A DNA stretch of 63,560 bases, the filler included, from Collodictyon triciliatum (Eukaryota): assembly GCA_043381765.1 (NCBI GenBank). It is 19 parts of 19 records of this genome, joined end to end, with 100 filler letters (N's around TTAATTAATTAA, not from the genome) between each part and the next. Parts side by side here need not be neighbours in the genome. Positions count along the whole stretch, not along the records: positions 23,990 to 27,306 come from JBHJMP010007484.1; 18 more parts are not named here. One strand, written 5' to 3'. Numbering within the stretch: the stretch's first letter is position 1; each line of letters begins with the position of its first letter. Both the position numbers and the translations under genes were made by a program. This document shows positions 1 to 63,560 of the stretch, piece after piece. The notes under the pieces were generated by a model. The model worked only from the letters and a program-made list of their open reading frames with translations. It had not been told where the DNA came from and did no database searches.

Positions 1-213
1 AAAGAACAGAGAAAGAACAGAGAAAGAACAGAGAAAGAACAGAGAAAGAACAGAGAAAGAACAGAGAAAGAACAGAGAAAGAAAGAGAAAAGAGAAAAGA
101 GAAAATGAGAAAATGAGAAAAGAGAAAATGAGAAAATGAGAAAAGAGAAAAGAGGCAGTAAAAAGACTACGTGAGCCCTGCATGAATAAACATGTTGGTA
201 ATTATCAAAATGA

Positions 214-3080
214 CCTTTGCATCATCAAGAAAGTTGATAAAGTTATCACTCATGAGCAAATGGAAATCCTCTGCGATTTTTGCGAACGTTGGGCGGGCGT
301 CTGGACTTTGATTCCAAGCTACTTCCATCACTTGGCGATATTGCTTCGGAATATCAGAATGAACCTCAGGTCTTTTTCTTCCTTGGGTGATCTCAATCGT
401 CATGTTATATTTGTTTTCATTCTCATATGGTTCCTTTTGCGTAATAATTTCCCAGAATATCACACCAAAACTATAGACATCCGATTTTTGAGAGTATTTT
501 GTGTCCATGATGACCTCGGGCGCAAGCCAGGCCAACCTCTTAGACAATAGGTCTCGTTTGTGCGGATTGACCCGATGGAATATGTAATCACTTCAAATGG
601 AGCAAAGCGACGTGGAAAAGATAGAGACAGACATACTCATGAATTTAGAAGTCCCATTGACTTAACTTACATAAATAGACATCCAATGATACTAAATATA
701 AAACTACAGTCATATATATATGGTGCTACCTGACTTTGGCGTTCCAATTAGTATCGATCTGCAGCGTAATTATATCAAATGAGTTAGACATCTTCTGCAT
801 AGAACGGGGAGCGGAAAGAAATTAAATTGAAAATAGTTGCATAATATTAAACTTTTAATTGCAAAAATGTCTCTCGTACCAAAATATTGAAGCTGTTTAA
901 ATTTCCATGAAGTATAGGAGAATCATGAGAGTGTAGATATATCATACCTTAAAGAACAAGTGGAGCATTTAAACTCAGCGATTTACATAAAAGGCCGAGA
1001 CATACATGTAAAAGGAAGGTGATTTCATGTTACATATTTCAATCAAATATTCAAAATACCTCTGATAATATCACGCGCAAATTTCAGCCTTTGCTTGAGG
1101 GGTATCTCTTTGTTTTCTTTCAACAATCGATGCAGTGAACCGTCTTCCATATACTCCATGATCAAATACCATGCTTCCTCTTTCATGACTAGCCCCATGT
1201 TAAGGACGATATTGGGGTGTCGGAGCTGGCGTCTATGCAAATGCAAATCATGTTGTTTGACAATTTATCCAAGATTTCCTTGTGCATAAAGTCCATATAT
1301 GAATCTATTATCAATCCGACTATAATGAAAGATGATACAGAAATGGTAGTATTAGGTTGTCAACCAGATGAATACGGGTACGTGGACATACATCAAATCT
1401 CTGAATTTTTCTGTGTTCTTTTCAAGGTCAGATTCTGTAAAAAATTCGTTGACGCGTTTCAATGCGATTTTGGACCCTCTCCATACGCCTGGCACGACCT
1501 ATTGCATGTGGACTTTATGGCATACATTTGAAAATAGTAATATAAATATCTTTCATTATCATTTTCATATAAACAATGATTTTCTTTCCTCAATAATGAA
1601 AATATCAATATAAGTAACGGCAGTACCAGGAGAGAATCTATCATAGTGTCACCAGGTTCTTTGACCTCTATTTCCTCCGCTGTAATTGAATCAAGCAACC
1701 CAGAGTTGTCGATTCCAACTTTATTTCTTTTTGTAATAGAATGTATTTTGTACCATCCAAACAGAGCCAGAAGGAAACCACCCAAGGTCACCGGTATGAT
1801 GATGGACAAGTTTCTCTTAGAAGATGAACTCTCTAATATTTTGTTTACTGAGTTATTTATAATTCTCAAATAATTTTGAACCACAAGAGCAAAGTATTTG
1901 ACACTATTGTCGTTATCGACATCAAATTAAAGCAATTCTACCATCCTGCGATTGGCATTCAACCTGTCATTAATGCATACTCGTGAATGGAATGTTTTTT
2001 TTTCGGGTTAGATATATAATTCAACATATTACCACGTAATACAAATTTTATTCTGATAAAAATAGCTTTTGAACAAAACGCCCAAACGACGTTATTTCGC
2101 TTTCACAAGCACCTTCCTGGTATTTTCTACTTCATGGGTGCACTTAAAACAGCGTCCTAATGTTTCATTGAAAAAAGAACCGGCCGAACACACGCAACCT
2201 CTATTCATAACGAAATTTGTTTCGGGAGGACAATCTATAGTTTAAATAAAACAAATTATAATGAAGACGTCTGGACCCCATCACTACAAATAAAAACTAG
2301 CAAAAACGGTTGCATAATAAATAATATACTCACATATGTGGGAGATGGTAAACCCTTCTCCCTTTCTTGTCATATCATATTGACCATAAGCAAAAAACTT
2401 TATTCGAAATCCATAATTTGATTTTGCAACAGCGCTTTCTCCCTTTCCAGTAATGGTTGAAATAGTTGTTGTGCTGTCTTGTGGTGTGAAAGCTTCAATC
2501 GTTATCCTTCATTAAAGAGTATATAAATGATGTGAAAATTACTTGGGACAACATCTTTTCAATATAGTACAATTTGGGTCTAATAAATTATGATTAAATG
2601 TAATATCTATAAATGGTCTTCAATTTGTGTGGTATATACGAATCCAAAGCTGCCAGGTCATGGTTGGCCCACGCATGAGTTGCGTATGGAAGATTCCATG
2701 AACAATTCGACCCTGAAAAGTAGTATGCATGACCGCTCCCATCCTCAAAGGACGAAACAGTACTCGTTGAAGTGACAGGGGTCAAGTTCGTTTCATGACA
2801 GAACGCTGAAATTATTTAAGATTGACAGTATTTATTTATTCGATCAAAATGAACGGTCTGGATAAAAAATTGAAGAAAAAAAAGCAAGATTTTCAATGGT
2901 ATTCATGCGAACTTTGTAAAATTTTACATGGTGTAAATTTTGAGATTGAAGTTGCTCGAGATTTTTTTGCTGCTCCACCCACTATGAAGACATCTTTATT
3001 TGCCAGAGTAATTCCATCAGCGTACCTTCCTCCAAAATTTTCTCTTCGAGATAGCGTCGCCCATTTCAAGGTTTCTATTT
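214..3080 (-). CDS. Multi-exon single-pass receptor-like TKL-type pseudokinase (partial at both ends) with kelch-like and Cys-rich ectodomain
   Basis: Manual splicing at GT-AG sites gives ectodomain pieces (KDVFIVGGAAKK; CPPETNFVMNRGCVCSAGSFFNETLGRCFKC), a TM helix (IIIPVTLGGFLLALFGWY) and kinase subdomains VWRGSKIALKRV, LRHPNIVLNMG, GMIYLHSHDSPILHGNLNSFNIL, WNAKVSDYIF, WLAPE, SDVYSFGVIFWEI and RPTF. Confidence 0.85.
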
Positions 3081-3109
3081 AATAGAAAGAAAGAAAGAAA
3101 GAAAGAAAA

Positions 3110-3145
<36 letters not shown>

Positions 3146-3319
3146 AAAGAAAAGAAAAGAAAAGAAAAGAAAAGAAAAGAAAAGAAAAGAAAAGAAAAGA
3201 AAAGAAAAAAAAAGAAAAGAAAAAAAAAGAAAAGAAAGGAAAAGAAAGGAAAAGAAAGGAAAAGAAAGGAAAAGAAAGGAAAAGAAAGGAAAAGAAAGGA
3301 AAAGAAAGGAAAAGAAAAG

Positions 3320-3419
3320 NNNNNNNNNNNNNNNNNNNNNNNNNNNNNNNNNNNNNNNNNNNNTTAATTAATTAANNNNNNNNNNNNNNNNNNNNNNNNN
3401 NNNNNNNNNNNNNNNNNNN
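3320..3419. other. Artificial contig-joining linker (N44-TTAATTAATTAA-N44); first of 18
   Basis: The identical 100-nt spacer with six-frame stops also starts at about 6739, 10158, 13636, 17055, 20473, 23890, 27307, 30723, 34139, 36637, 40051, 43102, 46515, 49927, 53339, 56748 and 60153. Most contigs are about 3.3 kb and roughly length-sorted. Confidence 0.98.
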
Positions 3420-3509
3420 TTTTTGTTTTTTTGTTTTTTTGTTTTTTTGTTTTTTTTTGTTTTTTTGTTTTTTGTTTTTTGTTTGTTTGTTTTTTGTTTG
3501 TTTTTTGTT

Positions 3510-4010
3510 TTTTGGAGTGTTGGACAGAACAAGAGAGCTTTTGCAAGGATGCCGGCACCCGAGCGGTTGTGAAGGAAAGAGTTCAGACCCACGCGCGTCT
3601 CAATAAGTGTGGCGGTTTGGGCTCGGAAGTGAAAGTGTTTAAAGAGAGCACAAAGGCGTCCCCATTTAGAAAGGAACGTTCTTATGCGCCCAACTTTCTC
3701 TGGAAAATACACATCTGTACACAAACGTCTGAATTCCAGTGCTACCGCGCACTAACCATCGTCGCTTGGACGATAAATTAATAGTAGATAGAAAGATAGA
3801 TAAATGTGGTTAAAAAAATATGAAGCATTCTGCTGCACTCATCACCAAGGGTATCTCGGTTCAAATCTAGAGCCTTTTGATGTATCGTGCTCTTCTGCAA
3901 CATCTCTGTATTTATTTCTTTGTACAGATGTGCGGGCGAAGTGCAAGGACTTAAGCGGACCAGTAGGTGGTACGTTGCGCGGTTCAGAAAATTCTTAAAC
4001 ATATCCTGTA
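3510..4010 (-). CDS. Possible leucine-rich-repeat protein fragment (may be degenerate)
   Basis: LRR-like segments KALDLNRDTLGDECSRMLHIFL and FLHNRSGAGILAKALLFCPTLQK. No clean upstream frame was found. Confidence 0.35.
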
Positions 4011-4149
4011 ACGGAGTTTTGTGGGGATTTTGAAGTTAATTTATGCGTAATTAGCCATCGTTGAAAGGAATAATATATTTACTCTTGTATCTACAGACCG
4101 TCTGGAATATGGTGATTTTTCAGGGAGAGAGAGATGTTGATGTTGATGT

Positions 4150-4199
<50 letters not shown>

Positions 4200-4758
4200 T
4201 TGATGTTGATGTTGATGTTGATGTTGATGTTGATGATGCAATACGTCCACTATCTAAATTCACACATTGCAGTTCCTGGCCGCACTCATAGCATGCTTCC
4301 AGCGCCTTATACAAACTCACTCTTCTGCTTCAAATTATTTTGCTAATGCTAGTTTGATGCATTCTGCCGGCAGCATATGTCTTTCACTTGCCTGCCTTCT
4401 CTCTTTTTCATGGGAGGCAGGAAGATTTCATGGAGCCAAATCTTTTCGTCGCTGTTCAAAAACTGCTCCTCTTAATTGCATATCCTAACGTAAGTTCTCC
4501 GTTTCATTTTCATCGTGGTATCTTGGCGGTGGTTTCAAAGCAATCAATATTATAAATCATACGCCCACAAAGGCGGGACTCTGGTCGCCACCCTATTTGT
4601 GGGCGCTCGGCTAGCGGTGGGTAAAATAAGTCCAGATATGGTAGTTTATTTCCAGTTCGGGTTTTGGCGATGTTTTCGTGGCCTGGGTTGCGAGTGGCGA
4701 TCAAAGCTGTTCGTGCGGACTTGCCTCGCCTGATCTGCTTGACGCTGTAGGCTGGGCG

Positions 4759-6279
4759 ATGGGGAAGAAGAACTTGAAGCCTTGGGAAAACAGCACTGGC
4801 GGCACATCCCTGGAGTTTCTGGGCAAACAACGCACCAGCAGACGGCATATTAAAAGTTTGTGCTCAATTATTCTGTTTTTTATCTCCTCGCTTCTTTCGC
4901 TTGGCGTTGATGCACTGAAGGTGCGGCTACCCTCTTTGCTCTGTTGCTTGCTTGAAACTGCTCTCTTGACATAGTGCTTACTATCCTATTTTAGAAATAT
5001 TAAAGTCACAGACCACTTACTGCTTATTTGTATACCTTGAAGTGACATTCACACACCTTCGCTCAGAAGGCTTTGTTATTATTACTATTGTGATCATCAT
5101 GATTAGTATTTTATTGGTATTGATTTATCATACCCCTTCGTGGAAAAAAAAGGATTATTCTAACACTATGCTCCTCTATCCCCATTCTCTCAACCATAGT
5201 TAAGAAAGTAAAATCGCACCAAAAGGCAAAGTATGGCTGTAAACTTTTCAATAATGATTGAAATTGGACCTAGTAATTTGGTCCTTTTTTAAAAATAATT
5301 ACGGTATGTGTCTCGGCATACATTAGTTATATTATTGTAATATTTTTAGAATTCTGAGAAAATACAACAAGATTCTGAAGGAAGTTGGACGAGAATCTGA
5401 CATTTCATTTGTACCTTTCAAGAAACGCCAAAATGAAAACCCAGAAGATGGAGTTTATGTAAGAGATAAAAAAAATTGTCTTCTTTTAGAAAACCAACAT
5501 TTGAACATTTGCTTTCAAACTTTAGAAAACTATATCATTCTGATTTTATTCCAGCAGACAACTTTTTCAGGAAATGGAAAAGATAATCCTGTAGAACAGA
5601 AAGCGTCACCAACCAAGCCGAGTAGGGAGCTACTTTTTTTCTTTTTCTTTTTCCTTTTATAAAGTATGACTGCGTCAGATATGGAAATAGTTTATTATTG
5701 AGTAACTTGGCAGAATAAAACATAAATTGACTTCATGTGTTGTTTTTCGTTTTGGTTGATTTTCTCATTTATCCCCTATCCATTTTCATTTGGAGCAAGT
5801 ATTCGAAAAAAAATACATTTATGCAAATTGGAGAATATATGACGCCTCTGACGATCGCTTTATGTATAGTTAAGGGAAAGGGGAAGGTGAGCAAAGCAGC
5901 AGCTGTCAAAACTGTGTCCCTTGCAGAAGCCGCACATGAAAAGTACATGTTACTACACGAGGAAAGAGAGAAACAACGTATTAAGATGGAGGAGGATAAA
6001 AGACTGCAGGAATTAGAGAGAGTGAATAAACAAAAACAGAAGCTTTATGAAAAGAAAAAGGTACATTTTTTTTATTTCATTCGAAAAAAAAAAGAGAGAC
6101 TTGGCTTCAAAAATGTCGTTTAATATATATTAAATTGCAAACCCCAGCCGAACATTTGTAACTATCTGATTTAACATACCCAATATCTACCTGATTCACT
6201 TTAGCACATGGAAAGGACAAGAAAGGGACAGCCTGTAATGAAAAACATTCTTCATGGAGTCCTTAAGAAATTAAATTGA
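4759..6279 (+). CDS. FYV7: rRNA-processing protein, Fyv7/TAP26 (CCDC59) family, about 6 exons
   Basis: Spliced product MGKKNLKPWENSTGGTSLEFLGK...IKKVKSHQKAKILRKYNKILKE...charged coiled coil...ERTRKGQPVMKNILHGVLKKLN*. The C-terminal RTxKGQPxM motif is characteristic of the family. TGA at 6277-6279. Confidence 0.8.
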
Positions 6280-6459
6280 GCGACAGCGTCCACTTTAATT
6301 TCTATCTTCTAAAAAAAGAACTATTGGTCTACAAACGCTTTACAGACGAGAGTTTAAAGAAATCGTTTGAAATATCTGAAATGGTAGAGTTTACTATCAC
6401 AAACTTTCGTCCATATTTATCACCATTCGTAAAATTAACAAATTGCGCAAGTCGGGAAG

Positions 6460-6738
6460 TTTTTTTAGCTTTGATTCGCTAGCCATCGTTTGCGTGGACG
6501 CTACTTGGTGGCCGGGTGGTGGAGAAGTAGTCGGTAATCAGGAATTGCATCCTGCGCTTTGGCCTGTAGCCTGGGTCTTTTGCTTGCATGAGAGATACAA
6601 GGCGAGGTTTAATATCTTTCTCAGCCTCTATCCACATATCTCTTCTTACAGGGTCTGAGTAGTAGAGAACGTGCAGGTGGCGAAGAAAGCTATTGAGGAA
6701 AGAGATTTGTATGATGTCATTCAGCCTGTTATCAGGAA
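6460..6738 (-). mobile_element. L1/Tx1-like LINE subfamily A, 3' fragment (cut by the contig end)
   Basis: The reverse complement is near-identical to about 20873-21145 and ends in an A7 run. Confidence 0.9.
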
Positions 6739-6861
6739 NNNNNNNNNNNNNNNNNNNNNNNNNNNNNNNNNNNNNNNNNNNNTTAATTAATTAANNNNNN
6801 NNNNNNNNNNNNNNNNNNNNNNNNNNNNNNNNNNNNNNAAAAAAAAACATTAAAAAAAAAA

Positions 6862-6929
<68 letters not shown>

Positions 6930-7058
6930 AGTAATATTAACAGTAAAGGAGAGCAATAGCAATTTTAGTTATTCAGAACGCCGCCTAAAAAAGATACAGT
7001 CGAGAGAAAATCAAGGAAGTCGCCATCGATCAGAGTTTCTCTCACTCTTGGACACAGT

Positions 7059-7114
7059 TTTTTTTTTTTATTCTTCCTTTCAGTTTTGTGCAGGATAGCA
7101 GAGATGTTGGCTTT
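7059..7114 (-). mobile_element. 5'-truncated LINE subfamily A stub with 17-bp TSD
   Basis: The insert matches the element 3' end (aaagccaacatc...tgaaaggaagaataaaa+polyA). It is flanked by tcactcttggacacagt (7042-7058) and tcactcttggacaaagt (7115-7131). Confidence 0.9.
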
Positions 7115-7506
7115 TCACTCTTGGACAAAGTAGAATACTTGATTCCTTGTGACTCGACCTTCCAAGACGATATGGCCTTCATCTTTGGCACATAAAACAA
7201 CATGGTTGGTTTGCTCCAGGTCGATCATCGGTGGGTCTCTAGGTTTTCGCCAACATACCGTTGATCGCGCCAGACACAAAGAAACCTCTGAAAAAAAATG
7301 AAGGGGAAAAGTGGCCACTGAATTGGCCCTCGATTTATCAACTGATTGATTACACTTGTATAAATATATACGGTATTTCAGACAATTTACGTTAATGTCG
7401 ATAGTAATGATTTAATAAATAAATTCCACATATAGAATGTGACAGCGTCCTTGCTTCGGTGCCTCTTGCTCGTTGTGTTTTGGGTAGGAGCGCAACCAAA
7501 AAAAAC

Positions 7507-9904
7507 TCACATAGTCATAGCTGTATTCCGACCGATGCGTTTTCTCTGTGCGTTCGCATTTGCCTGGCTTTGGAGTATACGTGCTTCTAGTGTTAGGGCA
7601 TGAGAGCCCCCAAATAGCAATGCGCGCCCGACCGCAGCCTTTTCTAAATACACAGACGCTCGGTGGGGGTCGCCCTGTGGGTAAATTAATGGATTAAAAT
7701 ACCACCAAATGAATGGGAATTCTGAGCTTTATTTATTTATTTATTTATTCCCTCCTTTCTTTCTTTTTGGACTATACTATGAATGGAATGCACGATGGAT
7801 TTAAAACAAATTTTCTTCATAAAACCGGATTGCTCACCATACTCAGACTCAACGAGCCTAGATAGAAATACGATTCAACTGTGAGGTGGTGGAATTCTCC
7901 GAGAATATTCTGTCGTGTTTGACAACTCTGATTATGCAGTGACAGGGCTTCCTGATAGGTATCTTAGAATGAATAAATCATCATAAATCATCATAAATCA
8001 TCATAAATCATCATAAATCATCATAAATCATCATAATAAATGAGAATAATAGCAATAGTCATTTCCAAATATCAGGTAGTTATTTTGGCATAATTATTTA
8101 TTTTTCATGGCAAAAATTACAGATGGTCTCTTCATATCTTTCAATATATTTGCCATGGAAAATTGGGTGTCAGCAGTTAGTGTATGGTTGGAGCCTAGTT
8201 CCTTCTCTCGAATTTTGAGAGCTTTTTCATAGAAGCGAAGCGCTTCATCCAAACGGCTTTGTCGATCAAAACTTTTGCAATTCAATATCATATCTCGTTA
8301 ATTAAGTGGTACCGAAGGTCAAGATTTGCTGGATGATAAATAGTGTTTTTTTTAATTGCAGAATATGAATGTGACAAACCAAACAGCGAGGTTATGGCAA
8401 ACATCAGCCGTTGCGAGCTTAGACATCCCTCCCAAGACATCTACACATGTAAATTGATCTATTGCGCACGATATATATACACATATTTGATAGAAACGAT
8501 AGCTTCGAAGCAAAATACAGAAACTTACTCTCACTCTTTCTTAGCGATGTTTGCAAAACTGTTATTGCATCTGCATATCTGTCTTGTTTTATGTAAACAA
8601 GACCTATGTCTATTTTCATGTACATCAGGATATTTCTTGCAAGAGAAAATGAAAATCCCTAATCACATACTTAAAAAAAGGCTAGCCGTAGTTGGATCAT
8701 CCTTTCCAACCCTGCTCTCTAGTAAATTCAGACTTTGTATATACATCTTCAAGGATTCATCCCAGTTTCTCTGCAAAATAAATTGACTTTTAATCACGTG
8801 ATATAATCAGTGTAATTTTCTTTCTTCCCCAAAAGCATATTTCCAGAGCATCATCTAAAATGGTTTCTTTTAGATAATCAATATATTGCTGCATCAGTTT
8901 CGGTCGCATTAGATAAATGAGGTACTTTTGCAAACAATACATTCCCAATTCCGAGATATAACGTTGCCCGGACATCATAGTATGGTAAGTTGTGGAAATT
9001 CATGTATGTCACAAAGGAACTTAAATAGTCGTTAGCCTCCTCTATTTTATCATCATCTAAAAGAGCCATTCCTATGTGCAGAGTTTGGAACAACAGAGAG
9101 GGTCAAACATATCTCTTCGCGAGTATTCCATAAATTTGTAAAAATTAAAATTCAATACGTTTTATTGAATGTTTCTTAATACATAGAATACCACAAAACC
9201 AATATTAATACAAATACAAATAATAATACAAATAATAATACAAATAATAATACAAATAATAATACAAATAATAATACAAATAATAATACAAATAATAAGA
9301 CAAATAATAAGACTGAAATGAAAGATTAAAATAACAATAAATGACTAATATGATAGAAAGATAAAAGAAAAAATATGATAGAAAGATACCGTAATCACAT
9401 GCGGAGGAGGCGTACTCCTTAGACAAAGGTCCGTATAAGACTTTTGATAAGTGCGAGACCTGAGCCCTTTTTTCACAAGCAGATTTTCTATCACCTGCAT
9501 GTATACTGTTGTCAGTACACAAAATGTGTTATCGATCACAGGAATCAATCTAAAAACCTGCTCGCTGATGTTTCTGAATTTCCATTAATAAAGCCGCTCG
9601 CTGGTGGTACATGATTTTTTTGTCATCCAGTTCCGCCTCGTCGTTTGCATTAGTGGGATTGATGTTTGTAAAACGAACGGCTTTATTGCGAGATGATACA
9701 ATATGACATTGGTGAATGGACGAGAAAAAGATGTATGATTCTTTTAAAACATCTTAAAATGCACATAATTGGATGATGTGTAACATGAAAAAGACCTTTC
9801 TTTTTATCGGCTTCTTTCTTCATATATGGTACACTGGATTTCATCGATTGTGAAGGAGGTGCTCTGGGCCTTCTGTTGATTCGTTCCTTTCGGTAACCAA
9901 GCAA
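7507..9904 (-). CDS. Multi-exon TPR protein (kinesin-light-chain/nephrocystin-3-type TPR repeats); 5' end uncertain
   Basis: Exons encode EALRFYEKALKIREKELGSNHTLTADTQFSMANIL, IGLVYIKQDRYADAITVLQTSL, YQEALSLHNQSCQTRQNILGEFHHLTVESYFYLG and ASVYLEKAAVGRALLFGGSHALTLEAR. An extra terminal exon near 7240-7287 is possible. Confidence 0.85.
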
Positions 9905-10274
9905 TAGCTACGCTTTAGAATAAAAAAAAAGTAATATCATCATAATGATAAAAAATATTCAAAAACAAAGAAAACAAATAAAAACCAAAACCAAAACCAA
10001 AAACAAGCAAACATATTAACAAAAGTTAATTGCGATACCTTCTTTTTTTTGGCAGCCGAAGTAAAAAAAAAAAAACTTTGCCTTCACAAGATCCTATGGC
10101 GCAATTATTTACCTTTTAATTCATCCCACACATTCAAGAGAGAGAGAGAGAGAGAGANNNNNNNNNNNNNNNNNNNNNNNNNNNNNNNNNNNNNNNNNNN
10201 NTTAATTAATTAANNNNNNNNNNNNNNNNNNNNNNNNNNNNNNNNNNNNNNNNNNNNTTGGATTTTGATCCAAT

Positions 10275-13200
10275 TACCTGCATGTTTTTGTAATAATATG
10301 TGATTATATGAAATTTCAGCATATTTGACTTTACGCAATTCCATATTCAAACTTACCATTTTTTAGTACATATGCAGACATCGCGAACTGATAGTCAAAC
10401 ATCCCAAACAGAATGAGGCTTGATGCGTAGTACAGGATAATTGACAACGGGGCGACATATAAAGTTGGGAATCGATTGGCCACGGGAGACCATTGCTTCG
10501 TCACTGAAGCGGTTAGAGTGAATTATTGAACGATTTGAAACTACAATCAATTACATTTATTTTCGTGTTTCTTTCAGTTTTTTCATGTTTTTGTTTATTT
10601 ACATGTTTCTTATTTATTTTTGCGTTTCTTTGAGTTTTTTTCCCCATCATTTCCGTGTTCTTTACGTCAAAAATCAACCAAAGATAAGCTCTTACAGATG
10701 TTGTATTTCCAAATGTCTAAAGTCGAGTCAAACCCCAATCTACTTCCTCCACCGATGTAAATTGAATATTTCTTGCAGAAGATCGATGCATACTCTCTCG
10801 GCGTTGGGTATATCTGTGACTGTTGAAAGCTTTCGAATGTTTCTGATTCCATGTCTATCCGATAAGCCGGTTGATTTGAGCTAGTGTTAATGGCCAGGTA
10901 TCCCAAAAGCACCCACATTTTTGATTCAATCATGACATATGACGGATTTCGTGGTAGAACACTCAGTACATCTCCGGATTGGGTATTGCGAATCCATACA
11001 GAAGACCACGCCTTTTTTTCTTGATTAAAAATAGAGGGTAGAAGTTAATTATTATAGGATTGTAGTGCCCTTGAAATGGGTGGTATATTTCGCATATGTT
11101 TTGCGTGTTTAAAGTAATTATACTCCTACCGAAGCTGTATTTTCTAAAGATATCTTGAGGACTATCGAACCCGATGGAACCACCCAAAACATAAAGAGTT
11201 CGGTTGTGAATTCCATAAATCTGGGTGTATTAATTTTCTTTTGAAAACTATTTGGGAGATAAAACTACCCACAAGAAAAAGCATAAATTGATTCATACTG
11301 CAGAAATAACCCGAGGAGCGCACGTTGTATTGAAAGAGTCGCACATATGTTCTCTTTGGACAAGGCTCCATGTCCGATTTCCTTTGAAATTGAAAAAAAT
11401 AGGACAGAAAAAAGGGAGTTATTGATTAAATGACGGATCAATTTAACAAAATGGAAAACCGCATATGACAATTGCAGTTGAATTCGTCAAGCTCATACGA
11501 CGGTTAAATGTCCATAAGTCATTCATCAAGATGAGATAAGTTGAAGAAATAGATCCCCCAAAAAGTACAAATGTATCATCATCGAGCTTCCCGAAGTAAA
11601 ATTCGGATCTTGAAGCAGGCTGCTGATTATTTGTTGTCCAAATCCATCTCATCGTGACTTTAATAGAGTAAATAGAAAGCAAATACGGGGGAAGTGCATA
11701 AAAAGTATTTGAGAATTTGACATTTTTTAATGCATATGCTAGTATTTATCAATAATTCATCGCAATAGTATCACCGAATAGAACCTGTGTTAAATATCCA
11801 TATGTCGTTGTATGAACCGAAGTATGCACCACCAACAAGAATTAAATCATCTCGAGTGGCATATATATTAGCCATTCTTCTGACTAGCGGATAATTCAGA
11901 GGCAACGGTTGACCTCTCTTGGAACATGTCCTGGTATCTGTCGTGATATTCAACGACTTCGCTAGAGTGTATAATTGAAAAAATTAAGTAAATCGACGGA
12001 TACCCTTTTTTTCGTCAGTATACTTACCCTAGATTAAGAGTGGTGTAAAAATATTTAAAAATAGAGCGTATCATGTATGGCTAATTTTAGAGATATATTA
12101 TAGTTTTTTAAAAAAATCAGTACGAGATGAATTGTTGACACTTTTATTATTCTATTTTTTTACTAATCATTTAATTTTAAACACGGTATGAAATACTTTG
12201 AATAAGAATCATAAAATCTGTTTTTACACTCTAGTCCATAAAAAGATGTCATGCATGATATCTCTGGGATGTCAATAAACTCGGGACCAAATGTCCAGAA
12301 CACTTGATTGTATATGAATGACGTGTGGGACTCTGCGAAATGAACCTTCGTATCCACGTAATACCATGACAATAAATCTGAATGATATAAAAACCATTTA
12401 TAAATAAATCGAATTATTCGCGTGCACAGAACGTTCAATGTCAACGCTTTTCGGAACAAATTTACGAGGAATCTGAGGAATTTATTACCACAGTCGAGAA
12501 TCCAAATCAAAGTATTTGGGGCATTATCTGTTCGGTATCCTCCAGATACATATAGCTTCTTGAATTCATAAACGTTTGATGCCTTTGTAAGTACCGGGTG
12601 CGTATTCTTGTAGTTTACTTTCACCCAAGACTTAGATCCTAGGATACACGATTGTATATTTAAATTTTTACCCATAAAATAAATAATTAATTTCCAACCA
12701 GGATGTGTATTACCTTCAAGGAGATGGTAGAGAAGCCCATTGGATGGGAGATACTGCGCTACCGAGCCTCCGTACAGATGCAATATGTCATTGTGAAAAA
12801 AGGAGTAAGCGTTTACACCACTCCCTGGGCAGACTAGTAAGTTGCATTCTAGTTGTGTCCAATGACCAATAGACACATCAAGCGTATAAAAGTCTACTCT
12901 TGAATTCAGTGCACAATATGTGTAAACGTAGACCTGGTTTAGGATTTAGGATTGAAATATGCATCACAAATGTAGGAAGACTCCACAAGTACGTAAAAGA
13001 GAATAACACCCATCCACTTTGGCTAACTCAAAATAAAGCATGAAAAATAAAAAACTAACAATGCTTCCTTTCCATGATTGAGTGGAGTAGCTTATGCATG
13101 ATGGATTTTTTCCTGTGGTCTGGAAACTAGAGATAGTCCTTTGTTCTTTGAAAAAGAATTCAAAAGTTTCAGAGTGACATTGATTAATTTATTTTTACAC

Positions 13201-13540
13201 ATAAAATGCAATTATTTCTTAATTTAATTCATTAATTCTTCTTTATATGTTTTGGTTTGATTTTTATTATTGCTATGTAAAGGGCACTTTACCTATGTCG
13301 AACATGAAATACTTGTATGATAGACTCCTGAGATGAGATATTTTCTTTAAATAGGCAGGATAAGGGTGAAAGTATATGAATTATCCCTTCATCAGACCAC
13401 ATATTTAGATAGAAAAATTTTACGGCTGTTGAACCCAGACGACATGGGTACCATTAAATACTGTGATTGGGCTATAGGATGCGAAGGGGGCCTCGTACAA
13501 ATACTCCCATTTCCCTATATAACCAGCGTCATCCAGTAGA
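10275..13540 (-). CDS. Multi-exon kelch-repeat (beta-propeller) protein, probably extracellular; partial
   Basis: Repeated kelch blades: LHLYGGSV, KLYVSGGYRTDNAPNTLIWILD, LILVGGAYFGSYNDIWIFNT, FVLFGGSISSTYLILMNDLWTFN, LYVLGGS, IYIGGGS. Confidence 0.8.
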
Positions 13541-13735
13541 AAATAATTAGTTTGGCTCTTTCACATTTTATTAAGAATTTTACAAGAGGTTAAGTATGAT
13601 GCAGGTATGGGGCAAATGATAACCCAGTATAAAAGNNNNNNNNNNNNNNNNNNNNNNNNNNNNNNNNNNNNNNNNNNNNTTAATTAATTAANNNNNNNNN
13701 NNNNNNNNNNNNNNNNNNNNNNNNNNNNNNNNNNN

Positions 13736-14147
13736 CAGACTGCGTCGTATTCCGGCATAGTGGAGAGCCTTTGCGGGTTGCGTGTGTGAGAAGCAGACTG
13801 CATCGTATTCCGGCATAGTGCAGAGCCTTCGAGGGTTGTGTGTGAAGCAGACTGCGTCGTATTCCGGCATAGTGGAGAGCCTTTGCGGGTTGCGTGTGTG
13901 AGAAGCAGACTGCATCGTATTCCGGCATAGTGCAGAGCCTTCGAGGGTTGTGTGTGAAGCAGACTGCGTCACATCCCGGCATAGCGGAGAGCCTTCGAGG
14001 GTTGTGTGTGAAGCAGACTGCGTCGTATTCCGGCATAGTGGAGAGCCTTCGTGGGTCTTGTGTGTGTGAAGCAGACTGCGTCGTATTCCAGCATAGTGGA
14101 GAGCCTTCGAGGATTGTGTGTAAAGCAGATTTCGTTGTATTCCCGGC
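13736..14147. repeat. 54-58 bp tandem satellite, left block
   Basis: About 7 units of gaagcagactgcgtcgtattccggcatagtggagagcctt...gtgt, with alternating 58/54-bp units at the start. Confidence 0.95.
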
Positions 14148-14298
14148 TTAGTTGGGCTTGTTTAATTTTTCTTTTTTTTAGGGCCGATGAGTGATTAAGC
14201 CATCTTCGCACCCATATGACTTTTTTTTTTTTTTTTTTTTGCTTTCTTGCTTTTCTTTTTTTTCTTTTTTGCTTTCTTGCTTTTCTTTTTTTTTTTTG

Positions 14299-14346
<48 letters not shown>

Positions 14347-15124
14347 TTTCTTGGTAGTTGTGTAACTTGTAAGGCATGCGAAGCTTGCTTGTGAGGCTTG
14401 CATGTGAGGCTTGCTTGTGGGGTGGACATCTTGGTAATTCGATGCTTTTTGGTAATTCGATGCTTTTTTTGTTTCCTCTAATTTTTGCGGGTCTAATTGT
14501 TCCTAGTATGGCTTGGAGTCGCGGACATGTCGTCATTGGTGCTTGAGGGTCTTGTGAGGCTTTGTGGGACTTCGGAGTCTTGTCCGTGCTTCTGGGAGTT
14601 GTGAGTCTTGCGACACCTGTGGTGCCTGGGTTTCTTGTGGGAATTGTGCTATGTAGCGACCTCGTGCTTCTATTTTGGTCGATTTTTTTTTTTTTTTTTT
14701 TTTTTTGCCTTTGAGGTCTTACGGGGTTGCTAGTAGGACCTCATCGTATTCCAGCATAGTTTGATGTCTTTCTGCGTTTTGTGTGTGAAGCGCATTTCGC
14801 CACATTCCAGCATAGTGGAGTATTCTTGGGTTCTCAGTGTGTGTGAACCAGACATCGTCGTATTCCGGGATAGCGCAGAGCCTCTGCAGGTCTCAGCGTG
14901 TGAAGAACTTTGTCGTTTCATAAACAGGTAATTGGGCTTCAAATGTTCCCCATATCCGGACGCAAACTGTCCTATTTTTGGCAGGAGAAATTCAATTTTT
15001 CACTTTTATGGTAAAAATTCTTCCATATGAATTATGACAAAAACATCTGCTAGGTGTGTGCTTGCACAAAATCAAAGTGCTTGTTGCGAAGCTAAAAAAA
15101 GAATTTCTAGTTGCACGAGACTTA

Positions 15125-17054
15125 CAGTTTTCGTATCCGGGCATACTGCAGAGCCTTTGCAGTCTTCGTGTGTGAGGCAGACTTCGTCGACGTTCGGCAT
15201 AGTGCAGAGCCTTCGAGGGTCTTGTGTGAAGCAGACTGCGTCGACGTTCGGGCATAGTGGAGAGCCTTTGCGGGTCTTGTGTGGAGCAGACTTCGTCGAC
15301 GTTCGGCATAGTGGAGATCCTTTGCGGGTCTTGTGTGGAGCAGACTTCGTCGTATTCCGCCATAGTGGAGAGCCTTTGTGGGTCTTGTGTGAAGCAGACT
15401 TCGTCGACGTTCGGCATAGTGGAGATCCTTTGCGGGTCTTGTGTGGAGCAGACTTCGTCGACGTTCGGCGTAGTGGAGAGCCTTTGCGGGTCTTGTGTCA
15501 AGCAGACTTCGTCGACGTTCGGCATAACGCACAGCCTTTGCGGGTCTTGTGTGAAGCAGACTGCGTCGACGTTCGGCACAGCGGGGAGCCTTTGCAGGTC
15601 TTGCGTGAAGCAGACTTCGTCGACGTTCGGCATAGTGCGGAGCCTTTGCGGGTCTTGCGTGAAGCAGACTTCGTCGACGTTCGGCATAGTGCGGAGCCTT
15701 TGCAGGTCTTGTGTGAGTGAAGCAGACTTCGTCGTATTCCGGCAAAGTGGAGCCTTCGAGGGTCTCAGTGTGAAGCAGACTGCGTCGACGTTCAGCACAG
15801 TGGAGAGCCTTTGCGGGTCTTGTGTGAAGCAGACTTCGTCGACGTTCGGCATAACGCACAGCCTTTGTGGGTCTTGTGTGAAGCAGACTTCGTCGACGTC
15901 CGCCATAGTGCAGAGCCTTCGCGGGTCTTGCGTGGAGCAGACTGCGTCGTATTCCGGCATAGCGAAGAGCCTTTGCGGGTCTTGTGTGAGGCAGACTTCG
16001 TCGACGTTCCGGCATAGTGGAGAGCCTTTGTGGGTCTTGTGTGGAGCAGACTGCGTCGTATTCCGGCATAGTGGAGAGCCTCTGCGGGTCTTGTGTGAAG
16101 CAGACTTCGTCGACGTTCGGCATAGTGCGGAGCCTTTGCAGGTCTTGTGTGAGTGAAGCAGACTTCGTCGCAGTCCGGCATAGTGGAGATCCTTTGCGGG
16201 TCTTGTGTGAGGCAGACTGCGTCGACGTTCGGCATAACGCACAGCCTTTGTGGGTCTTGTGTGAAGCAGAATTCGTCGACGTTCGGCATAGTGGAGAGCC
16301 TCTGTGTGTCTTGTGTGTGTGAAGCAGACTTCGTCACATCCCGGCATATTGGAGAGCCTTTGTGGGTCTTGTGTGAAGCAGACTTCGTCGACGTTCGGCA
16401 TAGTGGAGAGCCTTCGAGGGTTGTGTGTGAAACAGACTGCGTCGTATTCCGGCATAGTGGAGAGCCTTTGTGGGTCTTGTGTGAAGCAGACTTCGTCGAC
16501 GTTCGGCATATTGGAGAGCCTTTGTGGGTCTTGTGTGAAGCAGACTTCGTCGACGTTCGGCATAGTGGAGAGCCTTCGCGGGTATTGTGTGAAGCAGACT
16601 TCGTCTCATCCCAACATAGCGGAGAGCCTTCGAGGGTTGCGTGTGAATCAGATTGCGTCGTAATCCGGGCATAGTGGAGAGCCTTCGAGGGTTGTGTGCG
16701 AAGCAGACTGCGTCGTAATCGGCATAGTGGAGAGCCTTTGAGGGTTGTGCGTGTGAATCAGATTGCGTCGTAATCCGGGCATAGTGGAGAGCCTTTCAGG
16801 GTTGTGTGTGAAGCAGACTGTGTCTCATCCCAACATAGTGGAGAGCCTTCGAGGGTTGCGTGTGTGAAGCAGACTGCGTCGTATTCGGACATAGTGGAGA
16901 GCCTTTGAGGGTTGTGCGTGTGTGAAACAGATTTCGTCGTATTCGGGCACAGTGGAGAGCCTTTCAGGGTTGTGTGTGAAGCAGACTGTGTCTCATCCCA
17001 ACATAGTGGAGAGCCTTCGAGGGTTGCGTGTGTGAAGCAGACTGCGTCGTATTC
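15125..17054. repeat. 54-bp tandem satellite, main block (about 35 units); diverged units also at about 14735-14925
   Basis: Consensus gaagcagacttcgtcgacgttcggcatagtggagagcctttgcgggtcttgtgt. Scattered indels break the 18-codon frame. Confidence 0.95.
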
Positions 17055-17154
17055 NNNNNNNNNNNNNNNNNNNNNNNNNNNNNNNNNNNNNNNNNNNNTT
17101 AATTAATTAANNNNNNNNNNNNNNNNNNNNNNNNNNNNNNNNNNNNNNNNNNNN

Positions 17155-17242
<88 letters not shown>

Positions 17243-17339
17243 GTAATAATAATAATAAATCCCTTGACACACGATCTATATCAATACCTAACCTTCAGAA
17301 TTCAACCAACATCGAATTTTCTAATCATAATAACGCGTA

Positions 17340-19779
17340 GTTTGGCGTCTTATTACGTCGGTGTTTCTTCACGGTGGAATTTTGCACATCTTATTCAACA
17401 TGATGGCATTTTTACCCATGGGAAAGCAGTTGGAGATACTGATTGGTTCCACAAACTTTCTGCATTTGATTATTGTCTTTTCTCTGCTGTCGAATGTGTT
17501 GAACACGTTAATTGCACTTCTTTTATGGTACAACCCGTTCTATTCAACTCCTACCTTTTTGCTCCAATGCGGCGTTGGCTTCTCTGGAGTTCTATTTGGA
17601 CTGATAGTCATCCAAACACAAATATCACGAGCTGAAACACAAAGGTTTATATTTTATTACGAAACAACTGCCAATATAACATATACTAATTTTAGTCCTA
17701 TATGTTTGTTTAAGATATAATCTATTCAGCCTATAAAGATATAAATTCTTTTTTTTAAAAAAAAAAAAGGGAAATTTTTGTTTACAATATAATTCTAAAC
17801 TAAAAAAAAAAATATACTCATCGCAGTATTTTTGGGCTATTTGCCGTGCCCACAAAGTATTATCCTTGGATTCTGCTGGTTTTTCTGCAAGTTCTTATGT
17901 CGAATGTCTCATTCCTCGGTCATTTATGTGGAATTTTATGTGGATACGCATGTAAGTCTTGTCCATTTTCAGGATGAAATATATGTGAAGCGACTGTGGG
18001 GTTTAAATTAACGTTTTTATTTTATTTATGTGATTGTGTTTGTGTTTGTGTTTGTGTTTGTGTTTGTGTTTGTGTTTGTGTTTGTGTTTGTATTTGTGTG
18101 TAGACATGTATGGCTTCTTGAATGGAGTCTCTCTCAGCCCCTCAACAGTGGCAAAGATGGAAAGATATTGGCCTCTCTCGTTTCTGGTCTTTAAATGATT
18201 CGCACTGACAAGAATTATCATACAACTAACAATTACTTTTTGTTATGCTTACTAAGATACCGAAGAGTATGCATGCGCAGCCAACGTCAAGTTTTTTCTA
18301 TTTTAGGCATCAAGACCTCTTTTCATATCAAATCCGGCTTCAGGGAGTTCGAGCATTTCTAGCGGTACACCTAGACAATCTGCTTCTGAAAGGTATGTTA
18401 TAGATCACTTTTTTTTTCTTTCCATTTCTCTCTCTTTTTTTTTTTCTATTAAGAGGAAGAGGAATAAAATGCAATGATAAGAAATTCATTCACCTTTTCT
18501 CTCCTTGTTAATCATTTTGCCATTAAGAGAATGAACGTGTGATGCTCAATTAACATTTTTGTGATATCATCGAAACCTTCAATACCAGTCATTTCTAATC
18601 GTGCGAGATGTATTGTTTCTTTTTGTTTTTTTTTAACTATACCGTAATATATAACAAATCTATGTAATACCTTTTTTTTCTTCCTTAGTATTCGCCGACG
18701 GTAATTTCAAATTTGAATATGCAGTTGAATACGAAAATGATAATATGCTAGCATTGATCGAACATAATAATCAAACCTTTTACAACAAAAAGCTGGCCCC
18801 TCTTGAGTTGATTTATTTACTACCTTTGGAATTAAAATACACAGAGCTGCATGAGAAAGTGCCTCGCACTCACCACGCTTTCATGTAGTCAAAGCAGCAG
18901 CTCAAGTGGTCCAGGCTACTTTGGGCGACTATTTCAAAGCACATCTAGCTCTAACACTAATCAAGGACAAGTGTGTGCCTATGCTATGAAGTCAACAAAT
19001 TCTTGTTTTCATACGCGACAAGCGGTTCCACTCGACGCCTTTTTTTTTTTTTTAATTTTTATATATATTTATCGTCAGTTATTCCAAGGAGCTGGGCGTG
19101 CCTTGGGTGGCTCTCAAGGGAATGTGTCCTCGTATCTCGTTCAGAACACAACAACCACACCACCTCGTCCGGTCCCACGCCATGAAAATCATCCCAATGG
19201 TAGATGTAGTATTATCATTTTATAATAGTTATCCCCAAGCTGTTCATTGGCCATATAACCAACTTCACCAGATATACCTTGCCTACATCTCTCAAAAACA
19301 GCGCAGTTCACTTTTATTATATTCATCTGATATAGGTGTTGCGATCGTTTATACTTTGAAATACTCCTATCAAACCCTCTTTTTTCATTTATTGTAGAGC
19401 GTGCTATCGAGATGGAGCCGCTCATGAGCCAAGGGAATGTAGGCCATGAAGTGTCCTTTTCCGTAATGTTTACTTCCTTTCTTGTTTATTTATTTTTCTG
19501 TCAACAATTTAGGGGGGGGGGGGGGCTTCGACGTTCTTTTAAATATCGGAAGGATTGAGCTACCTGATTCGCCCTTTCCATCTGTAACCTATCTTGACCA
19601 GGTGCATGCTTTTATCATCGTGATATTCTTACTAGAGTCTACTCCTCCAGGTAACCCCAAGCCAGGCCAGACAAATCATGTTAGAGATGGGTTATCCGCC
19701 CGACGCCGCAGAGAAGGCTCTCCAGTCGACAAATTATGATGTCGAACGCGCAGTTCAGCTTCTCGATACGACACAGTGA
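17340..19779 (+). CDS. Rhomboid protease with SHP box and C-terminal UBA domain (RHBDD1/RBL15-like); 5' partial
   Basis: WRLITSVFLHGGILHILFNM, catalytic GFSG (CGVGFSGVLFGL), SFLGHLCGIL, SHP-like FQGAGRALGG and UBA MLEMGYPPDAAEKALQSTNYDVERAVQLL. TGA at 19777-19779. Confidence 0.92.
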
Positions 19780-20572
19780 TTGGGATATAGGGTTGCAGAA
19801 TAGATTCCCCTGTGGCATCCACAAGTCTTTGTTCATTTAAGAATAAAGGTGCACATCTACATACAAGCACATACCCCTTTTTGTTCCCGTCCATCCGCTG
19901 CGCAAACAGAGGCACCAACAGACTCTGAACAAGGCGACAGGCAGGAACCGTTTGGGAAGGAAACGCCACGGAGCTGCTTCTGTGTCTTGTGGTGTGCGGT
20001 GTGCGCCTCCCCAAAATGGAATTTCAAATTCAAACATTTGATTTATTTTATTTTATTTTAACATTTTGATTTTACAAAAATTCAAATGGGGGTCGTTCGG
20101 CGTCGGATTGGATAAAGCCAGGATAGCCGCGGGGTAAATTTACACGGCAGCGCCTCTGTGTTGTGGGAGGCCAGCGCATCTCAAGAACAAATGTTATTTT
20201 TCTACTACTGTTATTGCCTATTGTTTGTATTTTTCATCTTTTTCGTCTTTTTTTATATTTTTTATATTTTTTTATCTTTTTTTATCTTTTTTTATCTTTT
20301 TTTATCTTTTTTATCTTTTTTTTATCTTTTTTTATCTTTTTTTATCTTTTTTTTATCTTTTTTATCTTTTTTTATCTTTTTTATTTTTTTATCTTTTTTA
20401 TTTTTATCTTTTTTTATCTTTTTTTATCTTTTTTATCTTTTTTATCTTTTTTATCTTTTTTATCTTTTTTATNNNNNNNNNNNNNNNNNNNNNNNNNNNN
20501 NNNNNNNNNNNNNNNNTTAATTAATTAANNNNNNNNNNNNNNNNNNNNNNNNNNNNNNNNNNNNNNNNNNNN

Positions 20573-21186
20573 CAAAAGCTGGCAAAGTCTCCCAACAATG
20601 CACACTTTGCAGCAACGGTGATGAATCCATTGAGCACACATTTGTGCAATGTCCCTTCGCTCAAAACCTGCGCGAAACAGCCGGTGAGATTCTTCGACTG
20701 ACACTCAAGACGGCTGCGGCTGTTGGCCCAATCCAGGCGATATTTGGGCCTCTGCAACAGCTGCGTCCAGAGGCAAAAACATTCTGGGCAGTGACGCGAG
20801 GCCATTTGCTATGGACAATGTGGATAGCGCGCATATACTCACGCAAAGCAAGACTCAACAACCAGACACCAATTCCTGATAATAGACTGAATGACACCAT
20901 ACAAATCTCTTTCCTCAATAGCTTTCTTCGCCACCTGCACGTTCTCTACTACTCAGACCCCGTGAGAAGAGACATGTGGAAAGAGGCTGAGAAGGGTATT
21001 AAACCTCGCCTTGTATCTCTTATGCAAGCACAAGACCCAGGCTACAGGCCAAACCGCAGGATGCCATTGCTGATTACCGACTACTTCTCCGCCACCCGGC
21101 CACCAAGTAGCGTTCATGAAACGACGGCTAGCGAACCAAAGCCAGCATCTCCACCATCTTGCACAAATTGAAAGGAAGAATAAAAT
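20573..21186 (+). mobile_element. L1/Tx1-like non-LTR retrotransposon ORF2 C-terminus and 3' end (subfamily A)
   Basis: CCHC zinc knuckle CTLCSNGDESIEHTFVQCPFA followed by LLWTMWIAR, as in the zf-RVT region of L1-clade ORF2. Stop at 21171, AATAAA at 21179-21184. Other copies occur in this window. Confidence 0.88.
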
Positions 21187-21256
21187 TCTAGAGGTTGCCT
21201 AAAAAAAATATAAAAACGATATTGAGCTAAGTACTCGTGTCATTTAGTGTTTGTAA

Positions 21257-23377
21257 TCATTTAGTTTGCTCCACTCTGACGTTTTCGGTGATGAAAAGAA
21301 TGCGTTTGTAGTTCTCTCGATAGCTCCAAAAAAACCGCGTCCCAAAGGCAGAGACCGATAAAAGAGACGAAGACAGATTGATTCGAGATGACATGAACTC
21401 ATATCCAAAAATAGAAAAAATACGATCGTTTGAGAATGTAGTTCCAATATTCATTTTACACAAAACCGCCATCACAAGTGACCAAATGCTTACAAGTAGT
21501 GCAAAGTTTGATGCCTTCCTCGCTTTAATGTTGAGGGTATCGATCATAATGCACCATATAAGAGAAATACCGGTGAATATCCAAAATATTATTCTAACAT
21601 CCCACCCGCACAAGACACCGGATGAGAAAAGAATCCTTAATATTAAAAACATAACGTACCAGTAGTCAAATGACCGCACCATGTGGCGAAGCATGGTGAT
21701 ATTGGACGTAGTAATCATTTGAGTAGTCATAAAAACAACACCTGCCAATGAAATGATGTATGACAGAGTATCATACGATGGTCCAAAGTCAACCCCAACG
21801 GCAGATATGAATGAAAATACGGGTGACAGGATACCAAGTGCGAATCCCAGGAAATGGTATGCCTTAGACTTTAGTATCATCGTGGCTACAGGATACTTTT
21901 TCGTAATCACCTTGTGAAATAATGTGTTCCTTGTATCGTACTCGATGATTTTGCTCTCCATGATTCCAAATGTAAGGTGTTTATCGGGGTTGATAGCACT
22001 CAGGACCTCCGACTCTATTTTATTATCACTCTTTTCTTGGCCTTCTTGCCGCTCTTTCGCGTCTGTCTCTTGCAATTTCGGTGTCCGCTTTGATTTGTCG
22101 TCTTCTTCGTATGTCTGTTTCGAAAGACGTCCGAATAATAGACTGGTAGATTTCTGGCTGAAACTGATACTTTTGCTGCTACCAACACCAGTATTCTGTA
22201 CTCTGGATAGTTGATATTTAGTCCCATGTCTTTTTTTACGGATATGTCGCTCATCAATCTCATAAAAATGCGATAAAAATGCTATCGTTGTTGGTTTCTT
22301 TCGTATCACATGTGTGTAAAAAATACGAAGGAGATACACAATAATGGTTGTGAGATTATCAAGAGCCTGGAGCCTCACATCCATTATCTCAATTCCACTG
22401 CTACCGTGATACATCTTTTCGGTTTGCAAATCTGCCAACCGGAATAAAATGGCCCCAAATATTGGTACGTATGCTAAAATGCCACATATAAGAGATATTT
22501 TCATCTGCTTAAGGTGCTTCGCAGCATGGGCGTCATACAATACAAGAAGGAGAAAAAGGCTCATGAATGAATTAAATGCTGCTAGAAGGTTTGTGACGTT
22601 TACACCATATAGAAGGACTAAGCAGATATGAAAGGAGACTACATTGTAGATGGTAAACCAGAAGTTGAACGACCTTGCAAGCTCTTTGACGATTCCTACT
22701 CGGATGAACAATACATGGTGCAAGAAAAAGTTGACTGTGCAAAAAATCTGAAGAGGTATGTATATCTCCGATAAGATAAGTTGATAACCGAAGCATATGC
22801 ACAGACAGTTAAGAGAACAAATGAACCAAATCATTAAGATGCAAACAGAGGTTATGATATTTTTGTAGATAGTAGATAACGCTTCGGAAAGCTTTCTGTT
22901 CCTCACTAGCAAAGAAAAGACTGTGTTTCGTCTTTCTATCAACTTTATCCTTTCTTTGAGAACCAACTTGACAACTAAAGGGTTGTGCCTCGTTGCACTC
23001 AGTTCTTCCCGGTGCAAAACTTGCTCTTCGCTCTCAGACATTGCGATAGCTTGAGATGTAATTGAATTGCGCTCTAAATTGTGTGAGGTGGATGGGCTTG
23101 TGTCAGCCATTTGTATCTCATCGGTTCCATCCGTTTGACTACGCGATTCGACAACCTCTAGATGATGCGAGACATGGTTCGTTGCAATAGCGTCCAACGA
23201 ATGACTATGCGAGAATGCTGGGTCCAAGCAAGAGTGGGTGATTTTCTGGGCCTCAGGGATACTTTCATAGGTGGGTGTATGTAAGGAGAGTGTACTGATG
23301 GAGTGAACCGCATGGTTTTGTGTCGTGCTGTCTGCCGGTTTTTCGACGTCGAGGTCTTCGATCAGCTCTGAATTCAT
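21257..23377 (-). CDS. Intronless polytopic membrane protein of about 700 aa with an internally duplicated TM module
   Basis: Long open frame (first ATG 23377; the ORF track starts at TTG 23458). Two hydrophobic halves carry the matching motifs IVKELARSFNFWFTIYN and MLRHMVRSFDYWYVMF. Confidence 0.8.
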   Translation of the reverse strand: MNSELIEDLDVEKPADSTTQNHAVHSISTLSLHTPTYESIPEAQKITHSCLDPAFSHSHSLDAIATNHVSHHLEVVESRSQTDGTDEIQMADTSPSTSHNLERNSITSQAIAMSESEEQVLHREELSATRHNPLVVKLVLKERIKLIERRNTVFSLLVRNRKLSEALSTIYKNIITSVCILMIWFICSLNCLCICFGYQLILSEIYIPLQIFCTVNFFLHHVLFIRVGIVKELARSFNFWFTIYNVVSFHICLVLLYGVNVTNLLAAFNSFMSLFLLLVLYDAHAAKHLKQMKISLICGILAYVPIFGAILFRLADLQTEKMYHGSSGIEIMDVRLQALDNLTTIIVYLLRIFYTHVIRKKPTTIAFLSHFYEIDERHIRKKRHGTKYQLSRVQNTGVGSSKSISFSQKSTSLLFGRLSKQTYEEDDKSKRTPKLQETDAKERQEGQEKSDNKIESEVLSAINPDKHLTFGIMESKIIEYDTRNTLFHKVITKKYPVATMILKSKAYHFLGFALGILSPVFSFISAVGVDFGPSYDTLSYIISLAGVVFMTTQMITTSNITMLRHMVRSFDYWYVMFLILRILFSSGVLCGWDVRIIFWIFTGISLIWCIMIDTLNIKARKASNFALLVSIWSLVMAVLCKMNIGTTFSNDRIFSIFGYEFMSSRINLSSSLLSVSAFGTRFFWSYRENYKRILFITENVRVEQTK

Positions 23378-23989
23378 GTCTGAAGAACCTTCTTTGCTGC
23401 GTTTCCTTGGAGTCCTATCATGTATTAATGTCGATGTTCTGGAGTGACGTATTTTCAAGTGTCGTTGGGCGTGGGTAGGGACTCGTCTCCTGTCTTATTA
23501 AGCCTTTTTATCCTTTATTTTATTTTAGCTGCTGTTGTCTTTCAAGATCGTATTTTGTGGGGGTGAAAAAAAAAAAGGAAAAGGGGAAAAAAAGGGCATA
23601 CCGAAAATGGACTCTTTCAATAGGAAATATCTCCCCATGTCAAAAAGTTTGAAAGTGGTAAACTAGCCATCCGCTCCAGTGCTTGTAAAAAGAGGGGGAA
23701 AAACGTCCAAAAGCAAAGAGCAATAGGGGTGTATGTATTGTATGAACAACACGAAGATAGTCGACAATTTTCTGAAGCGGCGTACATACGCACATACATG
23801 CATACATACATACATACATACATACATACATACATACATACATACATACATACATACATACATACATACATACATACATACATACATACNNNNNNNNNNN
23901 NNNNNNNNNNNNNNNNNNNNNNNNNNNNNNNNNTTAATTAATTAANNNNNNNNNNNNNNNNNNNNNNNNNNNNNNNNNNNNNNNNNNNN

Positions 23990-24148
23990 TGCTTATTCCT
24001 TACTTAATGGACTGATATTGTCTACTAGAAGGGGTATACAATCTTTCGATTGGCAAACCTTGTCCGTTAGCATCCAAAGTCTCGCCACTTTTTTCACAAA
24101 GATTGTGTAGTGGTGAACACTGCCAGGAAAGACCTAACAGCCTATTTT
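23990..24148 (-). ncRNA. Candidate Fanzor omega-RNA scaffold / transposon right end
   Basis: Lies directly 3' of the Fanzor stop. Outer stem 24098-24109 pairs with 24035-24046 (11 of 12 bp). Inner stem 24075-24087 pairs with 24051-24062 (G-U pairs, one bulge). CTAG|T follows at 24028-24024. The RNA role is inferred from position only. Confidence 0.5.
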
Positions 24149-26130
24149 TTAAGAGGGAGGTGTATGCATTTTTTGAAGGATTAAAAGAACTTTCTTGAGT
24201 ATATTTTTAGCGCTGTTAAAGTCCCTTGTCAAGAATACACTTTGTTTGCTTTTTGAGCAATTGGATTATTAACATATGATACATCTATACACACTTTTTT
24301 GAATTTCCTTTCAGTTTCATATATTCCAGTTCTTTTTCGCAGTTACAACACATCTCGAGGTTCTAAAATTTATCTACACTAAGTGTTTCAAAACGTTTAG
24401 ATAGTATTTTTCGTAATCCCCTTCCGATTGTTGGCATAGAATGCTTCATCGGAGATTTTCTGCTTTAGTTTCCATACGCAAGTACAGCATCCTCGCCAAA
24501 TGTCTTTTCGATTCGGTCCATAAACAACTGTTCACTTCTTTTTGTATTAACATACTGTATCCATCTCATCTTTCGAAAAGTCACTTGTTCATAAAATCTG
24601 GAAAATATTATGTGGTATCTTGATTTCATAGATACATATTCCCGAAATTTTTTTTTTCATAATCGACTGTGCATGAATTATGTTTTCTCAGTTCTGTCTC
24701 TAATCGATTAAAGATACTCTTGATGTCTCAAACTTTTGTTCTCTTCAAAAGTCATGGCACCAGAAGAAACAGCACTTTGTAAATCTGTTGCCATGTATAT
24801 CCCTAAAGCATTGTACTTTACTTTCTTCTCGCGCAAGAGAATTTTGTGATTTTTAAGAGATTTGCTATCATGTCTTGTTTGGTGTGTCGTGTAGCGTAAT
24901 TACTTACCTGTCTCGCCACCATGTAAACCATATTAAACTCGCCTGCGTCTACTCCAACTATTTTTTTTTTTGTCGCTAATAAAGATAACTGCTCTTCGGA
25001 AAGTTCATCTATATAAACATATTCTTGGTTTTTTATTTTTGATTATATTTGAATTTTGAATTTGAAAAACCTTCTTTTTCAAACAATGATGACACCGCCA
25101 ACCCGTCTGTTTGTATCGTGTATTTAAAATTGTAGTCTATTTGATGAAAGACCCTCTTCTTCATTTCAAAGAAATTATCCCCTGGGGTCTCTTACCATCC
25201 TGATCTATACCTCATTAATAATGATTTTCCAGATGATACTAATACCTATCAAACATGCAGTATCTAGAGTAATATGACATGGTATATTGTTAGTTCTTAT
25301 AGAGATTGGTTGAAACAGTTTGGTTCCAATGTCCTCAAAAAATGTGATTCATGTAAATCAGACGTGGAATGTACTTATTTGAATTGACTTTGACGCCATA
25401 TTCGATACCTTTTTCAATACCGCTGGGAATGATACGATGCAAATGCGTTGCAGCCCATCTTTTATATTGTTCCAGTATTTCGAGCTTCTTGTAGATGGCT
25501 TTTTTTTTTCAACTTTCGAAGCTCTGCCTTTTTAATAGCATCCGTAATATTCTCATCTTTAGGAACTGTTTGATTTATAAAGCGCAGTAACCTCTTTACA
25601 GAATGTTCCTTATGTTATTATGATAAGTTTTTTTTTTCCTTTATTCGTGTTATTATGATAAGTTAACATTTGCTTCGCCAAGTACGGCAATACATGAGAC
25701 AGTCCAACCAACGGAAAGCGTTATTCTCTGGACAAAAGGAATCGAAAATCATTGAGATAAAAAGCCATCATGTCATTTCTCATTTCTGGTATCATTTTTT
25801 TTTAAAACTTGCGGGTCTATCTTGTGAAGCTACTCCGACTGCCTTTAAAGCATACAAAAAACATTTCATCGATTGTTGAGAGCTATTGTGATTTCAATAT
25901 GTAACATCTTGCAAACAGATAAGTGTCGGTAACCAAATTATGACACAATAAAGCCGTATCGTTGATTTTATCATAGTCATCCGGATTCTCTACAATCGAC
26001 TTTAGAGATGTTTTCACATTTCGATAGTCTGGCTTTACAGACTTTAGATTCTCAGATTCAAGACGTTTTCTTTTCTTCGTCTGAAAGTCTTTGTTTTACT
26101 TTTTTTTTTCCAGAAAACTACCGAGTTTTC
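24149..26130 (-). pseudogene. Degenerate Fanzor1-type (TnpB-derived RuvC) nuclease gene, about 650 codons, intronless
   Basis: Colinear motifs across frameshifts and stops: VKTSLKSIV..KINDTALLCHNLVTDTYLFARCYIL; LPYLAKQMLTYHNN; LFQPISIRTNNIPCHITLDTACLI; YTIQTDGLAVSSLF; RuvC-I IVGVDAGEFNMVY (about 24923-24962); FRKMRWIQYVNTKRSEQLFMDRIEKTFGEDAVLAYGN; PTIGRGLRKILSKRF; RuvC-II VDKF/RTS; CCNC..CIIC zinc finger; RuvC-III TRDFNSAKNI (about 24200-24230). Confidence 0.9.
25630..25647 (-). mobile_element. 18-nt LINE subfamily B stub with perfect 17-bp TSD inside the Fanzor gene
   Basis: Insert cgaataaaggaaaaaaaa matches the LINE end at 43500-43519. It is flanked by tgttattatgataagtt at 25613-25629 and 25648-25664. 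Confidence 0.82.
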
Positions 26131-26966
26131 AATTTTAATAAAACTTTAGTCAATTAGTCAATTTAATATAAAAACAACTGCACAAAATCAATTTATGTAA
26201 AATTAAGCATCTACCGAGACTCTCAAAATGTGCACATTGTGGCAAACAGACACAAAAAATTTTTTTACAAGTGATTTGAGATAAAACGCAGATAGCCGAT
26301 TCGGAGAGTTCGAAAGGACAGCCGTGTAGTCATTGCGACTGAAATTCAAGATATTGACCCCAAACGACATGATTACTGCCGCAAGTGTGGATAGTATGCT
26401 TTTTTGAAATGCATGTTTGGTGGCAGGTTTATAAGGTGGGTTCTGTCTGGGCTAGGCAAGAGCTTATTTGTATTTTTGAATTTTAATGTATAGTGATATT
26501 ATATAAATGAGAAATAAAGTATAAATTGATTATAGGAATAGAATGAGATTATGATGTATTTTTAACCTTATTATACATATTAAATATACTATTATATTAT
26601 TCAATTTGCTTCTTGGATTCATCAAAGTTCCTGCTTTTGTCAATTCAGATTTAATTCGATGGTTGTCTGCAATAAACTGCTATATATGTGGGTACACTTT
26701 CGTTGTATAAAAAGTGTTTTGCTTTGAAAGGGTAAACCACGTTCGTCACAACCTTTGTAATGAAGTTTATACATTTACAGGCTGGATGAGACTGAAGAAA
26801 AAAGAAAGGACAGAGAAAAGAAAAAAGGAAAAGAGAAAAAGAGAAACAGATGAATCAAAGCAACTAATGCTGAACACTATATTCATAATTATCTTGCTGT
26901 CCGTGGGTCGGTGGCTAGAGCTCGATAAGTTTTTTATTACCCATTATTATTATTATTGTTATTATT

Positions 26967-27039
26967 GCAAACGATGGCTAGCGAACCAAAGCCAACATCC
27001 CCACTATCCTGCACAAAATTGAAAGGAAGAATAAAAAAA
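26967..27039 (+). mobile_element. 5'-truncated LINE subfamily A stub inside a (TTA)n tract
   Basis: gcaaacgatggctagcgaaccaaagcc...tgaaaggaagaataaaaaaa matches about 21118-21185, with (TTA)n on both sides. Confidence 0.9.
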
Positions 27040-27306
27040 TTATTATTATTATTATTATTATTACTATTACTATTTCAAAGAGCTCGCTCTGTCTTATCAG
27101 TAGTTTGTTGTACTCACGGGTCGGTGGCAGCTGGTGTCTTGGTCATCGGCGTGTCTCTGTGCATAACCTGTGTTGTAAAGGGATGTGGTAAAGTGACTTT
27201 TTCGCTATCTGCGTTGGCTGCGTCGGCCTTCTCAGTTTGCGTACGATCAGTAAGCATTCATTGGGACAGGGCTGTGGCGCCGGTCTCTTCCTTCTCAGGA
27301 TCGCTC
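27040..27306 (-). repeat. Unclassified interspersed repeat 'C' ending in a (TAA)n tail
   Basis: Shares tttcaaagagcYcgctc..tcttat..ttgttgtactcacggg and cagggctgYggcgccggtctc..cttctcRggatc with 43520-43640. Confidence 0.75.
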
Positions 27307-28304
27307 NNNNNNNNNNNNNNNNNNNNNNNNNNNNNNNNNNNNNNNNNNNNTTAATTAATTAANNNNNNNNNNNNNNNNNNNNNNNNNNNNNNNNNNNNNN
27401 NNNNNNTCTTGCAAATGCTGTCAAAACCGCTGTCCTTCTCCGTGAAACGAAAGACTTTGCGGCGATTAACGAAATCCACGTTCCATATATAATCATTCAC
27501 TGGATAGATTATTGACACATGCCATCACCAGAAAAGCTTGAATCCAAATCTCATCCTTTGCAGTCTTTACATGTATATCATTTATCTCGTATAGCGTATC
27601 TGATACCTTATTATTTTTCTACCGATGTATCTTGTGTTCTTGGGAATCAGGAGATGGCAAAAACTTTACACAGCATATAACTGCCATTCACTAATCTTCA
27701 CCAAGAAACCTCCCGCCCGCGCCTGTTACGCAGCCATCAGTCTTCTTCGTGATGCCCATGTTGATATGGAATGCATCGCCGTCCTCAATCTCAAGGAAAC
27801 ACGATCGCATCGACCAATGGAGAGCTAGCAAAAACTCATACAAAAACCAGAATTATAAAAAAAGAAATGTAAAAATGAAGATTTAGTGGCGTTGCAGATG
27901 CACTTCCTCCCTTAGCTAACGAATCTCAGTCTACCAAATAAGGTGTATTTCCACGAATCTTCAGTCTTTCCAGATCAAACGGATTTCTTCGATCAAGCAG
28001 AATCACAAACAAACAATCAAACAGGAAATCGCAGCAACTCACAAAGCAGGAAAGGCCTGAGATGAAGCAGACAGAATCTCTGCGTATATGTTTTCAAAGC
28101 AAGCGTGTTGTGAAGAGTCCCAAATAACAGCAGCATAAATACTCTCTTTGCTGCGCAGTGAAATACGCTGGAGAAGAAACTGATGTGGACTGCGTGGCCA
28201 ACCTCGGGCTTTCTCAGCAACTGTTCGAGCCGATCACCGGCAGCACACCGTGTCCTTTGAGGGATCTCGTCGAAATCATGGAAAAGAGTAAGAATTGAAT
28301 ATTT

Positions 28305-28520
28305 CCTTTTCCTTCTCCTTTTCTTTATTTGTTTCCTTTCTTTGTTTTCGTTTTCGTTTTCGTTTTCTTTTTCTTTTTCTTTTTCCTTTTTTTCCATTTC
28401 CTTTTCCTTTTCCTTTTCCTATTGCTCTTTTTACTTTTCGTTTTTGATTTCCTTTTCCTTTCCCTATTTCTCTTTTCCTTTTCCTTTTCCTTTTCCTTTT
28501 CGTTTTCGTTTTCCTTTTCC

Positions 28521-28561
<41 letters not shown>

Positions 28562-28856
28562 CTTTTCGTTTCCTTTTCGTTTCCTTTTCGTTTTCCTTTT
28601 CGTTTTCGTCTTCGTTTTCGTTTTCCTTTTTCCTTTTCGTTTTCCTTTTTCCTTTTCGTTTTCCTTTTTTTTCCTTTTCCTTTTCCATTTCCTTTTCCTT
28701 TTCCTTTTCCTTTTCCTTTTCCTTTTCCTTTTCCTTTTCGTTTTTCCTTTTCCTTTTTCCTTTTCGTTTTCCTTTTTTGTTTTCGTTTTCCTTTTTCGTT
28801 TTCGTTTTCGTTTTCCTTTTTCGTTTTCCTTTTTCGTTTTCGTTTTTTCCTTTCCC

Positions 28857-28891
<35 letters not shown>

Positions 28892-29000
28892 CTTTTCCTT
28901 TTCCTTTTCCTTTTCCTTTTCCTTTTCTTCTTTTTCGTTTATCGTTTTCCTTTTCGTTTTCCTTTTCGTTATCGTTATCGTTTTCCTTTTTCTTCATTTT
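28305..29000. repeat. (TTTTCC/TTTTCG)n hexamer microsatellite
   Basis: Direct inspection; about 700 bp of low-complexity sequence. Confidence 0.95.
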
Positions 29001-29257
29001 TTATTTGAACTCAAATTCCAGTTTGCTTAACTGCACAATTTTCTTTTTAAAGATTGAAAAACTGCAGTGGATAAAAAGAAAACAAAAAAACATCTCAGAA
29101 TGCACCAGGGGAGGAAAAACATGAGAAATACCTCACATCACTGCCTCCCGTATCACAGCGCGTCCATGATGACGAGCCAGACACATAGCTCATAACCTTT
29201 GTTGGTTTCATCTACAATCTAAAAAGGTTACAAACACTTTCAAATCCTATTTGCTCA

Positions 29258-29345
<88 letters not shown>

Positions 29346-30604
29346 TAAAATGGAGAACGATCCTTTTCTCATATTCGTGCTTGGACTGCACATCGCAGGC
29401 AGCTTTGTGAGAGCATCGAGGCCAATCAAAAAACACATATGACATCGTCTCGCAAGGTAAAAGACCGTTGATGGGGACGTAGCGAGTTTCTGGTATTCAT
29501 TACTTACAAATGTGTTTGATATCAGGCATGCGCCCACCACCTCCTCCATCTTGTGCCAGACCTGCTGATTTTCCTGTATAAGGCTGCGGGTGCGCCCACA
29601 CTTCCGCTAAGCGTGCCGGCCGAGCAGCGAGACTGGGATTCCACATAAATGCACTTGCCGATACAAATCTTGAGTTCACTCATTGTCCACGGTCGCTTCC
29701 TTTATGAAATTATGTTGATATTTGATAACTTAATTAGACGTCGCGGCTTTGGCTGAAGCTAACACATCCCGTAAGGGTCTCAGTATTTCTGCGTCCACTG
29801 TTGCACCGCTACCCAATTGTTAAGGATGGCAGGTAATCTTTGGGATACCACCTTGCGAGGGTTGAATAATAATGATGAAGCCGCGTTGGCTGTATTTATT
29901 GAAGCTTTCGTTTGTGGCGCCTCATAATGGAATAGGGTTCTTTTTCCTATTTTTGGAATATATTATATTTATTATACAGTTCAGAAATCAATGCATCTTA
30001 ACTTTGTTTTAAGTGATTTACTAACGATTAAATCAATTATCTACCATATTAATCAGTTATCGGTGTCTATAATTGTTCTCTGATTGCCTTTGTGGATGGA
30101 AAACGACAACGCCCACAACCCGGCAAGGTGAACCAGACGCGGATTGCAATAGACTTCCATGGCACAGACAAAGCGAATGACCGCCGCAGCAGCAACCACA
30201 ATGCAAACCAACACAGAGCGCGAATTCTGCCGACCGCCGACTGCAGACACCAACCCTCGCCCCGAGATGGAGTCCGTTAGCGCCATCGCAACGGCACCAC
30301 ACACCAACTAGCTCCCCCGCCTCCAAAGTCCCGAGGATAGCGCGGAGTCCGAGTCCCCGCTTGAGTTCGTTTTCGAGCATTAGCGACAAGCCTGGTTCTT
30401 CTGCGGGTTCGGTAGCTTCTAGAAGGTCCCCATATGTTTTCCACTCACCCATTGTGGATATCTCGCCCTTATACCTCTGCCTCACCCTCACTCGCCCATT
30501 CTCTCCTCTTCTTTATTTTCTCCTCTCTCTGTAGATGTTTATACACTTCACTACCTCATTGTTTATCAATTTTTCGGTTAATCTATCTTCAATTCATAGA
30601 TATT

Positions 30605-30662
30605 ATTTTTTTATATGAATTTATTCTTCCTTTCAATTTTGTGCAAGACGGTGGGAACGTTG
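30605..30662 (-). mobile_element. LINE subfamily A 3' stub (diverged, no clear TSD)
   Basis: Reverse complement ccaccgtcttgcacaaaattgaaaggaagaataaa matches 21151-21184. Confidence 0.75.
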
Positions 30663-30975
30663 TTGAGATATCTATAAATTTATTGAAGGAATTTTCGTAT
30701 AATAACGCAGAAGCATCAAACGNNNNNNNNNNNNNNNNNNNNNNNNNNNNNNNNNNNNNNNNNNNNTTAATTAATTAANNNNNNNNNNNNNNNNNNNNNN
30801 NNNNNNNNNNNNNNNNNNNNNNAGAAAGACAAAGAAAGAAAGACAAAGAAAGAAAGACAAAGAAAGAAAGACAAAGAAAGAAAGACAAAGAAAGAAAGAC
30901 AAAGAAAGAAAGACAAAGAAAGAAAGACAGAGAAAGAAAGACAGAGAAAGACGAATGCGTCAGTCAAAGTATACC

Positions 30976-33995
<3,020 letters not shown>

Positions 33996-35274
33996 AATAA
34001 GTTCCTGAGCAAGTTAAAGCTTCAATAAGAGTGTTGAGCAAGATAAAGATAAAGATAAAGATAAAGATAAAGATAAAGATAAAGATAAAGATAAAGATAA
34101 AGATAAAGATAAAGATAAAGATAAAGATAAAGATAAAGNNNNNNNNNNNNNNNNNNNNNNNNNNNNNNNNNNNNNNNNNNNNTTAATTAATTAANNNNNN
34201 NNNNNNNNNNNNNNNNNNNNNNNNNNNNNNNNNNNNNNTGTTGTATATCAAGACTTTTGGGCTGCAAACAATTAAAATATATTGCTCGCTTTAAGTCCAT
34301 AGAATGTCCCTTTCCCTCGTTTCGCTTCTTGTCTTTTGTATTCTTCGCATTTACTGAAACGGAAACATAATAAATAAAAATGGTATAAATGGTATAAGAA
34401 TAAAAAACAAAAAGATATATGTGATAAGTTAGTCCCTTTTGCTGCTTCTCAAGCTGGGCAGCTTACAGAAACCGGGCGAGCGTGATGATCAAATCTGAGG
34501 GGGCTGATTCAGAATCGTAGCAAATTTTTGAACCTGGATATTTCATTGAATTAAATCATATCTGGAATTATAACGGTGACCTAAAAATGGTCTTCCGTTG
34601 TGTAGTGCACGGCCCAGTTACAAAGTCCCGAAGAAAATGATGTCCTTTTCTTACTAAATGACTTAACACAATTATTCAAAGGGGGGTTTGAATATGTAGG
34701 CAGATGCAATAGACCAAAAATGGCCGAATCAAGAGAGTATTTCTGGTTTAATCATTCGATATAAAGGTCTCGGTGTGATAAATTATATTTTCCGGATTTA
34801 ACACATAAATGCCCTTTTGCTGCACGCCTCTTACACCGCCCTTCCCGATATTAATACCTAAAGCTAGTCTGTTTGGAGATACAGGAGATTAAAGAGAGAT
34901 AAGAATCATAGATCCATTCAGCAACCATCCTGATGGGATCCTAAACTTGCTCAAACGCGTTTGAATTATACCTAGGAATATCATATTTTCTTTTCAGAAG
35001 TCAAGCAAGTCTAGAGTATTCAATATATATTTTTAAACACCCAGAAACAAATGACATGATATTACATAAAATAGCCCATCAGTTCCCGAGTGGCTCATTT
35101 CCTTCATTCATACAATTCATGTGCTGAAATCGGTAGTTATGCATTCATTCATTTATTTATTTTTAAAAAAGAATTTTCCATTCAGGTACAATTCGTAGAT
35201 TTCCCTTGCTTTGTGTTATCTTCATTTATACAGTTTATATAACAACGCAACACGATTTCTTTTTTTAAAAAATT

Positions 35275-36267
35275 TTATTCAAGAAAAGAAGGCTTTGTCC
35301 AAGGAAACATAGATATCATAAAAGCGTCGATAGTAGCGACTTGTCTTTTCATCTGCTCCATGATAGCTTTCACTTGCTCATTATCCTTGTGTTGTTTCAG
35401 TTGAGCGTAAAGTTTTCTAATCTTCTTTCTACTGTACCCGTATTGAAAGATAACATAAGGAAGACCAAATATGACAATATAGCATATGGCTGTATCATAC
35501 TTTGGTAGGTGACCATCGACAAGTTCGATAATACCGATGATGAGGAAAGCAATGTCGATGACCAGTAAATTATATCCAATAAGAGCGACTTTTGCTTTAA
35601 TTATCTTCCTCATGAGGGGTGATAGGCCATCCAAGTACTCCAAAACATTCCCTTCGTTCATGAAGTGACTCTGCCAATCCTGCAACCAAGATATGTAATT
35701 CAGGTTGAAGGTAATCAGGACTTGCAGCCAAAACGCATTGAACCCAGACGACTGACTCATAAAGACAACCAAGATTGTGAATAGATTGATATTGCAATAG
35801 TTCATCACCGCGTATAGAATGCTGCGAATGAGCTCCCAAGTAGTTTTGGGTTTCTCTTCCTCTTCTTGTTGTTGAGCGGGGCCACTCCCAACAGAGGCAA
35901 CCGCGGCTTTATTGCGGTCCTTCAACAGTTGCAACGCAATGACAACAATCTCGATCAATATCTGAACCACAGCAAAAGCCACAGCCACTTTCGTCACACC
36001 CTCGTCCTTGTACGCCATGTAGAGGCCCAGCTGGAGACCTTCCAGGCCTATCAGCAAGACATACTGCAGCACAAGGCCGTCAAGCTGGCTGCGTATCACA
36101 TCACCCACCCCAAGACCAAAGAATATCCAGAAGAGGCCCAAGTAGCCCAATGAAGTGTCGAGATCCCCAACAACGACCATGATACTGAGCTGCTCCGCAA
36201 GGTTGATCAGACTCAGGATTTCCTCCCACGCCCAAAGCGGGATTCCGGTTAGTGCCTCCAAAGGCAT
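35275..36267 (-). CDS. Intronless multi-pass membrane protein of unknown function (about 330 aa)
   Basis: Open frame with about 7-8 hydrophobic segments. First ATG is at 36267 (MPLEALTGIPLW). No family recognised. Confidence 0.72.
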   Translation of the reverse strand: MPLEALTGIPLWAWEEILSLINLAEQLSIMVVVGDLDTSLGYLGLFWIFFGLGVGDVIRSQLDGLVLQYVLLIGLEGLQLGLYMAYKDEGVTKVAVAFAVVQILIEIVVIALQLLKDRNKAAVASVGSGPAQQQEEEEKPKTTWELIRSILYAVMNYCNINLFTILVVFMSQSSGFNAFWLQVLITFNLNYISWLQDWQSHFMNEGNVLEYLDGLSPLMRKIIKAKVALIGYNLLVIDIAFLIIGIIELVDGHLPKYDTAICYIVIFGLPYVIFQYGYSRKKIRKLYAQLKQHKDNEQVKAIMEQMKRQVATIDAFMISMFPWTKPSFLE

Positions 36268-36868
36268 GCGTAGGCAATCTGGTAGTAGTTTTTGCGTGTT
36301 TGGGGAGGGGTCTTTGCTTTTTCTTTTTCTGCTTGTGGACCTGGATGAAGGGAAAGTATACTTCAGTGGTTTTTTCTTGGCATGTATGCGTGTGTGTTTG
36401 TTTTCCACAAGCTCTACTTTAAGTATGGTCCGATACTCGTTTGCTGCTTATTTCAAAATCCAAAGGCAGGCACCAAACGATGGGCGAGGAATTTGATGGT
36501 GATACAGTTCATAAATCAAAGGTCATCGCAATTGACTCAAAGCAAATAATAAAAGCGAATGAAAAAGATGAAGAATAAAAAAAAAAAAAAAAAAAAAAAA
36601 AGTATAGGACATATTGTTTCCTACACAAAAAAAACANNNNNNNNNNNNNNNNNNNNNNNNNNNNNNNNNNNNNNNNNNNNTTAATTAATTAANNNNNNNN
36701 NNNNNNNNNNNNNNNNNNNNNNNNNNNNNNNNNNNNTTTTGTTTCTTTTTTGTTTCTTTTTTTCTTTCTTTTTCACTTCTCACTCACTCACTCACTCACT
36801 CACTCACTCACTCACTCACTCACCCACTCACCCACTCACTCACCCACTCACCCGACACCGCAGCAGAC

Positions 36869-39448
36869 ATGGACGCACGGCTTCATCCGCTGCTGCACCG
36901 GACGGGGCCACGACACGCGGAGGAGGCGGCGGCGGGGCTCGATCGCTGCGCCGGCACGCACGCGGATCGGGTGGCGGAGTGGCTGCCGGAGTTTGAGCTG
37001 CCGACGGGCGGGGCCGAGGGCGGGGTGGCGAAAGCGATGGAGGGGGCGGAGTGGGTGGTGCCTGTGGCTGCGGGGCTGACCCGCTTCACGGCGTACCGGG
37101 TCTTCCCGGCAGAGCCCCGCACGGCGCAGGTGGACTACGATCAGATCCAGCACGCGGCGTTCGTGTGGGAGTTGATCCGGGGGAGGGTGCGGCGGGGCGG
37201 CGGGGCGGATCGGCTGCAGGCTGTGCGCGGCTTCTGCGTGGCGCCGGGCCCTGCGCCGGACGGCCGCCTGTGGGTTCTGTGCGAGGCCGGGCCGCCCTTC
37301 ATCGCGCTCGACCGGCTGCTGCAGCTGGACAGGCTGGAGCCGCTCAACGTGCTGGGGCTGCTTGGCGAGCTGCTTGCGCTGGTCGACGACTTCCACGGGG
37401 CCGCCTGCGCGCTGCACCAGACCGCCGGGCTTTGGCTCGAGTCGCCTCTCGGGCTGCTCCTCACCACCGGCCGCATCCACGTCCGCACTTGTCCGCAGGG
37501 CGGCGTTGCGGTTTGGATCCCCTTTGCCACCCTCTCCCACACCCCGGATTATCTGCAGTCCCATCGCCATTGGTTCCCTTCCGACCACTATCTCGCCTCG
37601 GACCAAAGCTCCCATCTCGACAGCCTCCAGAGTATGCCGTCCTTTGGCCAGCTCTCCGCCTCCCTCGACCCGCTTCTTGTAACAAAGAAAAAACTCCAGG
37701 ACATGTTCTCGGTCGCCCGTATCCTGCGCAAGCTGCTCAACAAGTCGCAAGTCCCCAGCCGTCTGGTGCCCCTCTTCGAAAGGGTCATCGCTGACCTTCA
37801 CAAGTCCGCCACTGGGGATCTCAAAGATATCATCCTCATGGTTAAAGAGGCCGGAAACAGGAATCTACGAAGCATCACACCCCCCAAAGACCCATCTGAC
37901 TTGGTTTCGAGACAATTTGCCTCCATGGGATACCCTCCAGCAACACTCACAAAGTGGTACGAAGGCTTACTCTCTTTGGCCTCCCGAAAGCCAACCGAGG
38001 CTCTTTCAGCATGGAAGAACTGTCAGTTTTTGCCAAAAAGTATTATTCTGCCAACCTTGTCTCAGTACCTGCTTTTCTGTATGTATCCGCATGACAGTCC
38101 TCCACTCGATAAATGTCCTGTGTTGGCGCATTTGGCCCAAGTTCTCAACGCAGACGTGATTACCGAGGTTATGCCCACCCGCATACTCATCAGGAAGATC
38201 CATGAAGCTATCGCTCTAAAACACTCAAATGTGGCCACCCTTGTCCTGGTCTTGGGGGACTTGGTGGATTACTTTTATGGAAGCGCTGAAGTTGAACCAG
38301 CTAGATCACCAATACCAGTTCCTGGAACACCCAGCGTTTTGCGCCTTTGGGTACATGCAGAAGTTGCTCTCCGTAATGCTGGGAGGAATCCCCAGCTCGT
38401 GTCTGAGTTGCCCAGCCTTGCCCGTGCTTTACACGATGTGTTGGAACCAGAACGCACAAAAATCATCAAAGCTGATTGGCCTGTTCTCTACGACGTCCTG
38501 GCTCGTATCATTCAATGTCTCCCTTTTGATCCTTTAAATCGTCAAGACCAGAGACAGCCCGTAAGATACATTGAAAATCTCTACCGCTTGGCAATCCAAA
38601 TGGGTTATACCCCAGCCGCAACTCATCTCGCTCGCTTTCTCATCTACCAAGATGACAGAGTTCCGGGCTCGCTTCTCGCCCATGAAGAATATGACCTCTT
38701 CGTCTGGGCTGCATCTCGTGGGGAGCCTTACGCACAGAGTCAAATCATCCCACAACTTCATCAGGATTCATTGGATTACACACTCGAGGGGCAGCCAGCT
38801 TTATTTGGAAGATATCAACAACTTCTAGTGGATCTAATCGATAATGTCAGATCCTGCAACGACGCGGACGCGCTCTATTTGCTGGCTGTTTATTTGCATG
38901 GTGACAAAAGTCTCAGAGAGCGATTCGGAATCGACCACCGAGCAATTCTCAATATCTTGGAGAGAGCAACAAAGTCCTCTGGAGGCAACACTGGTGCGAT
39001 ATTCATGTTGCCTTTCTTCATCAATCATGAAGCAATAGGCCCTGACTTACGTGTTGGAGAGAATGAATTATTGGCCTTTTTCATGAATGCTTGGGGACGT
39101 GGGGTCGTTGAAGCCGCAATCCCAATAGCAAAACATCACTACCCAACCAACCCTGGTTCGGCCAAACTATGGCTTTCATACGCTGTTGCATACAACGTCC
39201 CATCCGCCTTCTTGCACATGGCGACTATCTGTGAAAGCCTCGGAGAAGAAAGAGAAGCCTTGGAATACTATAACGGCGGTGCAGTTCGCGGTATAGTGGA
39301 TTGCTTCTATCGCCTTGGTGTGGCACATGAAGTCGGCCAACTGGGTCTTCCCGTGGATAGGAGGGAAAGCTTAAAAAACTATCAACTTGCAGCGGCACGC
39401 AATCACCGCGGGGCTATTATCGCTCTGAGAAGGTTCTTTCAGATATAG
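36869..39448 (+). CDS. Intronless 859-aa protein with degenerate kinase-like N-terminus and C-terminal Sel1-like repeats
   Basis: Long ORF. Sel1-like EALEYYNGGAVRGIVDCFYRLGVAHEVGQLGLPVDRRESLKNYQLAAARNHRGA. Weak kinase-fold echoes (LQAVRGFC..LWVLCE; LQDMFSVARIL). Confidence 0.82.
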   Translation: MDARLHPLLHRTGPRHAEEAAAGLDRCAGTHADRVAEWLPEFELPTGGAEGGVAKAMEGAEWVVPVAAGLTRFTAYRVFPAEPRTAQVDYDQIQHAAFVWELIRGRVRRGGGADRLQAVRGFCVAPGPAPDGRLWVLCEAGPPFIALDRLLQLDRLEPLNVLGLLGELLALVDDFHGAACALHQTAGLWLESPLGLLLTTGRIHVRTCPQGGVAVWIPFATLSHTPDYLQSHRHWFPSDHYLASDQSSHLDSLQSMPSFGQLSASLDPLLVTKKKLQDMFSVARILRKLLNKSQVPSRLVPLFERVIADLHKSATGDLKDIILMVKEAGNRNLRSITPPKDPSDLVSRQFASMGYPPATLTKWYEGLLSLASRKPTEALSAWKNCQFLPKSIILPTLSQYLLFCMYPHDSPPLDKCPVLAHLAQVLNADVITEVMPTRILIRKIHEAIALKHSNVATLVLVLGDLVDYFYGSAEVEPARSPIPVPGTPSVLRLWVHAEVALRNAGRNPQLVSELPSLARALHDVLEPERTKIIKADWPVLYDVLARIIQCLPFDPLNRQDQRQPVRYIENLYRLAIQMGYTPAATHLARFLIYQDDRVPGSLLAHEEYDLFVWAASRGEPYAQSQIIPQLHQDSLDYTLEGQPALFGRYQQLLVDLIDNVRSCNDADALYLLAVYLHGDKSLRERFGIDHRAILNILERATKSSGGNTGAIFMLPFFINHEAIGPDLRVGENELLAFFMNAWGRGVVEAAIPIAKHHYPTNPGSAKLWLSYAVAYNVPSAFLHMATICESLGEEREALEYYNGGAVRGIVDCFYRLGVAHEVGQLGLPVDRRESLKNYQLAAARNHRGAIIALRRFFQI

Positions 39449-39964
39449 TTATGTATTGTATTTGTGCTTGAACTTGTATTTTAGAAGAAGATGAAGAAGA
39501 AGAAAATGAACCCCTGGAAGAGTAAAGGAAAACTCTAAGATATTATTATAATATTATTTGTCTAGTCCCAAGTTTTCGTTTGTTTGCTGTGAAATATATT
39601 CATCACTTCAAAGTATAATATTTATTGATTATGCATGTTTTTTTTTTTCTGCACAGATGCCAGCTCAAATAGAGCTTCTGGTTTATTTTTTTTTCTGCAA
39701 TCTGATTCATGAGTCATGTCGCTCTCTCACAAAAGAAAAGAAAAGGCATCACGTTTCAAAGGATTGTCGGTGTGTTTTTTCATGACCCCAGATAATGAAA
39801 CAATAAATCTCACCCGACAGGATGGTTCTATATCTAACATATATCTTCGTCATTTATTCACTTGGTCGTATAAGTAGAGGGAAATTTATTTTCGCATCAG
39901 TAGCCTAGTTTCGATTGTTTCCTGCTTTGTTTCTTGGTTTGCTTTCAATTGTTTTTTGTTTTTT

Positions 39965-40050
<86 letters not shown>

Positions 40051-40150
40051 NNNNNNNNNNNNNNNNNNNNNNNNNNNNNNNNNNNNNNNNNNNNTTAATT
40101 AATTAANNNNNNNNNNNNNNNNNNNNNNNNNNNNNNNNNNNNNNNNNNNN

Positions 40151-42951
<2,801 letters not shown>

Positions 42952-43201
42952 CTGACGGTTGGAAAGTTGATTTGTTTGGCTTTTTTTCTTGGTTTTTTCT
43001 TGGTTATTTGTTTTTTGTTTTTTGTTTTTTGTTTTTTGTTTTTTGTTTTTTGTTTTTTGTTTTTTGTTTTTTGTTTTTTGTTTTTTGTTTTTTGTTTTTT
43101 GNNNNNNNNNNNNNNNNNNNNNNNNNNNNNNNNNNNNNNNNNNNNTTAATTAATTAANNNNNNNNNNNNNNNNNNNNNNNNNNNNNNNNNNNNNNNNNNN
43201 N

Positions 43202-43519
43202 CCTCGTGCAATACAGCTTCCTGAACAGCCTGCTGAAACACGCCCGCATTCTTCGCTACTCTGACCGCAAGCGAAGAGAGATGTGGGAATGTGTCGTGCG
43301 AAATCTCCCACAGCATATCCAACCCCTGCTACCCACACAACCAATCAACCAGTTGGGTCGCCCACCTGACCAGCTCGCTATCGCTGATTTCTTTCCAGTG
43401 CTAACTTCTTCACGGTAGTGTCTTCCCCTACTCGCGTTTGTTCTACCATGCGCACCCATCTCGCCCCTTTGTATGGCATAACCTCGCTACACTTTGAATC
43501 GAATAAAGGGAAAAAAAAA
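43202..43519 (+). mobile_element. L1/Tx1-like LINE subfamily B, ORF2 end, 3' UTR and poly(A)
   Basis: VQYSFLNSLLKHARILRYSDRKRREMW...LAIADFF aligns by eye with subfamily A IQISFLNSFLRHLHVLYYSDPVRRDMW...LLITDYF. Ends gaataaagggaaaaaaaaa. Confidence 0.85.
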
Positions 43520-43645
43520 CTATTATTATTCGTTTCAAAGAGCCCGCTCCATCTTATTATTAGGTTGTTGTACTCACGGGGCAGGGCTGCGGCGCCGGTC
43601 TCCTGGTAGGTGGTCTCGTGCTTCTCGGGATCCCTCTTTCCGATC
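43520..43645 (-). repeat. Second copy of repeat 'C' (internally deleted)
   Basis: Homologous to 27040-27306 but lacks about 145 bp between tactcacggg and cagggctg. Confidence 0.75.
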
Positions 43646-44102
43646 GTTTGCTTGCTTTTTGCTTTTCGTTTTTCGTTTTTCGTTTTTCGTTTTTTTTTTC
43701 CGGCTTCAGAATGCAGCGATTTGGGAGAAGGAAAGAACCCCAGTTTGATGATATTATTTGTAGAGAGTGTGTGTCCTTTGTCTCTTTCAGTGTTTATTAT
43801 TCCTCAGCAAAAGAGACTTATTCTTATTCAGTATGGCTTTTTTCCCTATTTTTCTCGTTGCTCTGAAGTCTGTCTCTCTCAGTGCGATCACCACGTTTCT
43901 TCATGTTTGTGGGGCATAGGATAGTTCAGCCTTTGGGAATTTTCTTGACACAAACAAACAAACAAACAAACAAACAAACAAACAAACAAACAAACAAACA
44001 AACAAACAAACAAACAAACTCTGCAAATTTATTGCATTCAATTCTGTTCACAAAGAATAGTAAGAAAAAAAAGAAAAGAACAAAATAATTATAATTATAA
44101 TT

Positions 44103-44205
<103 letters not shown>

Positions 44206-44240
44206 TAACAATAACAATAAACAAGGAGAAGCATAATTCT

Positions 44241-46062
44241 ATGGATGCGCCAACTCCCATATTATGCCAAGCGCTTCTCAAGTGCGCAAGGGAGCTGGAG
44301 CCGTCATTAGAAAGAGAGGCAGCCAGAATAGCACGTTTTGCACAATGTGGACTTCACCAAACCTTTAGACTCGTCGACACTCTCAAGCCAAAGAAAGAGA
44401 CAAAAGCAGAGTGTGAGCAATGCAAGGAAACAGACGGGGCCACACTGGCCTCTGCTGCAGAGGGAGATGAGAGCGACGAAGAAAGCAAGGACGAGGACTT
44501 GGACCTCAGCGAAGAGGAATCTGCAGCAGTCACAAAGGCCATGGCCGATCCTGCCGTTTCTTGGGGCTTGAGTGCCCGTGTGGAGGATCAACTGGAGCGC
44601 ATCCCACAGTTTCTGGCGCTGTATGCGGCGGCATTGGACATCCTCGAGCAGCCTGGCGATGCGATGGACATGATTGCGAGAACCATTGATAGGTTGGAGA
44701 GTTGGAGCAATGACCTTCGTGCAGCACACCCTCGAGCTATTTGCATGATTATCCTCGCAACTGCACTCTTTACTTTTGCAAATGCCGCCCGTGAGGAGGA
44801 AGGAAGCGAGCAGACGATTGGTCAACTGGATAAGGCATTGGGAATACTCAATGATGTCCCTCGAGAAGAGGAGAAGGTTTGCTTGTTATCCTCATCAATA
44901 CATAATCACCTGCTCTTTAGTAGTATCTTTTATCGCGCAAAAAGAAAAAAATCAACATAATATTATTTAGAACGAACATGTGCTAACTCAAAGTAGTTGC
45001 AACTTTATATCGACTGCAGAAGTTTTTACAATAATAATGATAATAATAAAATCTGATTGAATGCTCCTCTCCGTAGCCTCGTGTCGCCCGGGTCAAGTCC
45101 CAAATTATGGCGTCTAAATTTATCATATTTTTTTCTGATAAAAAAGCGAGGGAAACAGCCACTCAGTACTTGGACATCCAAGCTCTAATAAAAGAGTGCG
45201 TTATATTTAGGGAATCTGTAAGTCTTTCTTTTTATCAAAATATGCTAGGTGTAGATTTAATCTGAGTAGTTTAACATCGATACTTAATCATAGGACGTAG
45301 AAGAGTTCCAGCAAATCGAAGAAGCAAATATAACGTGCCTCATTACTCTTCTGGGTGCTCCTCAGAAACTCAAGGAGGAGATACTTGACCACTTTGGAGT
45401 GAAGAAGGAAGAAATTCAGAGAGCCTTGAAAATGGTCTCTGATGTTGTTCAGGCTGAAGTAATTTTACTTTGTTTCGATTCTTAATATATGATGTGAGAT
45501 GTACTTTTTTTTTCTCACCCTGATCCGAGGCATCTAATGGTCGAATTGGATTGAATATATACAGGAGAATGAATCTAATTTCAAAGCACAGAATTGAAAG
45601 CGAAATATTATCTTCGTGCACTCAAAGCCTTCTTTTTTTTTCTTCTTCTTCTTTTTTTCTTTTTGGAAAATTCCAACAGGAAAGTGCAGAAAAAGTAGGC
45701 AAGGAGGCTGACAAAAGGCAATTAGATACAATACCAGCAGACGAGCTAGGAAAGAAACCAAAGTTAGATAAACCCGAGGTAGAACTCTTTATTGAATATA
45801 ATTTCCTTCTCCATACAAATAATCAAATAATAATCATATTTTTTCTTCGAATCATCATTTGTTATCATGCCTTTCGTATTGGCGTGGTAGTGCAATGGGA
45901 AGGAATCGGGAGAAGGTCAGCCAGAATGCAAACAACAGTGATTATGCTATGGGTTCCTTAGACAAATGTCGCTGCTTAGATAACGACTGTTTTGATGGTT
46001 CCTTGCTAACTTTCGCGTTTCCACAGACCAATAAACTTGGAAATGAGCTTCGGCTAGTCTAG
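44241..46062 (+). CDS. Multi-exon helical protein with acidic tract and C-terminal basic NLS-like motif; function unknown
   Basis: The large first exon (EGDESDEESKDEDLDLSEEE) splices in frame via GT-AG to further exons ending KRQLDTIPADELGKKPKL. The last exon is tentative. Confidence 0.65.
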
Positions 46063-46832
46063 AAAAGCAGCGTGTCGGTGGCGTCATCCTTTTCGCAGAA
46101 GAAAGGAGAACGCCACACAGCGCAGATGACACTAGGGTTTCAGTGCACGAGGGTTGCTTGTGTCTTTGCCCATTATTTCCACATGCGGGATTGCGAAGTG
46201 TTGATCAGATTCACTATTTTGAAGCAGTGTGGTGATTGCGGATTCCTCTTTTCAGATTTGTGTGTGTCGTGAACCGAGGAAAGAAAAGAGAAGAACTTCG
46301 AAGGGGAGGCGAAGGAGCGAGTTTCTGATCGCCGCGATAACCCTTTCCAACTCGTATGTGTGCCTGTTTGACTGCACGACTCGTTAATAGATCCATTTTC
46401 CATTTTTCACTTTTCATCTTTTTCTTTTCTTTTCTTTTCTTTTCTTTTCTTTTCTTTTCTTTTCTTTTCTTTTCTTTTCTTTTCTTTTCTTTTCTTTTCT
46501 TTTCTTTTCTTTTCNNNNNNNNNNNNNNNNNNNNNNNNNNNNNNNNNNNNNNNNNNNNTTAATTAATTAANNNNNNNNNNNNNNNNNNNNNNNNNNNNNN
46601 NNNNNNNNNNNNNNTTTTTTTTTTTTTTTTTTTTTTTTTTGTTTTTTTTTTTTTTTTTTTTTTTTTTTGGTTTTTTGGTTTTCTCTCACTTGTCTCATAT
46701 TATGTTTTATTTATGCAACAAAAGACGTGATGCCCATAACCATGCCAAATAATTACGGTTGAATAGTTCGTTTTTCTTTGTCCTGGGTAAAACAAGCCCT
46801 TAATACCATTCTATACTTTCATAATCCCGTAG

Positions 46833-47408
46833 GAAGCTCTGACAACAACAATCCAGCGGGCTGACTTGGATATCCGCAAAACTCTCTACTCTAACATTAC
46901 CCTATCAGGCGGCTCTACGCTCTTCCAAGGTTGTTTTTTTATATTAGTGAAACATATTAATAATAAATAAATGCATAAAAAAATCCACCTTTTTTTGGTT
47001 TTCATTTAGTGACTGTCTTGTCTATATTTATGATTGATTTTGCTTTTGATTTTTTCCAAAAAAAAAAAAAATGAAAAGAAATCGTCCAAGGCGATTAATT
47101 TATTAATTTGCTTGTTTTATGTTAAAAAAATATTAAAAAAAAAAATAAAGGAGATAAAGTAAAGGAATGACAATGATGAATGTAATCGCCGTATATGCAT
47201 AGGCTACGGCGACCGACTCCTGAGCGAAGTGCGCAAACTTGCGCCCGAAGACATCAAAATCCGCATTTCCGCCCCGCCAGAGCGACGCTTTCTGACGTGG
47301 AACGGCGGGTCGATTCTCGCGTCGGTGGGGACTTTCAAGCGGATGTGGATTACGGCGGAGCAATACAAGGATTCGGGGCCGTCGATTCTGCACCGGAATC
47401 CGTTTTAA
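46833..47408 (+). CDS. ARP1: Actin-related protein 1 (centractin), last two exons
   Basis: [63 protein letters not shown]. RLLSEVxKLAPxDxKIRISAP is Arp1-like rather than conventional actin. Confidence 0.85.
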
Positions 47409-47482
47409 AGCCGGCACGCAGAGGCGCATCGCTCTTCGCTTTTGATGTCCGCTGCACGGGCGGTGTTTTCCAAGAGAAGAAA

Positions 47483-47513
<31 letters not shown>

Positions 47514-47682
47514 GTGTGGGATAGGTTCGTAAATGAGTCACAGAGCGGGAGGAAATAAAGAGAGACAGAAGGAGGCAACGGCGCGTGCATCTACGCGTTC
47601 GTTGGTTTTTGCTGTGGGCGGTAATATTCTTTGGTTTTCTTTTGTTTAATGAAGGGTTCGGGTCAGTCCTCCCGGCACTCTG

Positions 47683-49781
47683 TTAATATTGGACGTCAAG
47701 CGCGCGGTCGATGGTGACGGAGTAGAGAAGTCCGCCGAGAGACGAACCAAACATCGGCCCCAGAATGTAAATCCAGAAGCCACCGCGAGGTCCGGGGATG
47801 GCAATCTGGAGAGGATGGGGCATGATGTGATGTAATGTGATGTGATGTGATGTGATGTGATGTGATGTGATGTGATGTGATGTGATGTGATGTGATGTGA
47901 TGTGATGTGATGTGATGTGATGTGATGTGATGTGATGTGACGTGATGCGATATAATGTGATGTGACGTACGTCGCCCCAGCCGGACATAGCAGCCACCAG
48001 ACGAGGGCCAAAGTCACGGGCAGGGTTCCATCCAGCCTGGGTCAAAGGAGCATAGATGGCAATCAAGACAGAGACAGTCATGCCGATCATATATGGGGCC
48101 CAATCGTGGCGGTTTAAGGCTGTGTGATTAGCAGTATATTTTATGTCAATTGTATGTCTGAATCAGCACAATTTTAGTTTTCCCATATTATTTCCCCAGG
48201 TGTAGATATATAAAGATGAAAAGAAAGAGAAAAATGTCGTCTGCTGTGTATTCTACAGTACTTTTGTTGCGCTTGTCCGTCAGAGCGAAGATCAAAAAGG
48301 TTAGAATACCAGTTCCCCACGCTTCGATGCAGAATCCTCCAAAGACGCTGATATGGCCATTTGTTTCGTTTTGAATGTGTGTTTGATATCCATGATATTA
48401 TTTTTTTTAAAAAAAAAATAATTAAGATTTTATGGTTACATGAAAAAAAGAATAGGGAGAATAAACTAGAGTAGTATCTTTTCTGGACTGGGTTTACCTC
48501 ATCAAATCTTCATAGTTATCACTGCCATCATCAAAGGCGGGGTTTGGGAAGTATTCACCAAATACCATGGCGGAGCGAACAGATTCGGAGCTTCCTCGAT
48601 CGATGTTATTCTTTCTGTAGTTTCATGGATGATTATTTGTTGCATTAACAATTTTTTTTTCCTTTATTCGATTCAAAGATTTGTTGCATTAACAATAATC
48701 AATTACATAAGGAAGTAGTTGTATTATTTTATTTTTATTACCATTTTTCTTAAACTTTTTATTATAAAAATGTAATCATCCAAAAAAAAGTTAAACGAAT
48801 AATCCACGTTGAAGCAGCAGTATTTTTCTTTTGTAGTATACCTCTCAAAATGGGTGATGAACTTCTCATAGATCAAGAAATTGCATGCACCTCCAAGGAA
48901 ACCGCCAAGCAACTGAGAGGCCTGCAGGATGAAAGGTCGAATGAGAGAAGAAGAAGAAAAAGACAAATACCACGTAGATAAACAACATTAGAAAATATTA
49001 TCAATAACCAGTGGAGCTTAGAGATGAAACCCACTGCAAAGTGATAGTTTTGGTTTGAAATAAAGTAAGCATATGGAGCTTGTCCCACCCCCAGATGAGT
49101 GCGCACTCACCCAGTATCTCAAGAGCTTCTTGGCAGGAAAATCATTTGGGCGATACAAAAACATGGCCAAGGAAACGGCCGGGTTCAAATGTCCGCCCGA
49201 GACTGACCCGGTGAAGTAGACAGCCAAAGCAACACCGACACCCCACACAATGGCCACCTGAATATTACAAACAGATACATGACTTCAACCAAAGCAGATG
49301 AGAAATTACTAGTGAAAATGAAAAATGACAAATGAAAAATGAAAAATGAAAAATGACAAATGACAAATGACAAATGACAAATGAAAAATGAAAAATGAAA
49401 AATGAAAAATGAAAAATGAAAAATGAAAAATGAAAAATGAAAAATGACAAATGACAAATGACAAATGACAAATGACAAATGACAAATGACAAATGACAAA
49501 TGACAAACACACAGACACTTCAATATATATAACTTCCTCGTCAAGCAAACCTGCCAAATGCCCGTGGCTGCGCCCATCAAGACGGCCGCACAGACAGAAC
49601 CACCGCCGGTGAGGACGATGAACTGCGTGCCGAGAAGTTCTGCGCCGCACTCGTACCAGGTCTCGCTGACGTGGCGGAAGCAGTTGTCGTAGGCGGGTGG
49701 AGACTGGTTGGCCGCTTCGACGCGGGGTGTGCTGACTTGCAGTGTCTCAAAGTGGTCCGATTCGCCCTGTGCTTGGGACAT
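47683..49781 (-). CDS. Aquaglyceroporin (MIP/GlpF-like), complete, multi-exon
   Basis: SGGHLNPAVS and GWNPARDFGPR (NPARD is the glyceroporin signature), plus FGEYFPNP and FWIYILGPMFG. Confidence 0.95.
48653..48678 (-). mobile_element. 26-nt LINE subfamily B stub with 18-bp TSD in an aquaglyceroporin intron
   Basis: Insert ctttgaatcgaataaaggaaaaaaaa matches 43491-43519. It is flanked by atttgttgcattaacaat at 48635-48652 and 48679-48696. Confidence 0.88.
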
Positions 49782-49860
49782 TCTGCTCCAATTGTGCAGC
49801 AATAAAGTAAATAATAGAGAGCGACTTTGTCACTGTTCTGTTTTTTGTTGTATTTTTTTT

Positions 49861-49926
<66 letters not shown>

Positions 49927-50026
49927 NNNNNNNNNNNNNNNNNNNNNNNNNNNNNNNNNNNNNNNNNNNNTTAATTAATTAANNNNNNNNNNNNNNNNNN
50001 NNNNNNNNNNNNNNNNNNNNNNNNNN

Positions 50027-50085
<59 letters not shown>

Positions 50086-50730
50086 CAACTTAAGGTCACG
50101 GCTTCTCTACTGAGCAGAGATTTTAGAAAGAAAAAAAAGAAGAAAAATAGGTGAAAATGAAAAGGGAAACTAGAGTGGGGACTAACATGGGTTACCTAGC
50201 CTGCCACCACAATAACTGAAACTTTCCCTGATACATGTCTCTTTGCAGAACACTACATACACAACATATGTATTTTGCTTAAACCTACATCTTGATTCTA
50301 TAACATCGTGTGCAAGTATGCATAATATGATTGCACAATTTTATTCTGGCGAGAGGCTTTTCTTTCAAATCATCATCTTCCACCACCATGTCCTTCTACT
50401 ACCGTTAAAATTTTGAAAATAAGGAGGGGCATTGAATCTGCTTCCCAACTATTGAAACATTTAAGTTGATGCGAAAATGATATCATCTCCGGAAAAGAGT
50501 CTAGTCTAGTATCTCATTCACTCACTTTTTTCTTTGATGCTACACTCTCATAATACACCTTGTAAAATTGGCCTGCTATGATACTCAATGCAATATGCTC
50601 CACAAAATAGTTTTGTAGTCCTGATTCATCTCGGCATGGCCAAACGCAATATTGATAAACCCCCAAGTAAGGTGAAGGAAAACATTCTGGCAACACATGA
50701 TGATGCGATTCCCCAGAGTTCCTCTCAAGT

Positions 50731-53133
50731 ATGTCATATACGGGTGCCATAAACGTATCTTACACTTCATTTTTCCTTGAATATTTCTGGAGGTATCATG
50801 AAAACTTCACACAGCAATCATACTCTTTACATACCAATCACCTCCTCTCCCTCTCCCAGCTCTCAAATATATTTATCATGGGCATACTTATCACAGTACT
50901 AATCGAAAAACTAATTAAACAGACATCTATCCTGGATAATAGCCTGGAAAAAAATTTTAAATCCAAAAGAGGTGTCAAAGATAATTCTCCCATAGCATAT
51001 CAAAGCACCGATACAGAGGATATCGCAGTATCGCACACTAAGAAGCAACGGCATCAAGATCTGATGAGAAACTGGAAAACCAGTCTTACCATCCATACAT
51101 CTGTCGCTGAAGAAAATATACATATAGATGGAGCCTGGTATTCCACTACAACAACATCTCAAGTTCTGCCTGAAGTTACTGCCAACGAATCGGAAAAGAC
51201 CCTGGAAGATATGGCATTTTCCTGCACAAGCGAAGTGTCAAAGTGCGTACACCCTCAGTATATCGAACCGAGCTTTTCAAGACCACGGGATTATAGAAAA
51301 ACGACGGATTTGTCGACATGTGGCTCGAGTAAAGAAAGCACATGCACTTTGCACGAAGAACAATATACATCTGCAAAACGTTTGTCTAGTGGCGATAATG
51401 ACAGCACTGAAGATGATAATCAAACACCCCTTCATCAACAAACTAAGACATCTAGAAACCCTAGAAATTCCATCAGACAATTGCAAAAAACGAAGGCTCC
51501 GATTGGGGCGCCTCCACTACAAAAGAAACCAGCACAGATAGATCCCCTGATACCAGAAATATTTTCGTTTGCAAGCCAAGTTGTTTTTAAAGTTGAACGA
51601 TCCCCACTTTACAATGTGATTATTCGCGGTCGAAATATCACTCCATCATTTCGCCTATCTTTGACAATTCCAACACCATGCCATGCAACTTTTTTAGGTC
51701 AAACAGTATCCTTTCATCATGTCGTGGCAGCCAACAAGCAAGAATTGAAGGGCCTCATATCTGTAGTGTGCAAAAATTATACCTATTTCCAACGATTATT
51801 GATTGAAGATAAACTGCCTGTCGACGTGATCTGCACAATCAACCAAGAACGAACCATGTTTGCCGATTTTCAAAAGTTGAAAATCATAGATGTGAAGCTC
51901 GGTAATGACGTGAACATCCAATTTATTGCTTCGATCATGTACAACGGATATCGTTATGTCATATCAATATCAGAGCCTCATCAACTGTATGTATGTGCTC
52001 AATGCGAGCACGAAGAGATGACCACAGCAAAAATTATATGGGATGGGATTAATACTTCCATGTCCAGGCTAAATGAAACATCGCCAATACCTGAGGTCCT
52101 ATCAAGGATAAACAAAAGATGGGAGCAGCACTTTGGCCATAATTTTGCAGATTTGCAATCTTTCATATTTTTGTGCAGCTTAAATTCACACTCCAACACG
52201 CCAGCTGCAAAGACTCAAAACCCTACAGACTTTTCTATGGAGATGAATATCGTAGAATTTGTATCGGACCCGCACACACATCCCCGCCGATCGCCCTTAC
52301 CAAGTCCCAGACAAAAGAAAAAGATGTCGGTGGGCTTGTCAAAAGACACCCCATGGGATGACCCGCCCCAGAAGTCGAAACTCGATGCACCAACACAAAC
52401 CAGCTCATCTGACAAAGCCCTCGTATTATCAACCAACATTAGCGCATCAAATGGCAATTCTACCAACACACAATATTCAATGTCATGCCTAGATACCCCA
52501 CGAGCGTCTAATGGCCCATTCACCCACAGTGGCCTCAAACCAAACTCTCAAATAAATGGGGTTAGTCATATGGATTTGTGCCTTTCAGCTCCTTTGCTTA
52601 ACGAAAGATCTCTGAACGAACGACACACAGATGCAGATTCGACTAGTTACAATGCTGTGGGCTATGCTGGGTTATCTACAAGCCAGGAGTACTCTCAAAT
52701 ATCATTTTCTTCATTTCAGCGCGTTTGGGCTATCGTCTACGCTGCTGGAAAGGCTCTAGAACGAGACTGTGGTCTGGCCCAGTTATGGAGAGAGGGCTTT
52801 GTCCATTCATTTTGTTCAAAAGTCAAGGTCCATCACATACTACAAACCACAGCAAAGTTGACTTCAGGTGCGTTTCTGGTTAGATTCTCGGAGCGGTTCC
52901 CTGGATATTTGTACGTGTCCTTTGTTAACGACCGCAAGAAGATTAAAGACAGAAAAATTGAGTTGTCTTCAATTAGAAAACCAAAGGTTCTTGGAATTTT
53001 GAAGAAATATACATTTCTCGAATACATATTAAGGGCAAATGGCGAGCTATCAGAGAAACATGAGGCTCTGAGACTGCAGTCTGTTGTTGTAGATTACGAC
53101 TCAGAGCTTGATTCATACAAAACCCTGGATTGA
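50731..53133 (+). CDS. Intronless protein of up to 800 aa with C-terminal STAT-type linker-SH2 domain (true start may be a downstream ATG)
   Basis: ISFSSFQRVWAIVY...LAQLWREGFVHSFCSKVKVHHILQ...SGAFLVRFSERFPGYLYVSFV resembles the STAT linker-SH2 pattern LWxxGxIxGFxSK...GTFLLRFSE. Confidence 0.82.
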   Translation: MSYTGAINVSYTSFFLEYFWRYHENFTQQSYSLHTNHLLSLSQLSNIFIMGILITVLIEKLIKQTSILDNSLEKNFKSKRGVKDNSPIAYQSTDTEDIAVSHTKKQRHQDLMRNWKTSLTIHTSVAEENIHIDGAWYSTTTTSQVLPEVTANESEKTLEDMAFSCTSEVSKCVHPQYIEPSFSRPRDYRKTTDLSTCGSSKESTCTLHEEQYTSAKRLSSGDNDSTEDDNQTPLHQQTKTSRNPRNSIRQLQKTKAPIGAPPLQKKPAQIDPLIPEIFSFASQVVFKVERSPLYNVIIRGRNITPSFRLSLTIPTPCHATFLGQTVSFHHVVAANKQELKGLISVVCKNYTYFQRLLIEDKLPVDVICTINQERTMFADFQKLKIIDVKLGNDVNIQFIASIMYNGYRYVISISEPHQLYVCAQCEHEEMTTAKIIWDGINTSMSRLNETSPIPEVLSRINKRWEQHFGHNFADLQSFIFLCSLNSHSNTPAAKTQNPTDFSMEMNIVEFVSDPHTHPRRSPLPSPRQKKKMSVGLSKDTPWDDPPQKSKLDAPTQTSSSDKALVLSTNISASNGNSTNTQYSMSCLDTPRASNGPFTHSGLKPNSQINGVSHMDLCLSAPLLNERSLNERHTDADSTSYNAVGYAGLSTSQEYSQISFSSFQRVWAIVYAAGKALERDCGLAQLWREGFVHSFCSKVKVHHILQTTAKLTSGAFLVRFSERFPGYLYVSFVNDRKKIKDRKIELSSIRKPKVLGILKKYTFLEYILRANGELSEKHEALRLQSVVVDYDSELDSYKTLD

Positions 53134-53487
53134 CTGAACCTGAAGAGATCTACATGGCAACTGCAAAATCAGAACCATCTTATAATTGTCTCAGCCAAAC
53201 GTTTTGTCATTGTTATGGGTTTTTGTGTTTTTTGTGTTTTTTTGTGTTTTTTGTGTTTTTTATTTGTTTTTTTGTGTTTTTTTTTTGTGTTTTTTTGTGT
53301 TTTTTTGTGTTTTTTTTTTTTTTTTTTTTTTTTTTTGTNNNNNNNNNNNNNNNNNNNNNNNNNNNNNNNNNNNNNNNNNNNNTTAATTAATTAANNNNNN
53401 NNNNNNNNNNNNNNNNNNNNNNNNNNNNNNNNNNNNNNTTTGTTTTGTTTTGTTTTGTTTTGTTTTGTTTTGTTTTGTTTTGTTTTG

Positions 53488-53518
<31 letters not shown>

Positions 53519-53644
53519 GTTTTGCCTCGTAAATGGCTATGTTATTGATACTTATTAGAAGAAAAGACTTTATATAGCTTACATGAAGCAGCTTCATACT
53601 ATCCTCTAGTGAAAATGGCTCACTGCGCTAAATGTAATATTCAG

Positions 53645-56470
53645 GAAGTCAAGGTATCCAGGCAACTGCACAGCAGCTCTATGGGAGGCTTGCCGGTCTT
53701 CGGCTGCGGCACCTACATACTTTGATCCCTACATTTTAAGTTTGTTGGATGCTTCTTGATATATTACTGTATCTGTTGTCACCACCACCACTACTACTAC
53801 CACCCCTTTGCCGTGTGGCTCTCTTCCGAATATCCCTCATACACAATATAATAGATTCCTTTTGAATTAAATAGCGCTCCATCGCATTGAGACATATGGC
53901 ATCACTTTTTTTATTTTTGAGAATGAAACACAACCTCTTATTGCAATTTTCATCATTTTCTTTCGCAGAAAATAGTGTTCTGAAAGACGGTGCATTGATT
54001 GCAAATAATCCAACCGCCATTGCTATTCATGAAGCTAAATGTCTTTGGCCAGATAGACCCATCGATTGCATAGTTTCATTAGGAACTGGAGCGCATCCAA
54101 CTATGCCAGTAAGACTTCATTTTTCTTTCTCTTTCTATTTTTGAATAAGCCATGGGCTTTGAGTATACCCATGTATGTTTATGCTTTGTATATTCAGTAA
54201 TCGAAATAAAATGGCCTTTTTTTTTTAAGAAGCTCCTATGTTATCCATTCAGGTTCGGGAAGTTGGAGGGTGGGGTGGACTGGTGAATATTGTTTTATAT
54301 AGCGCATTAGAAGTAGACAAGACTCACGAAGCCATTTCAGACGTCATGCCAAAGCACTCTTATTTTCGTTTCAATCCAGTGCATGATATATTCAGCACGA
54401 TAGGTAAATAGAAATAGTTCAATTAGATTACACCATCTCATTCTTTTCTATTCCCAGTACAATTTTCGTAATTTAAATTTCCGTTGTTGATTCAATACCC
54501 AACAGCAGCTAAATATTTTAAACATGCGTTCATTTCTCTTGACTTTATTGAATAGAATATTTACCGGGAATGTGAATAAAAAAAAAAGACAAATATATAA
54601 ACAGGAATAGACGAAATACGACGCGACGTGTTACATCGTCTCGTTGATATAACAAGGAAGTACATGGAGAATCAAGAATCAAGAAGGCTTGAAGCATTGG
54701 CATATTTGCTAAATCTGAATAGGTCACCAGTAGAAGAGGACTTTGTCGTCATGGACGAAATCCTAAGAAAACCACTGCCAGTTAGTACAGAAGGAACATC
54801 GGAAACTGGTGCACAAAAAGAGAGTCCTGTTGACCCCGAACAAAAGAGTGACCTTCAGGTTTATTCCTTGTCTTTACAACTCTCATTCCCGTATTTGTTT
54901 TGTAGCCTATCATTTTGATAAATACAAATAACTCTACCTGGTTCATTTTTATGGACAAAGGAATAGAAAGATGATACAAGAATGAAATTAATATATTTTA
55001 ATTGATATAGTAATAAAAAAAAACAATAATAGGAATCAACGATAGTTTTAGATGAAACAGAAAAAAAGTTTATTGCGGATATAAGTCGTATCAAGAGCAT
55101 TTTTATATTGAGTGCATCAAATTCTGGCACTAATCCCACAAAACTCTTGTTTGTTTTTTCTCCTTTTGTCATCACTCAATTTTTCTATACATGTTTGATC
55201 GCTGACATTTATTTCAAGTGAAATATTCTATGTACACAAAGTATCATAATATTTCACCATCGTTAATTTAATTTTATTTGTCAGTAAATAGTTCTCAACG
55301 GGTAAGTACGTATCATTAAATTTATGATTCATACCTCGGAATAGAAAATTTATATCTTGGCTGAAAAGGCCTTTTCTCGATCCAGTCAAGTATACCATCC
55401 CTCAATCAGCAGCTTTTAATGAAACGGACTCAAAGGCCATTCCGAACGGTTCTGACGAATCTTCCAACATTACTTACGGTCGCTTTTTGGTGGCTACCGT
55501 AGATGAGATATCGAATGATTTTGGGCTATTCAAGTCTCTACTTAGCCAGGTGATTTTGGTTCAATCTCAATCAAAGTTTTCATCATTCATATTAACCAAA
55601 CCATTTTAAAAACCAAACTAGTACATCCACCAGATTTATGCTAAAAAAAAAAGTAAAATTATTACGATTTAGTTGAACTTCCAGCCGTGTCAATGTGTAG
55701 TGCCGGGAAAGTATTTTTCCAAAACATCATATCTCACTATTCGAGTACCAGACTACTTGTACGATTCTGGGGTGGCAGGAATGAAGCGTAATTTTCTTTC
55801 AAAGTCTTTGTTTAAAACGTGTGTATGACGTTAAGCTTTTTTTCACTAATTTTTTTCCTACTAATTTTCTTTTCTCTTTTTCAAATGTTTTCATCAACAC
55901 AGGACTGCCAGAAGCATTGTCCGATTTGGATGAAGCAATACTCCATGTGCATGACTCCAAATGTGTTCGCCCGATGACAACAAATGAGGCACCTGTTGGA
56001 AATCCGGAATTTTCTATACCTCGGTCATCATCCATCGACATCGCATCACGCAAGCAGAGCATTTCTATGTCTGCCTCCCATCCAAATTCATGGACCGATA
56101 GTATATCATCCTTCCTAGGAGACAAACCGAGCCTTAAAACAGATGACGCTGACATATGCGGCACATCATCGAAATCTTTTCCGTGCTCACTGCAGGATCA
56201 AGAAGCAGATCCGGTCAACCTTGCATCGGATTTTTTTCCTGTTGCCACTGATGAGCAGAACGGATATTCTCTGGGACAGGTAGAAGACATTATCGATCCG
56301 GTGATTGGTTGTGATGTCGGTCAGTCTTATTGGGTCGATTGGCTTGATATCGAAAAATTTATGGATGACATAAAGAAAGAGGCTGCGGATCAAAAGCTCA
56401 ACCAAATTCACATCGACGGTAAGCCAAATTCCATACGATTCCTTGAATGGCTTCGTCCTGCTTTTGAGGT
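53645..56470 (+). CDS. Patatin-like phospholipase (iPLA2-gamma/PNPLA8-like), internal fragment with long C-terminal extension
   Basis: LWEACRSSAAAPTYFDP, DGALIANNPTAIAIHEAKCLWPDRPIDCIVSLGTG and SYFRFNP. Confidence 0.9.
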
Positions 56471-57095
56471 AAGATTGTAGTCCTTATTTCATTTCATCTA
56501 TTTCCATCCTTTTATCTCCTTTTTTTTGTTTTTCTCTTTTTCTCTTTTTCTCTTCTCTTTTTTTAGTTTTTCTCTTTTTCTCTTTTTCTCTTCTCTTTTT
56601 TTAGTTTTTCCTTTTCTTTTTTTCTCTTTTCTTTTTTTTCTCTTTTCTTTTTTTTCTCTTTTCTTTTTTTCTCTTTTCTTTTTTTCTCTTTTCTTTTTTT
56701 CTCTTTTCTTTTTTTCTCTTTTCTTTTTTTCTCTTTTCTTCTTTTCTNNNNNNNNNNNNNNNNNNNNNNNNNNNNNNNNNNNNNNNNNNNNTTAATTAAT
56801 TAANNNNNNNNNNNNNNNNNNNNNNNNNNNNNNNNNNNNNNNNNNNNATGTCTTTTTATGTCTTTTTTTATGTCTTTTATGTCTTTTTATGTCTTTTTAT
56901 GTCTTTTTATGTCTTTTTATGTCTTTTTATGTCTTTTTATGTCTTTTTATGTCTTTTTATGTCTTTCTTTTATGTCTTTTTATGTCTTTTTATGTCTTTC
57001 TTTTATGTCTTTTATGTCTTTTATGTCTTGGTTGAATCTGACCTCCCCGTTTCGCTTGAGACGAAAGAGACCACCTCCAAGCAACGTCGAATCAA

Positions 57096-59950
57096 ATGTC
57101 CGCCAAGGGAATTGTGAAGAACATCCTATCTGGAGACTCTGTTGTGCTCTTGGGTACGGCCAGCGGCTTTTTTCTTTTCTTTCTTTCTTTATTCCTTTCC
57201 TCAGCCTTTCTGGAACTTCCTCATGTTTATCTCGTTACACTCACGTTATTTTCTATGGGACCAATTTTTTTTTGTGAAACAACACTGTAAACTCACTCAC
57301 GTATTCTCACAGCCCTATTCGTACTCTTCTCGCAACTCATTAATTCATTTACTTTTGTCACTTACTTTCATCTTCCTCTCTGCTTTGACATATTTACGTA
57401 TTCAGGCACCACGAAGACCGGTGTTAACGCGGAAAAGACATTGACGCTTTCTTATGTCCGTGCCCCTCGAATGGCGCGTCTGCCGACGGAAGTTGACGAG
57501 GTTTACTCAAAACACTCAAAAGCATACGTTTGAAGTCGAACTCTTGCAGACATCCGCTCCCTATTTTTTTCCTTTGGAAATACCCCTTCATTCAGTTGTG
57601 AACACTGTCTGACTCATTCGCGATCCTCTCTATCATCTATATTAGCCATATGGTTTCGCCAGCCGTGAATATCTTCGTAAGACGCTCATTGGCAAAACCA
57701 TCAGCTTCCAAGTGGAGTCTGTCAATGAAACCTCGGGCAGAGAATTTGGCTCGGTGTGTCTTGATTTATTTTATTCCTCATTCTACTCTTCTTTTTCTCT
57801 CTTTCTTCTTGTTTATATCGTTCTGACCTGAATACTTCAGATTTATTTGGATGAAGAAGATGTCCGAATCAAGTTGGTCGAAGAGGGTCTTGCGAAAGTC
57901 AACCGTGAATCGAAACACCAGGACGAGTGAGAGCGAATCTGCGCACTCATATCATTATTTCATGCAGCAAATTTTCCTGATAGCCGTGCGGTTGTGTCAT
58001 AATTATAAGCTTTAACATATCTTCTTTTTCTGCATTTTGTCAGATACTTGCAGTACCTTTGTGGTGTCGAAGATAAAGCCATCGCATCCAAAAAGGGTAT
58101 TTGGGCCACTGGTGAAGGTAGAAGCCACCGATTTCATGTTCAGCAAAATACTTTTTTTAAATATACATATATATTTTTGTCTTATTATGCATCAACAGCA
58201 AAGAGAGATGCGGTTCGCAAGGTGATTCACGTTGAAGGAGAGGAAAGCCGAAAGATTTTCAAGGCTCTTGAGTTGAAGGCCGTCCCTGGTTCGTTAAAAC
58301 AATCAGAAGTATTAAAAAACAGAAAAGAAAAGAAAAGGACCGTTAAATCATATTGTCCCAAGCTCCAAACTTCACCCTTTTCATCGCATAGCCTTACCTA
58401 TTTGAAATTTGCTAATTCTGTTGAAAACAACAGGTATTATTGAGTTTATTCAGGATGGGTCATCATTCCGTATCCTGCTGTATCCCTCGCAATACCTGCC
58501 TGACAAGAATGCCTTCTATTACATTAAGGCTCACCTCTCTGGAATCCAAGCCCCCATCGCAAAGAAAGATGGCGTAATATTTCACTTCGTATCACGTCTT
58601 AACTGTTCGACTTAATCATTTCCCGCTCAAATCTCCCAACTTAATTGCCAATTTAGACTTCATATGTGTGTGCTATTAAAACCTTTAACTCTGCCTCATA
58701 CACTTCAGAATATCTCACATAATATATGATTTATAGGAGGTCCAGCCCTTCGCCCGTGAAGCCAAACAGTTCTGTGAGCCCCGCATTTACCAGCGAGAAC
58801 TGGGTATCTTGATTGAAGGTTGTGCCAACTCTTTATTCATGGCATATTTGCCCAAATACCGCTGTGTATTTTAATTTTGGTGTTTTAAAAATTCTATATA
58901 TATATATTGCATGGGTTAGGTGTTGATAAGTACAATAACTTCTTTGTGACTTTGAAGCACCCCCAGGGTAACATTTCTTTGGAGTTGATTCGGAACGGTT
59001 TGGCAAAGTAAGTGCGAATAAAAAGAAAAAGAAATACTGAAATATATCCATAACATGTGCCTGAATTTATTCATCAACTATATATAATTTCATGAAGGAT
59101 TGCTGACTGGAGCATCGCATTTGCTGCACAAGCTGCCGAACTCCGCAAGGCCGAAGAGTCTGAATATTTTCTATGAAAATATAATAATATTACCTATCTT
59201 ACTTTTCATTAATGACCCTCATGGAAATCTCAAAATAAAATTCTAGAGAGGCCAAAAAGAAAAAGCTGAACATCTGGAGAGATTATGTGGTATGCTTCTG
59301 ATCATTTGGATCTATTCGTATGATTCCATATTGATTAATTCAATTAATTTTTTTTTCATTTTCTCCTCCTTACATCTAAACTTTTAAAACAATATTCGTA
59401 GGAACCAGCAAAAAGCACAGACGGACTTTCCACTCGCGAGTTCGATGCTCGTGTATGAATAATATTATGTCATACAAAACCAACATAGTTTTAAAAGTTT
59501 ATTTTTCCCTATTTCACTGTCAAAAACTATCCCATCAAATTCTTAAAGTCATCGAACTCTTTTACTCTTTTTTTTTTTCTTTTCCACATTGCCTTGCTTT
59601 ATTGCATCCCCGTTTCTTTAGTGTATTTTTTGAGATTTTTATATATCAATCTACCAAAAACGTAGGTCGCAGAAGTCAGCAGCGGAGATACTATCCTCGT
59701 TCAAGATTTGGGCAATCTAAGCAACACTAAAAGAATCAATCTATCCAGCATCCGCGCTCCGAAGTATATTCTCGACATTTGATTTTTTATTTTATTTTGA
59801 GAATAACTGAACGAGTCCCGAAGCACTACGCTTGATATAATACGCGAATGCATGTATCCAGGATTGGTAATTTGAAAAAGGGAGAGAAAGATTTACCATA
59901 CTCATGGGAAGCTCGTGAATTTGTTCGCACTCGCCTCATCGGCAAAACGG
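57096..59950 (+). CDS. SND1: Tudor staphylococcal nuclease (SN repeats 1-3), 3' partial
   Basis: MSAKGIVKNILSGDSVVL, LSYVRAPRMAR, EPYGFASREYLRKTLIGK, GIIEFIQDGSSFRI, HLSGIQAP, QPFAREAKQF, INLSSIRAP and PYSWEAREFVRTRLIGK. Confidence 0.95.
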
Positions 59951-60053
59951 TGTGTAAATGTCATCAAGATGCCATATGAATCTTATTTTCGAATGTCCCT
60001 CTTGCAAGGCAAACTATACGATATCGTTTCATAATAATCGCTCGGTATCGAGG

Positions 60054-60152
<99 letters not shown>

Positions 60153-60320
60153 NNNNNNNNNNNNNNNNNNNNNNNNNNNNNNNNNNNNNNNNNNNNTTAA
60201 TTAATTAANNNNNNNNNNNNNNNNNNNNNNNNNNNNNNNNNNNNNNNNNNNNAACAAAACAAAACAAAACAAAACAAAACAAAACAAAACAAAACAAAAC
60301 AAAACAAAACAAAACAAAAC

Positions 60321-60351
<31 letters not shown>

Positions 60352-61822
60352 CATATGATTCTTAATTCATCTCTAGTTGATATATTTGTAACCCTTTCTC
60401 ACCTCATTCTCAAAGTTTGCTAATAGGATCAAAGCTGGATGCTGATGTTCGTATCCAACTGTATTTCGTTCTTTTTATGCAATTTTTTCTTTTTGCTTAG
60501 GCTTGACAGCGTAATAAATGTGTCATTTTCTTTAAATGGGTTAAGATACTACTAGCTGTCGTATTGCCTTCCACGGTACGCTCCTCGAGCCTGTTGATAT
60601 GAGCGCCAATCAACATCATAAACTCAAAATATTCAAATTCAAGAGGAAGGAAGGTGCCATCGAAAGGGTACGCCTTCATTTATTTTTAATCATTTTTAGA
60701 CAAAGTTAATAAAACAAAAAATAACAGAAAGATGATGCACCCAAAAACAAAAAAGACAGAAAAGTGAAACTGCTCTGAAATAAAGCATATTAAAATATTG
60801 GATTCAAGAAAAAAAAAAGTAACTTTCTTTGTATAAATGGAAGGTATTACTGGGAAACTATACTAATAACTGATTTAATCTTCCATTCTGGTAAGGTTGT
60901 GGACGGGAATTCGTGCATTGGAAAGAAACTATTCAAGAAAGAGACTGACATGAATGCATTTATTGGAATGAAAATAATTCGAGAACCATCTGGTCAGTTT
61001 GAATTCAAAACAATCATATTGTTATTTCTAGTGTGCTTCGCAGCCTTATTTTTGTTCCTGTTACATATTGATATAATTAAATGGAACTGCACGAGGGATT
61101 CATTTTTAAAAATAGTGTGAAAAGAAAGTCCAATCAACCAATTAATATACATATTAATAAAATAATTAAAAAAATAAATAGGAATCGAAGGAACCATAGA
61201 GTCATCTTTTGGGAAAAGTGGAAAGTTTAAAGTGTATTTCCCTTCTGGAAGTATGAACCCGGATTGTCGAGATGCATTAGTGCTCAATTTCAAGCGATAC
61301 ATCTTTGACTCTGAAAAGAAAATGGTGCAATAAAAATTGAAGAACAAGAAAATAAATGAAATGAAATGAGGTGATGATGGGAGCAATGAATGGAAAATAT
61401 ACACAGAGCGCCTATCGTGTTGCCATCTTTCCACTTAAAAGTGTACATATCAAAGTCTCATTCTTTTAAACAAGTTTGCTCTCAGATGCTGCGAGTTGTG
61501 AAATTCATGTTTATTTTTCCTGACAAGATCAATATCAACATGCGAACAATATAAAGAACGATTAATCAATCACCAGATTGATAAATTATTTCCTGTGAGG
61601 CACATAAGGCACACTCGCATCTAATTGATAGATGTAACAGCCACTTTGCGGGTATAGCCTAAAATAAACAAGTAAATGATTGAAACAAATACGTGTGTAT
61701 ATAAGTTGAAATTTATTCTTTGGACTTTGTTGCGGTTCCCCCCTCTCGTTAACCCCTGGGGTATTTTCTTTTTGAGGACTACTCTTTTGTGCGATGCTGC
61801 AGCAGTTCACACGAAACGCTCA

Positions 61823-62448
61823 TCACAGATCCCCCTTGTCACCCCCTCCAGCCATTGCTTGCGGATTTGCCTTCGGCCACCAGGCAGGAAAGTATGGAAC
61901 CACAAATATATTCTTCCAGTCGCGAAGCACCATCGGCTTTCCGACATTCTCAAGATACACCATGGCCAGTCCCATATTCCCCGACGAAGCCAACAACGAC
62001 CCGACAGTATTCTTTCTTGTGCTGCTTGTTTCATCTGCCACTTGAATAGATTCGTCTGAATCCAGTGCAAGCTCAAACAACTGGCGGGAGGGAGTTTCGC
62101 CGGTGGGTGTAGCATTCTCTGTGGCACTGGCGCTTGGGTGTTCGGGAGTTGTTGGAAGAGAGAATGTTGGGTCCGCAAAGAGCGGGAGATATTGCTCCAG
62201 GTCACTTGTATTATTGTAGTCATGTTGTGTTGACTGAAAGAGGGACATATAATCAGTAGAGTCTGTGCGTGGGGTGAGTCTCACGGGAAGGATTCTCTTC
62301 CTCACAACACCGCGGTAGTGGGTGCGGGCTGATAGTTCTTGCCCTTGGTAGCAGCCTTTCGTCCAGCTGATTCCAGGAAGGATATCAAAATTTGCTGTCG
62401 TGATATGACCATGAATTTTTTTTAAAATGGTGATACTACTACTACTAA

Positions 62449-62543
<95 letters not shown>

Positions 62544-63410
62544 GGCGCTGGTATATCGTTAAAACGAGCACATGATGCAGAGTCATAGAAACATGGTATT
62601 GAGACAGAGAGAAGAAAAAAAGAAACCTTCCAAAGGTACCAGCTCAGCAAATCCAAGTTCCTGAGTTCCTTCCGCGATTCCGTGTGACATACGAAACATT
62701 TGATAGGAAGTCGTGTTGTGTAGTTCTGTGTTGTCGATGGCAGCTAGATGACATTTATTTTATTTATTTATTTATGCAAATAGAGACAAATCAATCATAA
62801 TTATGTTCTAAATTCATCAGTTTATTTGGTCTTTGATCAAATATATACATAAAAGATTAAGGAAACAATTATCATATATTGTAATTTAATTAATACGAGG
62901 TTTCCCCTTCTCGACAATTAATCTGTATCCCATATTCTTCGATCTTGGATCACTATTGTGATCAAATTAATGGTAATACATACATGTCAACTCAAAACCA
63001 AAATCAAATATACTAGTATTTTGTTAAGGCATCAATTTAAATACATCATATAATAAGTACGAAAAAAAATCGTTATGAAAACCGTACAGTATTTTTAAGG
63101 ACGAGGTGTGTCCTTTTTCCTTGAGTGTTGGAAGTGATTGATCTCTTGTAATCGGCCAGATATGCCAAGTAGAAAACATGGATGAAATCTGTCGTTGTTA
63201 AAAGAGTAAGTCAGACTCAACCAAACGATATTGGGTAAAATTTATATCGCCTTACTATCACTATGATGATTGAGAGGTAGCTTACGTCAGTGAAACAGAT
63301 TTTCTTTCTGATGTCAAACTTTTGGAAGTGACTCATGATTTCGAACAATCTTGAAGAATCGCAATCGATCAGATAATCTTGTGTAGGACTTTCCTAAGAT
63401 GCATGATCAG
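61823..63410 (-). CDS. IBA57: IBA57/CAF17 (YgfZ/GcvT-like) mitochondrial Fe-S assembly factor, 5' partial
   Basis: [10 protein letters not shown]...[42 protein letters not shown] contains the KGCYxGQE signature. C-terminal PYFPAWWP. Confidence 0.93.
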
Positions 63411-63560
63411 ATGCAATATATAATGTACAAATTGAATCAGAATTACAGGGAATGAAGTTTGTGGACAAAAAACAAGGCATATTCTAGAAACAAAGAAAAA
63501 GGAAAAAGACAAGAAAAGAAAAGAAAAGAAAAAAGAAAAGAAAAGAGAAAAGAAAAGAGA

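Follow-up and report, generated by a model that had tools for sequence, protein, structure and literature searches.

Does the minus strand of a short contig of Collodictyon triciliatum carry a gene for a Fanzor1-type RNA-guided nuclease, and is such a gene still alive? An earlier note had claimed a dead copy of the gene at this locus. The window, the whole stretch of DNA that was analysed (63,560 nucleotides, filler included), consists of about 19 contigs of ~3.4 kb with linkers of the form N44-TTAATTAATTAA-N44 between them. Because the contigs are strung together by linkers, the real context of the locus is limited to positions 23990-27306, and the adjoining 'genes' in the window are not its neighbours. 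The contig itself is 3.3 kb long and its composition (34% GC) is like that of the rest of the window. It holds no transposase, and its Rfam scan returned a chance-level snoRNA match alone; across the window, neither Rfam families nor tRNAs were found, nor a second Fanzor1 copy, only simple repeats common to the contigs. A CAF17-like ORF in the window has a protist transcriptome protein as its best match (44%). Fanzor1 forms the branch of TnpB, a family of omega-RNA-guided RuvC DNA endonucleases, that mobile elements of eukaryotes and giant viruses carry. The evidence set out below leads, with high confidence, to the conclusion that the locus carries a Fanzor1 gene copy that lacks introns and is dead, one decayed member of a multi-copy family.

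The first question is whether the gene is there at all. A series of about 650 intronless codons, missed by the ORF track, had been proposed. The frameshift-aware alignment to P0003, an intact relative of 634 aa, places the relic on the minus strand of the window from 26074 to 24158 (all features below are on this strand unless otherwise indicated), with ~639 codons and zero introns required, and gene callers had indeed passed over the locus. The pseudogene body (24158-26074) is colinear with residues 2-602 of P0003, with 265/578 positions identical (45.8%), and the alignment is joined by tblastn pieces in three frames and by a frame path derived from 1402 HSPs of 351 relatives. Against the window, tblastn gives 3.4e-40 for P0003 and 2e-47 for the protein P0002, and the N-terminal half of the relic aligns with residues 2-272 of P0003 at 6.9e-21; chance cannot account for such a likeness. 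The claimed motifs are all present in the proposed order, spread across three frames: VKTSLKSIV, LPYLAKQM..HNN, FQPISIRTNNIPCHITLDTA, IQTDGLAVS, VGVDAG, FRKMRW..KRSE..FGEDAVLAYGN, PTIGRGLR, VDKF followed one base out of frame by RTS, CCNC...CIIC and TRDFNSAKNI. After RuvC-I, the relic's subfamily has an extra segment, common to the relic and P0002 only. At the N-terminus, direct reading reveals a basic cluster, K-K-R-K-R (26063-26077), with no ATG start left upstream in its frame. Fanzors are stated to have acquired nuclear localisation signals (Jiang 2023), and by that statement the cluster may possibly have served as such a signal.

The assignment to Fanzor1 rests on matches to solved structures. 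The relic's own evidence comes from P0001, its 123-aa single-frame piece, which in phmmer against 1.84 billion proteins matches 1214 at E<=1e-3 and 225 at <=1e-10, with a best E of 9e-34. Against the PDB, the same piece gives four matches at E<=1, of which the top three are Fanzor1 proteins (ParFz1 2.3e-10, GtFz1 6.9e-5, SpuFz1 0.039) and the fourth (E 0.82) is noise. P0003, the closest full-length relative, gives an E of 9.2e-37 with SpuFz1 (8GKH), the alignment extending over residues 14-607. A profile built from 30 relatives matches ParFz1 (2.5e-95), SpuFz1 (1.3e-91) and GtFz1 (5.4e-75) nearly at full length, over profile positions 8-599. Pfam gave nothing relevant on 11 relic fragments, the only row being a chance-level T6SS_Tle1-like_C (E 0.076), and Pfam with NCBIfam gave no match on P0001; the family assignment thus depends on the phmmer and profile matches to solved Fanzor1 proteins. 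With these, the Fanzor1 identity proposed in the earlier note was borne out.

A contaminant prokaryotic TnpB (IS200/IS605 or IS607), or a Fanzor2, would share some of these features, since the zinc-ribbon stretch is common to TnpB and Cas12, PF07282 (TNB) is found in 16/30 relatives, and P0012 has a sub-threshold NCBIfam match to guided_TnpB (4.9e-4, 19.5 bits vs a cut-off of 100). However, the profile matches non-Fanzor1 PDB entries at 1.8e-4 or worse and in the C-terminal zinc-ribbon stretch only, whereas its N-terminal half also aligns with the Fanzor1 structures, and neither P0003 nor the profile matches any PDB entry named Fanzor2 or ISDra2 TnpB at E<=1. TnpB is roughly 400 aa long, against the ~640 aa of this family, and the Gly and Glu specific to Fanzor1 are invariant in the family. 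This origin can be dismissed almost entirely.

The residues of the catalytic site lead to the same Fanzor1 assignment. In SpuFz1, D383, E541 and D606 coordinate Mg2+ in the structure (Saito et al. 2023); counted along the alignment, they correspond to D372, E530 and D581 of P0003. The RuvC-I motif VGVDAG (24941-24958) keeps its Asp codon, GAC at 24949-24947, in line with SpuFz1 D383; D372 is nearly invariant among the relatives, and the residue that follows is Ala in the relic and Pro (P373) in 30/30 relatives. RuvC-III, TRDFNSAKNI (24200-24229), also keeps its Asp codon (GAC, 24223-24221), equivalent to the invariant D581 and to SpuFz1 D606. Between the two lies the rearranged RuvC-II site (24356-24377), which reads V-D-K-F, an extra T, and R-T-S one base out of frame; its Lys takes the place of E530 and of SpuFz1 E541. 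The C4 zinc-ribbon remnant of the TNB domain (24272-24350) has its first pair in CCNC (24350-24339) and its second in CIIC (24283-24272); one frame change separates the pairs, and two TAA codons follow closely. Bao and Jurka (2013, section 6) give the Fanzor/TnpB signature as D-X(125,275)-[TS]-[TS]-X-X-[C4 zinc finger]-X(5,50)-RD. In the relic, the Asp at 24949-24947 is followed 196 codons on by Thr (24361-24359), and RD stands 15 codons past the last Cys. The signature survives as a relic and does not run through one frame, the Thr of R-T-S being brought into frame only by a 1-base correction. The same authors name G500 and E536 as Fanzor1-specific residues, and the RuvC-II Glu of Fanzors is described as relocated within a rearranged site (Jiang 2023). 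G496 and E530 are invariant in 30/30 relatives, and the canonical RuvC-II Gly is kept in the relic (AYGN). The relocated Glu, which most sister copies also keep, is replaced in the relic by Lys; its loss marks the inactivation of this copy, not membership of another family.

The second question is whether the gene could still be functional. The relic was said to be dead, with Lys in place of the RuvC-II Glu, and both claims agree with what was found: frame changes, stops, a lost start and the codon AAA at 24371-24369 where all 30 relatives have Glu. The extra T that follows this codon creates a TAG. Against P0003, the frameshift-aware alignment counts 11 frame changes and 12 in-frame stops, and a reference-free path counts at least 7 frame changes and 16 stops. 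A TAA at 24465-24467 replaces W498 of the motif YGxWS, which is Trp in 30/30 relatives. Inside LPYLAKQM..HNN, the frame is broken by a 35-bp tandem duplication (25613-25664; 17-nt cores at 25613-25629 and 25648-25664) that only the relic has: other copies have a joint from 25612 to 25662 with 18 letters instead. With neither an open frame nor an intact RuvC triad, the copy is a pseudogene. A ciliate-like code, in which TAA and TAG are read as Gln, was considered and rejected: under it the frame changes persist, one stop is TGA, and at four of the stops the sister copies do not consistently have Gln (their readings there are Glu, Lys, Gln and Lys).

Some of this damage could have arisen outside the cell. 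Five of the 11 frame changes fall at homopolymer runs of >=6 bases, including A10 at 25509 and 24658, and could be sequencing errors, so that the damage count is somewhat overstated. Were all the lesions mistakes of assembly or sequencing, in a contig that is small, unplaced and of low quality, the gene would be alive, and such a reading could draw on the contig being one of many ~3.4-kb pieces joined by linkers and on contigs from other runs that have unbroken sequence at several lesions. It is nonetheless very unlikely. Base substitutions, and not indels, gave rise to the twelve in-frame stops, six frame changes lie away from homopolymers, and the tandem duplication, the missing ATG and the loss of invariant residues (E530 to Lys, W498 to stop, P373 to Ala) all speak for real decay. 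The closest known fragments are broken too, and in the independent sister fragments P0116, P0020 and P0271 the breaks fall elsewhere, which makes decay a property of the family.

That family is visible in the contigs of four other public runs (X1-X4). At 80% likeness, 327, 65, 368 and 148 contigs fall on the locus, covering all of it, although these come from other runs, possibly other species, and are no calibrated copy number. The earlier suggestion that the relic points to a Fanzor family stands in part: tens of variants 80-99% alike exist in these runs, most of them with Glu at the lost site, whereas an intact copy from this lineage was seen nowhere among the public sequences searched. At plus-strand position 24371, the change T>C, which restores Glu, has a depth of 72.1/98.3 in X1, 85.9/96 in X3 and 30.4/30.4 in X4, and the loose-end consensus at 24355, reverse-complemented by hand, reads V-D-E-F-R-T-S. 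Among the variants listed, four of the 12 stops (25885, 25804, 25723 and 25194) are mostly sense codons in the other copies; at the other eight, no alternative reading occurs among the 40 variants listed, beyond which there are 700 more. No public sequencing run contained >0.10 of the locus's words, and no RNA run was listed. A metagenome scan with P0001 found no close relatives, and the variable alignment A2 gave no pattern. The scan with the alignment A4 found at least 500 relatives, of which 80 were kept; as they are only 39-49% identical to P0002, they represent the giant-virus clade, not the relic's subfamily.

The nearest intact relatives of the relic are carried by giant viruses. The contigs that bear them are giant-virus contigs of 57-254 kb (a 254-kb GVMAG contig, the others 57-173 kb), and P0158 is named as from a viral metagenome. 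A quick-search, midpoint-rooted tree, built without the named Fanzor1a-d, Fanzor2 and TnpB outgroups, places the relic next to this Fanzor1 clade: the relic groups with P0002 (SH-aLRT 97), and the pair is sister (94) to the clade (100) on IMG/VR giant-virus contigs. Viral and cellular Fanzor1 proteins were already described as intermingled (Bao and Jurka 2013, section 16). The sister position, the viral contigs, P0158 and this intermingling would all agree with a viral origin of the relic, as a piece of a giant-virus genome inserted into the host's or as giant-virus DNA assembled together with the host's, yet that origin is improbable. The likeness among copies stops ~70-95 nt upstream of the ORF, so that an ORF-sized unit, not a viral region, was repeated; the approximate 5' edge of this unit (26146-26168) is marked by loose ends at 26146, 26148 and 26168 and by a depth drop in the bin 26138-26200. 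The 1.2-kb flank upstream of the relic shows no viral-looking ORF, but simple repeats and a short repeat common to other window contigs. Tens of diverged variants occur in single runs, the 34% GC is that of the rest of the window, the identity to the viral clade is only ~46%, and a replicating virus would hardly carry a gene decayed so heavily. A decayed copy of a repeated Fanzor1 unit accounts better for these observations.

Did such a unit carry its own guide RNA and ends? In the relatives, a conserved, sharply bounded tail of ~85 nt follows the stop and ends in GGTGTAA. It includes a stem of 7 bp that is 93.7% paired, with 19 double-change cells vs 3.1 in shuffles (0/500 as high), and this tail is a candidate omega-RNA of the giant-virus clade. 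In the relic, the corresponding 3' flank (23990-24157, up to the contig end) is the expected site of the Fanzor1 omega-RNA scaffold, and nothing recognisable was read there. The covariance model of the relatives' tail found nothing at 23990-24300, the fold of the flank is not unusual (z -0.85), and no DNA similarity to the relatives' 3' tails emerged (best E 0.091). With only 168 nt left past the ORF and a large divergence from the model's clade, these results do not demonstrate the absence of an omega-RNA in the relic. A resemblance by eye of the flank to the relatives' block TTTCACC...GGAAAAAGT was unsupported, the best covariance match in the window (E 0.35) lying elsewhere. Between the two presumed ends, no inverted repeat stood out (score 18 vs 16.1 +/- 2.2 in shuffles, 65/300 as high), and no target-site duplication was demonstrated for this copy; the loci of GtFz1, NlovFz2 and MmeFz2 are likewise reported to be without inverted repeats (Saito et al. 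2023). As neither a guide-RNA remnant nor inverted repeats nor a target-site duplication was seen, mobile-element status depends on copy number and homology, which suggest that the family was once mobile.

From these elements, a history of the locus may be proposed. The ancestor would have encoded a protein of ~640 aa in which a basic cluster stood at the N-terminus, the N-terminal half resembled REC/WED and the RuvC domain was split. DPG and RD would each have supplied an Asp as metal ligand, and DE[FY]xTS the rearranged Glu, the C4 zinc ribbon lying between DE[FY]xTS and RD. To judge by its homologues, this nuclease would bind an RNA encoded at the element's 3' end and cut DNA matching the guide. 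The repeated unit is ~2 kb long and contains little besides the Fanzor1 ORF. The present copy, with its start lost, its frame changes and stops, and Lys at the catalytic Glu, is unable to make the protein, and is a decayed copy from a multi-copy family whose host is a poorly sampled eukaryote. A bolder reading, put forward tentatively and on balance doubtful, is that the relic marks a compact Fanzor1 family (~2 kb, one ORF, no introns) that is still active, at high copy number, in a protist lineage yet to be sampled, and that was recently exchanged with the giant viruses infecting this lineage. If this were true, intact copies elsewhere in the genome would yield a new ~640-aa nuclease with its own omega-RNA, and the host and its viruses would provide a tangible example of the passage of RNA-guided nucleases between giant viruses and the organisms they infect.

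The significance of the relic by itself is small, because Fanzor1 is established, with 3655 unique sequences in the catalogue of Jiang 2023, and partial copies are normal. The failure of gene callers at this locus implies that frameshift-aware searches are needed for a census of Fanzors in draft protist genomes. The relic's family and its giant-virus kin contribute one more example of the mixing of viral and host Fanzor1 that is already known, and the 3' tail of the viral clade, with its covarying stem, offers a candidate omega-RNA that is directly testable.

Among the known systems, Spu-1 of Spizellomyces punctatus, the element of SpuFz1 (8GKH), resembles the relic in its ~2.1-kb unit with a single ORF and in its high copy number, with 19/42 loci at full length and 23/42 partial. 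The SpuFz1 ligands D383, E541 and D606 align with Asp, Lys and Asp of the relic, but the protein is distant, as the direct match of the relic fragment indicates (E 0.039), and Spu-1 is described with 30-nt inverted repeats and an ~80-nt omega-RNA region, neither of which was found in the relic. ParFz1 of Parasitella parasitica (9CF0) is the best PDB match of P0001, across FRKM..GN.S..GLR..DEF.TS..C..CE. It differs in being fungal and was solved fused to MBP; the profile matches its 1259-residue chain in two stretches, which indicates that ParFz1 carries extra segments. The clade of giant viruses and metagenomes (P0003 and the loci L001-L004 and L006) shares with the relic its motif order, its length (~634 aa), its lack of introns and 45.8% identity; unlike the relic, its ORFs are intact, 68/78 (from 85 loci) having 565-641 aa, and it has the conserved, structured 3' tail of ~85 nt that is not detectable in the window. 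TnpB (IS200/IS605, IS607), Cas12f, Cas12m and TranC have in common with the relic's family the RuvC nuclease, the C4 zinc ribbon (TNB, PF07282) and the arrangement D..[TS][TS]xx-C4..RD. The detectable likeness is confined to the last ~60 residues (LaTranC 1.8e-4, Cas12m 0.093), while the relocated RuvC-II Glu separates Fanzors from TnpB (Jiang 2023) and the N-terminal half of the family is specific to Fanzor1.

The locus on the minus strand at 24158-26074 is, on the evidence of its sequence, a decayed member of Fanzor1. The motifs quoted in the earlier note, which had described a hidden, dead and intronless Fanzor1-type gene, all lie on the minus strand and follow one another in the order given, spread over three frames. 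An exhaustive search of 1.84 billion representative proteins, with the longest stretch in one frame as query (123 residues at 24656-24288, with X for its two stops), gave 1214 matches at E<=1e-3 and 225 at E<=1e-10, the best at 9e-34. Many of these are proteins of 600-700 aa, matched near residue 450. A frameshift-aware alignment places residues 2-602 of P0003, the best full-length match (intact, 634 aa), on the minus strand at 26074-24158 with 265/578 identical residues (45.8%), and it requires no intron. A second Fanzor1 copy was sought in the window, and none was found.

The assignment agrees with the solved structures in the PDB. The 123-aa piece matches ParFz1 (2.3e-10), GtFz1 (6.9e-5) and SpuFz1 (0.039), and the sole further row, at 0.82, is noise. 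The alignment of P0003 with SpuFz1 (8GKH) has an E-value of 9.2e-37 and spans residues 14-607, its other PDB matches being ParFz1 and GtFz1 only. The A5 profile, built from 30 diverse full-length relatives, matches the same three almost end to end (ParFz1 2.5e-95, SpuFz1 1.3e-91, GtFz1 5.4e-75), while the rows that follow, LaTranC (1.8e-4), Cas12m (0.093) and a transposase (0.17), involve no more than the final ~60 positions of the profile, which matched no PDB entry named Fanzor2 at E<=1. The TNB zinc ribbon PF07282 is the sole Pfam domain in the relatives, present in 9 of 12 at E<=0.01 (three of these reach the curated cut-off) and in 16 of 30 at E<=0.001. The locus's own fragments have no Pfam match, NCBIfam gives a single guided_TnpB match below threshold, and PF26935.1 is the tag that the source database puts on P0003 and the rest of its clade. 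The signature given in section 6 of Bao and Jurka, D-X(125,275)-[TS][TS]-X-X-C4-X(5,50)-RD, is kept in the locus as a relic with spacings of 196 and 15 codons, the TS pair coming into frame only with a one-base correction.

The copy is indeed dead: relative to P0003, its reading frame shifts 11 times and meets 12 in-frame stops. A segment at 24900-24660 is common to the locus and its database relative P0002 and absent from P0003, and therefore three of these frame-change and stop calls are uncertain. Over 26107-24144, edges included, the reference-free frame path (1402 HSPs, 351 relatives) requires 7 or more frame changes and passes through 16 stops; two further one-base changes, which compensate each other, bracket R-T-S. 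There is no in-frame ATG upstream of the gene body, and 35 bp of the pseudogene are duplicated in tandem (25613-25664), a change absent from the family's other copies. Five of the 11 frame changes coincide with homopolymers of at least 6 bases and may be errors of sequencing; such errors cannot account for the stops or the replaced invariant residues. Since the copy is a pseudogene, it fails the features of an active nuclease, and this failure is no pointer to another family.

The decay extends to the catalytic site. E530 and D581 (P0003 numbering) never vary among the 30 relatives, nor do G496, W498 and P373, and D372 is almost invariant. D372/E530/D581 align with D383/E541/D606 of SpuFz1 (MBP fusion offset 394), which together with N385 coordinate two Mg2+ ions in the cryo-EM structure reported in Saito 2023. 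E530 corresponds to the RuvC-II glutamate described in Jiang 2023 as relocated in Fanzors, and to the 'E536' that Bao and Jurka call extremely conserved in Fanzor1. In the locus, both RuvC Asp codons are kept (24949-24947 and 24223-24221, minus), and the RuvC-II Glu codon at 24371-24369 reads AAA (Lys), as had been noticed from the sequence. A TAA stands at the invariant Trp (24467-24465, minus), and Ala replaces the invariant Pro (P373).

The relic had also been taken to point to a Fanzor family with intact members elsewhere in the genome. The family itself is borne out as multi-copy in the contigs of four sequencing runs, and its nearest database relatives are fragments; an intact copy of the locus's own subfamily was seen in none of the databases or runs examined. 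No public run contained more than 0.10 of the sampled words of the locus, which thus has no independent confirmation from the runs. Contigs of X1-X4 (four runs, three studies), aligned to 2151 bases of the locus at 80% likeness, number 327, 65, 368 and 148 and cover all 2151 bases, those of X1 being divided 42/63/122/100 between likeness classes of 99+, 95-99, 90-95 and under 90; these figures are of summed contigs, possibly from other organisms, and are not a copy number. The depth drops at both ends of the aligned stretch, and the loose ends at 26146-26168 mark where the repeated unit ends on its 5′ side. Four of the 12 stops are sense codons in most other copies: CAG for TAG at 25885, AAA for TAA at 25804, GAA for TAA at 25723 and AAA for TAA at 25194. 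At the other eight, no alternative reading occurs among the 40 rows listed, with 700 more beyond the listing. The Lys codon of the locus is mostly GAA elsewhere (depth 72.1/98.3 in X1, 85.9/96 in X3, 30.4/30.4 in X4 and 0/3.14 in X2), and the loose ends at 24355 have a consensus that gives V-D-E-F-R-T-S once reverse-complemented by hand. The nearest database relatives, P0002 (55%), P0020 (72%), P0116 (68%), P0271-P0273 and P0009, are all fragments from metagenome contigs <1 kb. P0116, P0020 and P0271 change frame relative to the family path, and are thus ORF calls on broken sister copies.

Mostly intact relatives are found further away. At E<=1e-5, 1638 relatives of P0003 were found; the 120 listed are all of metagenome-type source, and the sole informative name among them is that of P0158, 'Transposase ... 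viral metagenome'. A P0003-like gene is present in five IMG/VR loci (49-88% identity, contigs of 57-254 kb, one labelled GVMAG), and a metagenome scan gave at least 500 further relatives, of which 80 were kept, with 39-49% identity to P0002. From the 85 metagenome and giant-virus loci 78 ORFs were recovered, 68 of them 565-641 aa long. A quick IQ-TREE tree had 67 rows: the read-through of the locus, its 23 breaks written as X, P0002, 17 ORFs of loci on contigs >=28 kb and 48 representatives with lengths of 550-720 aa. Shorter representatives and ORFs of shorter contigs were left out. In this tree, which is midpoint-rooted, has no named reference sequences and says nothing on the direction of transfer or on subfamily 1a-1d, the locus and P0002 pair (SH-aLRT 97), with the clade of P0003, L001-L004 and L006 (100) as their sister group (94). 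The locus is nearest, in sequence, to a giant-virus clade; viral and cellular Fanzor1 intermingle according to section 16 of Bao and Jurka.

Right behind the stop codon, 53 of 54 loci of the relatives have sequence similar to that of another locus. The similarity stops 32-160 nt downstream in 40 of the 53 (median over all 53, 104 nt), and the aligned tail of ~85 nt ends sharply at GGTGTAA, with unrelated sequence beyond (examples are L076:4673-4819 and L007:4691-4820). A 7-bp stem overlaps the end of the ORF. Its pairing is 93.7%, compared with 78.2% for shuffles and 47-64% at slid positions, and its double-change cells number 19, where shuffles give 3.1 and none of 500 is as high. RNAalifold recovers five of the stem's pairs, with compensatory changes in all. 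By eye only, a second small hairpin is seen in the tails (GCCG..CGGC in some loci, GGGA..TCCC in others). The conserved tail with its covarying stem, in a mostly intact clade, is a candidate omega-RNA scaffold and right end. In the locus's 3′ flank, where 168 nt of contig after the ORF limit the search, the covariance model of the tail has no match (best anywhere in the window E 0.35) and no unusual fold was found; no inverted repeat links the two ends of the locus. The ancestor of this copy would have carried out omega-RNA-guided, TAM-dependent DNA cleavage by its RuvC site. The same mechanism is suggested for the live relatives by homology, and the conserved tail is one new piece of support.

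In the window, ~19 pieces, each of ~3.4 kb, are connected by N44-TTAATTAATTAA-N44 linkers, and features on separate pieces are therefore not genomic neighbours. The Fanzor1 piece (23990-27306) lies between the linkers at 23890-23989 and 27307-27406, and the real context of the locus is those 3.3 kb only. The remaining pieces contain long intronless ORFs with eukaryotic Pfam domains (SH2, Kelch, Sel1, CAF17 C-terminal domain, zf-RVT); the best relative of the CAF17-like ORF is a protist transcriptome protein (44% identity), which, with the ~35% GC of the window, points to an AT-rich, intron-poor and poorly sampled eukaryote as the source. Neither Rfam families nor tRNAs were found in the window. 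A 216-aa ORF at 20521-21171 (+), on another piece than the locus, has a zf-RVT domain (27.6 bits, cut-off 27.5) and is probably a retroelement fragment. Two other ORFs are uninterrupted, one of 809 aa at 50704-53133 (+) with a C-terminal SH2 domain and one of 745 aa at 21257-23494 (-) without a Pfam match and hydrophobic by eye. The piece with a GC-rich island at 36001-38000 (54% against ~35% elsewhere) holds a 919-aa ORF that weakly matches the Sel1 repeat, and may be a contig of other origin. In the flank of the Fanzor1 contig, a 68-bp stretch (26969-27036) between (ATT)n runs is 91% identical to 21119-21185 on the neighbouring piece and has the look of a short repeat dispersed in this genome.

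The reading of the locus as Fanzor1 is correct but ordinary, and Fanzor1 diversity and partial copies are already well known. Jiang 2023 gives 3655 unique Fanzor1 sequences with up to 122 copies per genome, and in Saito 2023 partial copies make up 23 of the 42 Spu-1 loci. The family or the organism may already be included in the catalogues of Bao and Jurka 2013, Saito 2023, Jiang 2023 and Yoon 2023. The element type most like the locus is the Spu-1 type described in Saito 2023, with a single ORF in ~2.1 kb. The metal-ligand positions D383/E541/D606 of SpuFz1 are Asp/Lys/Asp in the locus.
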